A stretch of 14,028 bases of DNA from a virus. The notes below the pieces were generated by a model. That model saw only the letters and a list, made by a program, of their open reading frames with translations, had not been told where the DNA came from and searched no databases. Positions within the stretch are counted from its first letter, which is position 1, and the number at the start of each line of letters is the position of its first letter. Shown here piece after piece: positions 1 to 14,028 of the stretch. The stretch is from UHGV virus genome UHGV-0127916; one strand, written 5' to 3'. The translations under genes were made by a program, and so were the position numbers.

Positions 1-2
1 CG

Positions 3-173
3 GAGCACGTCGTAGAGGCATTTAAAAAAGGTGAGCTAACACGACATCAAGTAGTAATGAATCGTAATATGGCAAGGAGTCGAGGTTATCCAGAGCGAGC
101 AGCTTGCTTCAATGAAGCACTCAAGATTATTGATGAATTAAGAAAAAATGAAAAAGAATCTGAAACAGAGTAA
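3..173 (+). CDS. 3' end of an upstream gene (partial, hypothetical protein)
   Basis: An open frame in codon phase 3,6,9... runs from the window edge to TAA at 171-173 (...ALKIIDELRKNEKESETE*). The RBS of the next gene follows 8 nt later. It is missing from the ORF track because no start codon lies in the window. Confidence 0.35.
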   Translation, partial: EHVVEAFKKGELTRHQVVMNRNMARSRGYPERAACFNEALKIIDELRKNEKESETE

Positions 174-192
174 AGAATAGAAGGAGAAAACT

Positions 193-360
193 ATGAGCGA
201 AACTAAGAAACCAATTCCGCGCACTTACCTACACGTTGACCCTGAAATCTTCAAGGTTTTATTTGCTGAAGCCAAGAAAAGGCAAATTATGGTCAGTGAT
301 TTGATGTTAGAAATCATTACTGAAGCAGCAGAGAACATCAAACAAAAAAAGGGTAAGTGA
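193..360 (+). CDS. Small ribbon-helix-helix (Arc/CopG-like) DNA-binding protein, 55 aa
   Basis: ATG at 193 is preceded by AAGGAG (181-186) and the frame runs 55 codons to TGA at 358-360. The pattern RTYLHVDPEIFKVLFAEAKKRQIMVSDLMLEIITEAAE fits the strand-helix-helix layout of RHH repressors. This is a pattern-based call only. Confidence 0.5.
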   Translation: MSETKKPIPRTYLHVDPEIFKVLFAEAKKRQIMVSDLMLEIITEAAENIKQKKGK

Positions 361-411
361 TCCTCATTCACTTTAGTAGCGCATTAAGCGTGATTTATAA
401 GGAGATTTTTA

Positions 412-1065
412 ATGATTAATGAAGAACAATTTGTAAAAGTTCCTATGTGGATTCTAAAAATAAGCCAAGTAAACGGGCATAAATTTACAGATAGTGCTAA
501 AAACCTTTACTGCTATCTGAAAGGGTTTGATCGTGCATTTCCCTCTTACGCTAAGATAGGCGATGTTTTTGGCATAACACCAAGAGCAGCAGAGGAAAGG
601 GTTAAGAAATTGCTCGAAATGGGATTAATTATAAAAGATGCACGACCAGGAAGTTCTAATGTCTATCAAGTGGTAGATATTCCACAAGAAGAAGCTAGAC
701 AAGAAGCCCAGACACAACAAGAAGCTACTGTTAAAGCTGTTCCTGATCCGCTTCCACCTACAGAAGATAATAAACAGCCTTCTTTTGATGTTCTTGATGA
801 TTGGGATGCGCCTTTGCCGTGGGAGACGGAAGAAACACCTGTTTCATCAAGTGAAAAGGTAGCTAATGATAATGAGGAGGATGTGTTAGAAAATTTTGCC
901 TCTCTTATCATCCAGGAGAAGAATACCAGAACAGGAGGAGCATCCTTTCTAGAATTTGCAACATCGTTAGCCTATAAGCACAGGTTAAAGCTACCAAATG
1001 GTATTGAGGCATATTTTGCTAAGAAACATCCCAAAGTATATGAAGACTTTGATATTCCATTTTAA
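412..1065 (+). CDS. HTH-domain protein with acidic C-terminal half; putative replication-initiator or regulator
   Basis: 217-aa ORF with AAGGAG at 399-404, 7 nt before the ATG. The N-terminal ~90 aa resemble winged-HTH domains of phage/plasmid Rep or regulator proteins; the rest is acidic and Pro-rich. The function is inferred. Confidence 0.75.
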   Translation: MINEEQFVKVPMWILKISQVNGHKFTDSAKNLYCYLKGFDRAFPSYAKIGDVFGITPRAAEERVKKLLEMGLIIKDARPGSSNVYQVVDIPQEEARQEAQTQQEATVKAVPDPLPPTEDNKQPSFDVLDDWDAPLPWETEETPVSSSEKVANDNEEDVLENFASLIIQEKNTRTGGASFLEFATSLAYKHRLKLPNGIEAYFAKKHPKVYEDFDIPF

Positions 1066-1076
1066 TAAGGAGGGTT

Positions 1077-1355
1077 ATGATTCAATATTTAGTAAAAAAT
1101 CAAGTAGACAGAATTCAGTGTAATGACACAGGAAAACGCATCTACGAAACACTTGCTTACCTCTATAAAGGAAAGCCAACACCGCTAAAATATAGCGATG
1201 TGTTACATCGAGCAGCTTGCTCTGAAGATGGTTTAAAATTCTGGCTTAGACAGCTATCAAATTTCGGTGTTATAGAGATTAAAGAATTATCTTTCTCTAC
1301 ATTCAATCTCAAAAGACTAGATAAAGAAATAGAATTCATCTATTCCACTCTCTAA
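1077..1355 (+). CDS. Hypothetical protein, 92 aa
   Basis: ORF with AGGAGG at 1068-1073 just upstream of the ATG, starting 12 nt after the previous stop. No recognisable motif. Confidence 0.7.
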   Translation: MIQYLVKNQVDRIQCNDTGKRIYETLAYLYKGKPTPLKYSDVLHRAACSEDGLKFWLRQLSNFGVIEIKELSFSTFNLKRLDKEIEFIYSTL

Positions 1356-1487
1356 AATCTCTCTATGTAATTAAAATATAAAAGGAAAACATTATTATGA
1401 TAGTAGCTATGTATTGGTTATTGTTCTTTATCACGTTAGAAGCATATTTCGGGGTGTTTTCCTTTAAAAGAAAAGGAAAAGTAAATA

Positions 1488-1898
1488 ATGGCAAAAAGAA
1501 AAAACAACGTTGTTAAGAAAATCGGTGATTCAGCTTCTCTTCTAAGTAAACCTAAATCTATTCTAAGACGCAAAGACTTTAAAGAGCTAGTTACGCTCAC
1601 CAAGCAAAATAGCGCCCCTGGCGAATGGAAAACAGAGATCATAGAACATTCTCCCTCTGTGCCTTGTGGAGATGAATTTAACGCCTTACAAGAAATCTTA
1701 TCTTCAACACCTGGCGTATTCTGGAAACCTAGAAAAAGAAAAGAGTATATCGTTGATAGCTCTGATTTACGCAAATACCAGATTTTAGGATTTGAAGATT
1801 ATAATCACTACGTCGGTTATCTCGCCACCAATGGCCTAAATAATTTAGTCCCTGAATTCCAAATTTTAGATGGTGCTGATCACTATGGAGACTTTTAA
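1488..1898 (+). CDS. Hypothetical protein, 136 aa (basic N-terminus)
   Basis: ORF with AAGGA at 1473-1477. It is in the same orientation and tightly packed with its neighbours, and its stop at 1896-1898 abuts the next start. Confidence 0.65.
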   Translation: MAKRKNNVVKKIGDSASLLSKPKSILRRKDFKELVTLTKQNSAPGEWKTEIIEHSPSVPCGDEFNALQEILSSTPGVFWKPRKRKEYIVDSSDLRKYQILGFEDYNHYVGYLATNGLNNLVPEFQILDGADHYGDF

Positions 1899-1899
1899 T

Positions 1900-2238
1900 A
1901 TGAACAAAAACACGTATGACACAATTTACTCACTAATTAATTATTATGAGGATGATTACCTCCTGCCTTTAAACCGTGCTGAACTTGAAGCATACAGAGA
2001 AAACACGCCAGCGGCACTCAATGAGGCGTTTAAACACTGGGATTTAGCTGTGAATGCCTTGGAGCAACTCTCTAAGCGTGTAGAGATGCTCTGTAAGCGT
2101 GAGAACGCATATCTAACAGCGGATCAGATATGGGAGCTATCAAACTGGATAGAAGATATTGAATCTGATGTTCGCTATGTGGGAGATGGCCTTATCGAAC
2201 TAGCTCAACGCTTAGGCGCTGCTATCACAGAAGAATAA
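1900..2238 (+). CDS. Hypothetical small acidic helical protein, 112 aa
   Basis: I prefer ATG at 1900 (MNKNTYD...) over the ORF-track start at 1870, because GGAG at 1888-1891 sits 8 nt upstream and the previous gene ends at 1898. The protein has about 24 Asp/Glu against 11 Lys/Arg. Confidence 0.65.
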   Translation: MNKNTYDTIYSLINYYEDDYLLPLNRAELEAYRENTPAALNEAFKHWDLAVNALEQLSKRVEMLCKRENAYLTADQIWELSNWIEDIESDVRYVGDGLIELAQRLGAAITEE

Positions 2239-2267
2239 AAAAAGCAACAAAAAAGTTGTAAAATATC

Positions 2268-2296
2268 TTGACATTTCATATATTGTATGTTAATAT
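2268..2296 (+). promoter_or_regulatory. Near-consensus sigma70 promoter: TTGACA, 17-nt spacer, TGn-TAATAT (extended -10)
   Basis: TTGACA at 2268-2273, a 17-nt spacer, TG at 2288-2289 and TAATAT at 2291-2296, with an A-rich tract upstream. It lies in a 350-bp non-coding gap and faces the downstream operon. Confidence 0.6.
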
Positions 2297-2496
2297 AATT
2301 ATATAGGGGTGATTATTTTTCCTTTATTGGTTCGATATTAAAAATTCTTCTTGTCGTTAAAGGGGAGTAAAATCTCCGCTCCCCGCTTCTCCTCCTTAAG
2401 TAAATACTGTGTCATTATTACCTCTTTTTTCCTTTGTTATGCATACATCTTGGAGTATGCATAACATAGGGTAATTACATAGGTACAAGTTAATAA

Positions 2497-2526
2497 AAGG
2501 CGGCTTTAAATGCTGCCTTTTATTTT
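2497..2526 (+). terminator. Intrinsic terminator inside the leader, about 200 nt downstream of the promoter
   Basis: 8-bp stem AAGGCGGC / GCTGCCTT with one G-U pair and a 7-nt loop TTTAAAT, followed by TTATTTT. Confidence 0.5.
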
Positions 2527-2588
2527 GCCCGTTATGCAACTTAAAAGTTGTATTTCTTACTTTAAACAAGGTAACAAGGTTTATATAA

Positions 2589-2801
2589 ATGTTGTTCTTA
2601 AATGATAAAGAGCAAATCATCAAGTATAAAGATGAAATGCTGAAAATTAATCCACAAATTACCGAAATGGTAGCTAAATACGCTGGGTGTTCTGTAGAGG
2701 AAGTAGAAAGATGTGTTGAAAAATATTTTTCTCCTTCTTCTCCGTCTACACCTTCCCTTAATGAATTAATCAAATTAAAAGCTAAGGAGATTACTAAATG
2801 A
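2589..2801 (+). CDS. Hypothetical protein, 70 aa
   Basis: ORF whose stop overlaps the next start as ATGA (2798-2801), suggesting translational coupling. Its own RBS is weak (AAGG about 11 nt upstream). Confidence 0.5.
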   Translation: MLFLNDKEQIIKYKDEMLKINPQITEMVAKYAGCSVEEVERCVEKYFSPSSPSTPSLNELIKLKAKEITK

Positions 2802-3160
2802 TTATTGATTTAGACACTCTGTTTCCAGTTCGAAAGACTTTCACAGATATTGTAAGTTATTGTACTGATCCGTTTGCCTCTGTAGAAAGCAAGGTTTTTG
2901 CTTCTCTTCCTGCTGATGTTGAATGCGGAGACTTGATCACCAGCACTGGCGCTAAATATGAATCAGGAGATGATATTTATGTTGTTATGAGTGAATTTGT
3001 AACGGCTGGAGAAAACAAGCCTGTAGATGTGCTACGTAGCAATGCTGGCCTTGTATGCATCAAAGCTGATGCGCTGAATGCTGTAAGTGAAGCAGCAAAA
3101 ACAGCACTAATTAAAAAAGGCTTTCAGCTTGAAGGCTTCCATTCTGTTTTCACTTCTTAA
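2798..3160 (+). CDS. Hypothetical acidic protein, 120 aa
   Basis: AAGGAG at 2784-2789, 8 nt before the ATG; coupled to the upstream ORF. Confidence 0.7.
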   Translation: MIIDLDTLFPVRKTFTDIVSYCTDPFASVESKVFASLPADVECGDLITSTGAKYESGDDIYVVMSEFVTAGENKPVDVLRSNAGLVCIKADALNAVSEAAKTALIKKGFQLEGFHSVFTS

Positions 3161-3178
3161 TAAAAGGAATAATAATAA

Positions 3179-4207
3179 ATGATTCTAGGTAATGATTACG
3201 TTGATTTAGCTCCTCTGTTCTCTGCGCATAGCACTAGAAACTATCTGCTTTCTACTCTTGATTTTACGGATTCTGTAGGGGTCACATCTCATAAAGTAGC
3301 TGTTTCCCAGCTTGTCGAAAGCAACGAATCTCTCTTTAACAAAGAGACAAGCCGTTTTAGTTCTGAACACAATGTTACTAAGCGAGAACAAGGTAAAGAA
3401 TGGCTGATTGAAATCCCGTATTTTCTTCGTGAAGATGTGATCCGTCCTTCTGATGTTCAAGGCAAGCGTAAGCCTGGCACTGATTTTCAGGAAACACTTA
3501 CTGATATCTATGCTGACTATGTTGCTAAACACCACGTAGCGTATCAGCGTACAAAAGAGAGCGTATTGGCTGCATCTCTGTTTAGTGGTCGCACCTACAC
3601 GCCTAAAACTGATGATGTTCTTATCGAGTGGGGCAAGCTGTTTAACGTATCAGCTATGAAAGCCACTGTGAACGCTTCCAGCACTGACACCACGAAGATT
3701 TTTAAAGAATTTGATCAGATTGCTACTGACATTATCGAAAAAGCACAAAGCCAGGCGGCTGCTGTAGAGCGTATTGTTGTTTTCTGTAAACCGGAAGCCT
3801 TCTCTGCAATTCGATTCTCTGCTGGTATGGCAAACGCATTCCAGTATGTAAGCCCACTGGAAGAAGGGAACGTTGTGTATCAGCGTCGTGACCTGCTGCC
3901 AGGAGTGACAGCGTTCACTATTCCAGGAACTAACATTGATGTTATTAAACTGGTAGATCCGCTACACCTGGCACATATGACCGCAGACGCTGTAGCTGTG
4001 CCTAAATTCGCTAAAGGCTCTAACGTATATCAGAACATCTACGGGGCTGCTTCCAGCACCTTTGAACTGATTAATGCCGCTCCTGCTGAGGTGTATAGCT
4101 ATAGCTATGAATCTTCTCGTGGTGATGCTGTTAACGTTGTTACAGAGAATAGCCAGATGGTTGTAAACCACGGTGTAGGCTTCTCCGTTCAAATCACTGT
4201 TAAATAA
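3179..4207 (+). CDS. Hypothetical protein, 342 aa; possibly a major structural (capsid-like) protein
   Basis: Long ORF with an RBS and no nucleotide-binding or catalytic motif that I can see. It is followed directly by a very strong intrinsic terminator, as highly expressed structural genes often are. The structural assignment is speculative. Confidence 0.8.
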   Translation: MILGNDYVDLAPLFSAHSTRNYLLSTLDFTDSVGVTSHKVAVSQLVESNESLFNKETSRFSSEHNVTKREQGKEWLIEIPYFLREDVIRPSDVQGKRKPGTDFQETLTDIYADYVAKHHVAYQRTKESVLAASLFSGRTYTPKTDDVLIEWGKLFNVSAMKATVNASSTDTTKIFKEFDQIATDIIEKAQSQAAAVERIVVFCKPEAFSAIRFSAGMANAFQYVSPLEEGNVVYQRRDLLPGVTAFTIPGTNIDVIKLVDPLHLAHMTADAVAVPKFAKGSNVYQNIYGAASSTFELINAAPAEVYSYSYESSRGDAVNVVTENSQMVVNHGVGFSVQITVK

Positions 4208-4225
4208 TATTTTAACGTGTAATAG

Positions 4226-4260
4226 AGGCGTGGCGTGTATTCACGCTTCGCCTTTTTTTT
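4226..4260 (+). terminator. Strong rho-independent terminator (attenuator) after the 342-aa gene
   Basis: GC-rich stem of about 11 bp (GGCGTGGCGTG / CACGCTTCGCC, one mismatch, one G-U) with loop TATT, followed by T8 at 4253-4260. Confidence 0.75.
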
Positions 4261-4293
4261 ATTTATTTTTAAATTTTGAGAGGTGATTAAAAT

Positions 4294-4497
4294 ATGGAAG
4301 TGATTTTGAAATCAAAAAATGGGGTGCACGTACATTTAGATGCTAATGATTCTAGAGGCTTGTTAAATCTGAAATATCTATGTTCTCTCTTAGATGTGCC
4401 CTATGAAGGCGTAAAAGCCCGTATGTTCAGATTAAACGAGAGTATTGATCAGGCTCTACACCATTTCTTAAGTAAAGAAGGTGGTAAAAATGATTAA
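4294..4497 (+). CDS. Hypothetical protein, 67 aa
   Basis: ORF with AGGTGA at 4281-4286, 7 nt before the ATG. Confidence 0.55.
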   Translation: MEVILKSKNGVHVHLDANDSRGLLNLKYLCSLLDVPYEGVKARMFRLNESIDQALHHFLSKEGGKND

Positions 4498-4513
4498 TAT
4501 AAGGGGATTTTAA

Positions 4514-6343
4514 ATGTTAGAAATTAACACTTCTAAAATTAAGAACACAGTTACATTTAGTGTAGATAAAGACAGCTTGAAAAAAGCGAAAGACTCTATT
4601 ACAAGCCTAAAAGAATTCACTGATAATATCAAGCCAGCTAAACTGAGGTTTGATAATGTCACTAAAGGCTATAAGAAAGCACAAAGCGAAGTAGACAAGA
4701 TTGCTCAACAGAAAGCTAAAACAGAAAAGCAAAATCAAAGAGCACAAGCTGCCGCAGCAAGAGCACAGGCAAGGCAACAGCAACAAATAGCAGCACGTAA
4801 AGAGAAAGCAGAATTAAAGCTCCTCGATGTTTCAAGCTCTATCAGTGCAATGCACCGCCTCTCTGTAGCGGAACAATACAAAGCTATTGCACAGGCTAGA
4901 GAGATAGCGAAACAATACGAACAAGGCGCTATCTCGCTTGCACGTATGAATAGCCAGATGAAACGCTTACAACAGCAACAACGTAAGATTAATGGCAACA
5001 GAAAAGCTCAATTAGCCCCCGTTAAGGGAGGATCAGGGAATTCCGCCACGATGGGCGCTCTGTTATTTGGAGGCGCTACGGCGGCGGCTGGCGTGATGGC
5101 TGTAAGTAAAGCCTCTGAATTTATGGCTAACAGCTTTGCTAACGCAGAGACACAAGGAGAGCTAATCCAACGTGCAAGGCTTGGCGGTGTAGACGTTAAC
5201 CAGATGTATAACATTACAGAATGGGCGTATAGAAACGGCGTTGACTCTATGATGGGTGATCAAGGGGCTAGGAAATACCTGGATCAGATGAAAGATGTTA
5301 GGGAACGTGCCGCAAAATCCTACAGTGAAGCTGAATTGGTGAAAGATAAGAAAACCGGAAAATCTGAATGGAAAGGCGGTGATAACGCTATTAATGAACT
5401 TCTAAACATCGGAGTTATTAACAAAAGCGACCTTAAAAAATTTGCTGATAATCCAGCCGGATTAATTTCTAAGGCTGTTAATGGAATGATGAAAAAAGGG
5501 TTTTCAGACTCCCAAATTGGACAACGTTTAGAAGACCTGGGCGATGATTTGATGCTTACATCAAAATATTGGCAACGTTCCGTTAAAGATGTACAAGAAA
5601 GTATTAATCAGCAAAAAGCCTCTGGAAAATGGCTAACAGAAACACAGCAAGAATCTATCGTTAAATTCAGAGAGCTAAACAGACAGCTTTCACAGCTTTC
5701 TGATGCAAGACAAGTAGCATTCGTAGACGGCTTTATGAAATCTCTTGATCCAAAAGTAACGGAAGAGTTTATGAAAAACCTTTCTAATCTCACTCCGTAT
5801 TTTACGAAGCTAGGAGAAGCTACAGGAAGTCTCTTTGAAGCTATTATGAAGATTGTAAACTGGTTTAATCGTAATGATGATAAGACAGATGCTATTCAGA
5901 AAAATATGGGTGATGCACCGCCATTAAGCAATGAAGGAATGAAGCAGAATCTTTCTAAGCTCGTTCCTGACCAATATAAAGGCGCTGGCACTGCAACAAC
6001 TACACCTGATAATAGTCATTCTCTCTTTAACACGATTAAGGGATTGCTTTTCGATGATAATTCTTCTGTGTCAGATGTAAAAATGTCAGTCAGCGAAGCA
6101 CCGATAACCAATCTCAAACAGGGGGCTTTAAATAATCTTGCAATGACAACTCCGGCTTATAATTTATCTCCTGTATTCAATCTGAATCCTACATTTGAAG
6201 TGGTAACGGAGGTTCCGCTTACTATTAATTCTGACACATCCAGATTAAGCGATTATGTGGATTTTACAGCGAGAGCAAGTCGGGATAGCTTCTTGAAATC
6301 ATTAACATTAACCAGCTTGTCAGGACAATCTAACGGCGGGTAA
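4514..6343 (+). CDS. Hypothetical 609-aa protein: N-terminal Ala/Gln-rich coiled coil, Gly/Ala-rich hydrophobic segment, large C-terminal domain (tape-measure- or ejection-protein-like)
   Basis: AAGGGG at 4501-4506, 7 nt before the ATG. Features read from the translation: QNQRAQAAAARAQARQQQQIAARKEK, then GGSGNSATMGALLFGGATAAAGVMAVS. No enzymatic motif recognised. Confidence 0.8.
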   Translation: MLEINTSKIKNTVTFSVDKDSLKKAKDSITSLKEFTDNIKPAKLRFDNVTKGYKKAQSEVDKIAQQKAKTEKQNQRAQAAAARAQARQQQQIAARKEKAELKLLDVSSSISAMHRLSVAEQYKAIAQAREIAKQYEQGAISLARMNSQMKRLQQQQRKINGNRKAQLAPVKGGSGNSATMGALLFGGATAAAGVMAVSKASEFMANSFANAETQGELIQRARLGGVDVNQMYNITEWAYRNGVDSMMGDQGARKYLDQMKDVRERAAKSYSEAELVKDKKTGKSEWKGGDNAINELLNIGVINKSDLKKFADNPAGLISKAVNGMMKKGFSDSQIGQRLEDLGDDLMLTSKYWQRSVKDVQESINQQKASGKWLTETQQESIVKFRELNRQLSQLSDARQVAFVDGFMKSLDPKVTEEFMKNLSNLTPYFTKLGEATGSLFEAIMKIVNWFNRNDDKTDAIQKNMGDAPPLSNEGMKQNLSKLVPDQYKGAGTATTTPDNSHSLFNTIKGLLFDDNSSVSDVKMSVSEAPITNLKQGALNNLAMTTPAYNLSPVFNLNPTFEVVTEVPLTINSDTSRLSDYVDFTARASRDSFLKSLTLTSLSGQSNGG

Positions 6344-6376
6344 TTCCCGCCATAACATTACAAGGAAATTATTATT

Positions 6377-7090
6377 ATGGCGACCGCCGGGATTTTAACC
6401 ATACGTGCAGCAAATACTCCAGAACAACACGTTCAAGCGGTTTATAACGCGGAACAAGATATAAACTCTACAAAAAACGAAAATAGCAAAGCCAATAAAA
6501 CAAAAGGAGAAAATGGATTTGCTATTGTTACCAGTGGGCTGGCATCTTCTGGTAATGACGTTTATGAAAATTATATGGCACTGGCCTTTGACAGTGTAGA
6601 CGATGTAAACGTAAAACGTCAAGCAGATGTTACTAGCTACCCCGTAGAGAATGGTGCTACTGTATCGGATCACGTTCAAATTAAAAACAATAAGTTTGCT
6701 CTTAAGGGGCGTATCACTGAAACACCGATTAAAAGCGATCCTGGCTTGTTAAAGAGTGCAGGGGTGAACGGGAACAGAAGATCATTAGCTATAGACTACC
6801 TGAATCAGATTATGGACAGTAGACAGCCTTTTCTTCTTGTTACAGAAAATAAAACTTTTGAGAACGTTGTTTTAACAGGCATCGAATACACAGAAGAGGC
6901 AAGCGAATCCCTGGTATTTGATCTTAGCTTTGAGCAGATCAGGCTCGTTTCGTATGGCACAGTAAACACTGTAGCTATCAAAACACAGCCATCTAAGAAC
7001 ATCGGGGCTAATATGAAAAAACGTGTTAACACTGAAAAATCAAGTAGTGAAGGTGAAGACACTATTACGCCTGCCTTTAAACAGGAATAG
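6377..7090 (+). CDS. Hypothetical protein, 237 aa
   Basis: ORF with AAGGA at 6362-6366; last gene of the rightward array, ending 80 nt before the convergent integrase gene. Confidence 0.75.
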   Translation: MATAGILTIRAANTPEQHVQAVYNAEQDINSTKNENSKANKTKGENGFAIVTSGLASSGNDVYENYMALAFDSVDDVNVKRQADVTSYPVENGATVSDHVQIKNNKFALKGRITETPIKSDPGLLKSAGVNGNRRSLAIDYLNQIMDSRQPFLLVTENKTFENVVLTGIEYTEEASESLVFDLSFEQIRLVSYGTVNTVAIKTQPSKNIGANMKKRVNTEKSSSEGEDTITPAFKQE

Positions 7091-7131
7091 CCGTAAACGC
7101 CTCTAAAACACTCTGTAACGATGTAATTATA

Positions 7132-7164
7132 AAAGAGGCTACCAATCTATGTTGAAGCCTCTTT
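7132..7164. terminator. Putative bidirectional terminator between the convergent operon and the integrase gene
   Basis: 9-bp stem AAAGAGGCT / AGCCTCTTT with a 15-nt loop, in the 80-bp gap between the stops at 7090 (+) and 7172 (-). The loop is large and the U-tract weak. Confidence 0.4.
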
Positions 7165-7171
7165 ATTGCGT

Positions 7172-8443
7172 CTATGGCGTTGTTTTACGCCTTAAATTTG
7201 ATTTTTTATTGATTGATAAGCCTTTCTCTATTTCAGGGTAGCGTAGAAGCTCAATATAGTTTTTAAGCTCTACTGGAGAAGCTGCATTCTTGCTATATGT
7301 GCGGAATGTCTCTGTATTGCCGCGTGTATGGCCCAGGAGAAGGGCGATCCTGTCTTCTGGAATTTGATTTCGATCAAGAAGCTGTGCTACTCCGTGTCTC
7401 AGAGAATGAAACACCTTCCTTTCTGTTCCCTTTTCCCCTAAAGCCTTTCGTTTAGCTCTTGTAAATCTCTGCGTGTGCCACGTGGAACGTTTACCATCAG
7501 CACGCTCTGTAATGCTGGCGTGATAGAACAAAAAGCCATTATGAGGCTTTTCACGAAGAGATAACACCAATGGAGTGATAAGGCTATGCACAGGCACAAG
7601 ACGTGCCGCAGCTTTCGTTTTTCCCTGTGTGATTTCAAAACACAGCACACCTTCGATCTCTTTCACATCGTCTATTGTGAGACTTGCTATCTCATTGATC
7701 CGCATACCTGTATACATTCCGATCAGTGTTATATTTTGCATTTCTTCTTCATCAGCCAGCATTGAGAACACTTTTGCGAGTTCATCATTGCTAAAGGCTT
7801 CATAATTCACCTTGCTACTTTTAGCTTCAAGGCCGTGACCTCGCCAAGGGTTATCTTGTGGTGCATCGTGGTAGCGGTTACGAGCAAGATCCCAAATCTG
7901 GGCTAATGCACTAATGTAGTTTTGTATTGTTTGTGGTGCTTTCTCATTTTTTAGGTTATCTAACCAGCTAGTAACAATAGTTCGGTTAACGTCACGAAGC
8001 TGAACATCGCGTTTATTCAGATGTTCTAAGAGCACCTCTACGGCTTTGTTTGTCTTTGATAGCGTAGTTAGCTTGCGCTTCTCGCTAAACTGGAGAATGT
8101 ACTGATCCCGCATATTTAAAAGAGAAGGGCAGCCAATAGAAGAATCATTAAATGATTCAGATACTTGAAATGCATATGTTCCAGCTTTCCGTAGTTCTGT
8201 AATAATTTGCTCGATCTTCGATGTTTTCTCACGTTGAGGCTTTAGCTTGTTACGTAGTTTTATCCATTCCAGCGCCACCGCATCACGGAACAACCGTGCT
8301 TCTCGAATATCTCTTGTGCCTGTGCTTTTAACGTAGCTACACCGCCCACCAAATAGATGACGCATATACTTAGGTATAGCGATCCTTACCAGATAGTTTC
8401 CGCAAGAATCTGAAATTAAATAACGATCTCTCTTGAAACTCAT
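7172..8443 (-). CDS. int: Tyrosine-type site-specific integrase, 423 aa
   Basis: The C-terminal half shows the tyrosine recombinase catalytic pattern: Arg in TGMRINE, HSLRH (H-x-x-R), LLGHTRGN and the Tyr in FRTYSK. It lies directly beside the tRNA-derived att core. Confidence 0.9.
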   Translation of the reverse strand: MSFKRDRYLISDSCGNYLVRIAIPKYMRHLFGGRCSYVKSTGTRDIREARLFRDAVALEWIKLRNKLKPQREKTSKIEQIITELRKAGTYAFQVSESFNDSSIGCPSLLNMRDQYILQFSEKRKLTTLSKTNKAVEVLLEHLNKRDVQLRDVNRTIVTSWLDNLKNEKAPQTIQNYISALAQIWDLARNRYHDAPQDNPWRGHGLEAKSSKVNYEAFSNDELAKVFSMLADEEEMQNITLIGMYTGMRINEIASLTIDDVKEIEGVLCFEITQGKTKAAARLVPVHSLITPLVLSLREKPHNGFLFYHASITERADGKRSTWHTQRFTRAKRKALGEKGTERKVFHSLRHGVAQLLDRNQIPEDRIALLLGHTRGNTETFRTYSKNAASPVELKNYIELLRYPEIEKGLSINKKSNLRRKTTP

Positions 8444-8564
8444 ACAAACCCCGGCTATTTTGTCAGGGCTTTTGCACTTGATAGTGTACAGTGTGAAGTG
8501 TCGATGTGTTGTTAGTTTTGCTTTTGATTCAAAGCATTACAGGAGCTTGCTAGGCAAGCGAACG

Positions 8565-8607
8565 ACCGTAGAAATACGTGCCGGTTCGAGTCCGGCCTTC
8601 GGCACCA
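8565..8607 (+). other. 3' fragment of a tRNA-Leu gene (leuX-like); attR-type core, not an intact tRNA
   Basis: ACCGTAGAAATACGTGCCGGTTCGAGTCCGGCCTTCGGCACCA contains a canonical T-arm (GCCGG / TTCGAGT / CCGGC), the acceptor 3' strand CTTCGGC, discriminator A and CCA. No complementary GCCGAAG 5' acceptor strand occurs within about 120 nt upstream. As I recall it, this matches the 3' end of enterobacterial tRNA-Leu(CAA). Confidence 0.6.
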
Positions 8608-8624
8608 CATCGTATGCAAATCGA

Positions 8625-8647
8625 GTCGCTCAAGGGCGGCTTTTTTT
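8625..8647 (+). terminator. Intrinsic terminator 17 nt after the tRNA 3' end (orphaned tRNA terminator)
   Basis: Stem GTCGC / GCGGC (one G-U pair) with loop TCAAGG, followed by T7 at 8641-8647. Confidence 0.5.
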
Positions 8648-8831
8648 GTGTCTGGGATCCGTTAGTTACCTATCTTTCTCGCTATTTTAACTCTCTCAGG
8701 GCTAACCAATTCCAACCCATCGCAAACGAAAAATGTTGGTACAGGCGTTGGTATTTTCGGTTCGATATTAATTTGTATTAGCTCAGTCCTGATCTGACAG
8801 CTATCTGCCAGATCAGGTTCGGATTAATACA

Positions 8832-11800
8832 TTATATCTGCCCGCCTACACCTTTAAACTTCTCAATAAACGCGACGATCTTCTGGAAAACCGTCTGTTT
8901 TTTCGTCTTATATTGCGGATTTAACGGACTGAGTTTTGGCAATGTCTCGTTTAATTCCGTGCCATTTTCGGTGGCGTATTCACGTTTTAAAGACGTGCGA
9001 ATATAGCGTTTCGCCGCCTCTTCATTGAGATTTTCTTCTTTGATCAATGCTGCTGCTTCACGTTGCTGTTCACGTTGAGCAAAGGTAAAAAACGCGTCAA
9101 TGATGCTGGCTTTATCCGGCAAATCATCCAGGTTCGTTTGCTGAATAAAATCGACCACCAGACCCTCTTTCGCACGGTTCCCAAGGCTTGAACGAATTAA
9201 GCGTTTGACCTCTTCGGTCATTTCGCCCTTACCTTTGTTTTGTCTGTTGTGTTCGAAAATAAGTCCAAGGATATAATCCAGGTTTATTTCCTGAGACTTC
9301 AGCAAATCGACCTCAAAAACAACGTCATCCCAGTCAGTGGTTGATTTTTCTTTTTTCTCGGCTTCTTTCTCACGGCGCTGCCAGTCACGAATATCGTTAT
9401 AGGCAGAACGATAATCCTGAATCTTGCGAGCAGCAGGGAGACGAATTGTTTGCAATTCAGCGAGCTTTTCATCATCCACATAATGTTCTGCTTTGAATTT
9501 TTCTACCGCAACAGGATCGCTAAGATCGATTTGTTGCAGGGCTTTCAGCGTGGCAAATTCATCATAGTTTTGCAGGATGTTCTCGGCACGCAGGTATTCA
9601 CCAAACAGTTTAACGAAGTCTTTCTTCTCTTTTTCACTTTCAATACTGGCAGGGTCAGGGAACCGTTGTTCCAGTTCTGAAACTACTGTCATAAAGCCGC
9701 GTTTAGCTTCACCGGTGGTAGCATCAGTAAAGCCTTCCATATACTCTGCATAACTCTTTTCTAACACCACATTTTTGGTGTTTTTGTCACCAAACAGCGT
9801 TATGGCATCAATAGTTGAGCGTTCCAGATCCCGAAAAGTGACGATGTTACCGAAGGTTTTCGTAGCGTCATAAATGCGGTTGGTGCGGGAAAATGCCTGC
9901 ATCAGGCCGTGAAAACGCAGGTTTTTATCAACGAATAGCGTGTTCAATGTTGGAGCATCGAATCCGGTTAAAAACATCCCCACAACGATTAACAAGTCAA
10001 CATCCTGATTTTTAACCCGCTGAGCCAGGTCCCGATAGTAGTTCTGAAACCCCTTGCTATCAGTGCTGAAATTCATTTGAAAATGTTCGTTATACTCACG
10101 AATAGCGGCATCCAGAAACTCTTTAGCACTGCTGTCCATTGCACTGGTATCAAAAGTTTCATCGGAAACTTCACCAATGGCATTTTGTTCTTCATTAGCG
10201 GCAAAGGAGAAGATTGTCGCAACACGTAGTGGTTTATAGGTAGCAGATTTATTAGCGGCTTCCTCTTGTAACCGTTTAAACGTCGCGTAATAGGCTTTCG
10301 CGGCATCCACGCTGCTCACTGCCAGCATGGCATTAAAACCTTTGGAGCCGGGGTAAGTACGGTGGGTCTTCTGGCGGAAGTTGTTCAGGATATATTGCGT
10401 GATTTCCTGAATACGCATGGGATGAAGAAACGCCTGCTGATTTTCAGCCGCACTCAGTTTTTTCTCGTCAGTTTCTGTCTCTAAAGACTTAAACTGTGGC
10501 CGCACATCGTTGTAGTCCACCTTGAATTTGAGCACTTTTTCATCACGGATCGCATCGGTAATCACATACGAATGCAATTCACGGCCAAATACGCTGGCAG
10601 TCGTTTCTGAGCCTAAAGCGTTTTCCGGGAAAATAGGGGTACCGGTAAAACCAAACTGATAATAGCGTTTGAATTTCTTCTTCAGGTTTTTCTGCGCTTC
10701 TCCAAACTGGCTGCGGTGGCATTCATCAAATATAAACACCACTTGCTGATTGTATACAGGCAGGTCGCTTTCTGCTTTCATCAGGTTATTAAGTTTCTGA
10801 ATAGTGGTGACGATAATTTTGTTATCGTCCTTATCCAGATTTCGTTTTAGACCTGCGGTATTTTCCGAGCCGTTGACGCTGTCTGGCGAAAAACGCTGAT
10901 ATTCCTTCATGGTCTGGTAATCGAGGTCTTTCCTGTCGACCACAAAGAAAACTTTATCAATAAAGTCCAGTTCTGTTGCCAGCCGCGCGGCTTTAAAGCT
11001 GGTGAGGGTTTTACCAGAACCGGTAGTGTGCCATATAAAGCCACCGCTTTCGGGGTTAGACCAGTTTTTCGCTTTATAGGAGCTGTTGATTTTCCATAAG
11101 ATTCGTTCGGTAGCTGCAATCTGGTACGGTCGCATCACCAGTAGTGTCTGGCTACTGTCAAACACGCTGTAGTTCACCAGAACATTAAGCAGGGTATGTT
11201 TCTGGAAAAAGGTAGCGGTAAAGTCTTTGAGGTCTTTTATCAGCGTGTTGTCTGATTTCGCCCAGTTCATGGTGAAGTCAAAACTGTTTTTATCGCGCTT
11301 TGTGGTGTTGGCAAAATAACGGGTATCTGTGCCGTTAGAAATGACAAACAGTTGCAGATACTTAAACAGGGAATTTTCGCTGTTAAAACTCTCTTTACTG
11401 TAACGATGTATCTGGTTAAAGGCCTCACGAATCGCCACGCCGCGCTTTTTCAGTTCGATTTGTACCAGTGGTAAGCCATTAACCAGGATCGTGACGTCAT
11501 AACGGTTAGCATGAGAACCCGCCTGTTCAAACTGCTGGATAATCTGCACCTTATTGCGCATGAGATTCTTTTTATCTATCAGATAGATGTTCTCAAGACG
11601 CTCGTCATCAAAAATAAAGTCGCAAATATAGTCGATATGGATTTTACGGGTCTTATCCAGAATGCCATCGCTCGGGTTATCCAGATACTGCTCCGTGAAA
11701 CGCCGCCACTCGCTGTCATTAAACACCACACCATTGAGGCTCTGAAGCTGTTCCCGAACGTTGGCCAGCATCGCTGACTGTGATTTTACGGGTATAAATT

Positions 11801-11948
11801 CATAGCCCTGATTTTGCAGGTCCTGAATCAGTTCACGTTCCAGGTCCGATTCGCTCTGGTAGCTGTCGCCTGTTGGCTCAGCTTTGATGTACTTATCAAG
11901 AACGATAAAGTTATTGGATTCAGCAATGGTGTGTGTCTGATGAGTCAT
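8832..11948 (-). CDS. hsdR: Type I restriction enzyme R subunit (HsdR), 1038 aa; type IC/EcoR124-like by recollection
   Basis: PD-(D/E)xK nuclease motif (D...VQIELKK), helicase motif I TTGSGKT and motif II FIFDECH. The length and the N-terminus [14 protein letters not shown] match my recollection of EcoR124I HsdR. RBS AAGGA precedes the ATG. Confidence 0.95.
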
Positions 11949-12069
11949 AGCGCATCCTTTGTGCCGTCTGGCAAGGACCGGAAGGGGGGTAATGGTGACT
12001 TCCGGCGCGTAAAAAATAGTCTATATACTGACCGGGCGTTAAGGTGGCCCGATCGGTAGCAATGGTCAA

Positions 12070-12594
12070 TTAATTACTGACAGTTTCAGGTTTCGGGAAA
12101 CTGAACAGTAAATCACGGTAGTATTCGTATTGTTTCTGGCGCAACTCGATTTCACGCGGAAGACCTTCAGTGATGGAGTTGGTCAGGGTGTCGAATTTAT
12201 CGAGTATTTCGACAATGCGAGCTTGCCAGGTGAGTGGCGGTACAGGGATTGGGTATTTCATTATATCCTCTTTACTGCCACGCGGCATTTTTGCTCCTTT
12301 AGCATGCTGCATGTTGTATTCAAAGAATTTGTCATCTGCCAAAATCTGATATAGATATCTGGTATTTATTGAGCTATCTATGCAACGAATAACCAATACA
12401 TCGCCATTTGTTCCACCGATACAATCTGCTTGCCAAATTTTTTTCAAATATGGGCGGATATTCCCAATCAATATATCGTTAGGTATAAACTCCGTTAATT
12501 TACCTGATGTCGGTACATGATTAGATAATGATTTTCCTGCTCTGTTTTGCAGCAGATTATCTACGCCAACATAGATGATATGACCTTTATATAC
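12070..12594 (-). pseudogene. hsdS: Truncated hsdS: C-terminal ~174 codons (TRD2 plus conserved C-terminal helix) of a type I specificity subunit
   Basis: The frame is open from 12594 down to the stop at 12070-12072. The translation ...NDILIGNIRPYLKKIW...YPIPVPPLTWQARIVEILDKF...LRQKQYEYYRDLLFSF carries HsdS target-recognition-domain and C-terminal motifs. The N-terminal half is missing; the frame hits a stop at 12595-12597 inside the IS-proximal sequence. The ORF-track start at 12471 is a TTG. Confidence 0.75.
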
Positions 12595-14024
12595 TCACTA
12601 TAGCATTGGTGGGATATTCCAGAGGAGGTCATCATGCATTCGGAAAATATTGCGGCTTACGTCGGGCTGGATGTGCATAAAGAAACGTTGGCGGTTGCTA
12701 TTGCTGCACCTGAACGGCTTGGCGAAGTTCGTTATTATGGTACGATTAACAACGAAGCCCAGGCTGTACGTCGATTATTTCAGAAATTGCAGGGACTTTA
12801 CGGAAACATTCTTTCCTGCTATGAGGCTGGCCCCTGTGGTTTTGGGCTATATCATCAACTCACAGCGATGAATATAAAATGCCAGGTTATTGCCCCTTCC
12901 CGCATACCAAAATCACCGACAGACAGAATCAAAAATGATCATCGGGACGCAATTTCTCTCGCCAGGTTACTGCGGGCTGGAGAACTTACCCCTGTCTGGA
13001 TCCCTGACCTGACTCATGAAGCTATGCGGGATCTAATCAGAGCCCGTGCAGCAGCTAAACGAGACAGCAGAGTTGCCCGACAGCGAATTCTGAGCATGCT
13101 ATTGCGAACAGACAAACATTATGCAGGAAAGCACTGGACAGGAAAACATCGAACCTGGTTAGCTAATCAATCATTTAGTCAGCCATCTCAACAGATTGCT
13201 TTTCAACACTATTGTCAAAGTCTGGAGCAGATTGAAGATCGCATACTTCAACTCGACCAGGAAATATCTCGCCTGTTACCTGAGTGGTCTCTGTGCAATC
13301 TGGTCTGCCAGTTGCAGGCTCTTAAAGGTGTTGGTCAGCTAATTGCAATAACTCTGGTTGCTGAACTGGGTGATTTTTCGCGATTTTCCAATCCCAAACA
13401 GCTCATGGCTTTTCTGGGACTGGTGCCAGGTGAATATTCCAGTGGAAACAGTATTCGTCCCAGAGGAATAACAAAAGTTGGAAACAGCGAACTGAGACGT
13501 CTGCTTTACGAAGCCGCCTGGTCTTATCGTACACCTGCAAAAGTTGGGGCATGGCTTATATATTACCGACCGGACTCTGTAACACAATATTCCAAAGATA
13601 TTGCATGGAAAGCTCAACAACGATTGTGTTCTCGTTACCGAAGTCTGACAGCAAAAGGGAAAAAATCACAAGTAGCCATTACGGCGGTGGCTCGTGAGTT
13701 GACTGGATTTATGTGGGATATTGCACTTGCTGCCCAATCATCATTCAGTCAGCAGAAGCAAAATTAAACCCTGAAGCAGTCAGACACGGAATGAGTGATC
13801 CTCGTAAAAGAATTCAGGGAAGCCAGAATGCGCTAATACCTGCACGTAGAAAGAGGCCAGCTCACTGCGTAAATCGTCATGGGGCTAAAATCCCCGAATA
13901 AGAGTTTGTAAAATCCAAGATACAGTCTGACTGTTTCAGGTTCTTTAATCCGCGATATAACGAAGCTCCCGGAGCTGCGTAAGGTCTTTTTGGGCTTAAT
14001 ATTTGACAAAGGTCATAAGAATTC
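12572..14024 (+). mobile_element. IS110-family insertion sequence (IS1111-like layout); boundaries approximate
   Basis: Contains the DEDD transposase gene. A 10-bp inverted repeat TATGACCTTT (12579-12588) / AAAGGTCATA (14008-14017) brackets it. It has a short 5' end and a non-coding 3' end of at least 240 bp, and it interrupts hsdS. Confidence 0.6.
12634..13767 (+). CDS. IS110-family transposase/recombinase (DEDD RuvC-like N-domain plus C-terminal Tnp domain), 377 aa
   Basis: N-terminus YVGLDVHKETLAVAI and C-terminal LKGVGQLIAITLVAELGDFSRFSNPKQLMAFLGLVPGEYSSGNSIRPRGITKVGNSELRRLLYEAAW are hallmark IS110-family segments. GAGGAGG RBS lies 5 nt before the ATG. Confidence 0.95.
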   Translation: MHSENIAAYVGLDVHKETLAVAIAAPERLGEVRYYGTINNEAQAVRRLFQKLQGLYGNILSCYEAGPCGFGLYHQLTAMNIKCQVIAPSRIPKSPTDRIKNDHRDAISLARLLRAGELTPVWIPDLTHEAMRDLIRARAAAKRDSRVARQRILSMLLRTDKHYAGKHWTGKHRTWLANQSFSQPSQQIAFQHYCQSLEQIEDRILQLDQEISRLLPEWSLCNLVCQLQALKGVGQLIAITLVAELGDFSRFSNPKQLMAFLGLVPGEYSSGNSIRPRGITKVGNSELRRLLYEAAWSYRTPAKVGAWLIYYRPDSVTQYSKDIAWKAQQRLCSRYRSLTAKGKKSQVAITAVARELTGFMWDIALAAQSSFSQQKQN

Positions 14025-14028
14025 TTTT

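Follow-up and report, generated by a model that had tools for sequence, protein, structure and literature searches.

The window analyzed here is a 14,028-nucleotide stretch of the virus genome UHGV-0127916. Its first part is the right-hand portion (8.7 kb) of an integrated island; hsdR, an hsdS fragment, and a gene for an IS110-family transposase come after it. The island is at least 8.7 kb in size; a complete copy, L001, extends further left than the window, by ~2.9 kb of non-coding DNA rich in iterons. The genes and regions of the island are as follows.

193-360: small RHH-like protein, assigned by reading of the sequence
412-1065: replication-initiator-like protein, rep (Pfam, PHROGs)
Between rep and the gap: p92, p136, and p122, three small island proteins with no family match
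1870-2238, + strand: p122, last gene of the upstream (early) operon
2239-2588: the gap, that is, the cassette region between p122 and the late operon
2589-7090, + strand: late operon encoding p70, p120, capsid, p67, tape measure, and Dit (Pfam, PHROGs)
3179-4207, + strand: gpE-like major capsid protein (Pfam, PHROGs)
4514-6343, + strand: tape-measure-like protein (Pfam, PHROGs)
6377-7090, + strand: Dit-like protein (Pfam, PHROGs)
7172-8443, strand opposite to the operon: tyrosine integrase

The only products recognized in the island were the integrase and the replication-initiator-like, gpE-like capsid, tape-measure-like, and Dit-like proteins. From this gene content, we infer that the island is phage-satellite-like. 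Known satellites carry marker genes: psu, sid, and delta for P4; alpA, pri-rep, and packaging genes for PICI; and portal, protease, and small terminase genes for capsid-forming PICI. No marker gene of P4-like, PICI, capsid-forming PICI, PLE, or PICMI satellites was recognized in the island. Two links to phages were found. The first is phage muut, a phi92-like Justusliebigvirus, which matches positions 181-765 of the window (p55 and the part of rep for its N terminus) at 99% identity; the second is the island Dit gene, which shares ~75% identity with tail genes of Vequintavirus. Among 5,426 complete E. coli genomes, 307 contained the sequence of the gap (92-99.7% identity, almost never annotated); KK19-02, NC101, and MRE162 are examples of carrier strains. 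Relatives of the island are spread across the Enterobacterales. No circular (excised) copies of the island were detected among the metagenome contigs searched. A literature search returned nothing on this island family, nor on satellites of rV5-like or phi92-like phages, and the family appears to be undescribed.

The gap contains a compact cassette. Its elements are listed here, along with a second terminator located within the operon.

2244-2259: palindrome O1, GCAAC-AAAAAA-GTTGT, with its end 9 bp before the -35 hexamer
2268-2296, + strand: predicted sigma-70 promoter with an extended -10, from the window scan and conservation in five subgroups
2303-2527, + strand: predicted non-coding leader RNA of ~225 nt, both ends placed from the promoter and the terminator
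2362-2368 with 2378-2384, + strand: hairpin GGGGAGU/GCUCCCC, -12.2 kcal/mol
2385-2400, + strand: CU-rich single-stranded segment GCUUCUCCUCCUUAAG
2430-2471, + strand: large hairpin with a perfect 12-bp stem, GUUAUGCAUACA/GUAUGCAUAAC
2492-2527, + strand: predicted intrinsic terminator with a 13-bp stem, a 7-nt loop, and a U tract
2534-2553: palindrome O2, AUGCAACUUAAAAGUUGUAU, located past the terminator but ahead of the ribosome-binding site
4225-4262, + strand: second strong predicted intrinsic terminator, directly after the capsid gene

The promoter consists of the -35 hexamer TTGACA (2268-2273), which begins 30 bp after the p122 stop codon, a 17-nt spacer, a TG at 2288-2289, and the -10 hexamer TAATAT (2291-2296). 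This site ranked first in the scan of the window, with 10/12 matches plus the TG. Three other sites also score 10/12, but they lack the TG and a perfect -35, and a perfect -35 combined with an extended -10 is found at this single position. Note that promoter-like matches as a class are not enriched in the window (23 found vs 28 expected), so the case for a real promoter rests on its conservation. The same type of promoter was found directly after the stop codon of a p122-like gene in all five diverged subgroups described below, with TTGACA or TTGCAT, a 17-nt spacer (18 nt at a few loci), usually a TGn, and then the -10. A conserved (T)ATAGGG(G/T) lies a few bases 3' of the -10 in all five subgroups; transcription is predicted to start near A2303, and the RNA would begin with AUAGGGG. 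A search of IMG/VR with the promoter and 5'-end motif returned only islands plus unrelated AT-rich contexts without a -35. An earlier note on this DNA had called this promoter near-perfect, and the analysis confirms the observation. By sequence, it qualifies as a sigma-70 promoter with an extended -10, and its activity is predicted.

The terminator hairpin is built of the arms AAUAAAAGGCGGC (2492-2504) and GCUGCCUUUUAUU (2512-2524), and the U tract, UUUUAUUUU, covers 2518-2526. With a folding energy of -18.3 kcal/mol (z = -4.0), it has the make-up of an intrinsic (Rho-independent) terminator of predicted efficiency; its previous placement at 2497-2526 was right within a few bases. Termination is predicted at ~2524-2528, which would yield an RNA of ~225 nt. 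From there, 62-67 nt separate the end of the terminator from the ATG of p70 at 2589, in line with the ~60 nt first estimated. The scan of the + strand between the terminator and this ATG detected no promoter-like site, in agreement with the earlier remark that no separate promoter is visible there.

Searching genomes, IMG/VR, and metagenomes with a capsid alignment yielded 109 related loci. The synteny of the operon is kept in 110 loci, while the rep and int modules vary. Five groups were defined by capsid identity to the window: group A (91% or more), group A' (77%), group C (72-73%), group B (62-66%), and group D (55-57%). A long gap devoid of ORFs separates the operon from the preceding gene in every group, and the length of the ORF-free leader ranges from 220 to 950 nt among the five subgroups. 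The distance from the start site to the ATG is ~285 nt in group A, 390-440 nt in D, 565-690 nt in B, ~825 nt in A', and ~945 nt in C.

Of 57 distinct relatives, 53 have a hairpin with a U tract 25-105 nt upstream of the first ATG; in the remaining four, the hairpin is retained and the U tract is weaker. These counts come from hairpin detection on each sequence separately, which was adopted after RNAalifold misaligned the terminator variants; applied to the 3' 220 nt of 24 group B leaders, RNAalifold recovered only partial helices. A looser terminator detector had a background of ~2 per kb, and only compact hairpins were counted as evidence. Among 31 distinct group A sequences, the terminator stem is invariant and variation is confined to the loop. 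Between groups, the stems are unrelated (GGCGGC/GCUGCC, GCCGGAAG/CUUCCGG, GGGGC/GCCCC, GGCGAC/GUCGCC, and GCCGG(G)G/CCGGC), so it is the structure and the place of the terminator that are conserved. At the sequence level, the layout of predicted promoter, leader, terminator, and capsid/tail operon is conserved far beyond chance.

The gap had been described as having no credible ORF, and variation within group A bears this out. In the 31 distinct variants, the leader has indels of 1, 2, 9, and 17 nt, all confined to linkers; a protein-coding gene in the gap is ruled out, as indels that are not multiples of three break the candidate ORFs. Two such candidates were considered and rejected, a 37-aa ORF with a TTG start (2351-2464) and a 125-aa ORF on the minus strand (2396-2773), both of which span linkers carrying indels among these variants. 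No leader peptide is conserved among the group A variants.

RNA folding, put forward as a check in the earlier note, was then applied to the leader, and the whole of it folds well beyond shuffled controls (-68.9 kcal/mol, z = -5.6). The GGGGAG...CTCCCC hairpin at 2362-2384, already noticed by eye, is invariant in group A except for one variant with a 1-nt deletion at the stem/loop junction. An alternative pairing, between this region and the downstream CU-rich segment, is predicted to form a weaker helix (-8.4 kcal/mol). The large hairpin (-21.3 kcal/mol, z = -6.2) has a single variant in group A, an A to G change in the 3' arm that gives a G.U pair on the + strand; in general, where leader stems of this group carry substitutions, the + strand RNA still pairs, through G.U or A-U. 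At the 5' end, the leaders of all subgroups share a conserved stem-loop domain. In group B, its loop, AUYGAAUC, is invariant, while the stem occurs as AAGU/ACUU, AACGU/ACGUU, or AAUGU/ACAUU. In every leader, CTCC occurs 4-9 times vs 0-2 times for GGAG. The G.U and A-U changes in stems, the excess of CTCC, and the varied stems of group B speak for selection on the + strand RNA and not on the DNA alone. The terminator adds further + strand signatures, as it holds a G.U pair and its U tract is better on that strand. The pyrimidine richness attributed to the transcript proved to be real but modest (56%).

Within the CU-rich segment, CCUCCUUA (2391-2398) corresponds to the 3' end of 16S rRNA and is hence anti-Shine-Dalgarno-like. 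Leaders of four groups (A, A', C, and D), and some of those of group B, contain a CUCCU(U)AAG motif, located in loops or linkers and often in hairpin loops. Such a motif would suit a leader that is mainly a free-standing small RNA gene, the product of which acts in trans as a riboregulator. The anti-Shine-Dalgarno-like CUCCUUAAG would mask ribosome-binding sites of the island or of a helper, or the leader would titrate an RNA-binding protein, and transcription of the operon would rely on a promoter that depends on the helper and lies near O2, immediately past the terminator. A strong promoter, a 5' stem, stable hairpins, and a U-tailed terminator are the usual build of bacterial small RNAs, and the P4 CI RNA and the P1 c4 RNA are precedents for leader-derived regulatory RNAs. 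Also in its favor, group D has a T4-late-like TATAAATA just upstream of the Shine-Dalgarno sequence. However, RNAduplex pairing of the leaders with all translation-initiation regions of the island was no better than with shuffled controls. Rfam offered no family either: at E <= 1, the sole match in the window was a terminator-like chance hit at 4219-4296, no match was obtained at the gathering threshold on eight related loci, and the P4 CI and P1 c4 immunity-RNA models matched neither the window nor these eight relatives. In addition, the terminator-to-ATG interval contains no promoter motif conserved across subgroups, and the leaders diverge greatly in sequence and length, not the usual behavior of an RNA that has to base-pair with a fixed target. 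We consider this explanation unlikely. Of the phage genomes compared with the leader, only a single chance match was returned.

The leader could also be a self-contained, riboswitch-like attenuator, in which an antiterminator fold would be chosen by a ligand, a protein, or the translation of a leader peptide. Folding of the nascent transcript gave some substance to this idea, as the 5' flank of the terminator (2490-2503) can pair with the CU-rich 2386-2399, and the G-rich segment 2358-2367 has two alternative partners. The terminator is, however, ~15 kcal/mol more stable than this alternative, which the other subgroups do not conserve; the leader ORFs are broken by indels, and no Rfam riboswitch matched. 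A mechanism of this type seems very improbable to us.

The two palindromes point to a layer of control at the DNA level. The window has exactly two copies of GCAAC-N6-GTTG, at 2244-2258 and 2536-2550. In 24 representative islands, the relaxed form YAAC-N6-GTTR was found 33 times inside the late cassettes (1.93 per kb) vs 11 times in the ~229 kb outside them (0.048 per kb), a ~40-fold difference. Within the cassettes, it sits only at the promoter or after the terminator. The promoter-side copy, present in groups A, A', and B, lies either upstream of the -35 or in the spacer/-10 region, and in several subgroups O1 overlaps the spacer and the -10 region. Group D and one group B locus are without YAAC-N6-GTTR, as are the early promoters. 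O2 can also form a small hairpin at the RNA level; a G to A variant in group A makes its palindrome perfect and turns the RNA pair from G.U to A-U. Since the half-sites are conserved while 14 different spacers occur, a protein operator is favored over an RNA helix, and the O1/O2 palindrome is probably such an operator. A strict co-variation of the O1 and O2 spacers was considered and rejected; they are similar in group A, L030, and L091 and different elsewhere.

These palindromes allow a simpler, repressor-only model. A dimeric island protein bound to O1 and O2, possibly with looping of the DNA, would shut the promoter, and the terminator would be a mere insulator, there to block transcription arriving from the early operon and to cut leaky transcripts short. 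Once the promoter is derepressed, enough polymerase would get past the terminator, with no dedicated antiterminator. The strong enrichment of the palindrome pair at exactly two places, with conserved half-sites and free spacers, is what such a model predicts, and the position of O1 over the spacer and -10 in several subgroups is the classical one for a repressor. The model also accommodates the fact that family and structure searches found no antiterminator, and terminators after capsid genes are common stoichiometry devices. Several observations are harder to reconcile with it: the predicted terminators are strong (13 bp and a U tract before the operon, a hairpin and eight T after the capsid gene), group D keeps the promoter, leader, and terminator without the palindrome, the early promoter has a terminator but no palindrome, and leaders of up to 950 nt are difficult to explain as spacers. 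Repression alone is, in our view, a possible but not a likely account of the cassette.

Terminators are not confined to the start of the late operon. The second terminator has its hairpin at 4225-4254 and a folding energy of -19.5 kcal/mol, followed by eight T, and a GC-rich hairpin with T6-8 was found after the capsid gene in every subgroup. In the two relatives in which the early operon was examined, a group A island (L001, 2849-2985) and a group B island (L005, 3678-3876), this operon is preceded by TTGACA, 17-18 nt, a TGn-10, a leader of 70-100 nt, and a hairpin with a U tract. In L005, the promoters of the early and late cassettes are the two best of the element. All + strand genes of the island thus appear to lie behind terminators. 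Of note, the palindrome pair, the second terminator, and the early-operon cassette of these two relatives are features that the earlier note had not described.

The reading that we prefer, with about as much confidence as doubt, is that the cassette acts as a transcriptional gate for the capsid/tail operon of the satellite-like island. Transcription would start near 2303 from the near-consensus promoter, and RNA polymerase would make an untranslated, highly structured leader and stop at the terminator at ~2524-2528. This stop would release the ~225-nt RNA and leave p70 through Dit unexpressed. The operon would be expressed only once polymerase resists termination and passes both the pre-operon and the post-capsid terminators. 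We infer this read-through control from the anatomy of the locus. Since several terminators would have to be passed (one per operon and one after the capsid gene), a processive mechanism is favored. A dimeric protein probably binding O1 at the promoter and O2 after the terminator would add the DNA-level layer.

The first trigger would most likely come from an infecting helper phage, given that the early operon is gated likewise in the two relatives examined. Based on the genes they share with the island, phi92-like or rV5-like myoviruses are the candidate helpers. Alternatively, the factor may be an island protein made by leaky read-through. Searches of Pfam, PHROGs, and NCBIfam with all small island proteins revealed no antiterminator or late activator family, and in particular no match to the Q, N, Ogr, and delta families, which agrees with the earlier observation that no Q/Ogr-like protein is encoded nearby. 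PDB profile searches with p122 and p136 gave no match. The p136 protein is the sole early protein conserved in all groups and has a K/R-rich N terminus with a KPRKRK motif; its AlphaFold model had no fold match. On the side of the helper, the study of phage rV5 (PMC3606486) describes sigma-70-like promoters, many of them with an extended -10, together with TggTAaAAtA as a late motif, and reports no late factors of the T4 type. This late motif is close to an extended -10 and is non-discriminating here.

A bolder version of the gate takes the leaders of 220-950 nt to be a new class of large structured RNA that senses helper infection and switches on processive antitermination at both operons. 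A helper or island protein would bind the 5' stem-loop of the nascent leader or its CUCCUUAAG loops, or the palindromes, and RNA polymerase would thereby become terminator-resistant at both island operons. Such a system would be unrelated to Q, N, put, or LoaP, and the freed leader may act in trans on translation. We rate this version as distinctly improbable.

If the gate works as proposed, it would explain how a small island stays silent in ~6% of sequenced E. coli. Both operons would be poised behind terminators and could be switched on within minutes of infection by a lytic myovirus, an induction logic distinct from the repressor/antirepressor and AlpA routes of PICIs and P4. It would also point to an antitermination factor, encoded either by the island or by rV5-like or phi92-like phages, two groups that find use in phage therapy although little is known of how they control transcription. 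With just five modules in a short space (operator, promoter, leader, terminator, operator), the cassette lends itself to testing and might serve as a phage-responsive genetic switch.

Among known systems, the pR'/6S/tR' region of lambda is the closest analogue in layout, a fit of architecture and not of family membership. As with pR', a strong, constitutive-type sigma-70 promoter lies directly after the last early gene; as with the 194-nt 6S RNA and tR', a short non-coding transcript would end at a strong terminator before the first structural gene. Further terminators are located inside the operon, as in the lambda late operon, and the spot in which a Q-binding element would be expected, at or beside the promoter, carries a DNA motif. 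The lambdoid late control suggested in the earlier note is partly supported, through the conserved layout. No Q-family protein was detected in the window by Pfam, PHROGs, or NCBIfam, and an antiterminator gene of the lambda Q, Q21, or Q82 families is absent next to the promoter. Inspection by eye of the initially transcribed region in the subgroup sequences found no consistent -10-like pause element after the start site; group A has a GATTAT at +9 to +14, with no equivalent in groups B and D. Unlike in lambda, the promoter-side motif is palindromic and recurs past the terminator, leaders of up to 950 nt occur in island relatives, a like cassette also precedes the early operon in the two relatives studied, and the element that carries the cassette is no lambdoid phage but a satellite-like island (at least 8.7 kb). 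What emerges appears to be a known kind of control in a new form, within an apparently undescribed island family.

The comparison with P4 immunity (PLE promoter and CI RNA) is also instructive. In both cases, a constitutive satellite promoter would fire into a non-coding leader that ends before the downstream operon, and the terminated or processed leader could itself regulate. Leader-RNA immunity of this kind had been suggested, and the context is indeed satellite-like; the leader, however, has no Rfam match of the c4/CI type, and seqA/seqB/seqC-type repeats pairing within the leader were not found. Moreover, in the island the gate would apply to the structural operon and not just to a replication operon.

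RNA that acts in cis to promote antitermination has a precedent in the conAn bipartite system of Gram-positive conjugative elements (PMC8191782). Like HK022 put RNA, EAR, and conAn, the cassette has a structured RNA right after the promoter and upstream of terminators and a long mobile-element operon, and the leaders of all subgroups share a conserved 5' stem-loop domain. No boxA/boxB-like pair was recognized in the leader. A purely cis-acting RNA would here mean constitutive read-through, which is hard to square with a silent integrated island if its promoter is not repressed.

Finally, the late promoters of P2 and P4 that respond to Ogr/delta activators share one feature with the cassette. 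They differ from it in that the island promoter has a consensus -35 and an extended -10, so an activator should be dispensable, and the island encodes neither Ogr/delta activators, as used for the P4 late genes, nor any zinc-finger activator. The shared feature is a dyad-symmetric element just upstream of the -35: O1 is centered near -51.5, and the Ogr/delta dyad, TGT-N12-ACA, which differs from O1 in sequence and spacing, lies at about -55.

The cassette lies within an integrated element, the island, that, judged by gene content, looks like a member of an undescribed phage-satellite family. Its genes encode an integrase and a replication initiator together with gpE-like capsid, tape-measure-like, and Dit-like proteins; genes for a portal, a protease, or a terminase are lacking. 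The island is carried by 307 of 5,426 complete E. coli genomes, and relatives were found in Citrobacter, Enterobacter, Klebsiella, Kluyvera, Buttiauxella, Scandinavium, and Cronobacter. The rep and int modules have been exchanged between copies. The island and its right-hand surroundings are as follows.

Window 1-8650: island (the complete copy in locus L001 spans ~1-11760)
Window 8580-8642: tRNA T-arm-like sequence, GCCGGACTCGAACCGGC, adjoining the integrase gene
Window 8832-13767: right of the island, the R subunit of a type I restriction system, then a truncated S subunit (12070-12471) and a transposase of the IS110 family (12634-13767)

The T-arm-like sequence is probably the remnant of an attachment site. 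ARAGORN called no tRNA there, and the identical sequence lies beside the integrase in L005, a relative from group B (subgroups A, A', C, B, and D are defined by capsid identity to the window, from closest to most diverged). Other group-A copies adjoin a tRNA gene, which we take to be thrW (contig ends begin with the tRNA 5' end). In the window, the insertion appears to have cut the type I specificity gene. At the other end, L001 extends to the left of the window with ~2.9 kb of non-coding DNA (L001 1-2985), in which several families of direct repeats, such as ATTACACAG, GATACCCCTATCAAAACT, CCTAGGAAATGAGTTCCTACCTA, and ACAGAATTCTGTTA, are densely packed. This region presumably serves as the origin and/or the packaging region.

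Regulatory elements and small proteins of the island are listed below.

L001 2849-2985 and L005 3678-3876: promoter cassette of the early operon, left of the window
Window 2244-2259 and 2534-2553: pair of YAAC-N6-GTTR-type palindromes, on either side of the promoter-leader-terminator cassette
Window 4225-4262: strong intrinsic terminator (hairpin and eight T), directly 3' of the capsid gene, within the operon
Window 1488-1898: p136, the sole early protein kept in all subgroups
Window 2589-2801: p70, with a helix-turn-helix-like stretch
Window 4294-4497: p67, with a helix-turn-helix-like stretch

In both L001 and L005, the early-operon cassette consists of TTGACA, a 17/18-nt spacer, and a TGn-10 element, followed by a leader of 70-100 nt and a terminator immediately 5' of the first gene. 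Since the early operon thus has a promoter, leader, and terminator of its own, the early and structural operons would, on this evidence, share one gating layout. Across the island family, YAAC-N6-GTTR is enriched ~40-fold at the two positions flanking the structural cassette, with conserved half-sites and free spacers; the pair are probably operators for a dimeric DNA-binding protein. The post-capsid terminator is kept in every subgroup and, in groups B and D, belongs to a larger structure with a conserved loop, AGCGCAA(A/U)U. A weak Rfam match to 'caiA' (4219-4296) corresponds to this terminator.

Leaders from groups A, A', C, and D and from part of group B contain CUCCU(U)AAG (window 2391-2398), in single-stranded or loop placement. 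This is the same sequence as the 16S rRNA 3' end (anti-Shine-Dalgarno), and GGAG is nearly missing from all leaders. A search for targets of the motif gave no convincing match.

Among the small proteins, p136 is a candidate regulator. Its N terminus is K/R-rich with an invariant KPRKRK-like motif, its AlphaFold model has a fold with no PDB match, and its 387 relatives, mostly from Klebsiella, are all annotated as hypothetical. The helix-turn-helix-like stretches of p70 and p67 resemble each other and are clearer in relatives (...LGITPTELKKQCE... and ...LGISNTAVRQRIF...); these proteins may be DNA-binding or packaging-specificity proteins.

Two island segments match lytic phages. Window 181-765, comprising the gene for the small protein p55 and the N-terminal part of rep, is 99% identical to two neighboring genes of phage muut (L111, 81027-81626), a phi92-like Justusliebigvirus. 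The Dit-like gene, over window 6407-6703, shares ~75% identity with a tail gene found in rV5-like phages (Vequintavirus). Phi92-like and rV5-like phages are candidate helpers or targets of the island.

Follow-up and report, generated by a model that had tools for sequence, protein, structure and literature searches.

A probable satellite of phi92-like phages with its own capsid and tail-core genes

The window analysed here, a 14,028-nt stretch of the virus genome UHGV-0127916, carries a six-gene operon (2589–7090) of which four products can now be named, namely a major capsid protein, a head decoration protein, a tail tape measure protein and a tail tube initiator. We propose, with a probability of roughly 70%, that these genes constitute the late (morphogenetic) operon of an integrative phage satellite of ~12.5 kb whose likely helpers are phi92-like phages (Justusliebigvirus, Stephanstirmvirinae). 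The element seems to parasitise these large lytic phages by means of a capsid shell and tail core of its own together with a copied DNA-packaging site. It represents a new, apparently undescribed phage satellite family, for which we infer dependence on a helper, the production of small capsids and the part played by the tail genes; no paper matching this element was found in the literature.

The head and tail-core genes of the operon

The program-made list of open reading frames places six ORFs on the plus strand between exactly 2589 and 7090, with intergenic distances of 16–86 nt and an ATGA overlap (2798–2801) between the 70-aa and 120-aa genes, in agreement with the co-oriented, tightly spaced arrangement described in a first-pass annotation of this DNA. 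Orthologues of the operon in five diverged lineages are free of stop codons and give dN/dS values of 0.12–0.20 where dS is unsaturated, indicating purifying selection, and the six ORFs are thus genuine genes rather than chance frames. In searches of Pfam, PHROGs and NCBIfam no operon product matched a family of terminases, portals, proteases, lysis proteins or NTPases; the first-pass annotation had likewise seen no motif of these kinds, nucleotide-binding ones included.

A sigma-70-type promoter-like site (2268–2296, +; TTGACA, 17 nt, TAATAT, with a TG) lies upstream of the operon and matches the consensus at 10 of 12 positions, in a region where such sites are no commoner than in shuffled sequence. 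It precedes a predicted structured leader of ~230 nt (2300–2526, +), with a folding energy of −67.3 kcal/mol compared with −44.5 ± 4.3 for shuffles (z = −5.3), the 3′ end of which presents a terminator-like hairpin (2495–2521) and U-run ~65 nt before the first gene. Three related loci (L003, L004 and L005) have a hairpin and T-run at the equivalent place in the leader, unrelated in sequence. The terminator already noticed after the 342-aa gene is borne out by a hairpin with a 9-bp stem (4225–4249) followed by a T-run (4225–4259, +), and is proposed to act as an attenuator between the head and tail genes; phi92 likewise has a terminator after its capsid gene.

By its match to Pfam PF03864 (Phage_cap_E; 53.2 bits against a cut-off of 22.9), which extends over profile positions 13–329 of 329, the 342-aa product (3179–4207, +) is assigned as a lambda-E-type major capsid protein with the HK97 fold. 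It also matches phrog_29 (major head protein), aligns end to end with phi92 gp124 (22% identity, E = 1e-9) and finds the PDB entries 9zbi and 21uy by sequence, while its clade occurs on bacterial chromosomal contigs and in no phage record. The 120-aa product (2798–3160, +) is classed as a gpD/SHP-like head decoration protein from its predicted fold and the adjacency of its gene to the capsid gene. The top 13 PDB matches of its AlphaFold2 model (pLDDT 71, one of five models being confident) in Foldseek are all capsid decoration proteins, among them those of phiTE (9cul), Sf14 (9c2d), Bas63 (9ncf) and YSD1 and the SHP of phage 21, with probabilities of 0.85–1.0, TM values of ~0.4–0.6 and E-values of 2e-3 or worse. 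In phi92 the syntenic gene immediately upstream of the capsid gene is that of the decoration protein gp123, with no sequence similarity between the two proteins. The 70-aa protein (2589–2801, +) is possibly a mini-scaffold. Its gene occupies the scaffold-gene position upstream of the decoration and capsid genes, and its C-terminal tail, PSLNELIKLKAKEITK, is similar to the very end of the phi92 scaffold gp122, in a statistically weak C-terminus to C-terminus match (hhalign E 0.023, probability just 2%). Members of this family share only 22–28% identity with one another.

The 609-aa product (4514–6343, +) is a tail tape measure protein, an identification that combines homology to a solved tail, a coiled coil, a Gly/Ala segment and a gene position upstream of the tube initiator. 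It matches phrog_16051 at 1.5e-53 and PDB 21vq chain V, which is phi92 gp134, at 1.2e-38; compared with gp134 (659 aa) it is 50 residues shorter, 55% identical over residues 1–66 and 26% identical over residues 86–609 (E 3e-35), and the first 87 nt of its gene are 86% identical in DNA to phage VEcB. The coiled coil and Gly/Ala hydrophobic segment reported at first reading are both present, the latter aligning with its counterpart in gp134. The 237-aa product (6377–7090, +) is assigned as the Dit-like tail tube initiator from its score against Pfam PF21821 (Dit_like; 99.3 bits, cut-off 24.2) and its structural homologues, which include phi92 gp135 (60% identity; PDB 21vq_N at 2.7e-78) and the tube initiators of phiTE and Pam3. 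Profile, sequence or fold matches confirm each of the capsid, tape-measure and Dit-like functions that had been guessed for this operon. In most lineages the tape measure occurs without the tube initiator. The remaining gene, found immediately before the tape measure gene in every lineage, encodes a 67-aa protein (4294–4497, +) modelled as a β-hairpin and two helices (pLDDT 77) and matching no fold or family in Pfam, PHROGs, NCBIfam or the structure search.

The closest phage relatives of these genes are virulent ~148-kb myoviruses of the Stephanstirmvirinae, such as phi92, in which the local gene order is equivalent, decoration preceding capsid and tape measure preceding tube initiator.

An integrative element with a probable copy of a packaging site

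Directly after the operon end, and convergent with it, lies the gene for a 423-aa tyrosine integrase (7172–8443, −) composed of DUF6538, SAM-like and catalytic domains (PF00589 at 8e-17, also PF20172 and PF13102; phrog_1 at 1e-36). The right end of the element is marked by attR (8565–8607, +), where 43 nt exactly repeat the 3′ end of tRNA-Leu (leuX), a match for which the chance expectation is 0. In a related locus (L001) 43-nt leuX repeats, the left one inside the intact tRNA, lie on either side of the element at a distance of 12,501 nt, and in another (L030) 28-nt thrW repeats lie 12,278 nt apart, so that a size of 12.3–12.5 kb is tightly kept at two different sites. With an integrase and att sites of its own, the element is discrete and integrative, and its set of virion and packaging genes is incomplete, none of the window ORFs matching terminase, portal, protease, sheath, tube or lysis families in Pfam, PHROGs or NCBIfam. 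Comparison with the fuller element, as the first-pass annotation had advised, reveals 12.3–12.5 kb between att repeats with no terminase, portal, sheath or tube, and this rules out a conventional prophage of which the operon would be the standard tail module.

The left, early or regulatory, part of the window begins with a 55-aa ORF (193–360, +) that is annotated as a CDS in related genomes and has no family match in profile searches including NCBIfam. It is followed by a 217-aa winged-helix protein (412–1065, +) which is likely to be a lambda O-like replication initiator, since it matches phrog_270 ('replication initiation protein') at 6.9e-11 and several O-like families, with a weak match to Pfam HTH_36. 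In L001, iteron arrays of several families lie ~1.6–2.1 kb upstream of the initiator gene. Three small ORFs of 92, 136 and 122 aa (1077–2238, +) keep their position in related elements and gave no significant family match and no PADLOC match. The packaging-site block, origin and attL lie to the left of the window and were read in related genomes that are 95–96% identical over the shared part; in the left 3.9 kb, read in L001, ORFs do not exceed 127 aa. The element yielded no inducer, antirepressor or excisionase.

Related copies hold a 46-nt block that is identical at 44 of 46 positions to the inner boundary of the 343-bp terminal repeat of phi92, positions 4367–4412 of L001 corresponding to phi92 363–318, with the annotated end of the repeat (343) inside the block. 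Among 50,697 phage records it occurs in only 62, all of them Stephanstirmvirinae, and at 318–363 in those that begin at the physical end. It is also found in 428 of 5,426 E. coli genomes, always on the chromosome. The block in the related copies is likely to be a mimic of the helper packaging site. A small local search gave a weak counterpart in the Klebsiella lineage (77% over 60 nt), and parts of the noncoding DNA of L004 and of the Klebsiella and Serratia elements had no match when compared with all phages.

Of 5,426 complete E. coli genomes, 287 contain at least 80% of the operon module, and the element is carried by 5–8% of E. coli genomes. Klebsiella and Serratia loci, read directly, have the same architecture, for which the evidence in Citrobacter, Enterobacter and Cronobacter consists of capsid homologues. 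The same five genes persist as a core from E. coli to Serratia, with capsid identities of 37–77%, and the occurrence of the same cargo at three tRNA sites with different integrases indicates mobility. No encapsidation was seen in viromes, the IMG/VR matches having been called as prophages in the genomes of isolates and the contigs from metagenomes being chromosomal.

The suggestion that the operon provides a satellite-like element with part of its virion is supported and agrees with all of the evidence. Beyond that suggestion, the present analysis adds a likely helper group, the phi92-like Stephanstirmvirinae, and identifies the decoration protein, an att site at a tRNA and, to the left of the window, the likely mimic of the terminal-repeat boundary.

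A model of helper exploitation and its alternatives

In the proposed cycle, infection by a phi92-like phage would lead to excision and replication of the element. The operon would be read from the promoter-like site at 2268–2296 through the terminated leader, provided that transcription passes the terminator by read-through or antitermination or is started by the helper instead, and the terminator after the capsid gene would keep the head proteins plentiful and those of the tail core scarce. Capsid and decoration proteins of the satellite would assemble on the portal, protease and scaffold of the helper, perhaps with the 70-aa protein serving as a mini-scaffold, to give small capsids for ~12.5 kb of DNA, for which a volume argument suggests a size of ~T=3–4. 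Since the satellite capsid protein is only ~22% identical to that of the helper, its fit with helper portal and scaffold is not obvious. The helper terminase would recognize the terminal-repeat-boundary mimic and package the satellite DNA, and the satellite tape measure and tube initiator would displace those of the helper at the baseplate hub, so that tails nucleated on the satellite core would be ~50 residues (roughly 7 nm) shorter. Replacement of the tail core is the least certain step, and the tape measure found without a tube initiator in most lineages has to be set beside it. If this model is correct, the outcome would be chimeric virions with head size and tail length set by the satellite and packaged via the mimic, the replaced parts being its own capsid and decoration proteins and its own tape measure, alone or together with the tube initiator. 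We tentatively suggest that this would be the first family of virulent-phage satellites in Enterobacterales including E. coli, and the first known to exchange both capsid shell and contractile-tail nucleating core of a helper for its own.

The alternative that survives best, which we nevertheless consider unlikely, is an anti-phage interference island in which the diverged capsid, tape measure and tube initiator are dominant-negative poison subunits acting against phi92-like assembly, with only vertical inheritance or some other route to spread the element itself. Cargo beside an integrase at tRNA hotspots, where the neighbours are other defence or satellite islands, would suit such a role, as would a tape measure with helper-like termini and a diverged middle, which is what is expected of a binding-site competitor, and satellite genes that interfere with tail assembly are known from the Tai systems (PMC11364771). 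However, a pure poison needs no matched decoration protein, multi-iteron origin or copy of a terminal-repeat boundary, the size is tightly kept, and PADLOC returned no match, leaving the defence or anti-defence cargo once offered as an alternative for this operon directly unsupported. Interference and satellite spread can coexist, and under the satellite reading helper interference may be a side effect.

A decaying, functionless remnant of a phi92-like or other prophage would account for the incomplete structural gene set and for IS insertions in some copies; this is very improbable and largely refuted, since orthologues are all intact under the purifying selection described above, att repeats are precise and size is conserved, phi92-like phages are virulent, ~148 kb and without a lysogeny module, and the five-gene core persists across genera and at three tRNA sites with different integrases. 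Even less probable is a helper-free minimal virus or gene-transfer-agent-like particle producer, which might be suggested by the capsid, decoration and tape measure genes and the replication module, but terminase, portal, protease, tube, sheath, baseplate wedge, fibre and lysis genes are absent from the whole 12.5 kb, and without tube and baseplate a tape measure and tube initiator would be useless.

Relation to phi92 and to known satellites

The element shares with phi92 and other Stephanstirmvirinae (gp122–124 and gp133–135) the same protein families, local order and post-capsid terminator, with identities of 60% for the tube initiator, 55% for the tape measure N-terminus and 96% for the 46-nt terminal-repeat boundary. 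It differs in being integrative, in its 12.5-kb size, in having just 4–6 of ~30 virion genes and in a capsid protein of ~22% identity.

Capsid-forming PICIs (cf-PICIs) bring everything needed for a head and its packaging, from an HK97-type capsid protein with portal, protease and connectors to a small terminase, and take only tails, from temperate helpers. Like them, the element would be a small satellite integrated at a tRNA or in the chromosome that encodes its own capsid protein and would draw the remaining virion parts from a helper. Unlike them, it lacks portal, protease, connector and TerS, has a lambda-E-type capsid, adds tail-core genes and has relatives that point to virulent 148-kb myoviruses. 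Membership of this family of Enterobacteria (de Sousa et al., 2023; PMC10085698) is rejected, as Pfam, PHROGs and NCBIfam searches found no portal, prohead protease, head–tail connectors or small terminase.

PLE of Vibrio cholerae offers a parallel to the proposed satellite in that it is integrative, depends on a large virulent myovirus (ICP1), has a replication initiator and iterons of its own, makes small capsids and exploits the helper packaging machinery. According to a paper cited in PMC12846349, PLE remodels the helper coat protein via the external scaffold TcaP. In contrast to the element, PLE encodes no capsid protein and uses a large serine recombinase. No sequence relationship between the two was found, and membership is rejected given the tyrosine integrase, the lack of related proteins and the Enterobacterales host (PLE: large serine recombinase, RepA_N, TcaP, Vibrio).

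The small capsids proposed here recall the SaPI CpmB and P4 Sid systems, which serve genomes of ~11–15 kb; these redirect the helper capsid protein, whereas the element brings its own. CpmB is a small protein that mimics the C-terminus of the helper scaffold, and the 70-aa protein with its scaffold-like tail would be its analogue, an analogy that rests on a weak match. A classical PICI or PICMI, defined by an alpA regulator, a primase-replicase and TerS or redirecting genes (Fis for PICMI), is rejected, with no match to AlpA, primase, TerS or Fis and an O-like initiator as replication protein. PICMIs, recently described as satellites of virulent phages (PMC10803314), lack capsid genes and fill heads of helper size with concatemers, unlike the proposed element. 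Mulch and MiniFlayer, recently described satellites of Streptomyces that carry encapsidation genes of their own (PMC10690885), are unrelated to the element in host, genes and organisation. A P4-like satellite is likewise rejected, no psu, sid, delta/ogr or alpha primase–helicase family being matched in Pfam or PHROGs; at L003 a genuine P4-like element with psu and delta adjoins a relative of the element and is clearly distinct from it.

Operon layout and protein assignments

The six co-oriented genes that the first-pass annotation had placed at 2589–7090 are recovered in the ORF list at identical plus-strand coordinates, with products of 70 (2589–2801), 120 (2798–3160), 342 (3179–4207), 67 (4294–4497), 609 (4514–6343) and 237 residues (6377–7090), and are followed by a convergent tyrosine integrase gene (7172–8443; ORF list and Pfam). 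Reading of the sequence also locates the ATGA overlap it had described, at 2798–2801, and the terminator 3′ of the 342-aa gene, a stem at 4225–4249 followed by a T-run. A capsid, a decoration protein, a tape measure and a Dit-like protein were the kinds of product it had thought worth considering, and a candidate for each has now been found by comparison with profiles, structures and the proteins of phi92, a ~148-kb virulent myovirus of the Stephanstirmvirinae (genus Justusliebigvirus).

The 342-aa protein is assigned as the major capsid protein: it gives a full-length match to Pfam Phage_cap_E (53.2 bits against a cut-off of 22.9) and falls in the major head protein family of PHROGs. Its alignment with gp124, the capsid protein of phi92, runs from end to end (22% identity, E 1e-9), and a PDB sequence search matched it to solved capsid chains. 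The 120-aa protein matches no named protein by sequence, and direct comparison with the phi92 decoration protein gp123 gave no similarity; its assignment as a head decoration protein was reached by the fold search alone. The structure model, built from a 22-sequence alignment (pLDDT 71), has capsid decoration proteins as all 13 of its best PDB fold matches, from phiTE, Sf14, Bas63, YSD1 and phage 21 (SHP). For the 70-aa protein we hypothesize that it might mimic a scaffold, given that the C-terminal tail of its family weakly matches the very end of gp122, the phi92 scaffold (hhalign E 0.023, probability 2%).

The 609-aa product is assigned as a tape measure protein from its match to the PHROG tape measure family (1.5e-53) and its alignment with phi92 gp134 (659 aa), a protein present in the solved structure PDB 21vq. 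Identity is 55% over residues 1–66 and 26% over the rest, and the Gly/Ala hydrophobic segment falls within this alignment. The 237-aa product is identified as the tail tube initiator by a Pfam Dit_like match of 99.3 bits, by 60% identity to gp135 of phi92 and by matches to the chains deposited as the phiTE and Pam3 tube initiators. No sequence similarity was found between the 67-aa protein and phi92 gp133, and its homologues are too few and too close to be informative; a helix-turn-helix was suspected from the alignment, but the predicted model gave no fold match.

In phi92 the head genes run in the order scaffold gp122, decoration gp123, capsid gp124 and terminator; the neck, sheath, tube and chaperone genes then intervene before gp133, the tape measure gp134 and the tube initiator gp135. 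Because the gene orders match, the operon can be read as a compressed copy of two phi92-type structural segments. The terminator 3′ of the capsid gene would make the head proteins abundant and the tail-core proteins scarce, which fits the virion copy numbers of these proteins.

Upstream, a near-consensus sigma-70-type promoter-like site (2268–2296) is followed by a strongly structured leader of ~230 nt (z = −5.3), which ends ~65 nt short of the operon in a hairpin and U-run at 2495–2526. In three other lineages, unrelated terminator-like hairpins are found at the equivalent place. In the pR′–tR′ arrangement of lambda, late genes need antitermination, and the promoter-like site with a terminator before the late genes resembles it; by this analogy, the region could represent an antitermination-controlled late operon, or else encode a small RNA. 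No similarity to any phage was found in the pre-operon DNA, and no late-promoter motif common to it and the phi92 intergenic regions inspected was recognised.

Element boundaries and a probable helper link

The window DNA lies in an E. coli chromosome, where 8565–8607 reproduces the 3′ end of the tRNA-Leu gene leuX exactly over 43 nt. The related locus of strain KK19-02 aligns with window 1–8767 in one piece at 95.5%; its two copies of these 43 nt are separated by 12,501 nt, and the left one belongs to an intact tRNA. The same cargo occurs in strain 89-3156 with a different integrase at a tRNA-Thr, between 28-nt repeats 12,278 nt apart, and a third lineage has the element at a tRNA-Gly. The flanking repeats therefore define an element of 12.3–12.5 kb, and the window opens midway through it. 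A complete prophage is ruled out, as the att repeats enclose 12.3–12.5 kb with no further structural genes: family searches found no terminase, portal, protease, sheath, tube, baseplate wedge, fibre or lysis gene. This bounded element devoid of the remaining virion genes lends support to the satellite reading of the operon that had been proposed from the DNA alone.

Left of the operon, the part of the element within the window contains small ORFs and the gene for a 217-aa winged-helix protein, whose family match is to the O-like replication initiators of phages (phrog_270, 6.9e-11). Searches with ARAGORN and Rfam returned no tRNA, tmRNA or known RNA gene in the window. The attL site, the origin and the packaging-site mimic all lie further left and were read from relatives that are 95–96% identical over the shared part. 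The KK19-02 locus has no ORF longer than 127 aa at its positions 3100–7000, left of the window. At 4830–5810, which is ~1.2–2.2 kb to the left of the window start, an AT-rich tract is surrounded by at least five iteron families, each with 3–7 copies of 18–25 nt, in 3 kb without an annotated gene. This arrangement is probably a complex replication origin served by several binding proteins.

Local comparison of the whole element with the complete genome of the phi92-like phage VEcB returned DNA similarity in three places: the tube-initiator gene (71%), the tape measure gene over its first 87 nt (86%) and a 46-nt noncoding block at 4367–4412 of the KK19-02 locus (96%). The element copy of this block is identical to phi92 318–363 at 44 of 46 positions, and a further copy lies at 1838–1883 of the related locus in strain CUVET23-CCU12. 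The annotated left direct terminal repeat of phi92 (1–343, 343 bp) ends within the block, at ...CGCGTTA/AGCACC.... Among 50,697 phage records the block was present in just 62, all Stephanstirmvirinae (Justusliebigvirus and its Klebsiella, Citrobacter and Serratia relatives), and those that start at the physical genome end have it at 318–363; of 5,426 E. coli genomes, 428 contain the block too, without exception on the chromosome and nearly always in unannotated DNA. Since the terminase recognition site of T7/T3-type phages adjoins the terminal-repeat boundary, the block is by analogy a good candidate for a packaging-site mimic. It is also a candidate for the packaging site of the Stephanstirmvirinae phages themselves. 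A mimic of the outer repeat boundary was looked for and not found. In a small local search, a weaker version of the block, 77% over 60 nt, turned up between an element of Klebsiella and a phi92-like phage of that genus. The tape measure of that element is 40–42% identical to those of Phapecoctavirus-type Stephanstirmvirinae. Parts of the noncoding DNA of the Klebsiella, Serratia and L004 lineages were compared at database level and gave no phage match.

A separate 65-nt stretch of the KK19-02 locus (6689–6753), upstream of the first small gene of the element, is 74% identical to phi92 11955–12019, a weak match from a local search (E 9e-5). The phi92 stretch lies just upstream of, and overlaps, the 3′ end of gp037, beyond gp036, and the two may represent a shared regulatory element.

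Distribution and module exchange

Of 5,426 complete E. coli genomes, 287 have at least 80% of the six-gene module and 534 have parts of it. The element is carried by ~5–8% of complete E. coli genomes and is also found in Klebsiella, Enterobacter, Citrobacter, Cronobacter and Serratia; capsid homologues come from E. coli and these genera, from Dryocola and Sodalis, and from metagenome contigs. An exhaustive HMMER scan of 1.84 billion cluster representatives returned just 82 relatives (E ≤ 1e-3), and no capsid homologue of the family was found in phage records, identity there being ~26% at most. For window 1–8800 the best identity among the 5,426 genomes is ~96%, so this set holds no near-identical copy of the element. 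Only chromosomal contexts, and no packaged or circular form, emerged from the viral contig collection and from metagenome contigs. IS3, IS21, IS5 or IS1 insertions interrupt several of the copies in other strains.

In Klebsiella and Serratia the loci retain the gene order small protein, ~120-aa protein, capsid, ~63-aa protein, ~620-aa tape measure and integrase. The tube initiator is confined to some E. coli lineages (the window, KK19-02, CUVET23-CCU12 and 89-3156) and is missing from L004, Klebsiella and Serratia. A head module (small protein, decoration, capsid) and a tail module (small protein, tape measure, with or without tube initiator) can be distinguished, and the identities indicate that the two reassort between lineages: relative to the window, CUVET23-CCU12 shares 21% identity in the capsid and 63% in the tape measure, whereas L004 shares 77% and 28%. 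Neither Pfam nor phage sequences matched the CUVET23-CCU12 capsid protein, whose match to the 342-aa protein is full-length but remote. This naturally reassorting system lends itself to work on the specificity of capsid and tail assembly.

Other lineages have a second small recombinase at the end opposite the integrase (L004 1961–2512; L005 2968–3585 and 4394–5083; L008 3138–3689), which is either a 183-aa serine resolvase or a fragment of a tyrosine recombinase (183–205 aa). The Klebsiella lineage has, in addition, a Dam-type methylase.

Proposed mechanism and relation to known systems

With a probability of about 0.7, we favour the interpretation of the element as a satellite that depends on virulent phi92-like myoviruses as helpers; each functional step in this model is inferred. 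The satellite capsid and decoration proteins would build small heads on the helper portal and scaffold, the helper terminase would package the element through the mimic of the terminal-repeat boundary, and the satellite tape measure, sometimes with the tube initiator, would nucleate the tail. Volume scaling from a genome 8% of the size of the helper's predicts a shell of ~T=3–4. The tape measure is 50 residues shorter than that of phi92, and at the rule of thumb of ~0.15 nm per residue the tail would be ~7 nm shorter. The satellite tail core might serve to commandeer tail nucleation, to deliver its own ejected pilot protein or to poison helper tails.

A pure anti-phage interference island appears unlikely, if the least implausible of the alternatives. 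Defence cargo had been raised in the first-pass annotation on account of the integrase-proximal position, but PADLOC matched no defence system in the element, which speaks against a known defence system. It is very improbable that a decaying prophage left these genes behind as a remnant, as the orthologues are all intact and dN/dS is 0.12 for the capsid, 0.18 for decoration and 0.20 for the tape measure in comparisons with unsaturated dS. Autonomous particle production is scarcely credible for an element in which the searches for packaging, tail and lysis genes found none.

The proposed satellite differs from P4-like satellites, PICIs, cf-PICIs, PLE and PICMIs in lacking their defining gene sets. 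It resembles cf-PICIs in making its own capsid, and PLE in its virulent myovirus helper, initiator with iterons and small capsids (helper and capsids being inferred here), and it combines features that neither cf-PICI nor PLE has; we would class it as a new family of phage satellites. No description of such an element was found in the literature, where our coverage of subscription journals is patchy and a prior description is possible. The E. coli satellites on record (P4-like, PICI, cf-PICI) all exploit, to our knowledge, temperate helpers, and we know of no earlier report of a satellite-encoded tape measure and tube initiator. If the satellite model is true, a small capsid would be obtained through an alternative capsid protein rather than by remodelling of the helper's. 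The phi92-like and related 150-kb myoviruses are common isolates that are considered for therapy; because the element occurs in E. coli and in other genera, it could affect both phage efficacy and gene transfer.

Two observations concern neighbouring DNA. In CUVET23-CCU12 the element lies in tandem with a P4-like satellite (locus positions 12956–18678; integrase, psu, delta) which carries a reverse transcriptase, so that two unrelated satellites are stacked at one locus. In the window, the DNA right of attR encodes an EcoR124-type (type IC) HsdR (8832–11948, minus strand), a truncated HsdS fragment (12070–12471, minus strand) and an IS110-family transposase (12634–13767, plus strand), and this type I restriction system appears to have been disrupted by the IS.

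Follow-up and report, generated by a model that had tools for sequence, protein, structure and literature searches.

The stretch of DNA analysed here (hereafter the window, 14,028 nucleotides of the virus genome UHGV-0127916) contains, at positions 8444-8660, what is almost certainly the attR that formed when 12,491 bp were inserted in the 3' part of the Escherichia coli gene leuX, coding for tRNA-Leu(CAA). The insertion is made up of a 12,448-bp element plus one copy of a 43-bp core. The original prediction, made from the letters of the window, was that of an attR left by an element integrated in a tRNA-Leu gene, and it is now sustained by perfect core repeats, an intact leuX upstream and an exact empty site. 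The junction itself is an ordinary, textbook attR. It is of use because the limits of the element can be placed to the base from it, and because it supplies a 43-bp attB/attP core for an integrase subfamily so far not characterised. The coordinates of the features are collected in Table 1.

The exact 43-nt pattern ACCGTAGAAATACGTGCCGGTTCGAGTCCGGCCTTCGGCACCA was found once in the window (no match was expected from 200 shuffles) and corresponds to nt 43-85 of the 85-nt tRNA-Leu(caa) gene detected by ARAGORN in L001, L002, L003, L004 and L007. It starts in the final bases of the anticodon stem, takes in the long variable arm and the T arm, and ends with the 3' acceptor strand and CCA. The source gene is E. 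coli leuX; identity to annotated tRNA-Leu was 100% among the matches listed, and the block was matched in 5,422 of the 5,426 complete E. coli genomes. Its left limit is where identity to NC101 starts, while the right one is set by L004, which diverges at 8608, and by attL, which diverges right after CCA. No tRNA gene was predicted by ARAGORN over the whole window, and the Rfam tRNA model scored 15.7 bits at the fragment (gathering score, 29), aligning the T arm and 3' acceptor strand only. The tRNA 3' end with T arm, acceptor strand and CCA, devoid of its 5' half, had been recognised correctly, therefore, and there is no complete tRNA at the site. No RNA family reached the threshold in the junction, and leuX was the only one in the whole element. 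Promoter-like sites in the junction region were no more numerous than in shuffles, and we do not claim transcription of the fragment because the sole plus-strand site (8433-8461) is at chance level.

An intrinsic terminator begins 15 bases past the CCA, with a stem of 8 pairs (8623-8642) and a T7 run (8641-8647). The terminator scan and the fold of a 53-nt stretch (-16.9 kcal/mol, z = -2.5 versus shuffles) agree on this hairpin plus T7, which had also been noticed in the letters. An identical sequence is located directly 3' of the intact leuX in NC101. As in silico excision of the element restores the NC101 empty site exactly, the hairpin and its T7 are the native terminator of leuX, left beside the displaced fragment.

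The left end of the insertion was found on L003, a 188-kb metagenome-assembled E. coli contig that encodes the Rep-like protein of the window. L003 and window positions 1-11065 are identical at every base, and we treated L003 as the window's own contig or one indistinguishable from it. An intact tRNA-Leu(caa) is present at L003 5621-5705 (ARAGORN; 59.4 bits with the Rfam tRNA model), i.e., 3,884 bp left of the window start, on the side where it had been expected, and about 3.9 kb of the element plus attL are thus located left of the window. The tRNA at attL is identical in sequence to leuX of NC101 and CH4804, and its 3' end is the second copy of the core. On L003, the copies are at 5663 and 18154 (fragment 18154-18196), with a spacing of 12,491 bp. 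Neither of the two outcomes that would speak against the original prediction, a complete tRNA at the site or no second core at a plausible distance, was found.

The empty site came from genomes without the insert. In NC101, NGF1 and related strains, 100% identity to the window begins exactly at 8565 (for NC101, 5,464/5,464 bases across 8565-14028), and these and other empty-site strains have an annotated intact tRNA-Leu, the same terminator, and then hsdR. Excising L003 5706-18196 in silico gave a sequence in which 8,163/8,163 bases were identical to NC101, a full match in the comparison that had been proposed as a check. In a four-way alignment of attL (L003), attR (window), attB (NC101) and the attR of L004, common identity was confined to the 43 bp; attL consists of host-left, core and element arm, and attR of element arm, core and host-right. 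This swapping of flanks is the pattern predicted by site-specific recombination. L004 has the same element, with 4 differences in 8.6 kb, and another right flank from 8608, while CH4804 has this element between leuX and a complete hsdRSM, its capsid gene carrying an IS3. The comparison shows a clean insertion, recent relative to the NC101-type strains.

We propose that a circular element carried an attP with a 43-bp copy of the leuX 3' end, and that its 423-aa tyrosine integrase would have recombined attP with leuX (attB) somewhere inside these 43 bp. At attL, the outcome is nt 1-42 of the host leuX followed by the 43 bp, that is, an intact, identical tRNA gene behind its own promoter. At attR, it is the second 43-bp copy without a 5' half, followed by the leuX terminator and the old neighbour hsdR. 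Lacking promoter and 5' half, the displaced fragment would be an inert scar, and upon excision it would become a recombination partner again. Present-day mobility of the element is plausible, judging from the intact int, the perfect cores and the near-identical copies beside different flanks. The reconstructed attP junction reads GGCAAGCGAACG, the 43-bp core and TTAACGCTAATC. As an exact 67-mer, it was absent from viral, metagenome and genome contigs, among which assemblies rarely capture excised forms, and a 325-nt attP construct had no place covering at least 80% of it in the 5,426 complete genomes.

Table 1. Features of the window, with positions counted from its first letter
Feature	Position	Strand	Evidence
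Right-hand 8.56 kb of the integrated 12,448-bp element	1-8564	.	L003 identity; NC101 identity only from 8565
Rep-initiator-like HTH protein gene	412-1065		phrog_270 7e-11
gpE-type major capsid gene	3179-4207		PF03864 3e-14, phrog_29
phi92 gp134 (tape measure) homologue, 609 aa	4514-6343		27-53% identity
phi92 gp135 homologue, Dit-like tail-tube initiator	6377-7090		60% identity
Tyrosine integrase, 423 aa	7172-8443	-	PF00589 E = 8e-17, DUF6538, Phage_int_SAM_5
attR element-side arm (one arm of the former attP)	8444-8564	.	Identical in L004 attR; absent from empty site
att core, displaced leuX 3' end	8565-8607	+	Exact direct repeat of attL tRNA nt 43-85
Native leuX intrinsic terminator, orphaned	8623-8647	+	Scan, fold, NC101 identity
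Pre-insertion flank	8608-14028	.	Inside NC101-identical 8565-14028; Pfam domains, NC101 annotation
hsdR, type I restriction R subunit	8832-11948	-	Pfam, NC101 annotation
hsdS fragment	12070-12573 (ORF 12070-12471)	-	Pfam, NC101 annotation
ISEc45 IS110-family transposase gene	12634-13767	+	Pfam, NC101 annotation

The catalytic region of the integrase can be aligned with XerA (5hxy), and the conserved R, HxxR and H positions fall into register. The fragment had been described as lying directly after the integrase gene; the two do adjoin, 121 bp apart, but it is the start codon and not the end of the gene that faces the fragment, and transcription runs away from the junction. The arm in between presumably holds the int 5' leader. 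The element also encodes a small serine recombinase, and every NCBIfam match of the integrase and the resolvase was under its cut-off. No excisionase-like or AlpA-like gene was recognised among the element ORFs; the small ORFs gave no Pfam match over threshold, and no Xis, AlpA or TerS was identified among them.

A sharp change of base composition at the junction had been reported as well, and this did not hold: for 500 bp to either side, the GC contents are 41.7% and 42.7% (39.8% and 43.3% for 200 bp). Larger stretches differ more (39.3% for 1-8564 and 44.4% for 8608-14028), and the core chromosome left of leuX has 53.3%. The right flank is itself low-GC accessory DNA, and composition therefore gives no mark of the junction. 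Consequently, the description as an element/host junction is right in that there is an insertion boundary, but what begins there is accessory DNA and not the core chromosome. The main compositional discontinuity in the window is the strand switch at about 7100, not the att site; AT skew turns from positive to negative near 7000-7200, where coding moves to the minus strand (integrase, then hsdR). Within the flank, hsdS is split by ISEc45 (12070-13767) exactly as in NC101, while the hsdS of CH4804 is intact.

The low GC content of the flank has a bearing on how the junction is to be read, since the right flank could be an older leuX island, in which case the fragment would separate two tandem islands and be an element/element boundary. 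Several features fit this reading, namely, the difference in GC with the chromosome left of leuX (44.4% versus 53.3%), the type I restriction-modification genes and IS110-family element of the flank, to which relatives add AbiE-like, McrB-like and other defence genes before the core nanM/fim genes, and the variation by strain of the region downstream of leuX, with a P4-type integrase there in L004. Tandem arrays at one tDNA are also known (PMC4383910). However, there is no integrase beside leuX in the NC101-type flank, and a search of the 45 kb of L001 that reach to fimG, tolerating 3 mismatches over 23 nt, gave no further leuX 3' fragment, so that the hsd region has no recognisable att boundary of its own. 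We regard an older island as unlikely, if well worth keeping in mind, and it would refine the main explanation, not take its place, because the element inserted next to a flank that was already there. As regards this insertion event, the hsd region is resident DNA.

The remaining alternatives do concern the insertion. A decayed or truncated tRNA-Leu pseudogene unrelated to the integrase, with the hairpin as the terminator of the dead gene, would likewise show a 3' half without a 5' half. Yet the 43 nt have zero decay with respect to leuX, identity to the empty site starts at the very base of their breakpoint, and the element recurs with equal breakpoints beside different flanks. Removing the DNA between both copies gives back NC101 exactly, which refutes the pseudogene and leaves it with a practically negligible probability. 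It is also quite improbable, although less extremely so, that the occupied leuX locus was imported by homologous recombination or generalised transduction, with no action of the integrase in this lineage. The structure of the junction would be the same either way, and the excised form went undetected in the contig collections and the 5,426 complete genomes. Nevertheless, both flanks are 100% identical to NC101 (5.7 kb on the left and 5.4 kb on the right), so that the donor of such an import would need identical flanks. In addition, the integrase ORF is intact, both cores are perfect, and copies with 4 differences in 8.6 kb beside unrelated right flanks point to a recent site-specific insertion, the reading that we prefer.

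Islands of the Islander type (Hudson, Lau and Williams 2015) are marked at their ends by a regenerated tDNA and a displaced 3' fragment, the latter being present in 3,760 of 3,919 islands (PMC4383910). With them, the element shares the intact tRNA at one end, the co-oriented 3' tDNA fragment at the other, the tyrosine integrase inside the interval and the base-exact boundaries, here with a precise empty site, and we found no difference in kind. The 43-bp block of identity exceeds the mode of 20-25 bp in Klebsiella islands (bioRxiv 10.1101/2020.11.02.365908). It is also longer than the repeats of two sister elements, which have the same orientation as the leuX element and other integrase modules. 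The one at glyU in L005 has an integrase 37% identical and a 23-bp repeat from the T loop to CCA, and the one at thrW has a 20-bp repeat, which starts inside the T loop and stops one base beyond CCA. Both repeats fit the T-loop class of integration sublocations, as summarised in bioRxiv 10.1101/2020.11.02.365908, while the leuX block reaches 20 bp further 5', across the variable arm.

The junction between this int and attR was found in 69 of the 5,426 complete E. coli genomes, and at least 80% of the element backbone in 242 of them (ca. 4%). Many relatives match the backbone only to window position 7714, inside the integrase gene (approximately codon 243), and these sit at other tRNA genes, e.g., thrW in BEN2908. 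Since backbone identity ends inside the integrase and the relatives are at other tRNAs, it appears that attP and the N-terminal half of the integrase are swapped as one module, with the C-terminal catalytic half probably staying with the backbone.

The gene leuX also hosts islands with P4-type integrases, such as phage P4, the intB region of KpLE2 in K-12 and PAI II of the uropathogenic strain 536. They resemble the element in having the same target gene and in the same use of its 3' end. However, the integrase of the element has a DUF6538-type N terminus and no Arm-DNA-bind_3 domain. Moreover, int is next to the intact tRNA and co-oriented with it in P4-type islands, whereas here it occupies the opposite end from the intact tRNA and is transcribed away from the fragment. 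In L004, attR is followed (18197-19665) by a different leuX terminator, which we take to be K-12-like, and by a P4-type integrase (Arm-DNA-bind_3, Phage_int_M), and thus two unrelated integrase systems are found there in tandem at leuX.

The gene content of the element includes a major capsid gene, homologues of two tail-assembly genes of phage phi92 and a putative replication module. The capsid protein is only 22-25% identical to any phage capsid protein. The genes of gp134 and gp135 are neighbours in phi92 too, and a 67-aa ORF upstream of the tape-measure homologue has no similarity to phi92 gp133. No portal, terminase, head-tail connector, sheath or tube gene was detected in the element. 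To the left of the window, a stretch of ca. 2 kb without called genes (L003 7594-9573) contains a 23-bp x 3.6 iteron-like tandem repeat at 8260-8343 (ACAGAATTCTGTTAGACACCCCC) and AT-rich short repeats at 8341-8402. Together, these look like a replication origin, and the iteron-like stretch is 1.6 kb upstream of the Rep-initiator-like gene. Screening with PADLOC gave no defence system matches for 10 element proteins, and five cargo proteins (orf99, Rep-like, capsid, tape-measure and Dit-like) had no match at all in NCBIfam. In IMG/VR, we found 12 loci with the capsid gene, which we took as prophage calls on isolate genomes, judging by the style of their accessions. All of their contigs (19.6-76 kb) exceed the 12.5-kb element in length, and the loci are therefore uninformative as evidence of packaging.

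Two further links connect the element to virulent phages. Window positions 181-419 and 699-765 have 99.6% and 97% nucleotide identity, respectively, to the virulent phage muut (Justusliebigvirus), and a 55-aa ORF at 193-360 is 100% identical to muut_153. Such near-identity implies that DNA has recently passed between the element and a virulent phage. The other link is an intergenic 46-nt stretch ca. 2.6 kb left of the window start (L003 6972-7017), which matches phi92 318-363 on the opposite strand at 44/46 nt, 40 of them in one exact run. The direct terminal repeat of phi92 is annotated at 1-343, and the match therefore runs from the final 26 nt of the repeat into the unique bases that come first after it, across the concatemer junction at which a genome end is generated. 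In the phi92-like phage BME3, the terminal repeat was determined by PhageTerm to be 342 bp (PMC12210895). We found the 46-nt sequence in 62 phage records (phi92-like phages and relatives), at 318-363 in phi92, W22, PHB05, VEcB and UAB_1, and the records of phi92 and UAB_1 annotate this position as left terminal repeat. It is kept in 16 of 19 element-bearing loci irrespective of the integrase and is absent from the empty site. No mimic of the left boundary of the phi92 repeat was found in the element. On this evidence, the 46-nt stretch is a probable packaging-site mimic. Phage P4, similarly, copies the packaging site (cos) of its helper P2. The likeness to satellites that copy a helper site is in the copied terminal sequence (44/46 nt, at the phi92 repeat boundary), with the difference that the putative helpers here would be virulent myoviruses of 145-150 kb with terminal repeats, instead of temperate cos or pac phages.

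At this point, the element looks like an undescribed parasite of phi92-type virulent phages. The most economical reading would make it a satellite of phi92-like virulent phages, or a parasite at the least, with a copy of the boundary used in their packaging. In its complete form, which we put forward tentatively and at somewhat less than an even chance, this would be an undescribed family of ca. 12.5-kb satellites or parasites of phi92-like virulent E. coli myoviruses (Justusliebigvirus and relatives). They would be packaged via the copied boundary of the helper terminal repeat, build or modify particles with their own major capsid protein and their tape-measure and tail-tube-initiator homologues, and have spread over leuX, glyU and thrW by swaps of the integrase N-terminal half and attP. 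As an alternative, the tail homologues might serve a decoy or defence role. We found no description in the literature of this element, nor of any satellite of phi92-like or rV5-like phages. What is found in a common E. coli island is the union of a capsid gene, two phi92-like tail-assembly homologues, a Rep/iteron module and a copy of a terminal-repeat boundary. If it is indeed a satellite, it would be the first that we found in the literature to be linked to phi92-like virulent phages. Since phi92-like phages are widely isolated for phage therapy (e.g., PMC12210895), it would also be a candidate factor in whether they succeed or fail on clinical strains.

From sequence comparison, the element fits none of the satellite families considered (P4-like, PICI and cfPICI). 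With satellites and cfPICIs, it has in common a size within 10-15 kb, an integrase with a tRNA att site and an iteron replication module, and with cfPICIs, its own major capsid gene. P4-like satellites have a P4-type integrase and a core of psu-delta-sid, alpA, epsilon and alpha (a primase gene); the integrase of the element is of another type, and its ORFs had no Pfam or PHROG match to any component of this P4 core. The PICI core consists of an integrase, an AlpA/MerR/Stl regulator, a primase-replicase, a capsid-morphogenesis gene and TerS, with no tail genes (PMC10085698). In the element, the integrase is present, a Rep-initiator-like HTH protein is found instead of a primase, AlpA and TerS were undetected, and there are tail homologues. 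cfPICIs (compared from PMC10085698 and bioRxiv 10.1101/2022.09.08.507074) have their own capsid, portal, protease, head-tail adaptor/connector, TerL, TerS and HNH, again with no tail genes (PMC10085698). Of these, the element has the major capsid gene; a portal, a terminase and a connector all went undetected, and there are tape-measure and Dit-like genes. Tail genes are "forbidden" in the PICI and cfPICI models, in contrast to the tape-measure and tail-tube-initiator homologues that the element carries. PLE of Vibrio cholerae and the PICMIs of Vibrionaceae are satellites of virulent phages (PMC10945586, PMC10803314). The element is like them in being a chromosomal island with an apparent tie to a lineage of virulent phages, with which it has exchanged sequence (the 55-aa ORF shared with muut). 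No sequence relationship was found between the element and either of them. PLE is described as remodelling the coat protein of its helper and has no major capsid protein of its own, unlike the element (PMC10945586), and PICMIs are devoid of capsid-remodelling genes (PMC10803314).

Some minor features of the attachment site arms should be mentioned. Downstream of the regenerated leuX at attL (L003 5706-6350), a consensus scan gave no intrinsic terminator. A minus-strand promoter-like site at L003 5779 to 5751 would face the integrase only once the element is circularised, and it is no better than chance. In the element-side arm of attR, neither int promoter nor arm-site signals were above chance. 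The sequence (T)ATCAAGT was considered as an arm-type integrase site, with 3 copies in the reconstructed attP (window 8476-8483, inverted, L003 5737 and L003 5794), and rejected as not significant, because 44 of 2,000 shuffles yield an 8-mer with three or more copies; no 8-mer reaches 3 copies in the reconstructed attP itself. The same arm has a GCTTGC-TAG-GCAAGC palindrome (8545-8559) and, at 8524-8533, the sequence TTGATTCAAA, equal to 10 nt of the leuX anticodon stem-loop. It stands 31 nt before the core, versus 4 nt in leuX, and its probability by chance would be ca. 0.004 (a rough personal estimate, not a computed value). TTGATTCAAA and the palindrome may be the relic of a longer tRNA-like attP, or they may be there by chance.

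Follow-up and report, generated by a model that had tools for sequence, protein, structure and literature searches.

Does a type I restriction system whose specificity gene has been interrupted by an insertion sequence (IS) keep a function, and if so, which part of the broken gene would provide it? The question is posed by a 14,028-nt stretch of DNA (hereafter, the window) in which an hsdR gene lies next to a piece of hsdS that ends where an IS begins. The original prediction read this arrangement as a type IC system left with a half hsdS, whose surviving C-terminal part might confer a changed, symmetric specificity. We conclude that positions 12070–12573 are very probably what is left of the 3′ end of a chromosomal hsdS of the EcoR124 family in the leuX defense island, non-functional and split off by a single ISEc45 insertion. 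This is an ordinary gene disruption, routine in defense-island turnover.

A type IC hsdR next to a truncated hsdS

The left flank of the IS comprises the following features:

8565–8607, plus strand: 3′ 43 nt of tRNA-Leu (leuX), an att repeat
8832–11948, minus strand: hsdR, intact, encoding the type IC restriction/translocase subunit (1038 aa)
11949–12069, minus strand: hsdS–hsdR intergenic region, presumed site of hsdR's own promoter
12070–12573, minus strand: hsdS 3′ remnant, 167 codons plus stop, with ~80% of TRD2 plus the conserved helix at the C-terminus (D2)

The att repeat, recognized by its identity to the tRNA-Leu of E. coli NC101, divides a phage-like integrative element (1–8564) from the defense island. 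From 8565 to 14028, the window is 100% identical to positions 4666–10129 of NC101 L001, where a tRNA-Leu is annotated at 4624–4708; ARAGORN detected no complete tRNA within the window.

As predicted, hsdR is full length and encodes both nuclease and helicase motifs. All 1038 residues align end to end with EcoR124I HsdR (PDB 2w00_A; 2255 bits), Pfam assigns the domains HSDR_N, SWI2_SNF2, T1R_D3-like, and EcoR124_C (the last at 3e-71), and the catalytic motifs D151/E165/K167, QIHRY, GSGKT, DECH, TGTP, and RTNR are all there. The same protein (WP_000149658.1) is also found in genomes with an intact hsdS. Possession of its own promoter is a general rule for hsdR (Murray 2000, as cited in PMC10030836), and such a promoter presumably lies within 11949–12069, where a consensus scan returned no strong sigma-70 site.

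The type IC assignment likewise held. Besides an EcoR124-type HsdR with the C-terminal domain of that family, the locus has the conserved regions of a type IC HsdS—the C-terminal helix (…LPREIELRQKQYEYYRDLLFSFPKPETVSN) inside the window and the central TAEL region, which related loci have immediately past the IS—and HsdS aligns with EcoR124II HsdS (7bst_A; E = 4e-74). With EcoR124I and EcoR124II of plasmid R124, the system shares HsdR length and the full-length match, essentially identical N-terminal, central (TAEL-repeat), and C-terminal conserved regions of HsdS, and the gene order hsdM–hsdS–hsdR. It differs from them in being chromosomal, in the leuX defense island (hotspot 37; PMC12707154), and from EcoR124I in its IS-interrupted hsdS and in both TRDs, which are unrelated, so that its specificity would not be that of EcoR124I.

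The remnant itself matches Pfam Methylase_S (E = 2.3e-13). Eleven complete E. coli genomes have an intact hsdS whose 3′ end matches all of its 504 nt at 100% identity, and the translation of the remnant equals residues 242–408 of the intact HsdS WP_042041695.1. We placed the junction with the IS, with a 1-nt 'A' ambiguity, by aligning the window with PG20180057, a strain whose allele is uninterrupted. The prediction of a C-terminal hsdS fragment cut by an IS next to full-length hsdR thus stood in outline and needed correction in two respects. The fragment had been drawn from 12070 to 12633; hsdS accounts for 12070–12573, while 12574–12633 belong to the left end of the IS, identified as ISEc45. 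The fragment had also been credited with TRD2 and the terminal helix. The D2 helix is indeed intact, as seen in translation and alignment, but the first 30 residues of TRD2 (KEGEVEWKTLGEVAQYSKTRISFELLDEKN), including the conserved EVEWKTLGE strand, lie on the far side of ISEc45. In the NC101 annotation, PGAP lists the remnant as a pseudogene 'missing N-terminus' (L001 8171–8674); both hsdS halves are already labeled pseudogenes there by PGAP/RefSeq.

The remaining genes of the operon in related genomes

Past ISEc45, the window continues for eight nucleotides:

14021–14028, minus strand: first 8 nt past ISEc45 (ATTCTTTT), the point at which the hsdS 5′ part resumes in 12 related genomes

From 8565 or 8900 through 14028, the window has 100% identical counterparts in 13 complete E. 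coli genomes, among them NC101 and NGF1. All 13 have kept an hsdS 5′ part (TRD1, central helix, and 30 aa of TRD2) together with an intact hsdM, which does not support the notion of a system left with half an hsdS. In 12 of the 13, these genes abut ISEc45 directly; in CUVET21-PYO5, they reside ~177 kb away, owing to an inversion between two ISEc45 copies. The order hsdM–hsdS–hsdR is found in 12 of the 13 as well as in all intact alleles. As judged from these sequences, the system is hsdM–hsdS::ISEc45–hsdR and no orphan hsdR with a half hsdS. The 13 genomes are relatives of the genome from which the window derives, and since the last eight nucleotides are compatible with the hsdS flank as well as with the IS66-tnpC flank of rearranged genomes, the continuation past the IS in the source strain is an extrapolation.

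Neither of the two findings that the original prediction had named as telling against it, lack of hsdM or a second intact hsdS serving this hsdR, was encountered on the 13 carrier chromosomes. In a blastn search confined to these chromosomes, the 504-nt fragment, family-conserved helix included, hit a single place in each, and we therefore rejected a second chromosomal type IC hsdS.

Uninterrupted hsdS alleles with the same TRDs occur in strains PG20180057 and PAR. Strains carrying the split allele share identical HsdM and HsdR proteins with strains whose hsdS is intact, and split-allele islands differ from intact-allele islands by 0–2 SNPs over ~15 kb. Among complete genomes, the split allele is present in at least eight distinct strains, from mouse, human, dog, and river sources in the USA, Japan, Thailand, and India. 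A whole-window search found no complete genome spanning the phage-like element together with the IS junction, none of the retrieved loci had this phage-like element in leuX beside this hsdR, and exact-protein look-ups of integrase and HsdR returned many contexts, none with this combination of element and junction.

ISEc45 and a look-alike target in hsdS

The element that interrupts hsdS has the following parts:

12574–14020, plus strand: ISEc45, 1447 bp, IS1111-type, IS110 family (12573–14019 is equally possible, given the 1-nt 'A' ambiguity)
12580–12588, plus strand: left sub-terminal inverted repeat ATGACCTTT, reverse complement of 14008–14016
12634–13767, plus strand: DEDD transposase of ISEc45 (377 aa; Pfam DEDD_Tnp_IS110 and Transposase_20)
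13768–14007, plus strand: non-coding region 3′ of the transposase gene, candidate seekRNA region with putative guides at 13804–13814 and 13843–13852
14008–14016, plus strand: right sub-terminal inverted repeat AAAGGTCAT, read from the sequence

Its ends were set by the alignment to the uninterrupted allele and by five other insertion sites. RefSeq names the transposase 'IS110-like element ISEc45 family transposase', and the start of its sequence agrees with ISEc45 as listed in the supplement of PMC11187229. The two transposase domains are those of the IS110 family; sub-terminal inverted repeats define IS1111-type elements (PMC11187229), and ISEc45 has these as well as a long non-coding stretch from the transposase gene to its end (253 nt, 13768–14020). 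ISEc11 and other IS1111-type ISs likewise have a DEDD transposase, sub-terminal repeats, and a ~250-nt downstream non-coding region, and they too choose targets by sequence and cause no target duplication.

Insertion of ISEc45 left no target duplication. The hsdS junction is scarless apart from the 1-nt ambiguity, and joining the left and right flanks yields an open hsdS of 408–420 aa. The target site in hsdS, …ACATA|ATTCTTTT…, closely mimics the usual ISEc45 target: five further ISEc45 junctions have flanks of the type AC(A/G)TA|ATT(C/T)TT or a close variant, and the common target lies in the IS66-family tnpC gene. On this comparison, hsdS is an occasional look-alike site, hit because the coding sequence of TRD2 resembles the usual target.

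Two candidate guides are consistent with RNA-guided choice of this site. The first, AAAAGAATT (13806–13814), has its complement in the top strand, spanning the insertion point and extending to the right; the second, CACGUA (13843–13848), is complementary to the bottom strand left of that point. A single predicted internal loop has one guide on each of its sides, with complementarities of 9 nt and 5–6 nt, and the top-strand match precedes the bottom-strand match, the order described for IS1111 seekRNAs (PMC11187229). The fold energy of the candidate seekRNA is no better than that of shuffled sequence (z = −0.09), an Rfam scan of the window matched no family and no bridge or seekRNA model, and a literature search on ISEc45 biology retrieved nothing relevant. 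While ISEc45 otherwise resembles the IS1111-type elements, its guides are candidates assigned by complementarity, and we infer that hsdS was targeted through a seekRNA. The hsdS site would then be a clean natural off-target of an IS1111-type RNA-guided transposase.

Consequences for the HsdS fragments

The most probable course of events is a simple one. ISEc45, as an IS1111-type RNA-guided element, would have picked the look-alike of its usual target and inserted once, ~30 codons into TRD2. The rest of the system would be complete, with hsdM and the first part of hsdS past the IS, as in the related genomes, and hsdR intact behind its presumed own promoter. The original bipartite specificity would be lost because full-length HsdS cannot be made, and the remnant in the window would be inert, lacking both a complete TRD and a translation start. 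A target-seeking IS would thereby have inactivated a restriction system in the leuX defense island, or changed its specificity.

Re-specification, were it to occur, would involve the part of hsdS outside the window. Type IC HsdS halves can homodimerize and then have symmetric specificities (Loenen et al. 2014, PMC3874165), as the original prediction correctly stated. Three precedents are described in that review: EcoR124I HsdS(Δ50), which lacks ~160 C-terminal residues, and EcoDXXI with Tn5 in its C-TRD are both active with palindromic recognition, and so is the natural NgoAV system of Neisseria gonorrhoeae. Any active half-subunit of the present system would be the N-terminal fragment, mimicking HsdS(Δ50) and EcoDXXI::Tn5. 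This fragment comprises 241–253 hsdS codons (TRD1, the whole central helix, and a TRD2 stub), the number following that of the TAEL repeats, and totals 288–300 aa including a 47-aa tail encoded by the IS. Like its precedents, it has a native start, a complete N-TRD and central helix, and a cut within the C-TRD. In an alignment with EcoR124 HsdS, the cut falls between P232 and W233, ~12 residues upstream of the Δ50 end-point, and ISEc45 thereby removes 167 residues.

Such a fragment could have palindromic specificity: homodimerizing via its central helix, it might, with HsdM and the intact HsdR, recognize the TRD1 half-site as a palindrome, and the remnant in the window would remain inert. We hold this to be a possibility to be taken seriously, albeit a tentative one. 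The start of hsdS overlaps the hsdM stop by 4 nt (NC101), which predicts that expression of the fragment is undisturbed. The unchanged partner subunits and the spread of the split allele over several hosts and countries are in keeping with an active system, as is the finding that type IC systems can become established in cells that are not yet modified (PMC12707154). However, the IS-encoded tail of 47 residues and the 30-residue TRD2 stub could destabilize the protein, in another case, truncation of an E. coli hsdS by a transposon led to nothing but loss of methylation (bioRxiv 10.1101/2020.06.07.138552), and a literature search returned no methylome or restriction results for carrier strains (NC101, NGF-1). 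Moreover, conservation of the split allele is uninformative on selection, given how few SNPs separate its copies from the intact islands.

The precedents also differ from the present case. Palindromic activity has been shown for EcoDXXI hsdS::Tn5 and HsdS(Δ50), whereas the split hsdS, from which most of the C-TRD has likewise been removed with TRD1 and the central helix left whole, is known from sequence; here, the event is natural and due to a target-specific IS1111-type element, with a 47-aa IS tail and 2–5 TAEL repeats. NgoAV, also natural and of type IC, has an hsdS whose first ORF (N-TRD) alone is complete, its C-terminal portion being partial and without activity, but this gene was fragmented by mutation rather than by an IS, and recognition of GCA N8 TGC by NgoAV has been demonstrated (PMC3874165).

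The TAEL repeat adds a further aspect. This 12-bp unit is present in 2, 3, 4, or 5 copies in otherwise identical split alleles; intact alleles have 2–3 copies only, and 4 and 5 were seen exclusively in split ones. Of the split alleles, those of NGF1 and TUM13773 have two copies, that of SCU-484 three, that of strain 998 four, and those of NC101 and FDAARGOS_1251 five; of the intact ones, PG20180057 has two, and PAR and M-17 have three. (We discarded as unreliable a tally of repeat variants across the population based on exact protein matches, which reported 292-aa and 412-aa proteins as absent although retrieved loci encode them.) The EcoDXXI::Tn5 event has been termed 'macroevolution by transposition' (Meister et al. 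1993, as quoted in PMC3874165). It is a rather unlikely but conceivable extension that the ISEc45 insertion repeats it, with a half-HsdS homodimer active on a palindrome and the hypervariable TAEL repeat as a spacer-length dial, because both helices of the homodimer would lengthen together; this E. coli lineage would then possess several type I specificities that interchange rapidly. The higher repeat numbers are equally well explained by a dead gene no longer under selection. The sequence is compatible with a dead operon as well as with a palindromic switch via the upstream half-subunit. Were that half active, it would represent a natural, widely distributed, transposon-made new type I specificity, and it would bear on the ease with which NC101, a widely used mouse model strain of colitis and colorectal cancer, and NGF1, a colonization chassis, take up foreign DNA.

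The insertion might instead be a reversible on/off switch, with precise excision of ISEc45 restoring hsdS, a phase-variation device as reportedly formed by IS492 in Pseudoalteromonas; we consider this improbable. The perfect hsdS obtained by joining the flanks would allow it, IS110/IS1111 elements do form excised circles (PMC11187229), and PG20180057, a mouse-gut O2:H6 strain, carries the intact allele in an island 0–2 SNPs apart. That allele may equally well be the ancestral state, however, and for the IS1111-type ISEc11, a re-joined empty target went undetected after circle formation (PMC11187229).

Even less credible is the proposal made originally, that the window's C-terminal fragment is made as a protein and homodimerizes to give a TRD2-based symmetric specificity. 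An engineered N-terminal deletion of EcoDXXI HsdS is an active homodimer (PMC3874165), and the D2 helix, which would serve for dimerization, is present here; yet that EcoDXXI ΔN protein had a whole C-TRD, while the remnant has lost the EVEWKTLGE strand with the rest of its first 30 TRD2 residues. Nor does its 5′ end offer a start with a ribosome-binding site. The frame entering from ISEc45 meets two in-frame stops at the IS edge, no ATG, GTG, or TTG precedes a TTG at 12471 that would give 133 aa only, and no Shine-Dalgarno (SD) sequence lies upstream of this TTG. It is therefore unlikely that the remnant fills the role of an EcoDXXI ΔN-like half-subunit, and we infer that it is not expressed, although a 72-codon ORF inside it, with an ATG at 12288 and a good AAGGAG SD, counts against the latter point. 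A promoter and terminator scan of 11800–14028 gave a single weak promoter-like match, overlapping the TTG, where 4.1 were expected by chance; at this sub-chance yield, the scan is uninformative for hsdR and for the remnant alike.

Least plausible of all is that both fragments are made and re-associate to restore wild-type specificity, as co-expressed EcoDXXI ΔN and ΔC halves did (PMC3874165), since each of those halves had a whole TRD, whereas here the gene is broken within TRD2, a globular domain, and its C-terminal part lacks a start for translation.

A type IC locus at leuX with an interrupted hsdS

The window consists of E. coli DNA and contains the following features:

1–8564, compact phage-like integrative element with genes for a replication initiator, major head protein, tape measure, Dit-like protein and integrase (the latter at 7172–8443)
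8565–8607, 3′ end of tRNA-Leu (leuX), an att repeat
8832–11948 (−), hsdR
12070–12573 (−), hsdS remnant (3′ part of the gene)
12574–14020, ISEc45, with its transposase gene at 12634–13767 (+)
13804–13814 and 13843–13852, putative segments of the ISEc45 non-coding region complementary to opposite target strands

Everything from 8565 to the right end of the window matches the NC101 chromosome (NZ_CP072787) with 100% identity. Since this identity starts inside the tRNA-Leu gene, 8565–8607 represents the 3′ 43 nt of leuX—the integration site of the phage-like element—and ARAGORN found no complete tRNA in the window. leuX is E. coli defence hotspot 37, a reported host of type IC systems (PMC12707154). 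No obvious terminase or portal gene was seen in the portion of the phage-like element covered (1–8564). The assembly collection lists an identical integrase in 157 blocks and, in the places shown, varied defence cargos adjoin it (another type I system, McrBC, Wadjet-like, DISARM-like). The window ends 8 nt past the IS, and one draft contig (L029, position 1) breaks a few bases from the IS edge, at the equivalent of window 12570; this suggests that the window was assembled from short reads, with breaks at ISEc45 copies.

The original prediction described a full-length hsdR, with intact nuclease and helicase motifs, next to the C-terminal half of a type IC hsdS cut by an IS. HsdR indeed harbors the Pfam domains HSDR_N, SWI2_SNF2, T1R_D3-like and EcoR124_C, aligns with EcoR124I HsdR over its whole length (PDB 2w00; 2255 bits), and retains all motifs (D151/E165/K167, QIHRY, GSGKT, DECH, TGTP, RTNR). 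HsdS resembles EcoR124 HsdS in its conserved regions (7bst_A, E = 4e-74), whereas both target-recognition domains (TRDs) differ; together with the HsdR match, this confirms the type IC assignment.

Upon translation, the minus-strand frame of 12070–12633 yielded an HsdS C-terminus with two stop codons ahead of it and a Methylase_S match (Pfam, E = 2.3e-13). We mapped the junction base by base against uninterrupted alleles from the complete genomes PG20180057 (408 aa) and PAR (412 aa). In this alignment, hsdS stops at 12573 and resumes at 14021, with one ambiguous 'A', and the IS consequently spans 12574–14020 (1447 bp); its flanks, when joined, give an open hsdS without duplication or scar. The predicted half gene is real, but the last 60 nt of the predicted interval belong to the IS, and the 167 residues encoded by the remnant comprise the C-terminal conserved helix and a TRD2 without its first 30 residues. 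With boundaries corrected, the observation is essentially right; the event is an IS insertion into the hsdS of a known system type, and both hsdS halves already carry pseudogene annotation.

Target site of ISEc45

Target choice by IS1111-type elements is governed by a seekRNA encoded in the non-coding stretch that follows the transposase gene (PMC11187229). ISEc45 displays several hallmarks of this type: a DEDD transposase, sub-terminal inverted repeats (ATGACCTTT and AAAGGTCAT), and 253 nt of non-coding sequence after the transposase gene. Elsewhere, ISEc45 copies occupy similar sequences, several of them within IS66-family tnpC genes.

Sequences flanking ISEc45 insertions (left; right)
IS66 tnpC: ACACGTA; ATTTTTC
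yihG-yihF: ACATA; ATTCTTC
TPM gene: CAAGAA; ATTCTTC
hsdS: ACATA; ATTCTTTT

Within the non-coding region, AAAAGAATT (13806–13814) complements the top strand, spanning the insertion point and extending to its right; CACGUA (13843–13848) pairs to the left of that point with the bottom strand, with a G·T wobble at ACATA sites. The two target-complementary segments lie opposite one another on either side of a single predicted internal loop, resembling the target-binding loop of seekRNAs and bridge RNAs, and follow the order reported for IS1111 seekRNAs (PMC11187229). The fold does not exceed shuffled sequence in stability (z = −0.09), and Rfam has no model for the region; guidance of ISEc45 to the hsdS site by a seekRNA is therefore an inference. 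ATAAGAG (13898–13904) matches the right-end/left-end circle junction of the element.

The hsdS 5′ part and hsdM in related genomes

The hsdR–hsdS 3′–ISEc45 junction is identical in 13 complete E. coli genomes, and the hsdS 5′ part and hsdM, which the original prediction had left out of sight beyond the IS, are present in all 13. In 12, the hsdS 5′ part directly follows the IS and has a 4-nt overlap with the stop of an intact hsdM; next come DUF4942, McrBC, and a phosphorothioate-dependent nuclease. CUVET21-PYO5 instead has IS66 tnpC to the right of the IS, adjoining the cnf1/hly island, and the reciprocal junction (IS66 fragment–ISEc45–hsdS 5′–hsdM) lies ~177 kb off in inverted orientation. 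This arrangement (L002 from 11130 onward, and L035) is an inversion between two inverted ISEc45 copies, in hsdS and IS66 tnpC, parting hsdR–hsdS 3′ from hsdS 5′–hsdM. A second assembly (L026) has the same right flank.

As the source strain's genome is outside the complete set and the 8 nt past the IS (ATTCTTTT, 14021–14028) are compatible with both the hsdS and the IS66 tnpC flank, placing hsdS 5′ and hsdM beyond its IS is an extrapolation. Only 0–2 SNPs across ~15 kb separate islands that carry the IS from those that lack it, rendering conservation of the split island uninformative.

Searched at blastn sensitivity, each carrier chromosome contained the 504-nt remnant once, with no second chromosomal hsdS copy bearing it. 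Plasmid records H145–H150 hold the same TRD2 and C-terminal helix, with 99.4% identity across 504 nt, in hsdS genes of large E. coli plasmids that join them to a different 5′ part; these copies exemplify the exchange of TRDs among type IC systems of chromosomes and plasmids.

Functional potential of the hsdS halves

The original prediction further proposed that the visible C-terminal half might act as a half-subunit with altered specificity. In EcoDXXI ΔN, a functional C-terminal half, the whole C-TRD was retained and an engineered start drove expression (PMC3874165). By comparison, the remnant lacks the first 30 TRD2 residues, among them the conserved EVEWKTLGE strand, and two stop codons at the border with the IS close its frame. 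Its earliest in-frame start is a TTG at 12471 without a Shine-Dalgarno sequence, and only one promoter-like match was found, below chance expectation. From the incomplete TRD2, the two stops, the unsupported TTG and the sub-chance promoter match, we conclude that the remnant is inert; a functional half-subunit made from this visible half is unsupported.

A specificity change would survive only through the N-terminal half outside the window. This fragment spans TRD1, the complete central helix and the first 30 residues of TRD2—the cut falling between P232 and W233 when aligned to EcoR124 HsdS—and runs 47 codons into the right end of the IS before a stop (288–300 aa in total). EcoR124I HsdS(Δ50), without ~160 C-terminal residues, forms an active homodimer recognising GAA N7 TTC, and EcoDXXI with Tn5 in its C-TRD recognises TCA N8 TGA (Loenen et al., PMC3874165). 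In E. coli ST101, methylation was simply lost upon transposon truncation of hsdS (bioRxiv 10.1101/2020.06.07.138552). A literature search retrieved no methylome for any carrier strain.

The 12-bp TAEL repeat of the central helix fixes spacer length in type IC enzymes. We compared its copy number across L001 10262–10321 (NC101, just past the window's right end), L003, L004, L005, L020–L027 and L030–L035. Every intact allele examined had two or three copies; split alleles had 2, 2, 3, 3, 4, 4, 4, 4, 5 and 5 with 100% identical flanks, counts that are not independent as the strains are related. Among the alleles examined, more than three copies occurred in split ones only. Relaxed selection on a dead gene would account for this variation, as would a homodimer that tolerates any length, both of its helices growing in step.

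Lastly, the remnant contains a 72-codon ORF (12070–12288, −; ATG at 12288) with a strong AAGGAG Shine-Dalgarno sequence upstream, called as a gene by some gene callers or in some assemblies. Its putative product—only the last TRD2 strand and the C-terminal (D2) coiled-coil helix—might, if made, pair with the central (D1) helix of the N-terminal fragment.

Follow-up and report, generated by a model that had tools for sequence, protein, structure and literature searches.

Base-level map of a predicted guide RNA in the right end of the insertion sequence ISEc45

The + strand of ISEc45 between positions 13770 and 13940 very probably encodes the guide RNA of this element (a bridge RNA, or 'long seekRNA'), as judged from a conserved fold and from loop segments that change in step with insertion flanks and element ends. 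Positions are those of the window, which is the whole 14,028-nucleotide stretch that was analysed from the virus genome UHGV-0127916. A preliminary description had suggested that a guide RNA of the IS1111 type is encoded after the recombinase gene. This proposal is now supported by the sub-terminal repeats, the conserved fold, the covariation of the guides and the placement of a TTGACA hexamer; of the region that it had assigned to the RNA (13768 to 14028), the assignment stands for 13770 to 13940 but not for the rest, which is linker outside the RNA and, in its last 8 nt, host hsdS DNA. Supplementary Table 5 of Durrant et al. 2024 (PMC11208160) already lists a predicted right-end bridge RNA under 'ISEc45 RE IS1111', and the accessible text and supplementary files of that paper give no structure, guide assignment or target for it. 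The RNA itself is of a known kind; its base-level anatomy is the new detail.

The element, its recombinase gene, its repeats and the flanking target halves are located as follows.

12574 to 14020, + strand: ISEc45 insertion sequence (IS110 family, IS1111 group), 1447 bp, named ISEc45 in the RefSeq annotation
12567 to 12573, + strand: left half of the hsdS insertion target, CAACATA, from the empty-site comparison; the 3' target guide is predicted to pair with the bottom strand here
12579 to 12588, + strand: left sub-terminal inverted repeat TATGACCTTT, 10 bp, 5 nt inside the end; holds the -10-like TATGAC (12579-12584)
12634 to 13767, + strand: tnp, DEDD recombinase/transposase gene, 377 aa; PF01548 (8.4e-16) and PF02371 (6.7e-24)
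14008 to 14017, + strand: right sub-terminal inverted repeat AAAGGTCATA, 10 bp, 3 nt inside the end, from the inverted-repeat search
14021 to 14028, + strand: hsdS DNA outside ISEc45, right half of the target, ATTCTTTT, from comparison with the empty site in L005; continues in L001

The ends of ISEc45 were placed by means of an uninterrupted hsdS gene (L005) and 10 other intact copies of the element, all of identical length. Comparison of the empty and occupied hsdS sites leaves an ambiguity of a single 'A' at the boundary (a 1-nt overlap only) and reveals no target duplication, so that insertion, judged from this site and the 10 other copies, is site-specific and free of duplication, as in the IS1111 group. 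With the ends at 12574 and 14020, the left end is thus short, with 60 bp before tnp, and 253 bp of non-coding element DNA come after the gene, in agreement with earlier estimates of 40-60 bp and at least 240 bp; the alternative that the right end lies immediately after the transposase stop is contradicted by the empty site. The two repeats likewise have the form characteristic of the IS1111 group (7-17 bp, a few bases in from each end), and the recombinase combines the DEDD (RuvC-like) N-terminal and Transposase_20 C-terminal domains of that group. Its homologues number thousands, and residues G262, P265, S270 and G271 of the GL-P----S(T)G motif in the Transposase_20 C-terminal domain are invariant in our alignment (A1). 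The full right end of ISEc45 is present in 646 of 5426 complete E. coli genomes (about 12%), including CFT073, Nissle 1917 and NC101; copies of this right end in E. coli number 925.

The non-coding region after tnp, taken whole, folds better than its shuffles (z -2.47), and minimum-energy folds of single sequences from 14 relatives are all closed by a long terminal stem, P1. RNAalifold applied to an unfitted MAFFT alignment recovered P2, P3 and P5 with compensatory pairs (in P2, for example, UGAGU/GCUCA is replaced by GAAGG/CCUUC), and only these three, because P1 and P4 vary in length; a covariance model, R1, was therefore built, from 7 close relatives. The components of the predicted RNA are listed below.

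13770 to 13940, + strand: predicted bridge/seek RNA, 171 nt, from the first to the last base of closing stem P1 (covariance model R1)
13770 to 13785, + strand: P1 5' strand CCUGAAGCAGUCAGAC, starting 3 nt after the tnp stop codon and pairing with 13925-13940
13792 to 13803, + strand: 5' strands of P2 (UGAGU) and P3 (CCUC), which close the target-binding loop; partners at 13853-13856 and 13860-13864
13815 to 13842, + strand: P4 hairpin between the two target guides, variable in sequence and kept in structure
13880 to 13896, + strand: P5 hairpin UGGGG-CUAAAAU-CCCCG between the two donor guides, from covariation
13925 to 13940, + strand: P1 3' strand GUCUGACUGUUUCAGG, pairing with 13770-13785, from fold and covariation

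R1 matches the ISEc45 RNA over its full length (158 bits, E 1.6e-36). A covariance-model scan had been proposed in the preliminary description, and with our own model it finds the RNA in 77 of 80 relatives (transposase identity 48-77%), with one full-length match each, on the + strand and downstream of tnp, and no matches outside the expected loci in the 289 kb searched; Rfam 15, on the other hand, contains no model that detects it, giving no family at the gathering threshold and just two unrelated chance matches at E <= 10. Across the modelled RNA pairs, 91.3% of cells are paired (36-43% for slid partners) and 38 of 40 pairs contain double, compensatory changes (623 compensatory cells, versus 64-145 in the slid controls), values reached by 0 of 500 shuffles, although the pair counts are inflated in that alignment A4 was fitted to the structure of the model. 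P1 comprises 16 bp, with compensatory changes in 15 of 15 modelled pairs and 92% of cells paired; each of the 8 pairs of P4 has compensatory changes (91% paired); and in P5, 97.7% of cells are paired over 70 distinct sequences, 19 of which carry GC to CG swaps. P5 is the GGGG-CTAAAAT-CCCC hairpin that had been noticed, with correct coordinates, at 13881-13895. G.U and U.G pairs outnumber A.C and C.A pairs across the alignment (193 versus 74), an excess that points to the + strand as the RNA and, together with the compensatory changes, indicates selection on an RNA fold rather than on duplex DNA. The region thus has the long non-coding end, the recombinase strand and the conserved secondary structure of a bridge RNA or seekRNA. 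A 62-aa GTG open reading frame at 13713-13901 was dismissed as a mechanical frame that overlaps the RNA, and a 10-nt likeness of 12081-12090 to part of P1 (13931-13940) was judged to be chance.

These data bear on two of the competing explanations. That the region is AT-rich leftover with incidental hairpins, as the ordinary stability of the second hairpin and linker (below) might suggest, is refuted by the score of R1, by its full-length matches in 77 relatives down to 48% protein identity and by the fold z-score, and its probability is practically negligible. We also regard it as highly improbable that the conserved 3' region is a stability or regulatory element in the 3' untranslated region of the tnp mRNA, or a set of recombinase-bound DNA sites, instead of a DNA-targeting guide: the region does adjoin the recombination site, and the right-end inverted repeat and a -35 hexamer lie within it, but the compensatory changes and the excess of G.U over A.C are those of a selected RNA fold, and neither role predicts loop sequences that change with the insertion flanks of each element, as described next.

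In the target module, P2 and P3 enclose an internal loop split by P4, with one candidate guide on either side of that hairpin.

13806 to 13814, + strand: 5' target guide AAAAGAAUU, antisense to the top strand of the right target half at 14020-14028 (AATTCTTTT)
13843 to 13850, + strand: 3' target guide CACGUAGA, same sense as the left-flank top strand plus the first left-end bases, and predicted to pair with the bottom strand

The 5' guide is predicted to pair with the top strand of the right target half, and at the hsdS site all 9 bases of 13806-13814 have a Watson-Crick partner in the right flank. The preliminary description had proposed to check whether guide loops are complementary to the hsdS insertion site and the element ends; both kinds of complementarity are seen, with covariation across relatives. 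The 3' guide would pair with the bottom strand of the left target half and the crossover bases; against ACATA|GA it has 5 proximal pairs, one of them a G.T wobble. This wobble is required because the target crossover at ISEc45 sites is AA and that of the guide is AG. One segment of the loop is complementary to the top strand of one target half and the other to the bottom strand of the other half, the arrangement expected of a bridge RNA or seekRNA. The 3' guide at 13843-13850 is identical to the common left junction in IS66 tnpC, CACGTA|GA; in variant E. coli copies it differs exactly at 13845-13846, and it covaries in relatives, taking the forms CAACCAGA, CAGCCAGA and UCCUAGACC. The 11 ISEc45 copies have six distinct flanking sequences with the common pattern ..ACA(C/T)(G/A)(T/A)A | (A/G)TT(C/T)TT...

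The fit of guides to flanks was evaluated over 41 elements. An exact-match inverted-repeat search gave spurious ends for some distant relatives and was replaced by a mismatch-tolerant search confined to the region after the RNA; loci with no clear repeat at the expected distance were excluded from the guide tests, and the boundaries of relatives were set by analogy, at a fixed offset from the inverted repeat rather than from empty sites. For each of the four guide segments (target and donor), the fit to its own flanks or ends exceeds that to permuted partners and was equalled in 0 of 2000 permutations; these counts are not probabilities, as many of the relatives are related by descent. For the 5' target guide the fit is 5.9 with cognate flanks versus 4.3 with non-cognate flanks (0/2000).

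The second DNA-reading module is predicted to be a multiloop around P5, with the following elements.

12574 to 12579, + strand: terminal GATGAT of the left end, which on the circle forms the right donor half and is predicted to pair with RNA 13873-13878
13873 to 13878, + strand: 5' donor guide AUCGUC, complementary to left-end top strand GATGAT with one G.T wobble
13898 to 13906, + strand: 3' donor guide AUAAGAG(UU), same sense as right-end ATAAGA plus G, and predicted to pair with the bottom strand

AUCGUC, on the 5' side of P5, would pair with the top strand of the left end (GATGAT), and AUAAGAG, on its 3' side, with the bottom strand of the right end (ATAAGA|G), so that this second module, like that of known bridge RNAs and seekRNAs, is complementary to both element ends (13873-13878 to the left, 13898-13904 to the right). 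In relatives the 5' donor guide switches with the left end (GATGGT with ACCAUC, GACC with GGUC), with the weakest gain among the guides (cognate 4.3 versus non-cognate 3.7; 0/2000 permutations). The 3' donor guide follows the right end (AUAGGAG with ATAGGA, CAUCGGAG with CATCGGA, CAUGAGAG with CATGAGA and CAUCAGAG with CATCAGA; 0/2000 permutations as good as the observed pairing). With guides of just 4-8 nt, the donor module is the weaker of the two.

This weakness bears on a further, unlikely explanation, in which the working guide is the target module alone (about 13792-13864, a 'short seekRNA' of about 75 nt), which, in line with the proposal of Siddiquee et al. for ISEc11 (PMC11187229), would read target-derived flanks in both places, around the donor and at the new site, with P1, P5 and the apparent donor guides serving as scaffold or processing signals and not as a second DNA-reading loop. 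For ISEc11 an 82-nt RNA sufficed and outperformed a 154-nt form, and the donor flanks also had to match the target (PMC11187229); in ISEc45 the donor guides are short, the 3' target guide extends 2-4 nt into the left end, and the post-crossover bases of the 3' guides agree more often with the integrated junctions than with the circle or the empty site (55/76 versus 4/76; 36/76 versus 10/76). Against these points, P1 and P5 are conserved and covary as strongly as the target module, the segments on either side of P5 have switched together with the ends several times independently (ATAAGA, ATAGGA, CATCGGA, CATGAGA and CATCAGA on the right; GATGAT, GATGGT and GACC on the left), and Durrant et al. 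2024 place the donor-binding nucleotides of IS1111 elements in a multiloop (PMC11208160). The full-length RNA with two DNA-reading modules is the reading that we prefer.

Between the RNA and the right end lie two further features.

13941 to 14002, + strand: linker between the RNA and the right-end promoter half, 62 nt, containing a second hairpin (13960-13980)
14003 to 14008, + strand: TTGACA, -35 half of a putative circle-junction promoter, at a recurrent offset in relatives

The linker shows no excess of stability over shuffles (z -0.57 here; mean z -0.39 across 48 relatives) and, with its hairpin, no conservation among relatives, which are not alignable there. The AGCTC-CCG-GAGCT hairpin that had been pointed out is indeed present, at 13964-13976, but lies outside the conserved RNA and is neither conserved nor unusually stable; hairpin and linker are therefore not counted in the RNA. 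The position previously given for TTGACA was right, and its geometry fits a junction promoter: on a circle the junction would read TTGACA, 17 nt and then TATGAC, the left-end -10 candidate, which lacks the conserved final T. TTGACA-like hexamers at the same distance from the right end, and the 17-bp spacing, are found in most of the 46 relatives with placeable ends. A scan of 12500-14028 for sigma-70-like promoters and intrinsic terminators found none, and on this ground an internal promoter and the use of the hairpins as a terminator were rejected; the lack of a terminator-like site also speaks against an untranslated-region element.

By analogy with ISEc11 and IS621, ISEc45 would excise as a circle in which the right-end TTGACA is joined to the left-end TATGAC at 17-bp spacing (predicted junction ...GGTCATAAGA|GATGATATGACC...), and the promoter formed there would drive transcription of tnp together with the RNA, which would then be trimmed out of the transcript. 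Recombinase dimers bound to both modules may bring the circle junction and a matching target together, with strand exchange at the probable A(G/A) crossover leaving the target unduplicated.

The best-studied relatives are consistent with this model. The seekRNAs of ISEc11, ISPa11 and ISKpn4 (Siddiquee et al. 2024, PMC11187229) come, like the ISEc45 RNA, from a long non-coding region downstream of a DEDD transposase, in elements that also have sub-terminal inverted repeats and cause no target duplication; in those elements the only promoter arises at the circle junction (PMC11187229), as is predicted for ISEc45. The experimentally validated seekRNA of ISEc11 has the same order as that of ISEc45, namely stem, antisense guide, hairpin, sense guide and stem, and in ISEc11 DNA (L096, 1717-1778; target taken from PMC11187229) a closing stem and a top-strand-pairing segment 5' of a bottom-strand-pairing one, with a hairpin between, are visible. 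The ISEc11 transposase is about 20% identical and shorter (339 versus 377 aa) and its target is different. Run with filters off on the ISEc11 locus, R1 has its best match inside tnp (E 0.86) and leaves the validated RNA undetected, so the homology of the ISEc45 RNA to a tested RNA rests on layout and not on score. The IS1111-group bridge RNAs predicted by Durrant et al. 2024 (Fig. 6, Extended Data Fig. 10 and Supplementary Table 5), with donor nucleotides in a multiloop, are consistent with the ISEc45 RNA as well.

The IS621 bridge RNA (IS110 group; PMC11208160, PMC13626964) is of similar size and also has target and donor DNA-reading modules, with two guide segments per module that address opposite strands and flank a short crossover core. 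The 3' guides of ISEc45 match, past the core, the partner present after exchange, in which they resemble the handshake guides of IS621 (Hiraizumi et al. 2026, PMC13626964). The two differ in that the RNA lies in the right end of ISEc45 and the left end of IS621, the donor guides of ISEc45 occupy a multiloop around a hairpin and those of IS621 a simple internal loop, the crossover core of ISEc45 is probably A(G/A) and that of IS621 CT, and the sub-terminal repeats of ISEc45, unlike those of IS621, are long. The order of top- and bottom-strand segments is reversed between the IS110-group and IS1111 families (PMC11187229).

RNA-guided recombinases of the IS110/IS1111 type are in development for programmable insertion into genomes, and detailed dissections of IS1111-type guides are few. 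The ISEc45 guide is mapped here to the base, with comparative support, from its closing stem and target loop to its donor multiloop and crossover. The map is useful for annotation and for reprogramming design; it confirms an expected feature and does not introduce a new one. The map explains the presence of ISEc45 in hsdS here and in IS66 tnpC elsewhere.

Most ISEc45 copies, and copies of the closest relatives, are found in IS66 tnpC, at the codons for G(R/K)KN(W/Y)(L/V)F. The IS66 tnpC sites are Pfam-confirmed for the nearest relatives in Sodalis, Vibrio, Sphingomonas and an alphaproteobacterial MAG, and relatives in Klebsiella and Nitrosomonas, with homologous-looking flanks, are probably in IS66 tnpC likewise; a sister lineage, whose guides differ, occupies a transposase gene of the IS256/Mutator family. 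At the insertion point hsdS encodes KNYV. A comparable habit is known from ISEc21 (IS110 family), whose targets are the conserved DDE codons in transposase genes of the IS3 family (PMC11187229). Its guide, and apparently that of ISEc45, is matched to a conserved coding motif in a different family of insertion sequences, although the victim (IS3 versus IS66), the recombinase subgroup and the position of the RNA differ. On balance we lean slightly towards the view that guide RNAs in the ISEc45 clade have been shaped by evolution to recognise conserved codons in the transposase genes of other insertion sequences. If so, rival mobile elements would be renewable safe harbours for the ISEc45 clade, and the insertion in hsdS would be a wobble-tolerated off-target event that knocks out a type I restriction specificity subunit.

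The 377-aa open reading frame on the plus strand (12634-13767), directly 5' of the interval 13768-14028, carries PF01548 and PF02371, the two domains of IS110-family recombinases, and identical copies in RefSeq are annotated as 'IS110-like element ISEc45 family transposase'. Comparison of an uninterrupted hsdS allele (L005), which reads CAACATAATTCTTTTCATC, with the occupied site (left junction CAACATA^GATGATATGACC; right junction GGTCATAAGA^ATTCTTTTCATC, a caret marking each junction) sets the boundaries of ISEc45 at 12574-14020 (1,447 bp), with the placement of one A ambiguous and the target not duplicated; 10 further intact copies share this 1,447-bp unit. The transposase gene lies close to the left boundary (60 bp from the end), as the preliminary description held, and is followed inside the element by a long non-coding stretch of 253 bp; the interval to 14028 proposed there overshoots, the final 8 nt (14021-14028) being hsdS outside ISEc45. 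Sub-terminal inverted repeats of 10 bases lie 5 nt inside the left end (12579-12588, TATGACCTTT) and 3 nt inside the right end (14008-14017, AAAGGTCATA), and these boundary and repeat traits are hallmarks of the IS1111 group (PMC11187229, PMC11208160).

A query that included the transposase gene matched 1,509 of 5,426 complete E. coli genomes; the 3' non-coding end alone matched 925 places in 646 such genomes, nearly all at 95% identity or above. At one locus (NZ_CP028320.1, 4379047-4379419, near yqhC) the 256-bp right end was matched as two pieces over 373 bp, which could be an insertion or duplication within the non-coding end. Many draft-genome contigs (ten loci noted) end 280-340 nt past the transposase stop codon, at the element's right end, and the window ends 8 nt beyond that end; its cut point may reflect repeat-induced assembly breaks.

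The segment 13770-13940 is very probably the ISEc45 guide RNA. The whole non-coding end folds more stably than shuffled sequence (z = -2.47), and its minimum-energy fold joins 13770-13785 to 13925-13940 in a 16-bp stem. We gathered 80 related loci from other species (recombinase identity 48-77%); the non-coding ends of the five nearest (Sodalis, Klebsiella, two Vibrio and Nitrosomonas) can be aligned over their full length, and pairing in the outer stem is kept while its sequence is altered (for example, CCCTGAAGCGCGCCGGGC with GCCCGGTCGCTTCAGG). Single-sequence folds gave an RNA of 163-173 nt with a long terminal closing stem in 14 of 14 relatives, and RNAalifold, applied to an unfitted MAFFT alignment, found three internal helices showing compensatory substitutions (for example, UGAGU with GCUCA to GAAGG with CCUUC).

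Predicted anatomy of the ISEc45 guide RNA (window coordinates, plus strand)
13770-13785 with 13925-13940: helix P1, 16-bp closing stem
13792-13796 with 13860-13864: helix P2
13800-13803 with 13853-13856: helix P3
13804-13814: 5' target-loop strand, GUAAAAGAAUU
13815-13842: P4 hairpin, dividing the target loop
13843-13852: 3' target-loop strand, CACGUAGAAA
13870-13879: 5' flank of P5, UAAAUCGUCA
13880-13884 with 13892-13896: helix P5, in the multiloop closed by P1
13897-13909: 3' flank of P5, AAUAAGAGUUUGU

A covariance model of this structure (7 sequences, 170 positions, 40 pairs) has one full-length match in the window (13770-13940, 158 bits) and a single match apiece in 77 of the 80 relatives, all on the recombinase strand and starting at most about 110 nt past the stop codon (3 nt in the window), with no further matches in the 289 kb searched. 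In the alignment fitted to this model, which biases pairing counts towards the structure, 91.3% of pair cells are standard (36-43% with partners slid by 1-3 columns), both sides change in 38 of 40 pairs, compensatory cells number 623 (64-145 in the slid controls), and 0 of 500 shuffles match any observed structure measure; the unfitted evidence (MAFFT with RNAalifold, and the 14 single-sequence folds) points the same way as the modeled structure. G.U/U.G combinations outnumber A.C/C.A (193 versus 74), as expected if the plus strand is the RNA.

Structure, covariation and the guide matches described below agree in upholding the proposal of an IS1111-type guide RNA downstream of the recombinase gene. 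The hairpin GGGG-CTAAAAT-CCCC, correctly located at 13881-13895 in the preliminary description, is P5. The second hairpin picked out there, AGCTC-CCG-GAGCT, does occur (13964-13976) but does not belong to the RNA, which ends at 13940 and does not extend across the whole tail; it falls in a 62-nt linker that is unalignable and no stabler than shuffles. P1, P5 and the donor segments are all conserved and covarying, and for this reason we favor the full 171-nt two-module RNA as the active species over the target module alone. A 62-aa GTG-initiated reading frame (13713-13901) that overlaps the end of the transposase gene and the RNA is probably a mechanical ORF.

The DNA-reading segments match both the insertion site and the element ends. 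The 5' target strand AAAAGAAUU (13806-13814) is a perfect complement of top-strand AATTCTTTT, the right junction at the window site. The 3' target strand CACGUAGA reads in the sense of the left junction, with whose bottom strand it would be predicted to pair; it is identical to CACGTA^GA, the commonest ISEc45 left junction (in IS66 tnpC), and the hsdS site ACATA^GA fits it with one G.T wobble. On the donor side, the 5' segment AUCGUC (13873-13878) is complementary to the left-end top strand GATGAT, and the 3' segment AUAAGAG (13898-13904) reproduces the right-end terminus ATAAGA followed by the left end's first base on a circle. Among relatives, the 3' target strands CAACCAGA, CAGCCAGA, AGGUAGAU and UCCUAGACC are each identical to their own left junction, a 5' target strand UCACCAC accompanies right flank GTGGTGA, the 3' donor strands AUAGGAG, CAUCGGAG, CAUGAGAG and CAUCAGAG accompany right ends ATAGGA, CATCGGA, CATGAGA and CATCAGA, and the 5' donor strands ACCAUC and GGUC accompany left ends GATGGT and GACC. 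The anticipated complementarity of the loops to the hsdS site and the element ends is therefore present and covaries across the family, so that the guide assignments are not fitted to a single element.

For 41 elements with definable ends, the mean fit of the four segments to their own versus permuted partners was 5.9 versus 4.3, 5.0 versus 4.0, 4.3 versus 3.7, and 6.2 versus 5.7, and 0 of 2,000 permutations reached the observed fit for any segment; because these counts are inflated by shared descent, and the relatives' boundaries were placed at a constant distance from the inverted repeat, we read them as strong support for the predicted segments and not as a probability. Variant E. coli copies (97% identity) differ from the window copy at only 7 positions (8 in L097) of the 256-bp stretch between 13765 and the right end; the 3' target guide holds two of these (CG to TA at 13845-13846) and P4 holds four. 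In the E. coli copies L097 (STEC17-183) and L098 (LZYWN_4) these guide and P4 differences fall within the equivalent of 13817-13846, and the left end's fifth base is changed as well (GATGGT). Both copies sit in IS66 tnpC, flanked by CATGTA or CATAAA, and they are natural guide variants within E. coli.

The left junction ..A^GA.. and right junction ..AGA^G.. of most relatives would fit an AG core common to donor and target. Most ISEc45 sites have right junction AGA^A, so that the target core is AA and the guide G must wobble; one IS66 site (L087/L098) has an AG core. At the two bases that follow the core, the 3' target strand matches the left end at 55 of 76 positions (right flank, 4 of 76) and the 3' donor strand matches the right flank at 36 of 76 (left end, 10 of 76), a signal partly due to an invariant A. 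These bases are similar to the handshake dinucleotides of IS621 (PMC13626964), and we infer that they may be handshake-like.

Most ISEc45 copies and their nearest relatives in other genera lie in IS66-family tnpC, at conserved G(R/K)KN(W/Y)(L/V)F codons (10 E. coli loci and four in other genera); the target GAACAGCCA^GTTCTT, read on the opposite strand, is AAG AAC TGG CTG TTC (K N W L F), and Pfam confirmed DDE_Tnp_IS66 in the rejoined flanks. A copy from a sister lineage whose target guides differ (GUUUCCAGA and GGGAAACAUU; L042) lies in a Mutator/IS256-family transposase gene (PF00872, 3e-41), as L073 probably does, and retargeting in this clade seems to move among transposase genes of different IS families. 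The window site reads ..E K N Y V G.. on the hsdS strand; because KNYV mimics the E. coli IS66 motif KNYVF, the insertion is explained as a look-alike site, the resemblance being due to chance. In six alphaproteobacterial relatives from different genomes the right flank is the same, GTGGAxCGAxTCTAAC, pointing to some repeated sequence as their target.

The insertion splits hsdS, encoding the type I restriction specificity subunit (window 12070-12573 and 14021-14028; continued at 4522-5244 of locus L001), and with hsdR at 8832-11948 and hsdM just past the window, the restriction-modification system has probably been without a specificity subunit since. The restriction-modification genes have a tyrosine integrase gene (7172-8443; Phage_integrase, DUF6538) as neighbor, suggesting a genomic island that takes in the whole region.

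In linear ISEc45 neither a sigma-70-like promoter nor an intrinsic terminator was predicted. The TTGACA reported at 14003-14008 is correctly placed, and its offset suits a putative circle-junction promoter: the joined right and left ends would read TTGACA, 17 nt, TATGAC. Most of the 46 relatives with placeable ends have a TTGACA-like hexamer at the same offset, spaced 16-18 bp from a (T/C)ATGA(C/T)-type hexamer within the left repeat, and this putative geometry matches that of the junction promoters described in ISEc11 and elsewhere in the family. For ISEc11 no other promoter was seen, and its guide was concluded to be processed from a longer transcript (PMC11187229); by analogy, the ISEc45 guide RNA may be processed from a longer junction-promoter transcript.

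In ISEc11, ISPa11 and ISKpn4 the downstream non-coding region gives rise to an essential, reprogrammable RNA that co-purifies with the transposase; within this RNA the top-strand match lies 5' of the bottom-strand match (Siddiquee et al., PMC11187229). ISEc11 DNA has the same layout as ISEc45 (a GACUCAC with GUGAGUC stem around CAGUAUUUU, a hairpin, and GUGAAAAUA; target GTGAAAATACTG). The ISEc45-based covariance model did not detect the ISEc11 RNA, and the two proteins are only about 20% identical, so that the ISEc45 RNA is assigned to the class by defining features rather than by score-level homology. Bridge RNAs were predicted for 93% of IS1111 elements by Durrant et al. (PMC11208160), who also remarked on donor-binding nucleotides in a multiloop and whose Supplementary Table 5 carries the entry 'ISEc45 RE IS1111'; the existence of the ISEc45 RNA was thus already recorded as a prediction, to which we add its structure, guide map and target. 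Predicted before and mapped in detail here, the ISEc45 RNA is an ordinary representative of a known class.
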